64,000 nucleotides of DNA from the human T2T-CHM13v2.0 reference genome, Homo sapiens, in NCBI RefSeq assembly GCF_009914755.1, contig NC_060932.1; one strand, written 5' to 3'. The notes below the pieces were generated by a model. That model ran no database searches and was not told the origin of the DNA. It saw only the letters and a list, made by a program, of their open reading frames with translations. A program made the translations under genes and the position numbers. Below are positions 1 to 64,000 of this stretch, one piece after another. Within the stretch, counting starts at the first letter, position 1. Each line of letters opens with the position of its first letter.

Positions 1-8
1 AATGGTTG

Positions 9-15
9 TATATAT

Positions 16-46
<31 letters not shown>

Positions 47-130
47 CACACACACACACATACACACATGCATATATATTTATATGCACATAAGCACATA
101 ATTACCTATATTATATATACTATTCATATG
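9..130. repeat. (TA)n/(CA)n compound microsatellite
   Basis: Alternating tata/caca tracts seen directly. Confidence 0.9.
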
Positions 131-949
131 TAAACCTATATAATATGTAGGGTAAATATATTAATATAATAAACGTTCATATACATTTATCTATGCATTT
201 TTATCATCACTCTAATTCCAGTAGTAAATATTTTTCAATTGCTTTTCAACTCAGACGGGATGCAAGGAGTTTGACTTACATTAACTTTATTATTACATTT
301 TTTCCTTTCATTCATATAGACAAGCCAAAATTCACGGTAATTATATTTTGTACCTAACTGTGGTGGTATATTATTTTTAAATGTGAAAAGAAATTAGAGT
401 TGTATGTATGCAACATAATTTTACTAACGATTGGTTATGACCATCATATCATTCAACATTTTATTTAAAATTGTTTCTACTGATCCGTGAAAGTTTACTT
501 TGAACTTTAGAAAATAGATTCACAAAGAAATACTGTGTTCAGCTTTAAAATTCGGCAGAATCGGTTACGTGCATCCGACCAACTGATTTATTTGGAAATG
601 CATGGATGGTCATGTTCTTTAAGAAGGCTCTGGTAGTTCATACATAGAGGAAGCTTGTTGAGGAGGTCAGAAGCCACACTTTCACTTATTGATTTCCTGC
701 ACATGGATATAAGTTCACATGTAGATATAAGTTCACATTAAGATTTCAAGATTCTACATGTTCATCTAAAATGTTTACAAAGCTCACAGCATGCTTTCAT
801 AGTTTCAATAAATTATTTGTGAATTAGTATAGAAATATGGCCCTTATTTTAGTGCATTTTGGTAAATCAGATTACGGAAGAGGTATTTTACTTCTAAAAC
901 AGCTGATTTATTTCATTACTGGCAAAGGTGTTGTGAAGAACCTAGCACG

Positions 950-1420
950 TTATACGAACTTGGCACTGAAGAAACTTGCTGTCTTAGAATAGATCACAGA
1001 ACATTATAGTCAGATCTCTGTCCCTTTGCAGTCTACATCCTTGTGGGCTGATACATACAGTAAAACATAAACATAACAAATAATAGTATTTTAGAAGGCA
1101 ATAGGTTTATGGAAGATAAAAATGTAGCATAGGTTCTGTTAAAAGGAATTGACAATGCTGGATGTGAGGCTGGGGTTTGAGGAGGGTTGTCAGGGTAGAA
1201 GGTGAGGTTTGGTCAAAGACTTGGAGGAAGTCCAGGCATAAAGCCTGGGCTATCAGCAGAATGTTCCAGGCAATAGCTAGGGCAAAGTCACAAACGTCAA
1301 CACTTACAAGATATATTACTGAAATAGGAGGAGGCCAGCAGCAAGGCTGGGGCAGAGAGAAAGAGAGTGAGATGAGATGAGGTTAAGAGTCAACCAGATC
1401 ACATAGGGTTTTTTAGGTCA
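950..1420 (-). mobile_element. L2 LINE fragment (ancient, degraded)
   Basis: Resembles antisense L2 3' region (ctctgtccctttgcagtctacatccttgtggg...cagatcacatagggt); boundaries approximate. Confidence 0.4.
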
Positions 1421-1427
1421 GTTAGTC

Positions 1428-1615
1428 AGTTGAAGAGTAGCCCCCAAAGAAATGTCCACTCACAACCTCTGAATATGAACTTATTTGTAAATATCTTCTT
1501 TGCAGATGAAACTAAGTTAAGGATTTTAAGATGAGATCATAATGGATTTAGAGTCGGCTCTAAAATCAATGACTAGCGTGGCTAATCGTCCTTAGAAGAA
1601 GAGGACAAAACACAG
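1428..1615 (+). mobile_element. MLT1 (MLT1C-like) MaLR LTR, 5' part
   Basis: acctctgaatatgaacttatttgtaaat...tttgcagatg...aagatgagatcat...aatcaatgact matches the MLT1 5' motif series. Confidence 0.6.
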
Positions 1616-1675
1616 TTCTACCATTTGATAGCTGTGTGATCTCGGCCAGCATATTTACGTTTGTAAACAAAGTTT

Positions 1676-4900
<3,225 letters not shown>

Positions 4901-5836
4901 ACATTGTTTCTCAAACTTAAAAATGAAAAGCAAACAACAAACAAAAAATATATGTCTTTCTTCAAGTATAAATAAAGGAATTTCACAAACATGTTACATA
5001 TGTAGAAAATAAAATTGCAGTTATTCTTATTACAATTAGTATGCAACAAAAATGTTAACATTTTATTGGGAAATGCTACCTGGGATTAAGCAACTGCAAA
5101 AAAGTTGCAGCTGCCCAAAGTTTGCCTGCAATCTGAATAAAGATAACATTTAAACAATACAATTGTTTTATTACTTGTCCATTTAACACCTGTAGTGATT
5201 AAGTGTCTACTCTGTGCTAGATATTAGTGATATACGGATAATTAAGATACTTTGCCTTTCAGTAGGAACCACCACAATGAATTGTTTATTGCAATCATTT
5301 GGTAAGAACTAAAACTAGGTTATATGCAATGCATATTGGTGAGAAAAAGGAAAAAATCATCAACTCTACTGTGCTGAGATATCTGGAAAACTTCACTTTA
5401 ACAACAGGTAGAAATGTAACTTACAAAATGAGTTGACCAAGGCCCCAAACTAATCTGCCATTATGATCTTCCATCATTGCATCTAATTTCTTGATGGATA
5501 ATTCACTTAACCCTTTTCCTATTTAGAAAAAAAAATAAAAAAGGTGCAGCTTGTTGCCAATGCTCACATAATTTTACATAAACACGCTCTCTGAGGGTGA
5601 AGCAAATCTGATTTTCAATGTGAAAATAAAATATAAACATTGTTCTTGGAATTATTTCTAAGCAGTACTAACATCAGAATTGTCTGAATAAACTGAAATG
5701 TCCGTTTTGGAAAACACTGGATTCATCAAATGAATCTTCAGGCAACAACTGTTTGAGAATGATGTTAATGTCACCCATAGGAATGCTACATTTTCTAAGA
5801 GTTGACATTTTCAGTGATCAAGAATTACTATATTTT

Positions 5837-6665
5837 ACCATGCAAAAGCTCTTTCGTTTAAGTCCCAGCTATTTATTTTTATTTTTACTGCATTTGATTT
5901 TGGGTTCTTGGTCATGAAATCCTTGCCTAAGCCAATGTGTAGAAGGGTTTTTCCGATGTTATCTTATAGAATTTTTATAGTTTTAGGTCTTAGATTTAAG
6001 TCCTTAATCCATCTTGAGTTGATTTTTGCATAAGCTGAGAGATGAGGACCCAGTTTCATTCTCCTACATGTGGCTTGCCAATGATCCCAGCACCATTTGT
6101 TGAATAGGGTGTCCTTTCTCCACTTCATGTTTTGTTTGCTTTGTCAAAGATCAGTTGGCTGTAAGCATTTGGGTTTATTTCTGGGTTCTGTATTCTGATC
6201 CATTGGTCTATGTGCCTATGTTTATACTAGCACTATGCTCTTTGGGTGACTGTGGCCTTATAGTATCATTTGAAATCAGGTAATGGGATGCCTCCAGATT
6301 TGTTCTTTTTGTTTAGTCTTGCTTAGACCATGTCGGCTGTTTTTGGGTTCCATATGAATTTTAGGATTGCTTTTCCTAATTGTGTGAAGAATGGTAGTGG
6401 TATTTTGATGGCAATTGCATTGAATCTGTAGATTGCTTTTGGCAGTGTGGTCATTTTCACAATATTGATTCTACCCACCCATGAGAATAGGATGTGTTTC
6501 AATTTGTTTGTGTCATCTATGATGTCTTTCAGCAGTGTTTTGTAGTATTCCTTGTAGGGGTCTTTTACCTCCTTGGCTAGGCATAGTTCCAAATATTTTA
6601 ATTTTTTTTGCAACAGCTATTGTAAAAGAAGTTGAGTTCTTGATTCTCAGCTTGGTCACTGTTAG
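5837..6665 (-). mobile_element. Internal L1PB ORF2 fragment; inverted copy of 2790-3613
   Basis: ORF 6323-6613(-) is L1 ORF2-like; no 3'UTR or poly(A); shares private mutations with the neighbouring L1PB1. Confidence 0.9.
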
Positions 6666-6666
6666 T

Positions 6667-6790
6667 TAGCTAGGCACGGTAACGCATGCCTGCAGTCCCA
6701 GCTACTATGGAGCCTGAGGTAGGACAATCGCTTGAGCCTAGGAGGTCAAGGCTACATGTAGTGAGCTGTGATCGTGCCACTGCACTCAAG
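6667..6790 (+). mobile_element. AluJ right-arm (FRAM-like) fragment without tail
   Basis: gcctgcagtcccagctact...cgcttgagcctaggaggtcaaggct...gatcgtgccactgcactc; ends before the normal 3' end. Confidence 0.8.
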
Positions 6791-6905
6791 TGGAGAGCAA
6801 GTCCTCACCAGACACCACATCTTTTGGGGAGTTGATCTTAGACTTCTCAGCCTCCAAAATGGTAAGAAATAAATTTGTGTTCATTATTTAAAAAAATAAT
6901 TACCA
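6791..6905 (+). mobile_element. MaLR LTR 3' fragment (MST/MLT1A-like)
   Basis: cctcaccagacacc...ttgatcttagacttctcagcctcca...agaaataaatttgtgtt, including the LTR AATAAA. Confidence 0.7.
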
Positions 6906-7769
6906 ATTTTGTAAATACTAAAACCAGAATGCTATAATTAGAATGATGTATTTTGCCCTCAAAGTCGATATACTAGAGCAATGCAAAAATATTAATAAAA
7001 GCGTGATATTTTGTGACAAAGTTATCTCAGGGCAAACGCTGCAGCTGCAATCACCACCGATATGGATTCTCGGGCAAACTGTAAAACGGTTAAATTTAAT
7101 ATCTTGCATATTGCCATTATATTATTCATGATGTTCCCTTTGCCTTGAATGTTCAACATCTCCTCACTCCTTTGTTCACCTATTAAAATCCCAATCATCA
7201 TTTAGGGTTCATTTCAATAATCCCATAGTCTTAGCAGAATCTATTGTTCCAGTCTTTGATCTCCCAAGCACTTGTGCAACTGAAGCAATAGTCACATAGC
7301 ATTAGTTTTAATTGTTTACACACATGGCTCCCTTCTCTTCAATTTTTTTCACTCCTGTTTGTTCTTATATCCCTTTACCCCAATCATGCGATCATACATT
7401 TATGTTAAAGTGAGATCAATGGAAATTTTTTCAATAAAGCAACTTCTGAGCCACGATAGTAAGTCAGCACAAAGATAGCATGGCCTATATCTACAATACT
7501 ATAATATATATGTACAGATTCAAAAGTATTCTTTATGATACTAAACATTCAAAAGACTGGCATTAGATGCTGGAATATGGTGAAGTGTTTTATAAATCTC
7601 AAAGTAGACATTTGAATATGATTAATGAAATACACATATGACTAAACTGCAAATACGTGAACTTGTTAACTCATTGATGTGCTACACAATACTCAATCAT
7701 CGTATTTATTTAACAGGGCTAGCCCATGCTCTAGCCAACATAAAAAGGCTTCAGTTTATTGTTATAAAT

Positions 7770-8206
7770 ATGTATCCTGTTGGGAGCATGTAGTACACTC
7801 CAAAGGGTAACTGAACAAAGAATAATGAAAGGAAAATTGCCAAAAGTGTTTCAATGCTCCTAGGACCAGCTAGGTATGGGGAAACATAAAGGAAGTAGGA
7901 TTACTAAGCAGGTATTATTTCTCCTAACCCTGACCTATAGCCATGATGAGAGATGTGGCGTTGGATAGAGAAATGCAGTGGATGTCAAACTTCTGTCTAG
8001 CAGGAAGGGAGCGAGAGAATAAACACCGTGATGTTTCGATCCTCTGCCCCGACCTCTTGCCAGTGTTCCTATTGGCCAAATCCACTGGAAGCCAATGAGC
8101 CACGGAACTCGTGGCACAGACCCTGGCGATGAGCCTCTTGAATCACAGAGCAGGGAGGAGAAAGGAGAGGACAGATCTGTAAGAGCGAAGAATAATATTC
8201 AGCGCA
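7770..8206 (-). mobile_element. LTR33-like ERVL LTR
   Basis: cctattggccaaatccactggaagcca...cagagcagggaggagaa...gatctg...tattcagcgca is the reverse of the LTR33 5' end as recalled. Confidence 0.55.
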
Positions 8207-8329
8207 TATTAAAAGTAGTGAAATTTAAGGTTTGTGTTCTTTGTTCTTCGCATGAACTTTATTTTTTTCTGAGTTAGCAATCTTCTCCAAAATTAATAAC
8301 AATACATTCAGGATAATCTAGCCCACTGC

Positions 8330-9590
8330 ATGCAAAGTGTGGGCCATACACTTTTAAGACACTTTTAAGGGATTTGTGAGGTCAAAATTATTTTTATAGT
8401 GGTAGTAAGACCATATTTATCTTTTACTTGAGTTGTCATTTGCACGGATGGTGCAAAAGCAATGCTGGCAGTACCAAAGGCACAAGCACTAACCGTCCTA
8501 GTAGCCATTACATTCTTCACTGTTAGGATCCTGCAAGATGAAGTGTTTCTCTTTAGACTGTCATTCGCACTGCAGTAACAGTTACTAATTTCATTAAATC
8601 TTGACCTCTGAGTACACCTGTTTTTTAATGACAAGTATGGAATATTTGCAAAGCATTTCTGCTTTAGTACATTGGTGGTTTAGAGGAAAAGCACTTGTGT
8701 GATTTAGCTGAAACCTGAACTCACCACTTCTTTGTTGGAAAACTGACAAAATATGGTTATTCAGGCTTGGGATTTTATTAGAAATTTTCTAAAGAAATAA
8801 AGCTTTTCCCTTTGAGCTCAAAAACTGGCAGTATTTGTTGATGAAGATGAAAATCCAAACTTTTAAGCAAAAGCCAGAATTTTGAAATAGATTCATCCTT
8901 TACCAGGAGCGGGTTAGACTCCCAGAATTAAAATACTTTTCAAATGAGACTTTTGGTGATATTAGCATGTGATTTTTATATTATAAAATAGAATTTGTCA
9001 ACATTTGGAAATTCTGCATGACTCGGAACACTGATATTTACAAAATTTTTAAAATTTCCAGTGAATAGGATTACAAAATCATGATTATGCAATGGATCTG
9101 GCAGAAAAGCAAGACAGACCAACGGATTTTAACGAAACCAATTCGAAAATATTTAATGAAATAATTTCTTATACCACATTGAAAGAAAACTTTAATAAAT
9201 TACCACTTGTCAAGTTTTGCTGTAGTATCACAGAATATCCACAATTATCTGAAAGCCATTCCTTCCTTTTCCAACTTTCTTCAAACACTTCAAACAAAAC
9301 ATCATATTGCAATAGAAACAAATGTGTCATCTATTAAGCATACATTAAAGAAATCTGCAAACTGAAAAACAGTAACGTTCTTCTGAGTCAATATTTTCAA
9401 GCAATACATTTTTCATAAAATAGGTTATTTATGTTAGTATTTACTGGGTTTACTATTATTTTTCAACAAAGAAAAATTTTCTGTTTTAATTTTTAATAAA
9501 TATCAAAGAGCATAAGCAAAAGTTCTTCAGAATCCTCAATAACATTAAAGACTTCAAAAGGGACCTGAGACCATCATGTTTAGAATTGAT
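8330..9590. mobile_element. Charlie1-type hAT DNA transposon remnant
   Basis: gtgaggtcaaaattattttt...gtcatttgcacggatggtgcaaaagcaatg and terminal aaagggacctgagacca motifs typical of Charlie1a/b. Confidence 0.7.
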
Positions 9591-11229
9591 AAATAAAAAT
9601 TTATATTTCATATAATATTGTATTAAAATTTTTATTGTTGCCTGACTAAAAATAAGTGTAATTTTATTTTTACATTTTGTGCATTCAACATTTCATGCAT
9701 TTAATAAAAATTTATAATTTTAATATAAGGATTTGTGGCTTTTGTATAATATCATATGAAGTAATATCTCAAAAATCACTGACCTATTTCATAGATGTAA
9801 AGCTAGATGATTACCGATTTGTGTTGTAAATAGTTTGGCATATAAAATCTAGAATTTATTCAAATAGCCTCCGAGAAATTTTATGAGCATTGTAATTTAG
9901 AATCATTAAGCCATAAACTACTTTCTCAAATGGTTACGCATGGTAAATAAATCTTTCCTATCATATAATTGATGGGTATTTTAGAGCCAACGCTGAATAA
10001 TATTACCAAAGATTCTAAAGGAACACAATAGCTGTTAATTTCAAACTTTAGCATGTTGTAAAAATAAGGTGGATGAGAAGTTTATACCTGCTTAATCACT
10101 AAGAATCAGTTCTAGATGATTAAGTTCTAAAAGGAATCATGGAATTCTCTTATTTTATATATTCATAATTTTAGAACAAAAAGGTCAATAGAGTGTATTT
10201 ATCACAAATTATATGTATTACACACATTTTCTGAAATGGAAATCTTTAGACATGTTGGTCTTAGACGTCATAATTCCCTCTTTGTTTTCACACCCAAATT
10301 ATGATACTTATTATTAATTTTCTAGGGAGAGAAAATTAATATTATGCCTTACTAACTGAAGAGTTCAATAACTGTGGCTCTCTCTATTCAATTCTATTCT
10401 AGACTTGTACATGCTTGGAGAACCTATGGAGTCAAACACCATGAAAAAGCATAAAAAGTGTTCCTAGAGGGAATTAGGAAAGAAAAATTGATTTGTAATG
10501 GAAATTACTGTTGAATAATTTGGATAAATTTTGTATTAAAATGTAAACCAGTATCCCATCAGATATTTCATGAGGCTAAAATAAGATTTTTCAGTAATAC
10601 TTAATTTTAATTTTTTTAAATCTGAGAAATAGCTTAAAATATCACTGTAACATTATATTAATTAATAAATAGAAAACCATGATAATTTTAATTATACCTT
10701 AACATCATATTCTTCGACTCAAAGCCCTATTAGCCTGTCATTTTCAAGGAAAATAACATTCTTTTAAATGACAGAGAGTATATTATAATGATCTTGTAAG
10801 AGAAGTATTCTGTTTTCCTTTTTAAAACACCTTTAGAATTCAAAAATAATTTTTGTAAATCTTTGAAGACATGAGATGATTATAATGCAGGATCTTTCAC
10901 GAAGCTTCCTCTGCAAAGGTTTATTACAGATGCCAAGTACTAACCCTGCCTAGTGGCAATATTAGCTTCTTGATAACATCAAGGAGGAAAAGATTCGATT
11001 CCCCTATGGGCTCTGCCTTTGACCGTGATACATTTGTTAAAGGGAAGAATTATTTGTAGTAAGAAAATGCATTTAAAAATACTGACTTAGGATTTTTTGT
11101 AAGATCATTAGGACTTTTTATTATATTTTTAGGAGTTTTTGGCTTGGTATTATTGCTAACAGTCCCTTGATTAAAGAAAATATATAGAAGAAAGAAATAT
11201 ATATATATATATATATATCTCCTCATGGA

Positions 11230-11730
11230 TTTTCTGGAAATTTCTATCAAACATTAAAACAATTAACAAATTTTACACAATTTCTACTAGAAAATACAAG
11301 AGTAAACATTCCCCAATTTTATAAATTTAATATTACTCAGATGCCAAAATCAGACCAAGACAGTACAAAAACAGAAAACACATATCAATATTCCTCATAA
11401 GTACAGACCCAACAATCTTTCCCAAAATATTAGCAAAGGGAATTCGTAATATATAAAAGACATTCACCATTAATAAACAGGGAGGTTTCCATGAATGCAA
11501 GCTTAGCTCCATATTAAAAAAATCAATCAATATAATCCATAGTATAAACCAAAGAAGAAAAATTACATTATCATATGAACTGATAGAGAATAAAATTGAC
11601 AAATTAACACAAATTTGTGGTAATAACTCTTAGGAAACAGAAATTGAGGGGAACTACCTTACCATGATAAACAGTATCTATAGGAAGCCTGGAACTTATA
11701 TTATGCTTAATGATGAAACACTGCTTTCTC
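11230..11730 (+). mobile_element. Old L1M ORF2 fragment
   Basis: Degenerate ORF2 (aaaatattagcaaa...gaatgcaag...aatcaatcaatataatcc...gaggggaactacctt). Confidence 0.65.
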
Positions 11731-12531
11731 ATCTTTTGGGCCTCCTCACATAATTCAGTCACATTTTCACAGTTAACTATTCTGTGTCCAATCCATTATA
11801 TTGGTAACTGACTTAAACTGCTTTCCCTAATATTTGGTTCACGGACTTCTTGAGATTACATATTAGGGACAAAAAAATTTTTAACTAAAAAAAAAAATTA
11901 GCCTCATAAATTTAACCTTAAAAACATTTAGCCTTGTTGCATTTTGCCATAAATATGATTTAGGTCCAACTGTGTTCTTATAAGCCAGTGAATGTATATT
12001 ACTTTATTTTACTCATGTCTCATTTTTTGATAAAAACTACAAGGTGTTTGTTTTTGTTTGCCCAAGAATTTTTTAAAATTTTTTGCCTATATGTCATAGA
12101 TATATGATATTTTTCTATCAAAAGATATAAAAGAGCTCTATTTGACTTGGGAAAAATTAAGTGCTTCAACAAAATATTTTCTTAAAAATATGCTAAATAA
12201 TTCACTTCTTTGTTCATGTAGCTTAAGGAAATCTTAGATAAATAAGTTAATTTTGAATTTGGTGATAAAACAAAAATAAAGTGGTCTTCAACATTATTAC
12301 ATTTTGTCACACTTTTTTCCGCCTGGGTTTGTTGGCCAGAACACAATAAAGTTTCCATCGTTTCCTGTGTGTTTACCACAACAATTTAACTCTTAGGTTT
12401 TTATTTTATTTTAAGAGAAAAATAAAATCATCACTAGCTTCATCTAATATCTCCATTTTCATAAGTCACCTATGTGTAATTGTTAAAATTGTTAAATAAT
12501 TGTCCAAAAATATAAAGGCAAAATGATTGTT

Positions 12532-12733
12532 CATATACATGTATATATGTGTCTGTATGTATATACATACATATATACATATGTATATACATACGTATAC
12601 ACGTATATGTATATATGTATATACATACGTATACACGTATATGTATATATGCGTATACACATGCATATATACATACATATATGTGTACATATATGTACAT
12701 ACACACACACACACACACGCACACACATACATG
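12532..12733. repeat. ~200-bp alternating purine-pyrimidine compound microsatellite (TA/TG/CA with CG units)
   Basis: Seen directly; contains two copies of atacatacgtatacacgtatatgtatat and ends in (CA)n. Confidence 0.95.
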
Positions 12734-13140
12734 AGTAAGACTAGGGGTTTACGTAAATTTCATTAGATCTCCTGTTAGTAAGTCTAAGAAAGTCATGGAG
12801 ACTTTATGAAGGATAGGCTTTGAAAAGGGGGTTTTGTGTGTGATTGCGTTGACTGAGATTGAAGAAGTATGATTTATCATTTTTTTCTAAAAATTAAGCA
12901 GTCACTTCAGGGGTGCACTGATACAGGACCGAAGTCTGGTCCTCTATGCTTAAAACTCCAAGATTTTCTTCCAATATTCATCTGCTCTTAGTAAAAAATT
13001 TACAATCAGTTTTTATTTTAATTTGAAAACTTGTTTCTGTAAACTTTAAATCATCTCCCAAATTACAGATTTTCCTCTTTTTAGTTTCTACCTAATTTCC
13101 AGTTGTAGGTGCTGTCTCCTTCATTTAAAACAATCATTTT

Positions 13141-13485
<345 letters not shown>

Positions 13486-13988
13486 TCAAGGCTTTTCAGA
13501 TTCATATCTCAAGGGTTTGGCTTTGTACGCATCTCACCACATGTAATTTGCAGTTAATACATCAATGACTTGTGCTCTTCTTACTTCTCTCCTTAAAACG
13601 GTACATCATTTTGCTTAACTCAAGTGGTGACTTTCTCCTTTAACTTTTTTGTCAGTTTCTATAGCTTTTTTTAACCCCACCTCTGACTCTGGTATTCTGA
13701 CCTGACACTGAGAATGTTTGTCTTAAAGGCCTGGGAGAAAAATGTTTTTCCAGTATGATGTAATTCTTTACTCTTGGCTTTTCTGATGTATCTAAATTGT
13801 TCTATGTAACCAGGCCATTTCATATTCTCTTACTTTTTCTGAAAGCCATACATTCCCCTGCTGGGGATAACACTGAGTAAACTGCCCAAGGCCATAACCA
13901 GAGACATTCGAATTACAAATTGCTGACTTCATGCTATAAATAGCTTTTCCTGAGATCACTGAAACTTCATAATAAAACTCTTCCCCCT

Positions 13989-14348
13989 TGATATGGTTTG
14001 GCTGTGTCACTACCCAAATCTCAGATTGTAGCTCACAAAATTCCCATGTGTCATGGGAGGTACCTGGTGGCAGGTAATTGAATCATGAGATCCGGTCTTG
14101 CCCGTGATATTCTCGTGATAATGAATAAGTATCATGAGATCTGATGGTTTTATAAAAGGGAGTTCCCTTGCACACACTCTCTTGCCTGCTGCCATGTAAG
14201 AAGTGACTTTGCTCCTCCTTTACCTTCCACCATGATTGTGAAGCCTCTTCAGCCATGTGGAACTGTGAGTCCATTAAGTCTCTTTTTCTTTATAAATTAC
14301 CCAGTATCAGCTATTTCTTTAATAGCAGCATGAAAACAAACTAATACA
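13989..14348 (+). mobile_element. THE1 (B/C) solo LTR
   Basis: tgatatggtttggctgtgt...aactaataca termini, 360 bp, near-TSD cccct/ccctt. Confidence 0.93.
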
Positions 14349-14716
14349 CCCTTCTTAATGCCTATGTTTCTTACTTGACAGTACCTGACACTAAAATAAA
14401 ATTAAATTCACCTGGTGGGTAAGTTTGACAATATGTAACAAAGTTTTGTTCAAATTATGCTAATGGTCCCTTATATAGAGTTGATACTTTCTGCTTTAAT
14501 CCAACCCAGTGATCTCAGTGATAAAATGCTAGTTAATGACTACAGTAAGTCTCACCCAGTTTCTCCAACATCTTCTGATTTGTTTCATTGATTGACCTTA
14601 GGTTTTGGCTCTTCATTCAAAGCCACTGCACAAACTAAATTTGTTTTATTGTTGTTAATTATTTTTTGTATCATTATCTTTAAGCTCTGTTATTATTGTC
14701 TGTCTAATCTTAATGA

Positions 14717-16680
<1,964 letters not shown>

Positions 16681-16973
16681 AATGAAGCCAGCTCTTAGAT
16701 CAAAGTTTTGAAATGACTGTTAATACCTGTGGGACTAATAAAACTCAACGCTGGATTCCAAACAAACCTGCTCTGAAAAAAATTTCCTTCTGGCCTCTTT
16801 GTTACTCAAATTTGGCCCAAGACGCTTCACTGACTCCATTACTTTCCCCTGATGTAGGACCAGAGACCACTAGGATAGGTCCATCTCAGCACCTAAGGCC
16901 AATTAAGCTTGACTTCAAGACAGTTGCTCAGTGGTGATGCTTTCAGAGAAATATCTTGATCCAAAGGGAGAAA

Positions 16974-18350
16974 TGTGAAAGGTGATTATATTAATTGTGA
17001 GAGTGGCAGGAGGTAGACAAATGCCTAGGCAGATTAGGACGGGTCCCCAGTAAAACTCCACCTTCAAGCCAAAGTAGCCTGAAACTCGCAGCCCAAAGTG
17101 GTAACTTCTATTCCTCTTTGCCTTCTCTCTCCCAGTTGGTTCATTCTAAACAATGTATTTTTACTAATCGAATGTTGCCTTTTCCAAAACTACCTAAGGC
17201 CTAACCCACACCTATCCTTTGCCTATAAAGACCCCAGACTCACTTGGTAGAGGGAAGAGACAGCTTGACTTCAGAGGAGAGACACCTGGACTCTGGGGAA
17301 GAGGGATGATTTAACTTTGAGGAAGTGGTGACTGGACTTTAAGGAGAAGATGACCTGACTTTGGGGAACACTACTTACCCCACCTGCCCCCTTCTCCAGC
17401 TGCCCTCTCCACTGAAAACCATTTCCACCACTCAACAAAATTCTCCCCCATTACCACCCTTTGAGAATCCCATGCCACCTCATTATCCTTGGACATCGAA
17501 CAAGAGCTCAGGACACATTGACTGTGGGTACCCAAAAATGCTATCACACCAACTATTCATGGTCACTGGCAGAGGGCAGCCTCCCCAGGTGATGTGGCAA
17601 GGGGTCAACTGAGCTGTTAGTCTGCAGACACTGGAGTTAGGAGAGTAATGGAATACTCCCTCTGGTTCTAGCCATGGGTTCCACACAGATCTTGCTCCTG
17701 CTGGTGCCCAGAGCTGCCAGCTGGATCCTGCACTCACTAACTCATGCCTGATCTGGCCATCAGCCCCACATGAAGCTTGCTCCTGCTGGATCCTGGAGTG
17801 GCTGGCCAGATCCCACACACATTTGCTGATGTGCTCCCTCCTGCAAGGGGTTGAGTGCAGCGAGACAAGTAAAAGTTTGCCCCTGTCATGAGTCTGAAGA
17901 AGGGGACAAGAAAAATCCTGAATCAGTTGTGCCATTTTTTCATACCCAAGTAAGTCATAGTCAATAAGTCAGGGAGAAAAAGCACTCAGGCATATATACC
18001 ACCAGCTCCAATAACTGAATTTTCAGCAAGCCCAGCTGCTGAAGCAGCCTGCTGTATCCCTAAGACCAAATCTACCTAGTAGCTACTGAAGTGACCTGCT
18101 GTGACTCTAACACTGGTTTTACCTACTGCTGTCACTCACCAAAGCTTACCAGCTCCCAAAATCTTCTCTAGTGTCAGTGAGCTTTCTTTCAAAACAATAT
18201 GTAACATTTCTGTTTCTAATAAACTCCCAATCTTCTCTTTGTGGGTCTGATATATCAAAGACCACCCTGGTTGGCAACTTTGTTCCAAATGACAATTCTC
18301 TGATTCCCAAATAAATTGTATAGAGATTCATTTCTATTTTGACTTGAAGA
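16974..18350 (+). mobile_element. ERV1 MER4-group 3' LTR (MER65/LTR54-like; subfamily uncertain), split by LTR28-like element
   Basis: Starts tgtgaaag after the PPT, resumes at 17930, and has ttcaaaacaatatgtaac and cccaaataaa typical of this LTR group. Confidence 0.65.
16998..17925 (+). mobile_element. LTR28/LTR27-like ERV1 solo LTR
   Basis: tgagagtggcaggaggtagacaaatgcctaggcag...aaatcctgaatca, ~930 bp; near 4-bp TSD attg/gttg. Confidence 0.75.
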
Positions 18351-21300
18351 GTGGTAATAAATTCTGATACAATATTCAGAAGTTTGTTTTCCATAACAAT
18401 ACTAAGTCAATTTAGAAAGGCATTTTACTGTGCTACAAAATGCTTAACTTTTCTCCTTCAATGACATTATGTACAATTTTGTCATTAATTTATATGCACT
18501 TAAAAATCCTGTATAAGGTTTATATTAGATATAATTTTGTGAGGAAGATAAAAGCTCACCTTTCCATTTGCATTGTGCTGATTCAGACTGTAATTGAGTC
18601 TTCATGCACCCTGGTATATACTAAAGTACTAAACAAATGGATAGTAAAAACTAATACGTATATGGACCATTATAGTGTTATTTTTAAAAGCACAAAGAAA
18701 ACTATTTTAAAAGATCACGAGGAGATTATAGCAGATCAATCTTCATATTCATTACACCAACGAAATATAATTCAACACTAGTTTCAATATATTTTACCAA
18801 AAGATTAACTTTCAAGCAAAAGCTTTAGATCTTTGAAAGTAATATAAACATGAAAATAGCAAAGATGCATAATTCATTTCAGCAGTTTTCCGAGAAATAC
18901 CACATTTTCCAGAAAATATATGTTCTTAGAGTACATGAATTTTCTTTAGTCAATTAAAACACCAACCTTCTACAATAGGCCAAACAATTTTCAAAGCACT
19001 AAGCTTATGTTCACTCAACCAGTCTCATGGAACAAAAACTGAGATTGAGATATTCTGTTTATTGCAGTTCACACATTTATCAAGTAAAGAAGTCATCAGT
19101 CAAACCAAGATCTTTTCTTGCTAAAGTTGCTGGGATTTCCATGGTGTTTAATGCATGTTTTTTTATTTAATTATGAAATCAAAAAAATACAAATCTTGAG
19201 CCATTTTAATATGTTACTTGGGTAAAAAAATCAACTTAATCTTTCCAAACATCTAATGGAATCCCAGGCATAGTGATTTATTAAAATACCAAGTTAAATA
19301 TTTAAGAGAAAATTAAATCACTAATAATGAAATGAGTTGATTTTCTAAGAAAAACAAGTATGTAATTAAGGAGTCAGTAGGAGACACCCTCAAAAGCATT
19401 ACAACATTTAAAAGCAATCAACATTACAACTCTTACGCTGTGCTTTAAACTCCCCATAACCTAAACACATACATTCATTAATTATTTACTTGCATGATCC
19501 ACAATGAAGGATGAATTAGAAAAACCAGAGTCATTATTTTTTAAATGACAGTATTTGGTACTGCAGCAAGAAAATAAGTAGCCAGTGGAATGAAAGACTC
19601 CATCTGTCTTTATCTCGGCAATGCTTTGAAGTACATGCAATAAATGACTTTGCATTGTTTGATCTTCTTAATCCTTTACAGCCATCTCTTTGAGATGTCA
19701 TAATGCACAAGTTCATTCAGACAAAATCACATTATGAAATGCAAATCACCTCATATGACTTATATGGAAAATGTGCTTGTACTTACTTGTACCATCTCAA
19801 GCTCTAAGAGCCCAAACGGAAATGTACATAGTGGTGAATTTCCTTTCTGAAGTTAAAATAGTCTGAAATCGGGGTGAAAAAATGATACAAATAACAAAAA
19901 TGTGTATTCTAAATGAAAATTGGAATTTTCATCGAAATAGTAGCAGTAACAATTAGGAGACAGGAGATGGAATGTAGATGCTAAGAAGATATCCACAGGA
20001 AAGCACAAGACTCTAAACGCTCTTGCTACTAAAACAGAGATTCAAGGTTTACCAACTGCAATATTCTGCTACCAAGTACAGCTTGTACGTGGCCACTGGT
20101 ACTGTCTAAAATGAGGATACATATTAAGAAATCATCAAAACGAACTGCATGGCAGAAACTTTTCTGATATCAAGAGATCAATTTAACTACAGTTATTTAC
20201 AGGTGCCAATTTCCTCTGGAGTAAACTGTTACAGTGGGCCTCATGCACCAGTTAGATAATACAAGCCACACTTTACTGCACAGAATCCTGGACTATGCAT
20301 TTTGGCTTTGCAGAATTGAGAGCAGAAATGTAAAAATAGGATAGTGATATTACTTTTGTCTATGGGAATTGCTGAGTCAAATAACAAAAATCATCTATTT
20401 GGGAAAAACCTAACTTCATGATTACACTCAGGCACACCGACTATTAATATGAATGAGGTAACAACCATAAATACAATCATAACCAAAGAACAACAGTAAT
20501 TCAAATTTCCTCAGTTCATAAATGTTCTTAGAATGTTTTCTTAGTATCTGTTAGGTGCTGTTCCCAAGCCTCAGTATAACTCCATGATCGCCGTTGATGC
20601 AAAGGCAAACACCACACTCTCCTCAGTTCAACGTCTGCCCTACCAGTCTTTCTGGCCTCTGACTCTTCCCTATACTACTATATATACATTTGATATCTAC
20701 ACTGACATAGCTGGGCGCTGTACTTGTTGATGAGAATATCTCTTCCCTCTTAGACTAGGCATGACCAAAAAAGTTAATCTGGGTCCAAAGATTAATGAGA
20801 ATGACCACTCAGTTTTTATTCAAGATCAATTTTATTTACTGTGCAAACACAAGTTACATTCCAGACAAACAGATAGAAGTGAAAGGACTTATGCTCTGAT
20901 GCCTCCTTGGCTCTTCAGGATGCAAAACAAGTCCTGCCAGCAAGTCCCTGCAGCCCAGGCATAGCAAAACATTCGGGGAGGAATTGTGCTGTACAAATGA
21001 TTTTACCAACCTTATCACATTAAGCAGCATTCAAGGGTTTTCTGACCACAACTTAGGCAAATTTCATGTTATGCTATAGTAATGAACTTACTTGTTCTAT
21101 TTCTAAACAAAACATTGGGTTCACATTGGCCTGGACAAAGCTTTCCACTCCAGTACTATTTACTTGTCCACTTATTCTCAAAAATACAAGATGAATGATG
21201 TGCAATACCATGGCTGTGGCACATGACTTTTCTAGACCTGGATCATTTGTGTCCCAATATTTGACTGATTTTGGGGTGGGATGAAAGCATGCCTTCAGTT

Positions 21301-21580
21301 TGTACTTCTATCATGCCCATTGCTACCATACACTTAATGACATAATCATGTTCCAATGTGTCCTCAGAATTACTATTCCTAGCTGGATATACTAAGGCTT
21401 TATATCTAGGTCAGTTCACTGAGTCTGTGTCCCCTCTACTCCCTCCATCGTCCCTCCACAGTATGAAGCATCCTCATAGGAAGCCTTGTAAGTAGATCTA
21501 AAGATAGACCCCGCTTGGCCTTTCACCCTCAAAGATACTCTTCATGCATTAAAGTAAATTTTTGTCTTCCATTTCTGCAG

Positions 21581-21746
21581 TTGACCAGATGTTAATTGTG
21601 GCCATATTCTAGGCTTAAACTGAGAACACCTCTACTCTTTTGGGTTTGGGAACAAAGTACCTGATGTAATGGAAGGTCCAAGAACTGCAACTGAGATGAA
21701 TTAGTATTGGATTCACCCCACAACCTTCTTCACCATCGTAAACAAA
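21581..21746 (+). other. Candidate non-coding exon
   Basis: Acceptor tttttgtcttccatttctgcAG (21579-21580) and donor aaa|GTAAGA (21747) in non-repetitive DNA; stops in all three frames. Confidence 0.2.
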
Positions 21747-23374
21747 GTAAGAGTGAACAACATCATGTACAAAACTTAACAATATAGACAATATAATGTG
21801 AAGAATACAATGTAGCATATAATGGTGCATATATTTAATATAATGCAATGTAATATGATCCAGAACTCTTTTACAGAAGAGAAAAAAACTGTGAAAGTGA
21901 AAATGAAAACAAAACTACATATTCAACATATTCATTAAACCAGAAAGAAAACAAAAATCTGCCAATCCTTTTAGACAGAGATGCCATCGTGAATGTCCCA
22001 TAAGGCCATGGCTGTGTGATGAAGCCAGGCTACACAGAACCCAAACCCTCAACGAGGGTCTCTACTGACAACTTAATTCTCTGTCAGTGAGTGCAATTCA
22101 TTTCACAACCAAGCATCGTGATTCTTTCTACAAAAACACTCTCATGAATTCCTAATCCTGCAAGTATTGCGTATGCATATACGTGTTTCATTTCAGCCTC
22201 CACAGGAGAATTAACAGAATGAAATGTAGAAATTGGCTTTATAGTCAGCACAGCCCAACATAAAGGGTCAGGAGGGTAATGAGCAGTATTGAATTAACTT
22301 GAAAGTGTAAGAGAAAATGTCTGTGTTGAAGTACAGTCATATGCCTTATCGAGAGTGTTCCAGTACCTTTGGTAATAATTTTAAAGTAGCTATAATTTTA
22401 GTTAAATGTATCATCTGGAAATCACAACCTCCAGTGATCACTGCTATTTTATAGAATCAGACCAATTTTTTAAAAAAAGTATGAGGATGTGTGCCAGTCA
22501 GTAAAACCATACCATAGTGACCACTTAGATTTTAATTTAACCTATTTTAAGATTCTTAGAAAGTTTAAAGCTCTCATCTCTGTCATTATGATGGATTTCT
22601 GTGCCATTGCTACAGGGCAAAATCATTTGGAGGAGAGCTCTGAAGTACACACTAAGGACAGAATTACCTGGGCTTCAGCTCTATTTTTCCTGATATGTGT
22701 ATTCTCTTCAAGGATACTACAAAAGTGGTATTTCAAATCCCTCTAGCAACATCCACTGAAATCATCTTGGGGCAGACAGAATATGGTAGATTTATGAATA
22801 TTCATAACAGCACATGGCCCATTATGATTCAATGTGCTGTGCAAAATACAGCTGCTTTGCTCCAAAACCACCAGGAGAGCAGAGGGTACTTGTTTTAAGT
22901 GGTCCCCAAGGTCAAAACCAGTTAGCAATTTCATAGTTAGGAAATTATTCATCTCACCTTACACGTTAAAAGCAGGGTTTCCTTTAAAGTATTCAGGGAT
23001 ATATAAACCAGCCTCTCTCTTTTCTGCTAACCGTAAACCATTTGAAGAGTGATGAAAACAAAAATAGACTCTGTAGGAAATTTAGCTACCTTTATGTTCT
23101 TTATTTTTCTGTCCTACGTTCATTTTTGATGAAAATTTATATCATGAAGGTTCAGTGATCTTAGAATAGAAAAGATGCAGTCTGTCATCAATCTATTGTT
23201 AGCAGTGAAATCCAATCTTATTTCAGGGTACAGTGTTACTGAGTGGAAATTTCATTAAACTAAGAAACAGACGGTCTCCTTATAGTTTACATTTTTGCTT
23301 ATGTTTGAGAAGGCTACCTTTTCATTTTAAATATGGAACCGAATAATGATGGCCTGTTCTTTAGTTTTAAAAAG

Positions 23375-24620
23375 AGACAAAATCAAGAGATTGAGAATAC
23401 AAGCCACAAACTGGGAGAAAGTATTTGCAAAAGACACATCTGATAAAGGACTGCTATTCAAAATATACGACAAACTCTTAAAACTCTATGCTAAGTAAAT
23501 GAACAACCTGATTTTAAAAATGGGCAAAAGGTCTTAATACACATTGCACACTGCATGATATACAAGTGGCAAGTAAGCATATAAAAAATGTCCAACATTG
23601 TATATCATTTAATAAAATGCAAATTAAAACAAGTTACATCTTATTAGAATGGCCAAAGTCCAGAACACTGACAACCCCAAATACTGGTGAAGACATGGAA
23701 CAACAGAAACTCTCATTGATTCCTGGTGGAAATTCAAAGTGGTGCAGCCATGTTGAAAGGTAGTTTAATAGTTTCTTACAAAACTAAACATAGTCAGTTT
23801 ACGATCCAGCAATCATACTCCTTGTTATTTATACAAATGTATTGAAAACTTATGCCTACATAAAATCATGCACATGGATACTTATAACAGCTTTATTCAC
23901 ATTTGCCAAAACTTGGAAATAATCAAGATGTCCTTCAGTAGATGAGTGGATACACAGGGACACATCCAAACAATGGAATGTTATTCAACACTAAAAAGAA
24001 ATAAGCCATGAAATGAAACGGAGACAACTTCTACTAAGTTAAAGAAGTCAATCTGACAAAGATTACATACTATATGATTTCAACTATATGACATTCTGGG
24101 AAAAGCAAAACTATGGAAAAAGTAAGATTAGTCACTGTCGGGGGGTGAGGGGAGGGACGAATTAACAGGAAGGGCACAGTGGATTTCCAGGACAGTAAAA
24201 TTATTCTGTGTGATATCGTAACGGTGGATACATGTCATGATATACTTGTCCTAACTCAAAGAATGTGCAATTCCAAGAGTGAATATTAATGTAAACTCCA
24301 GCCTGGGTGACAGAGCAAGACTCGATCTCAAAAAAATAATAATAATAATAATAAAATAATGACTCTCAGTAAATATATACATCCTGGGCATGCATATACT
24401 TTTTAAGTAGTTTTAGCTTTAAAGATGGTTTGTAAACACAAAGATTTTATTTTGGGTGGTTATGATGTTCCATGGCATGTTCACTGATTGTAACAAATGT
24501 ACAACTCTGGTAAAGGGAGAGGTTTTATGTGGAGGCCGGGAGATAGGGTGTATATTGGAACTCTTTTTGTGTTCAAATTTGCTTTCAATCAAAATATTCT
24601 GTTAAAAATAAAATTAATTC
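23375..24620 (+). mobile_element. L1MC1/2-like 3' end
   Basis: ORF2 end (ctgggagaaagtatttgcaaaagac) and 3'UTR (aaaactatgga, ggtggatacatgtca, gattgtaacaaatgtac); interrupted at 24298-24451. Confidence 0.8.
24294..24451 (+). repeat. Local direct duplication of 24919-25080 (Alu 3' end + tail + unique flank)
   Basis: Both copies read gcctgggtgacagagcaagact...(aat)n...tctcagtaaatat...atacatcctgg...ctttaaagatggtttgtaaaca. Confidence 0.92.
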
Positions 24621-24666
24621 AAAAGGCAGGAAGCATGAAACATTCCGTATAAAAAGAAGAGTAACG

Positions 24667-24973
24667 GGCCGGGTGTGGACTCACGCCTGTACAAATCCCA
24701 GCACCTTGGGAGGCTGAGACAGCTGGATCATTTGAGATCAGGAGTTTGAGACCAGCTTCGTCAACATGGTGAAACCCAGTCTCTACCAAAAATACAAAAA
24801 TTAGCTGGGTGTGATAGCACACACCTGTAATCCCAGCTACTCGGGAGGCTGAGGCACAAGAATCGCTTGAACCCAGGAGGCAGAGGCTGCAGGGAGCCGA
24901 GATGAGATGGTACCACTGAACTCTAGCCTGGGTGACAGAGCAAGACTTGGTCTCAAAAAATAATAATAATAAT
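24667..24973 (+). mobile_element. AluS (Sz/Sx-like)
   Basis: Full dimer with (AAT)n tail. Confidence 0.93.
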
Positions 24974-27299
24974 GATTCTCAGTAAATATGTTATATACAT
25001 TATATACATCCTGGACATGTATATATTTTTATAAGTGGTTTAACTTTAAAGATGGTTTGTAAACATAAAAATTTTCTATTCGTCTTCATTGTGAGCAGCC
25101 TATGTCTGAAGCTCTGTCTAACATTAAGATACATTATGCACTCTAATTAAAGTTTATTTAAAGTCAATCATTTCTTTTCAGGAAAAAACTTCCTTATTAC
25201 TTTCTGGAATATTTGCAATTGAAATAATCAATTTCCCATAAACGAGAATTTGAACAACAAGACATTTTTGTTTATTTTGTCTTTTTCTTGTTTGGGTACT
25301 AAGTGTCTCATAACACATTATTTACAAATAAGTTGGATTCCAAAACTAAAAGATTGACATAAAATCTGCCTGCAGGGAGAAGAAAAAGAAGCCCAAATTG
25401 TAAGTCTTCTTATCGGTCCCCCAGTAAGAAAATGATTGAAGGTGGTAACAGAAGAAAGAATCTTAGGAGGGAAACTGCAAATATTACCTGCTTTACATTC
25501 TTAGTCAAAATTCAGAATTTAAGCAGCATGCTAATCCCTACAGATTTTTCAGTTTGGGCAAAAGCGAGAATGTTCTCATCTTTAACAATGTTCAGAAATG
25601 TCACAAGACTACTTTCATTCAAAAATCTACTTTGCAATGGTTTTCTAAATGGTTTCCAAAAATTCTGTCAGTTTTTAAAAAGAGTGATTCTTAAATACAC
25701 AGAGCTTTAAATACAGAACTGTCTCCTAAAATTATTTTCTCTTGATTTGACATTCTGAGTGTCAAAATGATTTAACATAAATTACCAGAAATATTCTTAT
25801 ATTTTACTTGGTTATTTACACATTAATGACAGTGACACAAAAAAAAAATAATTGTTTTTAATGAATCTTTGTGAACAGACACTACCCCAAAAGGATATTG
25901 ACCTTCCAGTTGCTATCTACGATGACGTCCGCAGCAAGAATTTGGGGAATGGCCATTTCCTTAAACTCTGGATGGCCTTAATGCACCTTCAGATATTCTG
26001 TGTCAGATAGTAAGAGCCAAGGTATGGTGGCAGGATTTCTAATATGTAGGTTAAGAAGGTTGATTGGTCTGCTTTACCAGTAGGAGAATCTCATTTTGGG
26101 TAGTGGAGCATTTAAAAGCAAAACAAATCTGGACTTTAGGAACTGGGAAGACTTCATTACTGTAAATGAAGCCAACACGGGAAACATGCTACCTTAATCC
26201 TGCTGAGGTTAAACACTTCTAACAAACTGTATTTAGTTCAGGAAAAAACCTTCACTGAAAATATTTGATAGTCATTTCTTAATTGTGCCTCTTCTCATCC
26301 GTTAGATAAATGAAGTTAACATTTAATTCATTTAATGAATTAAGACCAATACCAGTAAAATACCAATAATCTATATTAGGGAGTTAAAAAAAGTAGATAG
26401 TAAAGTTCATACGTAAAAACAGATACGAGTAGCTCAAAAACACTGTAAAAGAAATATGTGAAGGAAAAGTTGCCCTAAAAGGTAAAAACAAATCAATTTG
26501 TATAATAAAATTAGCATGGTATTGATACAGAAATAGACCAGTGAAATAGAATGGGAAGTCTCTAAGAAGACTCATGTGCAAATGTACCTTTGTATAAAGG
26601 ATAAGTGACATTTCAAATCACTAACATAAAGAGGAGCTTTTAACGGAGGGTGCTGGAGCAACTAAGTAGCCATTTAAAAATATTAAGGTTAAATATACAT
26701 CTAACATCATACACGACAATAAACTCCAAATGGATTAGGCATATACATGTAAAAATGAAATCATACAAGTGCTAGGAGAAGAGATGGGTAGATTTGTCTT
26801 TGAAGTTGGTGTAGGAAAAGTATTCCTACGGATAACTCAAACACAGAAGCAATCAAATAGAAGATTAACACATCTGACTACACAAATCTTTTAAAAATGC
26901 ATGCCAAAAACACCACAAGAGCAGTCAGAAATAACTTAATAAGAGGGAGAAAATATATGTAACATATACCATGGTTGAAGGGCTAATATTCCCACTATAT
27001 AGGGAATTCATAAAAGTTAAGGGACAGAGTAGTAAAGCTTACATAGAAAAAATGGAAAACCAAACATGATCAGACAATTTATAAATTAATATTTCAAAAT
27101 GAACTTCAAACAGGTAAAAAAGTAAAAAATCATAGTTAAGGAAATGTAATTTAAAACATAACTAAGGTACTGTTTTCTATTTATTATATAGGCAAAAATT
27201 TAAACTGTCCTAGTTGGTGAGTCTGGATAAACAGGCCCTCTCACATATTGCTGGTAGAAATGATCATCAGCCTCAAAGTGTTGAAGGGACATTTGCATG

Positions 27300-27302
<3 letters not shown>

Positions 27303-27341
<39 letters not shown>

Positions 27342-27350
27342 TATACACAC
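27303..27350. repeat. (CA)n microsatellite
   Basis: About 18 CA units seen directly. Confidence 0.95.
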
Positions 27351-27739
27351 TTCTCTTTCCTTTCAATAGATAGATAATACACAGACAGATTAGGTAGATA
27401 GATAGATCGATCTCCATTCTTGCTTTCTGACCTGGAATCCCACTTCTAGTAATCTACTTTAAAAGCATACCCCAATAATATGGAAATATATATGCATCAG
27501 ATCATTTGTGTTTTATTTGCAATCACAAAATATTAGAGGCAATGCAAATGACCATACTTAGGAAAGTGGTTGAATAAATTATGGCACATTTACACAAAAG
27601 AGTTCTTGGCAGTGTTAAACAAGAATGAGGGCAGGCTCTATGGACTGACATGGGTTCATATGTAGGATATATTATTGTGAAAACAAAGTAAAGTACAAAA
27701 GAATGTTTGCAGTATGCTACCTCTCAAGTGAAAAAGGAG

Positions 27740-28345
<606 letters not shown>

Positions 28346-28854
28346 AAAAGAAAGCAGAGGACTTAGGAAAACATGCATGTATCTGATCATTTGTACCAAA
28401 GAAACACAAGGAGGACAAATCAGACTTTAACGAGATTGGTTACCTATTGAGGGGATGGAGATATATGAGAAGAGTGAAAAGAAAGGGAGAAATGAATATA
28501 GGACAGTTGGAATGAAAAGGAACTGTATCGCACTTTTCTGAATATACATGGGATATAGTTTGAATATATGTCCTCACCCAAATCTCATGTTGAATTGTCA
28601 TCTCCAATGCTGGAGGTAGGACCTGTTGGGAGGTGTTTAGATCAGGGAGGTGGATCCCTCGTGGCATGCTGCTGTCTTTGTGATAGTGACTGAGTTCTCA
28701 TAAGATCTGGTGGTTTAAAAGTGCGTGGTACCTCCCCTCCAACCACACTCTCTCTCTCTTGCTTTTTCAGTGTCACATGGCTGTTCTCACTTTGCCTTCT
28801 GCCATGATTGTAAGCCTTGTGAGGCCTCCCAGAAGCAGATGCTTCCAGTGGGGC

Positions 28855-29861
28855 TGTGGGCGACAAGCCACCCAGGCACCGAGGCAAGAGACAGAGAACA
28901 CGAGCTGTTCCAGTATAATAAAATATAAAACAAGAATAGTTATACCAGATATACCTCTCAGATATGATTATATATGAATATCATTAATCATTAGTTTGTA
29001 GCAATTACTTTTTATTCCAGTATTATGATAATCCTCGCTCTATAATCATAGCCTAGGAAAAACCAGGCCATACAGAGATAGGAGCTGAGGGGACATAGTG
29101 AGGTGTAACTAGAAAAGAGTGCGAGCCTTCTGTTATGCCCAGACAGGGCCACCAGAGGGCTCCTTGGTCTAGCGGTGACGCCAGCGTCTGGGAAGATGCC
29201 TGTTACCAGGTGGATCATGGTCCAGCAGTAGCAAAAGGTGTCAAGGAACAACACCCGCTACTTAGCAGACCGGGAAAAGAGGGGGTCTCCCTTTCCCTGG
29301 GGGAGTTTAGAGAAGACTCTGCTCCTCCAACTCTTGTGGAGGGCCTGACATCAGTCAGGCTTGCCTGCAGTTATCCGGAGGCCTAACCGTCTCCCTGTGA
29401 TGCTGTGCTTCAGTGGTCACGCTCCTAGTCCGCCTTCATGTTCCATCCTGTACACCTGGCTCTGCCTTCCAGATAGCAGTAGTAAATTAGTGAAAATACA
29501 AATAGTCCCTGATATGCAGAAATAATGGGGTAAGCTGTCTTTCTCTTTGTCTCCTCTCCCTCTCTGCCTCGGCTGCCAGGCAGAGAAGGGCCCCCTGTCC
29601 AGTGGACACGTGACCCACGTGACCTTACCTATAATTGGAGGTGACTCACATTTTTTACCCTGCCCCTTCTGCCTTGTATCCAATAAATAACAGCGCAGCC
29701 AGACATTCGGGGCCACTACCGGTCTCCGCGCATTGGTGGTAGTGGTCCCCGGGGCCCAGCTGCCTTTCCTCTTGTCTCTTTGTCTTGTGTCTTTATTTCT
29801 ACACTCTCTCGTCACCACGCACAGGGAGAGACCCACCAACCCTGTGGAGCTGGTCCCTACA
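28855..29861 (+). mobile_element. LTR13 (ERVK) solo LTR, full length
   Basis: tgtgggcgacaagccacccagg...ggtccctaca, 1007 bp, TSD GGGGC on both sides. Confidence 0.9.
29149..29160 (+). promoter_or_regulatory. CTCF core motif in LTR13
   Basis: CCACCAGAGGGC matches the CTCF core consensus CCASYAGRKGGC; binding not shown. Confidence 0.55.
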
Positions 29862-30480
29862 GGGGCCTGTAGAACCATGAGTCAATCAAACCTCCTTTCT
29901 TCTAAACTACCCAGTCTCAGGCATTTCTTTCTAGCAATGTGAGAAAAGACTAGTACAATGTGTTTGTATAGTTATGACTTTTAGAACTATATTACTGGTT
30001 CACATACTTGAAAAATGAATAAATAAAATCAACCACAATGTGTGGGGAATAAAAAATTAAATACAAATATTTTAAAAAATGAAACTAGCTATATTACAAA
30101 TGAAAAACGTAAGCACACAAATATTTGGGAAAAGAGTGAACTACCCTAAATAACTTCAGGAAGCAGTACTTTTTACTGGATATCATAATGCCAAAGACAA
30201 AAATGACCGTAAACAAATATTGAACTCCAGTAAGTAAAGTTGTTTCTCACAGGGTTATGCGTAGGTGATGCTGAAACCACATGTATATTAGGATTAATCA
30301 AATAAGTGAATGTATTACAGATAATGAGATCTAGGTGTCTCAATAGTGAGGAAAGAAATTTTAAAAAGGGAAAGTCAAAAGAAACACCATGTTGGTGGAT
30401 TCTAAGTAGAGTTGTCAGTATGGACTCTTGGTTTTAAAAATACAGATAAATACATAGATAAGGAAATAAATAAAGCTGTG

Positions 30481-30581
30481 TAGCAACATGTGGACTAGGA
30501 TCTCTATCTAGCAACATATGGAGTAGTATCTCTATCTATCTATCTATATATCTACCTACCTACCTACCTATAATCTATCTA
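30481..30581. repeat. 28-bp tandem duplication followed by (TATC)n/(TACC)n
   Basis: tagcaacatgtggactaggatctctatc / tagcaacatatggagtagtatctctatc. Confidence 0.85.
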
Positions 30582-30966
30582 TTTCCCAGCTCTGTCTGCT
30601 AAAAGGGCCTAGTAGCAATGATACCCCAGAAGCAATGAGGACACCAAACACAGAGCTCTTGGTTTAAAAGTATCATTCTCCAATTCAAAACAAACAAACA
30701 AACAACACCATTAAACTAGAGCTTCTTGGAGAAGTTGCTGATCGAGACCTAGGGTTAGGAAAATATGAGATGAGCCTCGAAATTAAGTTTCATAAAAGGT
30801 AAGGAAATGTCAAAAGGACATAGTGGCCAACTTGACAGAGATTTCATTTGTCAAACTGGGCACCCTCTCATCAGCAAAATTAATAAAGACAGTATTGGAT
30901 TATAACTCATAAATGTCCATTAGTTGGTTATAACTTGCATAAATAATGGAATAGATGAATAATTCT

Positions 30967-31299
30967 ACATGGATGAAGCTGGAAACCTTCATTCTCAGCA
31001 AACTATCGAGAGGACAAAAAACCAAACACCGCATGTTTTCACTCATAGGTGGGAATTGAACAATGAGAACACTTGGACACAGGAAGGGGAACACCACACA
31101 CCGGGGCCTGTTGTGGGGTAGGGGGATGGGGGAGGGATAGTATTAGGAGATATACCTAATGTTAAATGACGAGTTAATGGGTGCAGCACACCAACATGGC
31201 ACATGTATACATATGTAACAAACCTGCACATTGTGCACATGTACCCTAAACCTTAAAGTATAATAAAAAATAAAATAAAAAATAAAAAAAGAAGAAAAA
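30967..31299 (+). mobile_element. Short 5'-truncated L1PA4-like element
   Basis: ORF2 end plus 3'UTR gttaaatgacgagttaatggg and A-rich tail. Confidence 0.92.
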
Positions 31300-33274
31300 G
31301 TGTTCTAATACATATAGAAGGCAGAAGGGAGATACGAAAATCAAGTATCGTTAATGCAGGCAAGATCTATTGATAGATGCTAATGTGAGTAAACAGAAGT
31401 TTGAGGAGAAGCAAGATATTTGAGTAGTCTGAAAGTATCTATCTCAAGACATTTATTAATTATACAAGGACAAAAACAGTAACTTTATAGTAGAGAAATG
31501 TAGCCAACAAAACTGTAAGGAAGTAATGATGCTTAACAACACTAGTAATAAAACATGTATATTTTGTAAGTCCTAATATGATACACTGAAAAGGGAACAC
31601 TACTATGGTATTCTCACATCCTCACCCCAACCATAAGTAAATAAATAAAAGCAAGGAACATAAACGCAATATAATCAAAAGAAAACATCAGAGAACCCCA
31701 AATTGAGAGACATATTTTACAAAATAACTAAACAGTATTCCTAAAATGAGTCAAGCCATAAAAAGACAAGAAAAAACTGGAGATTATGCCATAAATTGCA
31801 GAAGACTGAGACACAACTAAACAGAACATGGGGTATGGATTTATATCCTGGTGAAAAAAGAGACCTTAGTGGGTTAAGTGAAATTCAAATAAGGCATGTC
31901 ACTTGGTCAACAGCATAGTACCTATTTAATTTTGCTAAATGTATTTTGATTATGTAAACTGCTACCATTAGGAGCAGCTAGGTGAAGTGTATACATGAAT
32001 TCTCTTTGCTAACTTTGCAACTTTTCTGTAAATATAAAATTATTTCAAAATAATAAACAAAAATATGAGGTACTTTTTACTACACATTTTGACAATTTAA
32101 AAGTTAAGCAAATAAAAGGGAATGAAAACTGTCCAAGCTAAAAGAGTTATTCATCCATGATTGAAAACTCAAAAGCCTAAATTCAGAAACCACTGTCCTA
32201 AAACATTCACACGATATTTAGGATAATGAAGGCATTTATCAATTAAATTTATCAATATACAAGAAATTGTATATTAACTGGAGAGCAGTTTTCACTGGGT
32301 GTCAGTGCTCACTTGCAGGGTATGGAAAGGCAGTGGGACGATTTGTGGTGCCCCAAAATTACTTTAAACATTGACAGTGGGAGAGGGTCAGGCATGCAAA
32401 TAGCTCTTCAGGGCATAGAAAGATGTGCATAATAACAAGAAATGTATCTAAAGACCAATTGCGTAATCACCAACTGAGAAATACCAAAGAACAGAGAGAC
32501 GAATTCCAAATCCAAAGAAGTAGATTTTGTCCCTGCTTTGCCTTGTGTATTAGATCAAGAAAGACAAGTTTGTGTAGTGTTTCAAAAGGTACAATAGCAA
32601 GATGCCTAACTTTAGAGCTAATTGTCAGATGCTAAAGTTGGGAGTCTAAAATTTGTATTCAATTTAGATACTTGTTTGAGACAGTATTGTTAATTATTTT
32701 ATTTTAATTATTCCTTAATATTTAATAAAATGATAGCTGATACTTTCATTTGGCCCATATTCTCCTGTTAAAATCAGACATCTATAACTGAATCAGATCC
32801 TGAACCTAGATTTTGATTATTTAATCTGAATATGTTTCCCATAGGAAAATGTTACTTTTTCTTCTCATCCCATAGCACTTGGAGAAAGCACCACACCACC
32901 CTGAGAAAAGATATGAAAAGGAATTCAGGGTGCCTTGGTGATTCAGAATGCTAACTTCATCCAATCAGGTTCCTTCGCAGGGCTGCTGTCTGTAGGATTC
33001 TCTGTCAGCTCCCATCAAAAGCATCTCCTACATTCCTTGTAGACACTTCCCTCAATAGTGATAACTTGTTTTGGCAGTAGTCCTATGAACAGCTAGTCCC
33101 ACAGGAAATATCCTCTTCAACTGAAATGGCTTCTATTCAGAACAACTCTTAGTTTTAGCATTCTGTTCTATACACAATGAATATAGCTTACCCCAGTTAT
33201 CACTCCAACCAACATTGCAATATCCCCAATGTCTCTCACCTCCTTACACATGTGTAATTTCTTTCACAGTTAAC

Positions 33275-33413
33275 ACTTGCTGCTCAAAATGGGTACTGTA
33301 GAGCCTTTTAGAAATGCAGAATCTCAGGCTCTATACTAGACCTACTGAATTAGAGACTGCACTTTAACAAAATCTCCAGGTGATTGATTTGACCATTAGC
33401 TTGACATGCACTG
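33275..33413. mobile_element. MER5A/B hAT MITE
   Basis: agaaatgcagaatctcagg...agacctactgaattaga...ctgcactttaacaa...ccaggtgatt. Confidence 0.7.
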
Positions 33414-34189
33414 ACCTAGACGAATCAGTATGGCAGTTTCAGTACCATATTTAAAGGCCAGCTCATATCCCTGAGGAGTTTTTCAGTGACAGCCTGCTGC
33501 AAAACTCTTCTACAAACCATGCAGAAAGACTTTAGACTAGCAAGATATTCAACGCAAAGTCCTACAAAAATAACTTACATGTCATTTAAAAAATTGCTTT
33601 TTAGGCCATTATAAAAATATTTATGATTTCACTTCTTATAAAAAAATTCTGAAAGCTGCCATCACAAAACGTAGTTGCTTGCAGTACACTCTAAGCTCTT
33701 TCAGGACCAATGCACAGGAGTTATTGAGACAGCTGGACATAACATATTGATTTGGGAATACTGTCAAAGATGTTGTTATATAATGCTTCCACTTTCTGAA
33801 AACGTTTTAATACTTAGTAGGCATTTGGAAAAGACTTTCAAAAATTTACCTCATTCAATTATTAATTATTTAATATATACAACAGATTTACTTCCAGGCA
33901 GCCATACTTTTATTATCTCCTTAAAATATCGTTCTATATTATCCAGAATAATTGACTCTTCTCATAGACATGTTTTAAATATTTAACATTGTGACACTCA
34001 ATTGCACTCTATCCAATTGGAATAATAATTAGGATTTGACATTAAGGAATTTGCACTTTTGTGAAGAAGACCTAAATATAAGCAACTAACTATACTAAAT
34101 GGAAAAAACATATAGAGGTGCAAGAAAAAAAAATGGAACACACAGGTATTTATGCATTTACAAAAATTCCATGTAATTTGTGTTCCTTT

Positions 34190-37100
34190 TTATTATTTTA
34201 GTAAAATTTACTATCTTAAATATTTTTAACCATACTATTTAGTGTTGTTTAGTACACTCATACGGTTGTGCTACTATCATTATCGTTTGTCTCTATAAGT
34301 CTTTTCATCTTGCATAACTAAAACTATACCCATTATAAAACTATGCCTCATTCGACCCAATTTTTTGACAACATTCATCTTTCTGTACCAGTTTTTAAAA
34401 ATTCTGTATTCTATTCCATTGGTCTATGTGCCTATTTTTGCCAGTACCACACTATTGATTACTGTAGCTTTAAAGTAAGTTTTGAAACCGGGAAGTATGA
34501 ACGCTTCCACTTTGTTCTTCTTTTTCAAGCTTGATTGTGCTCTTTGGGGTCCCAGGACATTCTATATAAATTTTAGGATTTTGTTTTCTATTTATGCAAG
34601 AAAAAGTCATTGGGATTTGGATAAGGATCGCATTGAATCTGTAGATCATTTGGGGTAATACTGTCATCTTAACAATATTAAACCTTCCAATCCATGGGCA
34701 TAGAATGTCTTTTAAGAATTTTTTTTTTTTGAGTTTTCTTTCATTGTACAAATGTATCACCTCCTTGGTTAATTTCTATTTCATTATTTCTGATGCTATT
34801 GTAAACTGAATTGCTTTTGTAACTTTCTTTTCAAATGGTTTATTTTTAATGTATAAAATACAACTGATTTTTTGTGTTGACTAATATTCTGCTACTTTGC
34901 TGAATAGGTTTATTAATCTTAACCATATTTTTGTGGAATCTTTAGGGCTTTCTATATTTAAGATCATATTATCTGCAAAAAGATAATTTTGTTTCTTCCT
35001 TTCCAATTTGTCATTTATTTTTACATATTTCTCTCGTTAGAATTTCTAATATTATGTTGAATAATATTAGAATGGAATCTCATGAGAGCTCAAATAGCCA
35101 AAAAACAGCTTGAAAAAGAAGAACAAACTGGGAGGGCTCACACTTTCTGATTTTAAAACTTATTATAAAGATACAGTAATCAATAGTGTAGTACTGGAAT
35201 AAACACAGGCATGTAGACCAATGGAAAAGAATACGAAGTTTTTAACAAGTGGTGTAAAAAAAAAAAAAACCCTGGATATCCACATGCAAAAGAATGAAGT
35301 TGAACCCTTACTTAATACCATATATAACAAAATTAACTAAAAATTAATCAAAGACCCAAATATGAAATCTAAAACTATAAAATTTTTTTAAGGAAACATT
35401 GGGCAAAAACTTCATGACACTGGATTTGGTAATGATTTCTTGAATATGATACTAAAGGCACAGACAACAAAACAAAACACAGACAAACCGTATTTTGTGA
35501 AAATATTTTCAAAAATGTGTAACAAAAGGCACTATCAGGTCTTGTTCTTGACCTAAAAGTAAAAGCATTTAGTCTTCAACCATTAAATTGATGTTTGCTG
35601 TTTTTCTAGACAGCTTTTATTATGTTAAGGAAGTTTCCCTCTACTCTTAGTTTTTTGAGTTTTTTATTATGACAGTGTGTTAAGTCTTGCCAAATGTTTG
35701 TTTGTTTCTGCATCAGTTGAGATGATCATGTGTTTTTCTGCCTTCATTCTCTTTAGGTGGTGTGTTACCTTGATTGACTTTTATGTGTTGAAACATCCTT
35801 GCATCCAGGAATAAATCTTATTGGCCATGGTTTGTAACCTTTTTAATATACTTTTTAATTCACTTTGCTAGTATTTTGTTGTGGAGCTTTGTATCAATGT
35901 TCATAAGGAATACTTGTCTCTAGTTTTTGTATCTTGTATTTTTGTCTTGCTTTGCTATCTGGGTAATGCTTACCACATAGGCTGATGTAGGAAGGTTTCC
36001 CTCCTCTTCGACATTTGTTAAAGTTTGAGAAGAATTGATGTTAGTTATTCTTTAAATTTTGGGTAGAATCCACTGGTGAAGCCATCAAATCTGGGGCTTT
36101 TCTTTGTCAGGAGATTTTTTTTTGGTTACTAACTCAATCTTCTTATCATTTATAGGTCTATTCAAATTTTCTATTTCTTTGTGATTTTGTCTTTCTATGA
36201 AGTTGTCCATTTCATTAAGGTTATCCAATTTTTAGTTCACAGTTGCATGTAGGACTCTTATAATCCTTTTTATAACTGTAGAATGGGTAGTACTGTCTCC
36301 ACCCTCAATTCTGATTTTGGAAATTTGAGTGGTATTTTTTTTTTTTTTTTTAGTTCATCTAGCTGTTTGCCAGTTGTGTTGATCTTTTCAAAGAACCTAA
36401 TTTGTATGTTGATTTTCTTTATTTTTTATTCTTTATTTTGTTTATCTCTGCTTTAGTCTTTATGATTTCTTCCCTTCTGTTACTTTTGGGTTTAGTTTGT
36501 TCTTCTTTTTATCATTCTTTAAGTTATAAAGTTTGTTTATTGACTTGAAACATATTTTGTCTTTTAAACATTTATAACTATAAATACGCCATGTAACACT
36601 GATTTTGGTGTATTCTTTAAGTTTTGCTATATTTCTATTTCCATTCACCTCTAAATATTTTTATATCCCTTGTGATTTTATCTTTTGATCATTGGTTGTT
36701 CAGAGTTTTTTAATTTCCATAAATATGTGAATTTTCCTGTTTCTCTTCTGTTATTGATTCCTAATTTAATGCCATTGTGGTTGGATAACACACTTTTTAT
36801 GGTATCTATATTTTAAAATATGCCAATACTTAATCTGTGGGCAAACATATGGTCTATCCTTGAAAAAGCCCCATGTACCCTTGAGAAGAATATGTATTCT
36901 GCTTTTGTTCAGTAGAGTGTTCCATATATCTCTATTATATCCAGTTTATTGCATTGTTCATGTCCCCTAATTCCTTACTTCTGATGTTTCTCCCTATTAT
37001 TGAAAGTAGAGTACTGAATCTTCACCTATTTTTGTACAACTGTCTGTTTGCCCCTTCAGTCCTGTCAACTTTTGCCTCATATGTTTTGATGTTCTGCTAT

Positions 37101-39592
37101 TAGGTACATAAATGTTTATAGTTATTAAATATTTTTCCAGTATTGGACATTTTAGTAGTATATAATGTCCTTTTCTTGTGGAACCTTTTCTTAAGAATCT
37201 ATTTTGTCTGATATTAGTTTAACTATCCGTGGTATTATTTGCATGGAATATTATTTTCCACCTTTCACTTTCAATCTATTTGTGTCTTTGGATAAAGAGG
37301 GAGTCTCCTGTACAGTTGCATCATTTTTAATCCATGTACATTTAAGTAATTACTGATAAGAAAGGATTAATTTCTAACTTCTGTGATTTTCTTTTCTATA
37401 TGCCTTGTAGCTTTTGGGTCTTTTCTTTCTTGTATTACTCTATCTTTTATGTTGATTTTCTGAAGGAAGACATTTAAATTCATATCTCATTTTCTTTCAT
37501 GTACATTATTTAGCCATTTTCTTTGTGGTTGCCATGGGGATTATATTTAACATCTTAAAGTTATAGCACTTTAATTTGAATTTATATCAGCTTAACTTCA
37601 GTAACGTAGAAAACTCTGCTCTTTTGATGCCTCTGTCTCCAATTATTTCAGTTGTTGATGACACAGAATTATATCTCTATACACTGTATATCCAAAAACA
37701 TAAATGATTTTTAATACATTAGTCTCTTATGAGGAAAACAAAATGTAAGTTACAACACTAAGTTACAATAACACCAGCTTTAGACTAATAAGTTTTTAAT
37801 GTATTTTTCTCTTAAATCATGTACAAAACAAACAGTAGAGTTATAAAATATTGTTAAAATAATACTAGCTTTCATAATTGCTCACAGTTTATCTTTACTG
37901 ATATCTTTATCTCTTCATACGGCTATAAGTTACTGTCCAGTTTTCTTTTATTCCACCCTGATAGAATCCCTTGAGCATTTCCTGCAGAGCAGGCCTAGTG
38001 GTAATAAACTTATTCACCTTATTCAGCTTTTCTTTATCCGAGAATGTCTTAATTTCTCCTTGACTATCAATGGACAGTTTGTTGGATAAAGGATTCTTGG
38101 TTGCCAGTTTTTTTGTTTGTTTGCTACTTTAAATATATCTGCTCAATGCGTTGTGGTTTCCAAAGTTTCTGAAGAGAAATCTTCTGTAATGTTATTGAGC
38201 ATCCTTTGCATGTGAAGAGTCACTTGTCTTTTGGCTTCCAATAGTCTCTCTTTGTCTTTGTCTTCCAAAGGTCTAGATTATAACATGTATTGAAGTGAGA
38301 GTCTTTTAGTTTATTATACTTGGAGCCACTGAGCTCCTTGGATCTTTATACTCTTGAAAATTCAGTGTCATTATTTCCTTAAACATAATTTCTGTCCACT
38401 GTATCCCTCTTCATCTGGGACTCTCACAGTGCATATATTGCTCTGCTTGATGGTTTCCCTCATGTTCCTTAAATTTTTTTCACTTAACCTCCATCTTTTT
38501 TCTTTCTATTCCTCAGACTCAATAATTTCCACTGTCCTGTCTTCTAGTTTGTGGAATTTTTTACTCTGCCTGCTCAAGTCTGCTTTTAAAATCCTCTAAT
38601 AACTTTTTGTTCCAGTTACCGTAGTTTTCAACTCTAAAATACCTTTTGATTTCTTTTAGGTTTCTATATTTTATTAATATTTTCATTTTGTTTATACATT
38701 GTTTTCTTGATTTTCTCTATGTCTTCCTTTAATACTCTGAGCATCTTGAAGACCAGTGTATTAAAATCTTTGTCTCATGGATCTGTCATCAGATTGTTTT
38801 CAAGAACAGTTTTTTTTATTTGTTCTTCTGAATAGGTCATATATTTCTGTTTTTCTGCATCCCTTTAGATTCTCCTCACTTCCTCGGGTTTTACTGGTTT
38901 TTGTTTTTGCTTATTTATTTATTTATTTTTAATTCTTATAGACTCTTCCCTTTTAGTGAATTAGTCTTGAGGTGTAAACTTAATGTTTTCAGAAGTCATT
39001 TCTGAAACTGTGACTTCTCCTGGACATTCATAATAACTTTGTAATTTTTCCCATATTTGAGGTTGCTTCTGAAGATGCTAGTCTTTAATACCTGGATTCC
39101 AAAAGTTTAAAAAAAGAGAAAAATAAGTGGTGGGGCACTGGCCCTTTTAATTCCGTGAAAGTCACTTCAGCTAGTGGGGAAGAGCTTTCAACAATGGGGG
39201 CAAGTGCAAAAACAATGGCCATTGTCTCTTTATCTGTACTTCTATAATCAGAAGCAATAATCACCAATCTGAGCACAAATCTCTTATATTTGGAGGACAG
39301 AATCCTTTTTGCCACTCTGGTTCCCTAAAACTGTGTGCAAACTGCTTCAGGAACATACAGGTGCCTGTCATGTGTTGAGGGCTCTGAGATGGGTAGTTGC
39401 TACTGTGCTACGAGGAGCAATCGACTGAAATTAACTACAATTTACCATCCAAACCTTGTTCCAGAAATTGCAAGTCTTTAATAGACATCAGAATTCCAAA
39501 GTAGTAACAGATTCTGACAGTGTAATTATTCTCTAGTTCTGAAGGCATATTTTCGGTCCTTCCTACACTTCCATCTTTCCAGAATCCTCCTC
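34190..39592 (-). mobile_element. Near-full-length old L1 (L1MB-like) with internal deletions
   Basis: 3' end at ~34190-34345, ORF2 (ORF 34470-34760: [15 protein letters not shown]), ORF1-like region, 5' end reading gaggaggattctggaaagatgg on the minus strand. Confidence 0.8.
35071..35537 (+). mobile_element. Inverted L1 ORF2 fragment embedded in the antisense L1, copied from the host
   Basis: Sense ORF2 piece without tail or TSD; shares an ~80-bp deletion with host 34385-34570. Confidence 0.85.
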
Positions 39593-40739
39593 ATGTGCTT
39601 GCTTATGATATATAACACTCCTAGAGCAAGTTACATCATATTGTAATAGTATTTAAATAGGCTTTTGATGAAAATGACATCTTCTTAAATCAGATCCTAC
39701 TGATGCAAAGTCATTCTCTGAGAGTAAACTGCACACATGCTAAAGATTATGTAATTCCCTTTTCTGGAAAATGTAAAACATACTTAAATATTATTTTGAA
39801 ACAAATAATATATTAGAACACAAATAATTTAATATTGACCATTTAATATGGGTCAAATTAGTTCCTAAGTGTTAATAAAAAATGTATGGCAAAGAAATGC
39901 TAAACATACTTAATTCACAACACATTTTCAGTTACATTTTTTCAAAGAGGTGGCACATCGCTTATGAGTTTGGGTTTAATGATCATTCCAGTTCCATCAC
40001 TTTCTAGCTACATTACTTTACATAAGTTGTAATGTGATTTTGATTGAGTTCATCAGCATAATACAGATAGAATGATATATATAGATTGGGTGATAGGCAT
40101 CAGCAGTAATCTATTTCATTCACTAGATCCTTCAAATAAATTAGAACAAAAACCATATGAAAATGACTACCCTTATCTTTAGAGCACAAGCATAAAGAAG
40201 TAAACTTTTATGATATGGCTAATATCAATTTATTTTAAATATCTTGCTCTAATAATAAGATGTTACCTTTCAGGAATTATTTTGCACTCTCAAAATTTTT
40301 ATTCAATGCCTCTTTTTAAAATGGCTTATAGCTGTTTCATACATGTCTGATCTTATCTTCTAGTTTATTAGATCTTGAGAGCAAAGGTGGTGCCTCATCT
40401 AACTCCACAATATTGAATGTGCAGCAAATAATTGACTTAACGTATTTAAATTTTGAGTTAAATGAGGATTTAAATAATTATCCATTTTATCTTTCTAATG
40501 CCACAGATAAACCGTAGACACTAACACCTTAAGTAATTTATTCAAGTTCATGCAAATTTTTAGAGAAAAACATAAAAATCAGTTTCTCCTAGACTTTCAA
40601 TTCAGTAACTCTCCATAAAATTAGCCTGATGATTTTCAAAGTACATTGAAATATAACAAGCTTATTGTGCCCAAGTAACCTCAGATAAATCAAGCTGCCC
40701 ATCATCTAACAAATAATGAATATAAAGTAATAAATTGCA

Positions 40740-42225
40740 TTATGCTTAACATGTATTAGGCCTCATGTATACACTAACTTTACATACATTCCATTGCCAT
40801 CCTAATTGAATCTACTGTTATCCTGCCTTGTTTCCACTATAATAACCTACTCACTTGTCCTCTTGCCTCCTCTTGGCCTGTTTCTTTCTAATTAGTTCTC
40901 CATGCCACAACCAAAATGGATTATTTCAAAATGAAAATCCAGCAAGTCACCACCACCACTTTTCCTACCCCTCCACCTTTTGCTTCAATGGTGCCCTATC
41001 ATTTCTAAGGAAAAACATGGCTTTTAAACATCCTTATGACAGATTTTAAATTTCACCATCTTACTACTACCTATACAGAAAGACAACCTCAGCATCATTG
41101 ACATGTTGGGCTGGATAATTCTTTGTTGTGAAGGGTTTTTGCATTTTCCTATTTAACTTTTACTTTCTTCAGATATGACCTTAAATACAGCTTGCTCTGG
41201 AGATCTCAGTCTGGTCTACTCGTTGTCTCAAATCCAATCCCTCTCACATATGCATGGAACATACCAGGAATCTCTCCTTCATAGCATATGTCATAATTGT
41301 AAATCTATATTTGTGTGATTATCTGATAAATGATTGTCTCCATGAGTGTGGCATTATAAAATGCATTTGTCCCCATTTCCTGGCATACAACTCCTAAAAT
41401 CCTTGGAATCTTTGAAGTGGTGTCTCTTTGTACGCTACTGATGGAATGATGACCAGTATCCCTTAGGTAGCTTCAGGATGGGACTTGTCACCAGAAAGAC
41501 CAAGGCATGATTAGAGGGTTAGAACTTTCAACCTCACCCCTGGCTTTCAGGGAGGAGATATTGGCTAAAGGTTAAGTTAACGGCCAATGGCTGATGGTTT
41601 AATCAATCGTGTCTACATAATAAAGCCCTTATAAAAACCCAGAAAGAATGTCTTAGGAGAGCTTCTGAAGAGCTGAACACATGGAGGTTCCTAGAGAGGG
41701 CATGGAAGCTCTGTGCCCCTTCCCATATATCTTGTCCTGTGAATTTATCTAATTCTTTTGTAATATCCTTTATAATAAACCAGTAAATGTGTTTATCTGA
41801 GTTCTGTGATCCACTCCAGCAAGTTAATTGAACCCAAAGATGGGTTGATGGGAACCCCAGCTTGAAGCTGGGTTGGTCAGAAGTTCTAGATGTCTGGACT
41901 GATGTCTGGCATCTGAAGCAGTGCAGTCTTGAAGACTGAGCACTCAATCTGTGAGGTCTGATGCTGTCTCCAGGTAGACAGCATCAGAACTGAATTAAAA
42001 GACAACTGGTGTCCACTACTTTATATGTGGGAAAAACTTCTCGCAACGTTTGGTAACAGAAATCTATGCTAATTTTTGTGTAAGAAAATAGAAAAAAAAA
42101 TGCTGAGTTTTGCTTTTTCTGCACACAATGAGGTTATTTCTTTGTTTTCTCCTCACTCTTTTATAATCTCCAGTGCCTGGTCAATTTGTTGGCACATAGT
42201 AGCACTTAATACGTGTAGTAAGAAT
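40740..42225 (+). mobile_element. L2 3' fragments (with a MER20 fragment at ~41085-41145), split by MER21
   Basis: L2 end ctccagtgcctgg...ggcacatagtagcacttaata; MER20 motif aacctcagcatcattgacat...ggataattctttgttgt. Confidence 0.5.
41347..42127 (+). mobile_element. MER21 (B/C) solo LTR
   Basis: TG...CA termini, perfect 5-bp TSD ATGAG, gtcaccagaaagaccaaggcatgattagagggtt motif. Confidence 0.88.
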
Positions 42226-42239
42226 TAAGAGATATAATT

Positions 42240-42400
42240 TATTCATCTCTATGAGGTAGATGCTATTATTAATTTCATTTTAATTAGGAAGGAACAAATT
42301 CTTATAAATGTTGCAAAATTTGTCAAAAGTCACAACTTAAAAAAATAGCACAGCAAGAATTAAAGTTATTTAATTCCAGACCCAATATTCCTAACCCCAG
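42240..42400 (-). mobile_element. MIR fragment
   Basis: ctctatgaggtagatgctattatt...cattt...aagtcacaac. Confidence 0.45.
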
Positions 42401-45400
42401 TTTTCTTGGAGAATTGCTTGAAAAAATCATGTTTAGGAAATGATTTTTATCCATTTATTTTCTGTCCAAGTTTATTTCTGAGCACACAATAAAGACTAAC
42501 TATATGACGGTTGGAGATAATCAGTAATTAAACTAAGAACCTTTCTGATGCAGAACGGAGATGAATACATAAAGGTATGTATAAAAAGTGCCAAATGTAT
42601 GAAATCACTCTCTTGGAAAGACCTCAAAAGAAAGTCATTCGAACTCGAGTTCCTAGAAAAGATTGCTTTGCCATAGTCCTCCACTGATATCAAAATAGGC
42701 AGTTCTTTGTGTATTTAGACACTGGCACTGAGACACAATAAGTCGTGTTAACAATTTTACTTGCTTATCAGATCTTTAGTAAGCTTGGCCCCAGGCACAA
42801 TCATCACTTCATCAGTACCAGTAAGAGGCGCTACCCTAAGTTAACTGAAGGAGTGCCATCAGGAAAACCTGCTTTCATTTATTTGAATACTTTGGAAAAA
42901 AACACATTCTCAGCCAGACACTTTAATTACATCTAATTAATGTTATTTTTTCTAATGCTTGCCTTTAAAAACTCAATGTTTTATAACTTGGGCTTTCTTC
43001 CTAAATGTAACATTGACTAAAGCATGGCAATTTAATATTTGTCAAAACTACTAAATGGTTCAGAATATAGACAATCTGTGTCATTGTAGAATGTTATTGT
43101 TTGACTCATGTAGTGTACTCATTATCACATAATAGTGAATAATTTGCAGTGCTGAAAAATACATTAATTAGCGTATGCTTATAAATCATACTTATAGAAA
43201 TAGTACTATTGTACTAAAGATGCTCATTAAACACCTGTAATATGTATGCCACTTTTCTGATAACAGCCACACATACCATTCCAATGATATATTTTATATA
43301 TATATGAATGATACAACATCCAATTATTCTGATGACATATACAAGGAAGACATAGTCTCTGGGTTGAGTTTCTCAGTGGAGACTGTGTTCCCCCATATGA
43401 ATTTCCTCAAATAAGGATTCCTTTTGCTAAGAAATTATTCAACGTATCCTATAATTATTACCAACTCCCTGGAAAAGTAATTTACCACAAATGTCACATC
43501 AGCTACATAAATCTGAAAGCCAATTTAATATTTACTAAATATTATGAAGCTATTCAATAAATAAAAATAATAATTTCCGTGCCCATTTAACAGCACTGAA
43601 TTTAAGAAATCACTCCAAGTGTTAATTTAAACATGAAATACATATCTGCCAATAATTGCTATTATGACGATTCTAAATAAATGAATAGATTCACTTCTCA
43701 GGCATTTTACTAAGGGTTCCAATGAATATCGTATCTATGTCAAAGAAATAATGACAAATAAATACATCATCATCTGAGATACTGAGACATACCCACAGTT
43801 ATATAAGCTGAATTTCCGAATCTCATTTGTTTACCTCTGTGGCAGTTAATAAATAATAATAAAATCTTTTATTATTTCTCCTGTATCTGTAAGACTGTTC
43901 CTACCAAACTACATTTCTCAAATAAGAAATTTGCTTCTCTGGTTTTTGCAATTCAGCATTTGATCATAGGTCTTACTATATGAATTTTAAGAGTTCCAAT
44001 TGTAATTTTAGAAGTGACCTTTAGTTGGTTTGTGCAGCTTAAATTGTGAATTAAATTCTCAGTAATCTTTTTGAAATGATGGAAAAACATGAATCTTGTT
44101 TAATATCTTTATTTAAAGGTAAATAAGGTTTAATTAAAGGCTTATATTTTATTTAAGAAAGCTGTTTGTTCATGGTTTTAACTAGATTGAAAGCCAGAGA
44201 GGTATTTACCCAATCAATACCTCTGCAGTACCATTCACAGACCTACCATACCATTGTCTTTGAGTCTGAATAGTGGTGAGTTGATGAACTCAAGGCTTGA
44301 TATTTATATATTCACTTTGTACTTACTTTTATCACTTAGAATGTGATACTTTTAACACACAGAAAGACCCAAAGTAGTTTCATGATAATTATCCCAACCA
44401 TATACTGGGATATCATTACATTATAAGAAAACTCAATATTGATGTTTAAGCGTGCAGTGGTAAATGTTTTCCCATATTGCAAGGATCCTCTTCCATTCTA
44501 CTGGTCTCAAAAGGCAACATGTATTGCCCTATTTAACTGGGAGAAGGAATATATCAGTATTAAAATGTTCCTCCTGTATACATTCAAACTTTATTCTATA
44601 CAAATTTGTTTGTGTATGTAGAATAGTTTAAAAACTAATATTGTACCTATAAATAACTCTTTATAAAAATGTTTAGTTTTTATTTCAAAAACAAAAAAAG
44701 GTTATATTATCAATGCTAAGTTATCCCTGAAGACAATTTAACAAATAGTTCTCACCTTAAACCACAAAAGTTACCCCCATCTTCTTGTGCAGTTTTTCAA
44801 GAACTGCAAGACCCGGTTGGTGTTAACTGATGGTGAAGTGGTAATCCAAGAGTCTTTGTAAAATATAAATAGTATTTTACATTTCATGGGTCTTGCTAAT
44901 TCTGAATGATACCTAGGAGAAATGCTCAGTTAAAATAAATAACTAACTGGGTCACTGAACATTAAAGAGGCAATTTAGAATGAATTAAAATCTATAATAA
45001 AATTCACACCTGTTCCCATACTTATTAAAATGTATTACAAAGGTTTATGAAGTACTCTCTTTATGTATTAGAGAAACAGATAAAATCATATTTTACTAAG
45101 GTAAAATAGTTTAAAATTGTAACTATTTTCACATTTCATTTTTATGTATAAGATTATTAAGAATAAGAAAAGCTTTCTCCTCCATACGCTGTTGCATTCA
45201 GATTAAACCAAAGTTCTTTAATTTTGTTATCACATTATACATATGAAATAACTTCATTAAAATATCATGAATTTTTCACCATCAACCCTAGAATAAATAT
45301 TAGGCAAGAAAGTATACATAACATTAAAAAATGAATTCAATACATCAACAAATGTTTCTACCAAAAACTAAAATATCAATTTTGACCCAGAATTGTCAAC

Positions 45401-45504
45401 TACATAGGTGTTAGTGATAGGTATTAGTGAAAACATGTGGTGAAAATTCACAAATGAATAGAACTGAAATCTTATATGTCAACAGAAGTAAAAAATGAAA
45501 AAGC

Positions 45505-45872
<368 letters not shown>

Positions 45873-47670
45873 TCATTCTGTGGGAGGACAAGATTGGGGA
45901 AAGTTATAGGGGAAAGAAGAAGTCTCTTGTCAACAGAAATAGAATCTTTCTATTGATGAATGGCTGCCTGCAACTGGGAAGAGTGACTTGCAACAACACA
46001 ATTTAATATTCTCTAAATAAACAAACCATTTTTTGCACTCACAACTGATGTACTAAAGATACTCTGCTAAACACATGAAAACGAGAATAAAACACTTTTG
46101 ATTTGCATTATCATACCAAATGATATGCATATGCAAACATCCAAACTTCTGAATCATTTTTAAAAATCTTAAAAATCCATGCAGTTGATTAAGATGCATT
46201 TTGGGTCTATAGACTTCTAAATCTACAGAAACACACACACATATATGTGAGCACACACATAAACTTGTGTGTTCACACAGAAAGTGATGCTAAAAATTAG
46301 TTCTTAAACCTATTTGATTAGTATCAGATGCACATTTTGCAGCAATAGTCATCATAATTATTCCTCAATGTTTAGTCATGGTTTTACTTTGTAGAGCGCT
46401 CCATGAATTAATTTCAAGAATAAAAAAAGAAATTATACTAGGTAGCCCTGTATAAAAAATTAAAACATACAGGTCCATTAAAATTTTTTAAAAATACTTT
46501 TCTAAATTACATATTGCAGAAATTATCCTCCAAACAACTTTGAAACCATACTCAAAAACTAAAACACTTAAATTTACTGTTAGATTTTGATTCACACTAA
46601 AAATCAATTACTTGTCCTTGACAAAACCTTTTATTATATCCAAATGATTTTAGCCACCAAAGAGATATTGGATTTTTTTTAAAGTCACAGACAGCTTTAA
46701 TCTTGCAAATGCATCATTCCAAAATGTGTGAGATAAATTTGAAAAGGTCAAATCTGCTGTAATTAAAGCCATTCTTTGGATGTCTTTATAGTTGAAGCAG
46801 CCAAATGTCTGTACTGAATGCCAGAAGAATTAAGTATTCAGATACATATTTTTTCTTCTCCAATCTAGCATCAGGCTGTGGACTTATCCAATGAGTTATT
46901 TTGTTGTTGTTTTTTAAGGAAGTGGAATATTTCAAACCATACAAGTAGATTCTGATACAGCTCTAAACATTATAACACAAAGTGAAAAGTTTAATGTTTA
47001 ATATCATACTATTAAAAAGCAAAAGAATTATATTTCAATATGAGTCTAATGAAAATGTATAGTTTTATTTGCTTTTTTATTCCAGTATATTTCAATATCT
47101 AAATATTATCACCTTCTAGAAGTGGTATGTTTTCCAATTCATAATAAAAGAATTGTGGAGTTGCTGCCAGAATACAAGTAAAGCAACTAATAAGTAATTG
47201 TAAATATAAATTTTGTAATTTGTATATGAAAGTAGCAGCAAACATTATTAACTATAAAAAGGTTTTTAACAAAAGTCCTTTTTTAAAGGATCATATCCAT
47301 GCATGATTCATTTTTCATTCCAGTGATTGTTATTAAAGCAAAAGAGAACCCATGTGACTCAAAATGTACTAAGATTAAATTTTCATTGTTGGCTCACAAT
47401 AGAGCTAATATTTCAGCTTGTTTTATGTCTTTATTGGTTGGATTTTATTTACAAGACAACTTTGTGCTATAAATTGTTGGAGATAAAACCAAATTTCTAT
47501 CCAAATCTTTCAGAATCTTTTAATGAGGGTCTTACAGCTAGAGGATAAAATAATCTGAAGCAATTCCAAATTAAGGAATTATATGACAAGTTCCATATCA
47601 ATGATATATATATACACACACACAACAAGCAACATATTAGTTCAAATAGTACAATGTTGAATATACACAT

Positions 47671-48297
47671 TGTGATAGTTATTTTATTTTATTTTTTACT
47701 TAAGACAGGGTCTGTCTGTGTCACTCAGGCTGGAATGCAGTGGTGTCATCACAGCTCACTGTCACCTCAAACTCCTGGACTCAAGATATCATCCCACTAC
47801 AGGTTTGCGCCACCATGCCTAGCTATTTTTTTTTTTTTAAGACAGGGTCTCACTATGTTGCCCTGGTTGATCTTGGCTCCTGGCCTCAAGCAAATCTTCT
47901 ACCTTACTTCCCAAAGTATTGGGATTACTGGTGTGCTGGCCTGATGGTTATTCTTATGAGTCAACTTGCCTGGGTTAAGGAATGCCCTGACGGCTGGGAA
48001 AACACTATTTCTGGGAGTTTTTGTGAGAGTGTTTCTGTATTAGCATTTGAATCTGTAGTCAAAAATCAGGAGTAAAAGAGGTCCCCTCTCACCAATGTTG
48101 GTGGGTATCATCCAACTCACTGGGACCTGCCCCAAGAGAACAAAAAGCAGAAGATGGGTTCTCCAGCTTACAGACAGAACACTGGACTTGTGGGCCTCCA
48201 TAATAATGAATATGAGCTGATTCCCATCATAAATCTTTCCTTATATATTTCTATATGTCTTGCTGAGTCTATTTCTCTGGAGAACCCTGAATAATAT
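47671..48297 (+). mobile_element. MLT2 (ERVL) LTR, split near its 5' end by AluJ
   Basis: tgtgatagttatt...gtcaacttgcctgggttaagg...tctctggagaaccctgaataata. Confidence 0.8.
47683..47941 (-). mobile_element. AluJ with internal deletion
   Basis: agacagggtct in both arms; TSD tgatagttatt / tgatggttatt. Confidence 0.88.
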
Positions 48298-49884
48298 ATA
48301 TATGTATGCATGTATATAATTTATTATAATAATAAAAATTAAAGTAACAAATTATTAGTGAGCTAGTAATTTTAAAAAGCCCACAATGATGCCACATTTC
48401 TCTCTCTAACTCTTGAGAGGACATCTGCTTATCTATGGCTAATGGTCAATCAGAGTTTAATAAGATTAATGATTCATTTATTGAGCAATTTCTATGTTTC
48501 AAATTCTACCCAAGTCCCACTGTGTATGCTAATACACTGATTCTTACAACAACTTGGTGAGATAGCTATTAAGATTCATACTTTCAGATGACATGATGAA
48601 GTTGTGACAAGTTGGCTGCCATAAGAACTAAAATCCACTACGGTTTGACTTCTGCATACATACTTTTCGCCTTGTGCTTCATTGTCTTAGACAATCAGTC
48701 CCCAACCTCCTTTATACACTTTCAGAAAGAGACAGACATTCATGTACTCTAAACCAAACTATTACATTCCCCTCGTTGTGCTTTCCAAAAGGTACAAAAG
48801 CAGGCTGTAACCATACTTGCTATCCACACTATATACCTATTTTGTTCCCATTGGGAAATATTTGAGGACTGCCTACTGGTTGCAAATATTTTTCACCTAA
48901 TTTTTGATTTAATTAAACCCTACTTATTCTACTTTCCTTAATATTTCCTTCCTTTCAAATTCACTCTATGTGTCTTTTCATTTTTGTGACTAATTTACAG
49001 TAATAGATTATAAACATCAATATTTAACTGTGTAAAATACCTATTTATAAAATTATTCATATGAATTTTCACTGGCCTACTACCGTTGTATTAATAAGGA
49101 GAAGGCTGTTGGCAAAACAACAACAAAAACCACCACCACAGCAAAACCCTTTAAAACCAACTTTGAGATACTTACTTTGGTTTTAAGTGTTTGATTTTAT
49201 GAGCTCATTAATGAATGTTAATATTCTTCACTGAAATTTGCTACCTATATTTTTATACTTCTTACCACTGTGAGTTGTTTTACATACTAGTGATTTTTAT
49301 TATCCTATTAGTATTCTAAATGGAGTGTGGGTAGTAGAAATACCACAATTGTCTTATTTTTATTAGATACCTCCTCAAAGTAGCCTTAACACTATTTTAT
49401 TCTCCTTCAGTAGTTTATCATCTACTAAATCTGTCTAAAACAATATATACAAAAGGTTAATAAATGGCTCTATTTAGCTAAGTCTAGTCTAATTACCATG
49501 AAAACGTTAGGTCTAACTTTCTAAACATAAATTTTTTGAAGTGTTCTGCTTTTCCTAAGAATATGCTACTCCAGACTATCTTAAGTTCACACATGTAAAA
49601 GAGAAGGAAATGTAGGAAATGTGTCTGAAAAATCATACCTCTGCCTTAGATGATAAAATAATTTTTCAGCTGAGGTTTTATATCATCACCAACTTAATAT
49701 CACTCCTTGGTCCTGTCACCTTCAGCTCTCAATATACAGTTAACTTTTATCTTCTGGAGATTTTTAGACTTTAAGGAACTCACTAAAGATTGTTTAAGAA
49801 ATGATGCAAGGAATGAGTTGAAGACTTTAATTTTCCAAGTAAGTGCAGAATAATTATGAAGAAGGAACCTGATGAATATGAAAA

Positions 49885-50465
49885 GCAGAGAGCACCAAAT
49901 TCTGATGAGGATACTGGACAATGTGCATCCTCATTCACTGCAGAAATGAAAATGTTACATCACTTTGGAAGACAGTTTGGCAGCATTTTTACAAAACTAA
50001 GCATAATCTTATCATATAATCTAGCAATCATGCCCCTTGGCATATACCCAATGAAGTTAAAAACAGGTCCTCGCTAAAACCAGCACAAGAATGTTTATAG
50101 CAGCTTTATTTGCCAAACTGGTAAGCAACCAAGATGTCCCTCGTTAGGTAAATGGATAAACTGTAACACACTCAGATAATGAAATAGTATTCAGCATTAA
50201 AAACAAATGACCAATCAAGACATAAAAATACATGAAGGAATCTCATATACGTGTTTCTAACAGTATGAAGCCAATCAGAAAATGCTACATACTGTATGAT
50301 TCCAACTACATGACATTCCAAGAAAGGCCAAACTATGGCAGCAGTTTGAAAAAATCAGTGATTGACAGGTGTTATGGGGGACAGAGGGATGAGTAGGTGG
50401 AGCCCAGACGATTTTTAGGGCAGTGAAACGCTACTGTAAAAGACTGTAACTATGGATATTGTGTT
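49885..50465 (+). mobile_element. L1MC1-like 3' fragment
   Basis: aagcaaccaagatgtcc...tactgtatgattccaactacatgacattc...atttttagggcagtgaaac. Confidence 0.78.
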
Positions 50466-50861
50466 CAGATTTTTTAAAAAATGAAACTGAAATTTAAAAT
50501 AGAGTAACTAAGAGGGAATCTGGTTGATTTGTTTCAGCTTAAATTCATGATTGCAAATCTCGTGTCTTTATATTTCCCCCAAAAAATTAATATTCCCTGC
50601 TCCATTCACTATCACGCTTTTTCAGAGTAACAGTTCTTATTTATTTTCTCTACTTCCCATTTTCACTCTTGTTGACGAGTTTATTTTCTGTTTCACTTGT
50701 AAAAAGGTAGTAATCTGGCAAGAACTTCAAAATCTCTGGTCGCTACATCTGCTCACCTTCCTGTATCTACACCTACATTCTGTTCTCTCTCGTTTTCATA
50801 CGGATAAACTGTCTGCTTCTAATGCCCACCCCTCTAACTGTGACTAGGTCCTGTCTCCTGT

Positions 50862-51408
50862 TGTATTCGGGTTCTCCAGCGGGACAGGATTAAATGGATA
50901 GAGGTACATATAAAATAGAGTTTATTAAGAAGTATTGACTCACAGGATCACAGGGTGAAGTCCCACGATAGGCCATCAGCAAGCTGAGAAGCAAGGAAGC
51001 CAGTCCGAGTCCCAAAACCTCAAAAGTAGTGAAGCCGACAGCGCAGCCTTCAGTCTGTGGCTGAAGGCCAGAGAGCCCCTGGTAAACCACTGTTGTAGGT
51101 CCAAGAGTCCAAAAACTGAAGAACTTGCAGTCTAACTTAGTTCAACGGCAGGAAGCATTCAGCACGGGAGAAAAACAGAGGCCCAGAGACTCAGCGAGTC
51201 TCGTATTTCCTCTTTGCTCCGCCTGCTTTTATTTCAGCAGCGTTCGCAGCTGATTAGATGGTGCTCACTTAGATTGAGGGTGGGTTTGGGTCTCCCAGTT
51301 CACTGACAAAGGTTAACCTCCTTTGGCCATACCCTCACAGACACATCTGGGAATAATACTTTGTATCCTTCAATCCAATCAAATTGACACGCAGTATTAA
51401 CCATCACA
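50862..51408 (-). mobile_element. MLT2A2-like ERVL solo LTR
   Basis: 547 bp, tgtatt...attaaccatcaca, perfect 5-bp TSD CCTGT. Confidence 0.9.
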
Positions 51409-51578
51409 CCTGTTATCTATTCAGAGCTATCATCCCTGCAATTTTCTTGCTGCTGCTTCTGCAATTTTAATTCCTCTGCTAAGTCCTTCACATCAAAAAA
51501 CAACAAAATGGAGTTAATTTAATGTGATAAAAACTAACAACTTTCTTTACCCCCAGGTCGCATACCTCCAGAATTCTA

Positions 51579-51873
<295 letters not shown>

Positions 51874-52659
51874 AGCCATTTCTCCTTTATAGCTGTTTAT
51901 TTCTAACCATTTGTCTTCAATTACTGTAATCCCATTCTCTCTTGAACCTATTTCATTCAGGCTTATATTCTTCTACTTCTACACTGAAACAGTTTTCAAG
52001 ATGACTAATATAGGTAACTATTTATACATTGGCCATATACTTTATGTATGAATAAAGTACACAATGCCAAGTGTAATATATTCTAGTACATTACACTTAG
52101 CAACAGCGTCTACATTCTACTCCTTTGACATCTACAATCACTGCTCCTTGAAATATTTTTTCTCTTTTCTTCAGGACACCATATTCTCTTATTTTTTCTC
52201 CAGCCTCCTTGGCTAATTCTTCTCATCCTTCTTTGCCAAATCCACCTTATCTCCCCACAAAATTTGAAGTTTCCTAAATTTCTCTATTATTTCAATGTTT
52301 ACCCTTTGCTACACACCAACAGTACTTAAATCCACTTTCATGACTTCGTTATGCTTATAACTACCACGTAATTCTTTATACTCAATTTAGAAATTTATTC
52401 AATGTTCGTGTTTAATCATTCTCATCATGCTGACTCCTTCAGTAACAGAGCTCGGGGCTTGAAATTCTAACCTTACAAAAAACTTATGCTTATTCCACAT
52501 AATACATAGATATAAACTTCTTGAATATTAAAGACATTTCATTATAAAGACTATATTCTTTATAATGACAATAAAGAATATATTTATAATAACATAATTG
52601 TATTCTTCTATATTTATTTCAAAACTGTTAAAGTTTCAAAGGTCACATATGTCTTTAAT

Positions 52660-52742
52660 TATCACAACAAACTCCCATGATACAAGTTTAATTATATAAC
52701 AAACCTGCACTTGTACTCCTGAACTTAAAAGTTTGAAAAAAG
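52660..52742 (+). mobile_element. Very short old L1PA 3' end
   Basis: aaactcccatgatacaagttta...aacaaacctgcacttgtactcctgaacttaaaag. Confidence 0.75.
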
Positions 52743-53609
52743 AATATCATTCTTATAAAAGACTTGTAAAGACTTAATGAATGAAGTTATCTTGAACATT
52801 TGATAACTTTAATATTCACAGTTTATATTTATCAATAGATGCTCTCAGAAAAATAAAAAGGCTTCCAACAAACTAGAAGAAAATATTAATATAATCAACA
52901 TATAAACAGCAAAGTGTTAATATCCAGAATATATAAAGAATAATACAAATAACCCAATTAAATAATGGACAAATGATACACACATTATACAAAATATGAA
53001 AACATGAATAGTTAATTAATATATGATGCTTAATTTTGGTAACCAGGGAAATGCTATTTCAACACAGGGCAGGATGACATTTTACACTAGCCGGTGTGAA
53101 GAAAAGTTAAAATTCCAGTCCCAAGTGTCAGAAAAGTTATAGAACAAAGGAGACTCATACATGACTTATAAGTAATGAGATGGGGAGGGGTCATAGAAAT
53201 CACTGCCTCACAATCAATGGGGATTACTCAATTCACTAATAAGGAATGCATGCAATAAGTTTCAAAGTCATGAATTTTGTGCTTTTTGTGACAGTAATAG
53301 TAAAAAATAATTTTTATCAATCTCACAATAAATTTGACCAAACATTTTGTGCAATTTAATTCCTTTAGACCCCATTATCTCATTATGGCTGAGTTTACTG
53401 TTTTATTTTATAGATACATATAACTCTAGAAGACACAAGGATTTTGTAACATCACTTGCCTCTGGTAGTTAAAGTGGGAGGGAGTTTTTTTATTAATATT
53501 TATTACCTAACATTTGAATTTTATACTAGGAGAATGGATTATTATCCTGTAATTAAATTAAAATTTAAAAAATTAAAAACTTTTAAATTGAAGTAAAATG
53601 TTCAGTAGA

Positions 53610-53960
53610 TGAGAGGTTCCATCTCTAATCAGGGGATAACTGATTCCTTTATAAACAGCTGGAAAACTAGACAAACTATATGAAACAATCATTTTCAAAC
53701 ATTGCACAATTGGCTCCTAAGGACTGGTTTTCCACAGTTGAGAAGAGAAACAAACAACGTAAGATCTACAATAGCCCCTGATTTCTGCCTGGGGATACCT
53801 ACCGGACCACACCATTGACAGCAGAACCCAGACAGAGCTTGGAGAAATCCCTGAGTTAAAGAGACAGAAATGCTATTGCAGGAGGACTAAGCGAGTATCT
53901 TAAATTTAAGGTAGGAACTAGACAAAGAAAGAGCTCCAAAAATCAACATAGTTTTCCCCT
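53610..53960 (+). mobile_element. Old L1M 5'-region fragment
   Basis: aaaactagacaaactatatgaaacaa...ttcaaacattg resembles L1MC/MD 5'UTR. Confidence 0.45.
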
Positions 53961-54383
53961 GAGTGATCCAGGGACTGACTGACTAACTCAGTGAGCATCC
54001 ATCCCTGGTTCTAATATCTAACTTCCCCTCCTTGAGTGTCCAGGGTAACCACCTTGAGCTGTGTTCATATCTGCAAATGACAGGTTCATCTCTGCCTCTC
54101 AAGACTGCATAAACCTGTGCAACACTTTCTACCTTTTACGTAAAGCATACATAATTTCACAAGCAAACAGCATTTCCTGTATTTTGGAGAATTCAGTCAA
54201 GCTTTGGGATTCAGAGTTATGGGTAAAACACTTTACTCACTTCACCTTCCTCTTTACACTTGTGCCTGATTTTTCCTCCTTTAATCTCCCTTACCGCTCT
54301 CAGAAACGAAATCATTTTGTTTTCTTATCTGTTAACAAGTATAACAACTTTGGAAGAGTCTTTTGTTGCTTGATTAAGACGGG

Positions 54384-54880
54384 TGTGGTGGTTAATTTTC
54401 TGCTTCGACTTGACTGGGTTACAGGATGTCCAGATAGTGGTTAGACATTATTTCTGGGTGTTTCTGTGAGAATGTTTCTGGAAGATATTAGCATCTCTGA
54501 AATAAGTAAAGCAGATGGCCCTCCCCAATGAGGGTGGGGATCATACAACCTGCTGAGGGCCCGAATAGAACAAAAAGGCAGAGGAAGGTAGAATGCTGTC
54601 TCTCTGCTTGACTGCACGAGGGGAGACATTGATTGTCTCCTGCCCTTGGACTAGGCCTTATACCATTGTCACTTCTCATTCTCAGGCCTTCAGACTTAGG
54701 CTGGAATTAACACCACTGGCTCCCCTGGGTCTCCATTTGCAGACCACTAACAGTGGGGACTTTTCAGGTTCCCTAACTCCGTAAACACGTGAGCCAATTC
54801 TTACACCATATATCTTTATACACACACACACATACACATATCCTATTGCTTCTGTTTTCTCTAGATTGCCCTGACATACA
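54384..54880 (+). mobile_element. MLT2 (B/D-like) ERVL solo LTR
   Basis: tgtggtggttaatttt...gacttgactgggt...aatagaacaaaaaggcagaggaagg...tcctattgcttctgttt...ataca. Confidence 0.85.
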
Positions 54881-55117
54881 ACACAATTTCTCTCTCATTT
54901 CCACAGGCTCTATCTCTTACCCACACTTAAACATTGAAATCATCTGTGTGTATTTTAATACTCATGAAGTTCAGGCTTCCCTCAATAGCCTGACTTTGTA
55001 TCTCTGAGGCAGATCAGATTTTTACATTTCAAAAAACATGCCTTTAAAACAAAATCTTATTTTAAGTACGCGTGACAATCATTGGCAGAAGGCAATTGTA
55101 GAACAAATGGGATTTGA

Positions 55118-55420
55118 GGGCTGGTGCAATGGTTTATACTTGTAATCCCAACACTTTGGGAGGCATAGGCAGGAGGATGGCTTGAGCCTAGGACTTTGTG
55201 ACCAGCCTGAGCAATACAGTGAGACTCCGTCTCTACAAACAATTTAAAAAATTAGCTGGGCATGGTGGTACCTGCCTGTGGTCCCAGCTACTTGGGAAGC
55301 TGAAGCAAGAGGATTGCTTGAGCCCAGGAAGTCAAGGCTATAGTGAACTGTGATTGCACTCCTGCATTCCAGGCTAGGCAACAGAGTGACACCCTATCTC
55401 AGAAACAAAACACACAAAAA
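55118..55420 (+). mobile_element. AluJ
   Basis: ggaggatggcttgagcc in the left arm and ggattgcttgagccc in the right arm; degenerate TSD aaatgggatttga / aaaaggtatttga. Confidence 0.9.
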
Positions 55421-56986
55421 GGTATTTGATTTCAACACTAATTTATTCATTTTTGGCCATGTAAATTACATTGATAAAGAAATTCAAAGAGAGTATATTG
55501 TACTATGTGAATGATCACATTTGATCCTGAACTACTAATGGGTACGTCTTGGTTACTTGTATAAGAATAACGGGTTTCAATTAAGGTAAATTAACATATA
55601 TAAAATACTATGTATATATGAATATATGCAGCATAAATGACAAAGTTATTTTATTTTCAGTTTAGCCTGAAAATAAGGTTGTTTTGATTATACAAGCAAT
55701 CTTTTAATAAAATCAAGTTTACTCCTTTATGTATCACCCTAACATGTATGTTCTGATTGCTGACTACATGGATTAAAGATAATTTTCTTCTCTCTACTTG
55801 GCGTCTAGCCCATGAAAATCCAACTTTTTGCAGTTTCTACACCTTAATGACCGTAGAAGAACACTGGAAAATATGCCACATTATTAGACATCACATGTTA
55901 CTTTATCATACCTGAAGTTTCTCTAAAGATTGAAACAATTCAATTATTACAGCAAGTTATACATATGTACAAACTGGTTATACACTATATCTATTAATAT
56001 TATGAAACTAGCTATACAACTCAATGACGTTTGGATATGGAAATGTAATTCTGATATTTTTTATTTCCATTTCTATCATAGTTTGCTATTAGTATGGCTC
56101 TGTATAACAAACTTTCATGAATATATCAGAGAGAAATGGTAAGATGAGAGCTAAGTGCAAACGATGCAAGTTAGTGACTCCGAAATAGTGACCACAGCAA
56201 GTCATATACCATTGTTTTAAATAACTTTTAAATATAGAATTATGTTTTGTTATATTTTTAAAGGTTTACAAATAAATTTTTTAATTCAGAAAGTTGCATT
56301 GATGTAATTTTTAAAACACTTCATTGCTATCTTGGTTAGCAGTTTCCCGGTTTTTTTACACACATAGAACAAATGTTACAGTACAATGGGAGCATCCTGG
56401 TATGGAAAAAGATAGATCTGGAGTTATATTTTATGTTCCGTTTTTGCTGTGGTTTTAAGAAATATACATTTTTTAGGTAATTTATTCTTCTGAAAGATGG
56501 GAATATTATATTTAAGCAAAAGAATTATTGTTTGAATCAATTTTAAAATATTGTATCCATATTTATATCTAAAATGTTTCTGTCATTCATTAATATGATT
56601 CACATAATACAACTACAGAAAATCATTGTTGGTAATGAACCATAGAGATCATTTAGCTCTAAGTTAAATGCATTTCTTGGTGATACTTCTGTTGCTTCAT
56701 AGTATAATACGATATATTAAATGCTTTACAGCAAAATTATTATATATAAGTATTACTAAAAGTCATCAGTAATAGCAACAGTTTGACATTGAGTCTTACC
56801 CTGAAATAATACACTTTTGCTCACACACTGTAAGTATTTTGTTTCTCTTTATGGCTTTAAAGGACTAAAAATAATTATTTAAAGCAAGAAAGCAGGAAAG
56901 TCATGGAAGGCACTGAGACAGAGGCTACTAATTTATGCAGAATTTCCTCTCATCTTCTTGTTACTTGTTTCAGAATCTTGCCTTGA

Positions 56987-57365
<379 letters not shown>

Positions 57366-57660
57366 AAATTTTTCATTTTTAACCACATTATTAATGCTTA
57401 CATTAAGGTAGGCCCTGATGGGTCCTGTGCTTCCAGATTCTCCCTCGGTTTCCTCTCATAGTACATGAGACATGCGTGAAGACAGGGCAAGAAGGGTTCT
57501 CATTGTAACAGAAGCTTATATCTGAAAGATGTCCAGTAATCTAATTGGTCTATCTTTCCTCAACTCTCACTAGACACATGCAACACAGCCAGCACTTTCC
57601 TTTCTATGACAGCAGGCACAAGGACATACGCTGTTTAACTACTTTATATTTTCTCTAGAA

Positions 57661-57889
<229 letters not shown>

Positions 57890-58099
57890 TAGATCTACTG
57901 ATACAATACAAAATAACGTCAGTTAATAAATATTTCAAAAAATATGTAACTATGTTTAGCATGCTCGTTTTTCCCCCTCAAATTTGTTCTGGTTTGGACA
58001 ATAAATATAGCCACACTATCTTTTGGTTGCCATTTTAAAGATCAAACTTGCCTACACTTCCTCTCCCCCTTGAAATTGCCTGGAAAATTGCATTGTTGT

Positions 58100-58310
58100 A
58101 GTTCCTGTGGAACCAGATATAGAGGCCATATGTTGAGTATGCATGGTAGTAAGAACCACTAAATACGGGTGTCTGGGAGAAGAAATGGAGCAGAGCCTCC
58201 CACTGGCCATGGATCCCTCAACTACTCACTGTTACTCAAGAGAGAAATACAGTGCCTTCTCTTTAACACATTGTATTTGGTGTCTTGCTGGCTGTCTCCT
58301 AAGTAATATA
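58100..58310 (+). mobile_element. Old LTR 3' fragment (MLT1J/LTR16-like)
   Basis: atggagcagagcc...gagagaaata...ctaagtaatata. Confidence 0.4.
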
Positions 58311-58407
58311 TTCCCTAAATAATAAAGATCAAACATTATTTGTAAACACTATGCTACAAGCCACTCATAGAGAACTTAGGATTAACTGCACTTCTTGTGA
58401 GTAATGA

Positions 58408-58660
58408 GTGTGTGTGTGTGCGCGCGCGTGCGCACGTGTGTCTTTCTCTGCTGCCCAGGCTGAAGTGCCACGGCACCATCACGGCTCACTGCAGCCTCAA
58501 CCTCCTGGGATCAAGCAATGCTGCGCCTCAGCCTTCCAAGTAGCTGAGACCACAGGCTTGCCTCACCATACCCAGCTAATTTACTCCTGGGCTCAAGCCA
58601 TTCTCCAACCTCAGCCTCCCAAAATGCTGGGATTACAGGCATGAGCCACCACACTTGGGC
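58408..58660 (-). mobile_element. AluJ with internal deletion; tail converted to (GT)n(GC)n
   Basis: ggctcactgcagcctcaacctcctggg...ctcctgggctcaagc; degenerate TSD tgtgagtaatga / tgtgaatgatta. Confidence 0.85.
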
Positions 58661-60208
58661 TGTGAATGATTACGTTTTAAAGTTAATTATTAAGGTGCAA
58701 ATCATGTAAAGCCAACAGTATTAGCATACATCTCTCATGGAATCTAACAGAATCCTGAACATTGGAACAGAGTAATAATTAGTAGAGCATGGAATGAAGC
58801 AGTTTCATGCAGTTCAGGACTATGTTGTCTGAAACATGTGTGCCACCTAAATATCACAATCAGAACAGTGATGTGTTCACACTAGGAGTGACTCTGAGCC
58901 CAGATTCACAGTCCTCATCTTTGATTCCTCCAGGGAATGTGGTTCCATAATGGAATCATTTGCCTTTAATAGGTTATCCAAACTGTCCTCTCTCTTTCCT
59001 TAGCTGTATGATCATGGTCCTTTAACACTTGACTTGTGTAGGGTCAGTTATATTCCACCTCATCATTTCCTAATGTAATTGTAAACGCTTTATTTTTATT
59101 GGTACTCTAAATAAGAATATGAAACCATCCTGTATCAAGTCCTGTTAAAATACTTGCAAGTATGTTGATTTTTAAAAAATAATAATATTTGTAAGCTATA
59201 AGGAATATAATATATTATGAGACAAATGATGTACGGCAAAGTATAGCACTTTATGCAATATAGATACCATAACATTGCCTCTCTTACTTTATGATTACTT
59301 GTTTCTCACCTAGATGTGCTGATTTGTGCTATACTGTTCCTTCCAGATTCTAAGAGTTTGAGTCTTGAAATGCTTTTGACTTCAAACCATTGTTCTTCTG
59401 TTTAGTGATAATTTATTTCAATTATGTTTCTTAGGGGTAAAATATTACTTGAGGATGGTTTAAACCTATAATATTGCTGAATCCTCAGCTGATTTTATCT
59501 TACCCCAGAGAGAAATTTCTTTGGCCAGGTGCCTGAGGGAATTAGTAATCTCAGAATTACTAATACTTAATATAATTTTAAGGTATTCGTACCTCAGTGC
59601 TACTTTTTAAAAACAGAGATTGTGTCACAAATCCAAATCTACATGTCATCTTTGGACAGGGGGCCTGCTAGTGTTGTCTGTCTTATTCCAATTGTAGCAC
59701 ATGTACAACCGAAGTGAGCGTCTTAAGGACTGGCGTTTCTACTCTGTAGTAAGTGTTATGACAAGTTTAATTCTGTTTTATCTTTTCTTTCAGGACACGA
59801 TCTTTTGGGTTTCCAGGAAACCTCAGTGGTTAATCAGGAACCCCACTTTTGAGAAGCTTTAAAAAACAACTTTTCTCCTCCTAAGTCCCTGAGGCTCCCA
59901 AATGTGCAGCTCAGACTTTTGGTGGCTTCTCCAGAAAAGTAAATTCCCTGACACGAAAAGAGTTCTGAACGCTGGATTCCCCTTTTAACTTCTTCTGGTC
60001 CTATCTAAATCGTGACCTGGTTGTTCCCTACTGTCTCACTAGTTTGATGATATTATTAATAAAACAAACAAAAACACATTTGTTGTCCTTTTATTAGAAG
60101 CCCAGGATTGATGGATTGATATTAATTCTATATTGTATTATGGATAAAAGTTTGAAATTCTGCGTCCCATCGCCACGGTTAAAGTAAGCTGTTTTCATCC
60201 ATTGCTTA

Positions 60209-60718
60209 TGAGCAAGAGACCACAATGGCCTGAACTCCCCTCCAGCTAGACAAAAGTTTAAAGAGGTTTCCTTCTTATGCTAGGCCCTTCGCTTGTGCTT
60301 CCTAAGATTACTCACTTCAATAAAGTTGCAATTGCCCCTTTGAGATGTAAATCATCCCCTAGCCTCTAGCCAGTTTTACAACATGGAAATGCCTCTCAAG
60401 GATCTCGGAGCTAACCCATTGAAATGTAATCATCTAGAAAGACAGTGCCCCAATCTTTCCATCACTGTGAGAAGTTAGGAACCTAACTTTCCTAAACTTC
60501 AATTAGAAAACACATGTGGCCTAATCACATTGACCAACCACTCTCCTAACATCAAGCAGTAGACTTCCCTCGCTAATGCAAACTCTCCTGCCTTTTGTTT
60601 CAGCAGAGTTGAATTCAATCTTTCTCTTTATTGCAATAATCTTGATCTCTTTTGCAATAGTCTTAAATAACATTTTCCCCACCTCTTTAACACCATCTCT
60701 TGCAATTTTTCTTTGACA
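60209..60718 (+). mobile_element. MER67/MER31-like ERV1 solo LTR
   Basis: tgag...gcccctttgagatgtaaatc...ggcctaatcacattgaccaacc...tttttctttgaca. Confidence 0.75.
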
Positions 60719-60919
60719 TTTAACTAAAGATTAATTAGTTCTGGAAATTTACCCTTTTTTTCCTCCATGGATTCAGCAGCAGTATCTAAAAGAAAAAAAT
60801 TCATCAACCAATTATATATATATAGATATACATAATATATATGTATATATATAATATAAAGATAAAACACTGCACCAGTGGAACTGAACATAAAGTAATT
60901 CAAATTCACAGAACGCATC

Positions 60920-60944
60920 TTTTTTTCAGGCTTTTAATTTTATT
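60920..60944 (-). terminator. Candidate polyadenylation signal (AATAAA followed 12 nt later by A7)
   Basis: Plus-strand tttatt at 60939-60944 and T7 at 60920-60926, at the edge of a UTR-like unique block. Confidence 0.3.
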
Positions 60945-61554
60945 AAACATAAAAGGGCAATATAAATTCCTGTGCATGTCACCTTTTACTTAAGAATTCA
61001 TTAACAGCGAATTAGTTTAACAAGGCTGTTTTGCAAGAGGCTGTGGTTGCATTCAAAAATTAGAATGGGAACAACGACTTGTAAAAATTAAACATTTTAA
61101 ACTACCACTTACTACATTCACTGTGTCTACAATTTGGCATATTTCTTTCGGTGGCCACAAAATTATAAAATGGACACAGAATAGGGTCTTCAAAAAATTA
61201 AGGACGTTCTTTCTTCTTAACAACATTATAAATATAATTCAAATAAGCATGACAATTTTACCAAATAGATTGACTTTTTTGCTTCAAAGAACACATTTGT
61301 ACATGTAAATTAAGTTTGGTCAATATGTGTGAGTGCATGTGCCTGTGGATGTAAATGGCAGTAAAGGGGAAGGTGGAAAAAAGGGAGATGGTCTGGCTTT
61401 TTTAACTCACTTTTTAAACACCCAAAACAGAGGTACTAAAAAATAATGATGTTGTGAAAATAAAGTATTGCCAACTAGAAAAAAGACTTGAAATTGGCAT
61501 ATTTCTTTCTTATATATTATTAAATATATCGTAAATATAAATCTTACACAATTT

Positions 61555-62039
61555 AGCTCCCCTATCTCCCAGTCTCTGTGAGAGGTTAGGAATCTAACTT
61601 TCCTAGGCCTCAGTTAATAAATACATCTGGCCTAATCACATTGACTAACCTCTCTCCTAACATCATGCAGCAGATTTCACTGGCTCGCCAAAAAATTCTC
61701 CTACATTTTTTTTTTTTTTTTTTTTTTTCCTGAGATGGAGTCTCGCTCTGTCGCCCAGACTGGAGTACAAGTGGCACGATCTTGGCTCACTGCAACCTCC
61801 GCCTCCCAGGTTCAAGAGATTCTTGTGCCTCAGCCTCCTGAGTAGCTAGGATTAAAGGTGCATGCCACCACGCCCAGCTAATGTTTGTCTTTTTAGTATA
61901 GATGAGGTTTCACCATGTTGGTCAGGCTGGTCTCAAACTCCTAACCTTGTGATCCACCCGCCTTGGCCTTCAAAAGTTCTGGGATTACAGGTGTGAGCCA
62001 CCATGCCCGGCCAACTCTCCTGCCTTTTATTTCAACAGA
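61555..62039 (+). repeat. Local direct duplication of LTR segment 60444-60607, later split by an Alu
   Basis: Both copies read ctgtgaga(a/g)gttaggaa(c/t)ctaactttccta...ggcctaatcacattgac...ctctcctaacatca...aactctcctgcctttt. Confidence 0.85.
61706..62012 (-). mobile_element. AluSg-like
   Basis: Full antisense dimer; degenerate TSD aattctcctaca / aactctcctgcc. Confidence 0.92.
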
Positions 62040-64000
62040 TATGTCAACTTTTACATGGTACAATAATTGTATAAGATAATATTAGATTGAATCTCACAAT
62101 CACACTCAGCTTGATTACTAAACTTTCTCCTGCTTCTTGCTCACCTAAATTTACCTACATTTTCTATGAATAGAGTAGTTTAGAAATTTATGTCTTCTGT
62201 GCATTATAGTGTAAGTTATTGTAAGATAGAAATATGGACTTTCTTTGAATCCCATTTTCTGCCTAGGAAATACCAATATATTTTGAGTATGATAAGTGTT
62301 TCAAAGCATTCAAAAATGAACAATGTAGGAAACACACTGCAAAATGAGGTCTGATTCTCATCCCCTTACTCTTAATTGCTCTTTGTCTCTCGTCTCTCTC
62401 TGTTTCATTGATGAGTATAAAAGATCACTTTCATATGATATTAAAATTCATAGAAATAAGTGTTGATTTGATCATCCAACCAATCATTTATTGAGTGTCC
62501 ATTACAAGTCAAATTGTGTTCTTGAGAACAGCTCAGGAAATGAATGTTTGACACTGATGTACATAACAGAAATGCAAACATACCACTAAAAACATCAGAC
62601 CTCTTATGACAATCCAGATTCTCATGTAAGCTCTATTAAGCTCTTTCAAGGTGAGAATTGATCATTTCAAAAAAAATCATTTTAACAGGTCATTCTTGAG
62701 ACAGAAAAGTGGAATTAGAAGCTCATATATTGCTGTTTCAGGAGCTAAAATCTTAAGTGCTGTATTTAATCAATTGACAGCCATATAATTCTTAGTTTTA
62801 TATACCGATATTCATCAAAAATTAAAAACCTTGAAAATTATTCCTGTCTCATTCTACTAATCAATTTAAACATTTCATTTATTTTGTTATGTTTCCTCAT
62901 TTTACTTGGCCTTGAATACTTCTTTCCAGCCCAGTATTAAATTTAATTGAGATCTAATTTGTTTACTTGGTTTAGTTACTTTGGCTATGTTTGGTACATG
63001 TCTTATGAAGCAGGTATGTAGGAATGTTTACAAATTTATGGTCCTCACTCCTCCAAAGCCCTAATGGCGATACACCGAACAGACACATACCACAATGTAA
63101 ACACACACACACTCACCCACCCACCCACCCACACACACACTCCAGTGGATCAACACATAAAATACTCTACAGGCAAAAACATCACACATCAGGGATCTCT
63201 CAGTGTATTACTCACTTCTGTAATTTATCAGGACTGTTCAAATGAGGTGAGTCTGCAGAGATTTCTAAGGCGATTTGAGTGCTAAGCTATCTAACTAGTG
63301 GTTGGACACTATTTGAGTAATGTACCAAACATAACTCTCAAGACTGTGAAGAATTTATGTACTTTCCAATAAACAAGGAGTTACAAGATCCTAAAAAACA
63401 CAAGTTTTTTATATCCTTTAATAGATAAAGGAAAGCTGATATCAATATGAATATATGTGTGTTAATGTTTGCTTGCTTGTAGTATACATTTTTATGTTAC
63501 TGGGAGTAAGAAACATCTTACGGAAAAGAAGACAAGAAATAAAATTTTCTTTGTTACACTGTCCAGTAACTCTCCACTGCACATGTAGGCTATAAATTGA
63601 TGTCTTGGGGAACCACTTTGGTATTTCATTTTAATAGCTCATTCTGGAGAATATATTTGAATGGATCATGTATTACAACTGATTTAAATTTTGACCCATA
63701 TAGAAATGAGTTCTCAAAAATATGTCTGAAGCCTGGATACTGTAAAATCCTTTATCATCACAGAATAATAAATTGCTAGCCATTAGTTACTCAGAAATTG
63801 TTCAATATCTAAGACGACTTAGATATAAATAGTTATGAGCAAGTATGTCTCATCATTAATGTTTGTAAAAATTAATGCTGTCATTTATGATTGAGAATAA
63901 AAAACGAGAAATGAAACTTTGATAGAAGTAAATGATAGATATAAACTTTACATAAAGCGAGAGAATAATAGATGTGTTAAAATGTTTATTTTATAGATAA

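What the first reader, a model, noticed from the sequence alone, without database searches (positions are those of the whole stretch)
5837..6665. Inverted 830-bp L1 piece shares a nonsense mutation and other private changes with its neighbour
Seen: both copies have TGA in PDFK*YYK (3182-3184 + and 6266-6268 -), TTG in place of the KWK Trp (2948-2950 and 6500-6502), and GCC in place of the IPIK Pro (3038-3040 and 6410-6412). The L1PA3 in this window has L, W and P at these sites. Inference: an active L1 would not carry these, so the piece was copied from the already dead neighbour, or the two arms of this inverted repeat (2.2-kb spacer) underwent gene conversion. Many differences have since accumulated, so the event is old.
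Basis: partly seen in the sequence, partly recalled or inferred. Interest (0 to 1): 0.7.

Follow-up and report, generated by a model that had tools for sequence, protein, structure and literature searches.

The report
Repair patch copied from two donors
A 1,061-base patch in an intron of SGCZ holds an inverted piece that shares private mutations with a dead LINE-1 2.2 kb away and a scrap that matches a spot on chromosome 2, likely copied in to mend a DNA break some 30 million years ago; it is a clear example of a known repair scar with no sign of function.

Summary
Both copies carry TGA, TTG and GCC. Of 331 genomic places with the same context, only these two have the TGA. They share 15 rare bases against a mean of 0.9 and maximum of 6 in 860 control pairs and form the only firmly supported clade among 43 copies (100/99). 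The shared changes look neutral (2 of 16 synonymous) and span the whole piece, so it was copied after the neighbour died, about a quarter into its history.

The piece is only part of a 1,061-base insert in a TTAA-flanked DNA transposon. The other 234 bases are an Alu/LTR scrap whose junction recurs on chromosome 2, where it runs on at both ends. A decayed 14-base target duplication flanks the insert (12 of 14), and each end has microhomology to its own donor.

Best reading: a chimeric repair-mediated duplication (Pace et al. 2009), longer than their 619-base maximum and from a donor class their screen excluded. Main rival: twin priming by the L1 enzyme on two RNAs. Gene conversion fits poorly. 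No function is evident.

The parts
1676..1973 (-). Inverted 5' part of the neighbouring L1 (A); shares 6 bases with the start of the forward part, as in twin-primed L1 insertions
   Evidence: window 1689-1973 matches related L1 copies on the opposite strand, next to where the forward part begins
1973..4900 (+). Forward part of the neighbouring dead L1 (A): late ORF2, 3' UTR and A-rich tail, with an Alu at 4527-4830 inside the 3' UTR; subfamily L1PB1 is a recalled label
   Evidence: weak candidate target duplication 1665-1675 / 4899-4909 (9 of 11)
2789..3619 (+). Donor 1: the stretch of A that was copied; ends in an A run (3616-3620)
5507..5836 (.). Left part of the host DNA transposon, TTAA at 5507-5510 (MER75 by recall)
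   Evidence: 12 of 12 fetched copies align; 11 of 12 are uninterrupted 511-524-base TTAA-to-TTAA elements
5823..5836 (+). Left copy of the 14-base target duplication; its last 4 bases (TTTT) are also donor-1 sequence; break context TTTT/G
5837..6666 (-). Piece B: inverted 830-base copy of donor 1, internal ORF2 fragment, no poly(A)
6664..6897 (+). Second piece: Alu right arm (6664-6787) fused to an LTR 3' part (6788-6888), then 9 extra A-rich bases; likely copied from G000:C2:158358160-158358380 (minus). Overlaps piece B by 2-3 bases at 6664-6666
6898..6910 (+). Right copy of the target duplication (12 of 14 matches, one gap); its first 6 bases also match the continuation of donor 2 (5 of 6 today)
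   Evidence: 4 of 63,914 other 13-mers of the window score as well
6911..7093 (.). Right part of the host transposon, TTAA at 7090-7093; 12 bases missing after 6916 relative to intact copies

Best explanation
The 1,061 bases at 5837-6897 are an insert in a DNA transposon, likely made in one germ-line repair event in which each end of a staggered break copied a different stretch of chromosomal DNA. Shown: the insert has two parts, one sister to the neighbouring dead L1, one carrying an Alu/LTR junction that recurs on chromosome 2, and is flanked by a decayed 14-base duplication. Inferred: a break with 14-base 3' overhangs opened in the host element; the left 3' end (TTTT) annealed to the A run at 3616-3620 of the neighbour and copied 830 bases in inverted orientation; the right 3' end annealed to a 6-base match in the chromosome 2 locus and copied about 230 bases; the two new strands joined at a 2-3-base overlap (6664-6666) and fill-in duplicated the overhang. 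This is the two-template outcome of synthesis-dependent strand annealing. The break may have been cut by the L1 endonuclease (TTTT/G context). Age roughly 25-40 million years (inferred). That B was copied from A after A died is about 93% likely; that chromosome 2 is the second donor about 90%; that the templates were DNA rather than RNA is the weakest step.
For: Sister status: 15 shared rare bases (in at most 3 of 40 copies) against mean 0.90, max 6 in 860 other pairs; 6 fully private against mean 0.24, max 4; only starred clade of 40 inner branches, 100/99, shared branch 0.023, tips 0.073 and 0.071. Dead template: 13 missense, 1 further stop, 2 synonymous among 16 shared rare changes, like neutral decay (235 of 1005 synonymous, p=0.39) and unlike states common among copies (14 of 22, p=0.0025). 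Direction: 11 of 12 fetched host copies are uninterrupted at this site; A and the chromosome 2 locus both continue beyond both ends of the copied parts. Second donor: junction pattern gave 10 hits, of which only chromosome 2 also matches the 17 free bases (14 of 17); one alignment covers 6664-6888 at 179 of 221; it shares a linker base seen in 0 of 40 unselected Alu arms and one seen in 2 of 40. Junctions. Host older than insert: 12% non-CpG divergence (95% CI 9-15%) against about 7% per branch. Precedent: 753 of 1,136 duplicons under 3 kb apart; 20 chimeras, all with one donor within 5 kb, 15 with the second on another chromosome; target duplications in 6 of 39 proximal cases (PMC2671141).
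Against: Overall identity alone does not single A out: it ranks 28th of 39 other matches to B (86% against a best of 88%), and B 12th of 39 to A. The 830-base piece exceeds the 619-base maximum of published proximal cases. A 14-base duplication with TTTT/G at one end is in the 12-18-base range reported for L1 twin priming, and TTTT followed by a purine makes up only 7-11 of 1,222 positions in three host loci. The second piece is further from chromosome 2 (42 of 221) than B is from A (100 of 816; p=0.015; 14-15% without CpG-type changes). Point-change support for chromosome 2 is weak against look-alike controls (0 in the Alu part, 2 in the LTR part, controls 0-2), and neither DNA search listed the partner among its 40 scored candidates. 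No orthologue with the empty site was available.
Confidence: 0.62

Rival explanations
1. Twin priming in trans: L1 ORF2p nicked at TTTT/G and 14 bases away, and reverse-transcribed two unrelated RNAs from the two ends, a local transcript through the dead L1 (L1 sense) and a transcript of the chromosome 2 locus, both primed internally. Same donors, same timing, RNA instead of DNA.
For: 14-base duplication and endonuclease-like context; the left primer sits on an internal A run; two-transcript insertions joined from opposite ends and insertions with nearby genomic sequence were seen after L1 induction in cells (PMC11702581); experimental break patches were reported to be RNA-derived (PMC5110952).
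Against: No poly(A). An RNA need not come from 2.2 kb away. The left-end template would have to be antisense to SGCZ (gene table: minus strand) and A has lost its 5' end. No editing signature: A>G in B 13 of 45 against 207 of 1,188 (p=0.07), no A>G among 11 window-side changes in the Alu part. TTTT/G is not the TTTT/A consensus.
Confidence: 0.25
2. A and B descend from a common dead source elsewhere (or from a third copy since lost), and proximity is incidental or B came with the second piece as one pre-formed unit.
For: Searches score only part of the family (40 of 10,550 and 40 of 12,924 candidates); exact patterns miss diverged copies (331 matched).
Against: No third copy with the TGA among 331 or with the 3551+3597 pair among 10; best other sharer of A or B has 6 rare bases against 15; A is a normal retrotransposed copy with tail and inverted 5' part; the chromosome 2 locus has Alu sequence, not L1, in front of the piece.
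Confidence: 0.05
3. B was an independent L1 insertion later homogenised with A by gene conversion between the inverted arms.
For: The arms are inverted and 2.2 kb apart; a conversion of the whole 830 bases would give the same tree.
Against: B has no 3' end, tail or duplication of its own; it ends exactly at the host break in donor microhomology; shared bases and mismatches are both even along the piece (KS p=0.70 and 0.88) with no long identical run.
Confidence: 0.05
4. The shared bases are subfamily variants or chance.
For: 3 of 19 shared non-majority bases are common (7-16 of 40 copies); neighbour is not the top hit by identity.
Against: 2 of 331; 6 bases in 0 of 40 copies; two stop codons among the shared changes.
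Confidence: 0.01

Closest known systems
Chimeric repair-mediated duplication (Pace, Sen, Batzer, Feschotte 2009, PMC2671141; read parts 1-6 of 8, Table S1 by search, Figure S1 part 1 of 24)
   Same: Insert interrupts a transposon; donor within 5 kb; no poly(A); microhomology, filler and target duplication at the ends; second donor on another chromosome; short overlap where the two copies meet; age in the period of highest rate.
   Different: First donor is itself a repeat, a class their screen excluded; 830 bases from one donor and 1,061 in all against a maximum of 619; the duplication (14 bases) and TTTT/G context point to L1 endonuclease. Not in their Table S1: no row with MER75 or SGCZ.
L1 twin priming and two-template ORF2p insertions (PMC11702581; passages and section 7 read)
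   Same: 12-18-base duplication, microhomology at the second primer, two sources joined from opposite ends, nearby genomic sequence copied.
   Different: No poly(A)-primed part at all; template is a dead, promoterless neighbour; germ line and ancient rather than induced in cells.
Non-classical L1 insertions (Sen et al. 2007, PMC1920257; parts 2-3 of 7 read)
   Same: L1 fragment cut at both ends, no tail, extra non-L1 DNA, in two of their cases from another chromosome.
   Different: That class requires no target duplication and a non-endonuclease site, and assumes RNA of an active L1; here there is a duplication and the source is a dead local copy.
Templated sequence insertion polymorphisms, classes 1 and 2 (PMC5110952; parts 1-2 of 4 read)
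   Same: Patch copied from elsewhere, donor left intact.
   Different: Class 1 needs poly(A), class 2 has no duplication; this has a duplication without poly(A). One donor is local.

Membership tests
Repair-mediated duplication (proximal, Pace 2009) | Insert of 50 bases or more that interrupts a transposon whose two parts join within 30 bases | tested here: met
   host resumes at the base after the left end (14 bases repeated, 12 lost nearby); 11 of 12 fetched copies uninterrupted
Repair-mediated duplication (proximal, Pace 2009) | One identifiable donor more than 50 bases and less than 5 kb away | tested here: met
   A, 2.2 kb away, identified by private bases rather than by their best-BLAST-hit rule, which A does not meet
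Repair-mediated duplication (proximal, Pace 2009) | No poly(A)/(T) tail | tested here: met
   left end is 4 T shared by host and donor; a 7-A run lies in 9 extra bases at the right end, in the wrong place and sense for an L1 tail
Repair-mediated duplication (proximal, Pace 2009) | Microhomology, filler, deletion and/or target duplication at the breakpoints | tested here: met
   4 bases left, 5 of 6 right, 9-base filler, 14-base duplication
Repair-mediated duplication, chimeric type | Second donor, with a short overlap between the two copied parts | tested here: met
   chromosome 2 locus with the same Alu/LTR junction; 2-3-base overlap at 6664-6666; base-level support modest
Repair-mediated duplication (proximal, Pace 2009) | Empty site in an outgroup genome | not testable with these tools
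   no other primate genome held; intact paralogous host copies used instead, as that paper did for species without relatives
Repair-mediated duplication (proximal, Pace 2009) | DNA template (strand invasion) rather than RNA | tested here: inconclusive
   no editing signature; proximity favours DNA, duplication length favours the L1 enzyme
Classical L1 insertion by target-primed reverse transcription | Intact 3' end with poly(A) | tested here: not met
   B stops about 900 bases short of A's 3' end
Classical L1 insertion by target-primed reverse transcription | Target duplication and TTTT/A nick | tested here: inconclusive
   14-base duplication present; nick context TTTT/G in 8 of 12 intact host copies, TTTT/A in 1
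Non-classical L1 insertion (Sen 2007) | No target duplication of any length | tested here: not met
   criterion
Non-classical L1 insertion (Sen 2007) | 3' truncation and no tail | tested here: met
Gene conversion between inverted repeats | Pre-existing recipient with converted and unconverted parts | tested here: not met
   shared bases even along the whole piece, no unconverted flank, no long identical tract
MER75 (host element) | TTAA-flanked piggyBac-type element of a few hundred copies | tested here: inconclusive
   TTAA at both ends, about 514 bases when intact, 450 first-look candidates against 475 MER75 in PMC4625184; no consensus library held, name recalled

The most novel reading that the evidence does not exclude
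The L1 enzyme itself made this patch: it cut a 14-base staggered break and twin-primed on two templates that were not its own RNA, a dead L1 next door and a chromosome 2 scrap. Then part of the 'repair-mediated duplications' are hijacked retrotransposition events, and many annotated L1 fragments in primate genomes are local copies of dead neighbours, which inflates insertion counts and gives a way to date such events by private mutations.
Probability: 0.25. Interest if true: 0.55.

Novelty: new member of a known kind. Interest (0 to 1): 0.33.

Why it matters
The locus itself is probably neutral: an intron of SGCZ with no exon or listed functional element on it (the gene table's nearest enhancer, 4565-4734, is in the Alu inside A). 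Its value is as a worked case. It shows that a repeat-derived donor can be identified by private mutations, which opens the class of local duplications that the 2009 screen had to leave out; it extends the size range (830 from one donor, 1,061 in all); and its junctions keep the whole geometry of a two-ended repair, with a possible L1 cut. A genome-wide version of this test would tell how many 'L1 fragments' were never retrotransposed and whether L1 endonuclease opened the breaks.

Tried and rejected
Local donor for the Alu/LTR piece: none in the window or in the 10 kb before it. DNA searches with that piece or its LTR part listed only generic family members among 40 scored of 3,908 and 724 candidates; a pattern built on the piece's 4-base Alu insertion gave 24 rows with no matching junction, and the chromosome 2 locus lacks that insertion. 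Three separate donors (L1, Alu, LTR) was my first reading and was dropped. The Alu inside A as donor: different diagnostic bases, 77%. A hairpin at the left junction: none (z=+0.72). Editing or strand-biased damage marking RNA or single-stranded DNA: none significant (G>A in A p=0.047, one of 8 tests). Later conversion tract: none. Shared indels between A and B: none (5 in A, 5 in B). Family ages from print: the two standard papers were not held and passages in others gave none, so ages rest on distance. Rows dropped: of 56 non-local loci were duplicates of one another, leaving 40; one search used 28 before de-duplication.

Full report
Observation. The six codons are as stated, and the young L1 in the window has the ordinary states. 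Piece B (5837-6666, minus) aligns to the neighbour A at 2789-3619 (85.9%). A is a 5'-truncated L1 with an inverted 5' part and a tail near 4900. The labels L1PB1, L1PA3, MER75, AluJ and MaLR are recalled; no repeat library was held.

Is the sharing special? A pattern with the three variants and short fixed contexts matches 2 places in the genome, A and B; with N at the variant bases 331; with only the stop fixed, 2. A second pair of variants 370-410 bases further on is joint in 2 of 10 context matches, again A and B. In an alignment with 40 distinct unlinked copies (the best hits after 16 duplicates of 56 were dropped), A and B share 19 non-majority bases, 15 of them in at most 3 copies and 6 in none; 860 other pairs average 0.90 (max 6) and 0.24 (max 4). 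The controls were chosen for likeness to A or B, which works against the result. In a maximum-likelihood tree of 43 rows A+B is the only starred branch of 40 (100/99; bootstrap values rough), length 0.023, tips 0.073 and 0.071. Against: by plain identity A is only 28th of 39 other matches to B and B 12th of 39 to A, because the top hits are little-diverged copies (mean 5% from the majority, A and B 9%).

Dead template. Of 16 shared rare changes 13 are missense, 1 makes a second stop (3222; B still reads TAG, A has changed again) and 2 are synonymous, one of them half of the two-base change that gives the TGA. Rare changes in unlinked copies are 235 of 1,005 synonymous (p=0.39); states in 8 or more copies, which reflect active source lineages, are 14 of 22 (p=0.0025). 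So the shared branch is neutral decay in a dead copy. About 24% (95% CI 15-36%) of A's history lay before the split.

Copy, not conversion. Shared bases (2853-3597) and mismatches are even along the piece (KS p=0.70, 0.88) and the longest identical run, 33, is below the null mean of 39. B has no 3' end or tail. It sits in a TTAA-flanked element (5507-7093); 12 of 12 fetched copies align to both halves and 11 are whole 511-524-base elements.

The rest of the insert. After B come an Alu right arm cut at both ends and the 3' part of an LTR. No donor lies in the window or the 10 kb before it. A junction pattern (18 fixed bases, 1 mismatch) gave 10 hits and 4 control hits; one, on chromosome 2, also matches 14 of the 17 free bases. 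That locus aligns over 6664-6888 in one piece, 179 of 221, and continues into the Alu linker on one side and to the LTR end on the other, as a parent should. It shares two unusual Alu bases (0 and 2 of 40 unselected arms) besides three subfamily-type ones; 1 of 40 arms equals its count at the 10% threshold and none at 25% (only 4 arms were of like type). Against: no excess over look-alike controls, a larger distance than A-B (p=0.015), and neither DNA search listed the partner among 40 scored candidates. The exact junction is the main evidence; I put the donor at about 90%.

Junctions. The 14 bases left of the insert recur at its right end with one mismatch and one gap; 4 of 63,914 other 13-mers score as well, and none of 11 LTR copies continues that way. 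The duplication ends in TTTT, followed by G in 8 of 12 intact copies. TTTT is also the donor-1 sequence at that point. The first 6 bases of the duplication match the continuation of donor 2 (5 of 6 today; exact in 6 of 10 related LTR copies). The two pieces overlap by 2-3 bases at 6664-6666. Nine extra bases precede the right duplication, and 12 host bases are missing 6 bases beyond it (timing unknown). A shorter reading (5-base duplication, donor running to 6904) is possible and does not change the model.

Mechanism (inferred). A staggered break left two 14-base 3' overhangs; each annealed to a few matching bases in a different template and was extended; the new strands met at the overlap; fill-in made the duplication. 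This is the two-template branch of synthesis-dependent strand annealing drawn by Pace et al. (PMC2671141, Figure 1 legend). They report 753 of 1,136 duplicons under 3 kb apart, 20 chimeras with one donor within 5 kb and 15 with the other on another chromosome, and duplications in 6 of 39 proximal breakpoints. The same geometry is that of L1 twin priming, with 12-18-base duplications; two-transcript and locally templated insertions were seen after L1 induction (PMC11702581). Sequence cannot separate DNA from RNA templates here: there is no editing signature; proximity, the lack of any poly(A) and the strand of SGCZ favour DNA; duplication length and TTTT/G favour at least an L1 cut. I give 0.62 and 0.25.

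Age. A-B distance is 0.135 (K2P); at 2.2e-9 per site per year (rate quoted) that is about 31 million years. Distal 8p is reported to diverge fast (10.1101/233825, passage), and rates were probably different in early primates (own knowledge), so 25-40 is the honest range. The host is older (12% non-CpG); a related family was reported immobile since the human-macaque split (PMC2268245, passages). Chromosome 8 rows of Table S1 present in all primates show 5-17% (15 rows seen).

Novelty. A new member of a known kind. The 2009 screen excluded repeat donors and found none over 619 bases; its Table S1 has no MER75 or SGCZ row; a full-text search for SGCZ with MER75 found 0 papers; searches listed no paper on this locus. 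Most subscription papers are outside that library, and supplements of the bioRxiv-type papers (for example the chimera tables of 10.1101/2025.02.02.635956, of which I read the abstract and sections 19 and 23) were not seen. It fails the tests for classical L1 insertion and for non-classical L1 insertion (PMC1920257) and falls between the two classes of templated insertion (PMC5110952). No function is indicated. Interest 0.33.

Noticed in passing
window 24294-24448 and 24919-25075: Direct local duplicate, 625 bases apart, of an Alu tail plus about 100 bases of flanking sequence (82% with gaps); may be another local duplication or a long duplication around the Alu at 24692-25038.
   Followed up: partly
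window 60448-60600 and 61559-61713: Direct 155-base duplicate 1.1 kb apart (78%); the first copy is embedded in longer LTR-like sequence (recalled likeness), the second is isolated next to a T run and an Alu. Candidate second repair-mediated duplication, overlapping the listed enhancer 59981-60733.
   Followed up: partly
window 34387-34565 and 35072-35253: Two old L1 pieces in inverted orientation 0.5 kb apart, 79% alike; not tested for shared private bases.
   Followed up: no
window 1676-1979: The neighbour L1 has an inverted 5' part with a 6-base overlap at the junction, a typical twin-priming product.
   Followed up: yes
window 4527-4830: Alu inserted in the 3' UTR of the neighbour L1 with a short flanking repeat.
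   Followed up: no
L003 and L004 (C16:76722238, C1:148004217): Two L1 copies on different chromosomes with the same score and near-identical sequence over 2.8 kb: a recent interchromosomal duplicate.
   Followed up: no
L098 (C2:158358020-158358560): The second donor is itself a nest: an Alu fused by an old deletion to an LTR end, with an oppositely oriented Alu just in front.
   Followed up: partly
window 1425-1615: LTR-like 5' fragment just before the neighbour L1 (recalled likeness); no match elsewhere in the window or the 10 kb before it, and not shown to be related to the LTR piece in the insert.
   Followed up: partly
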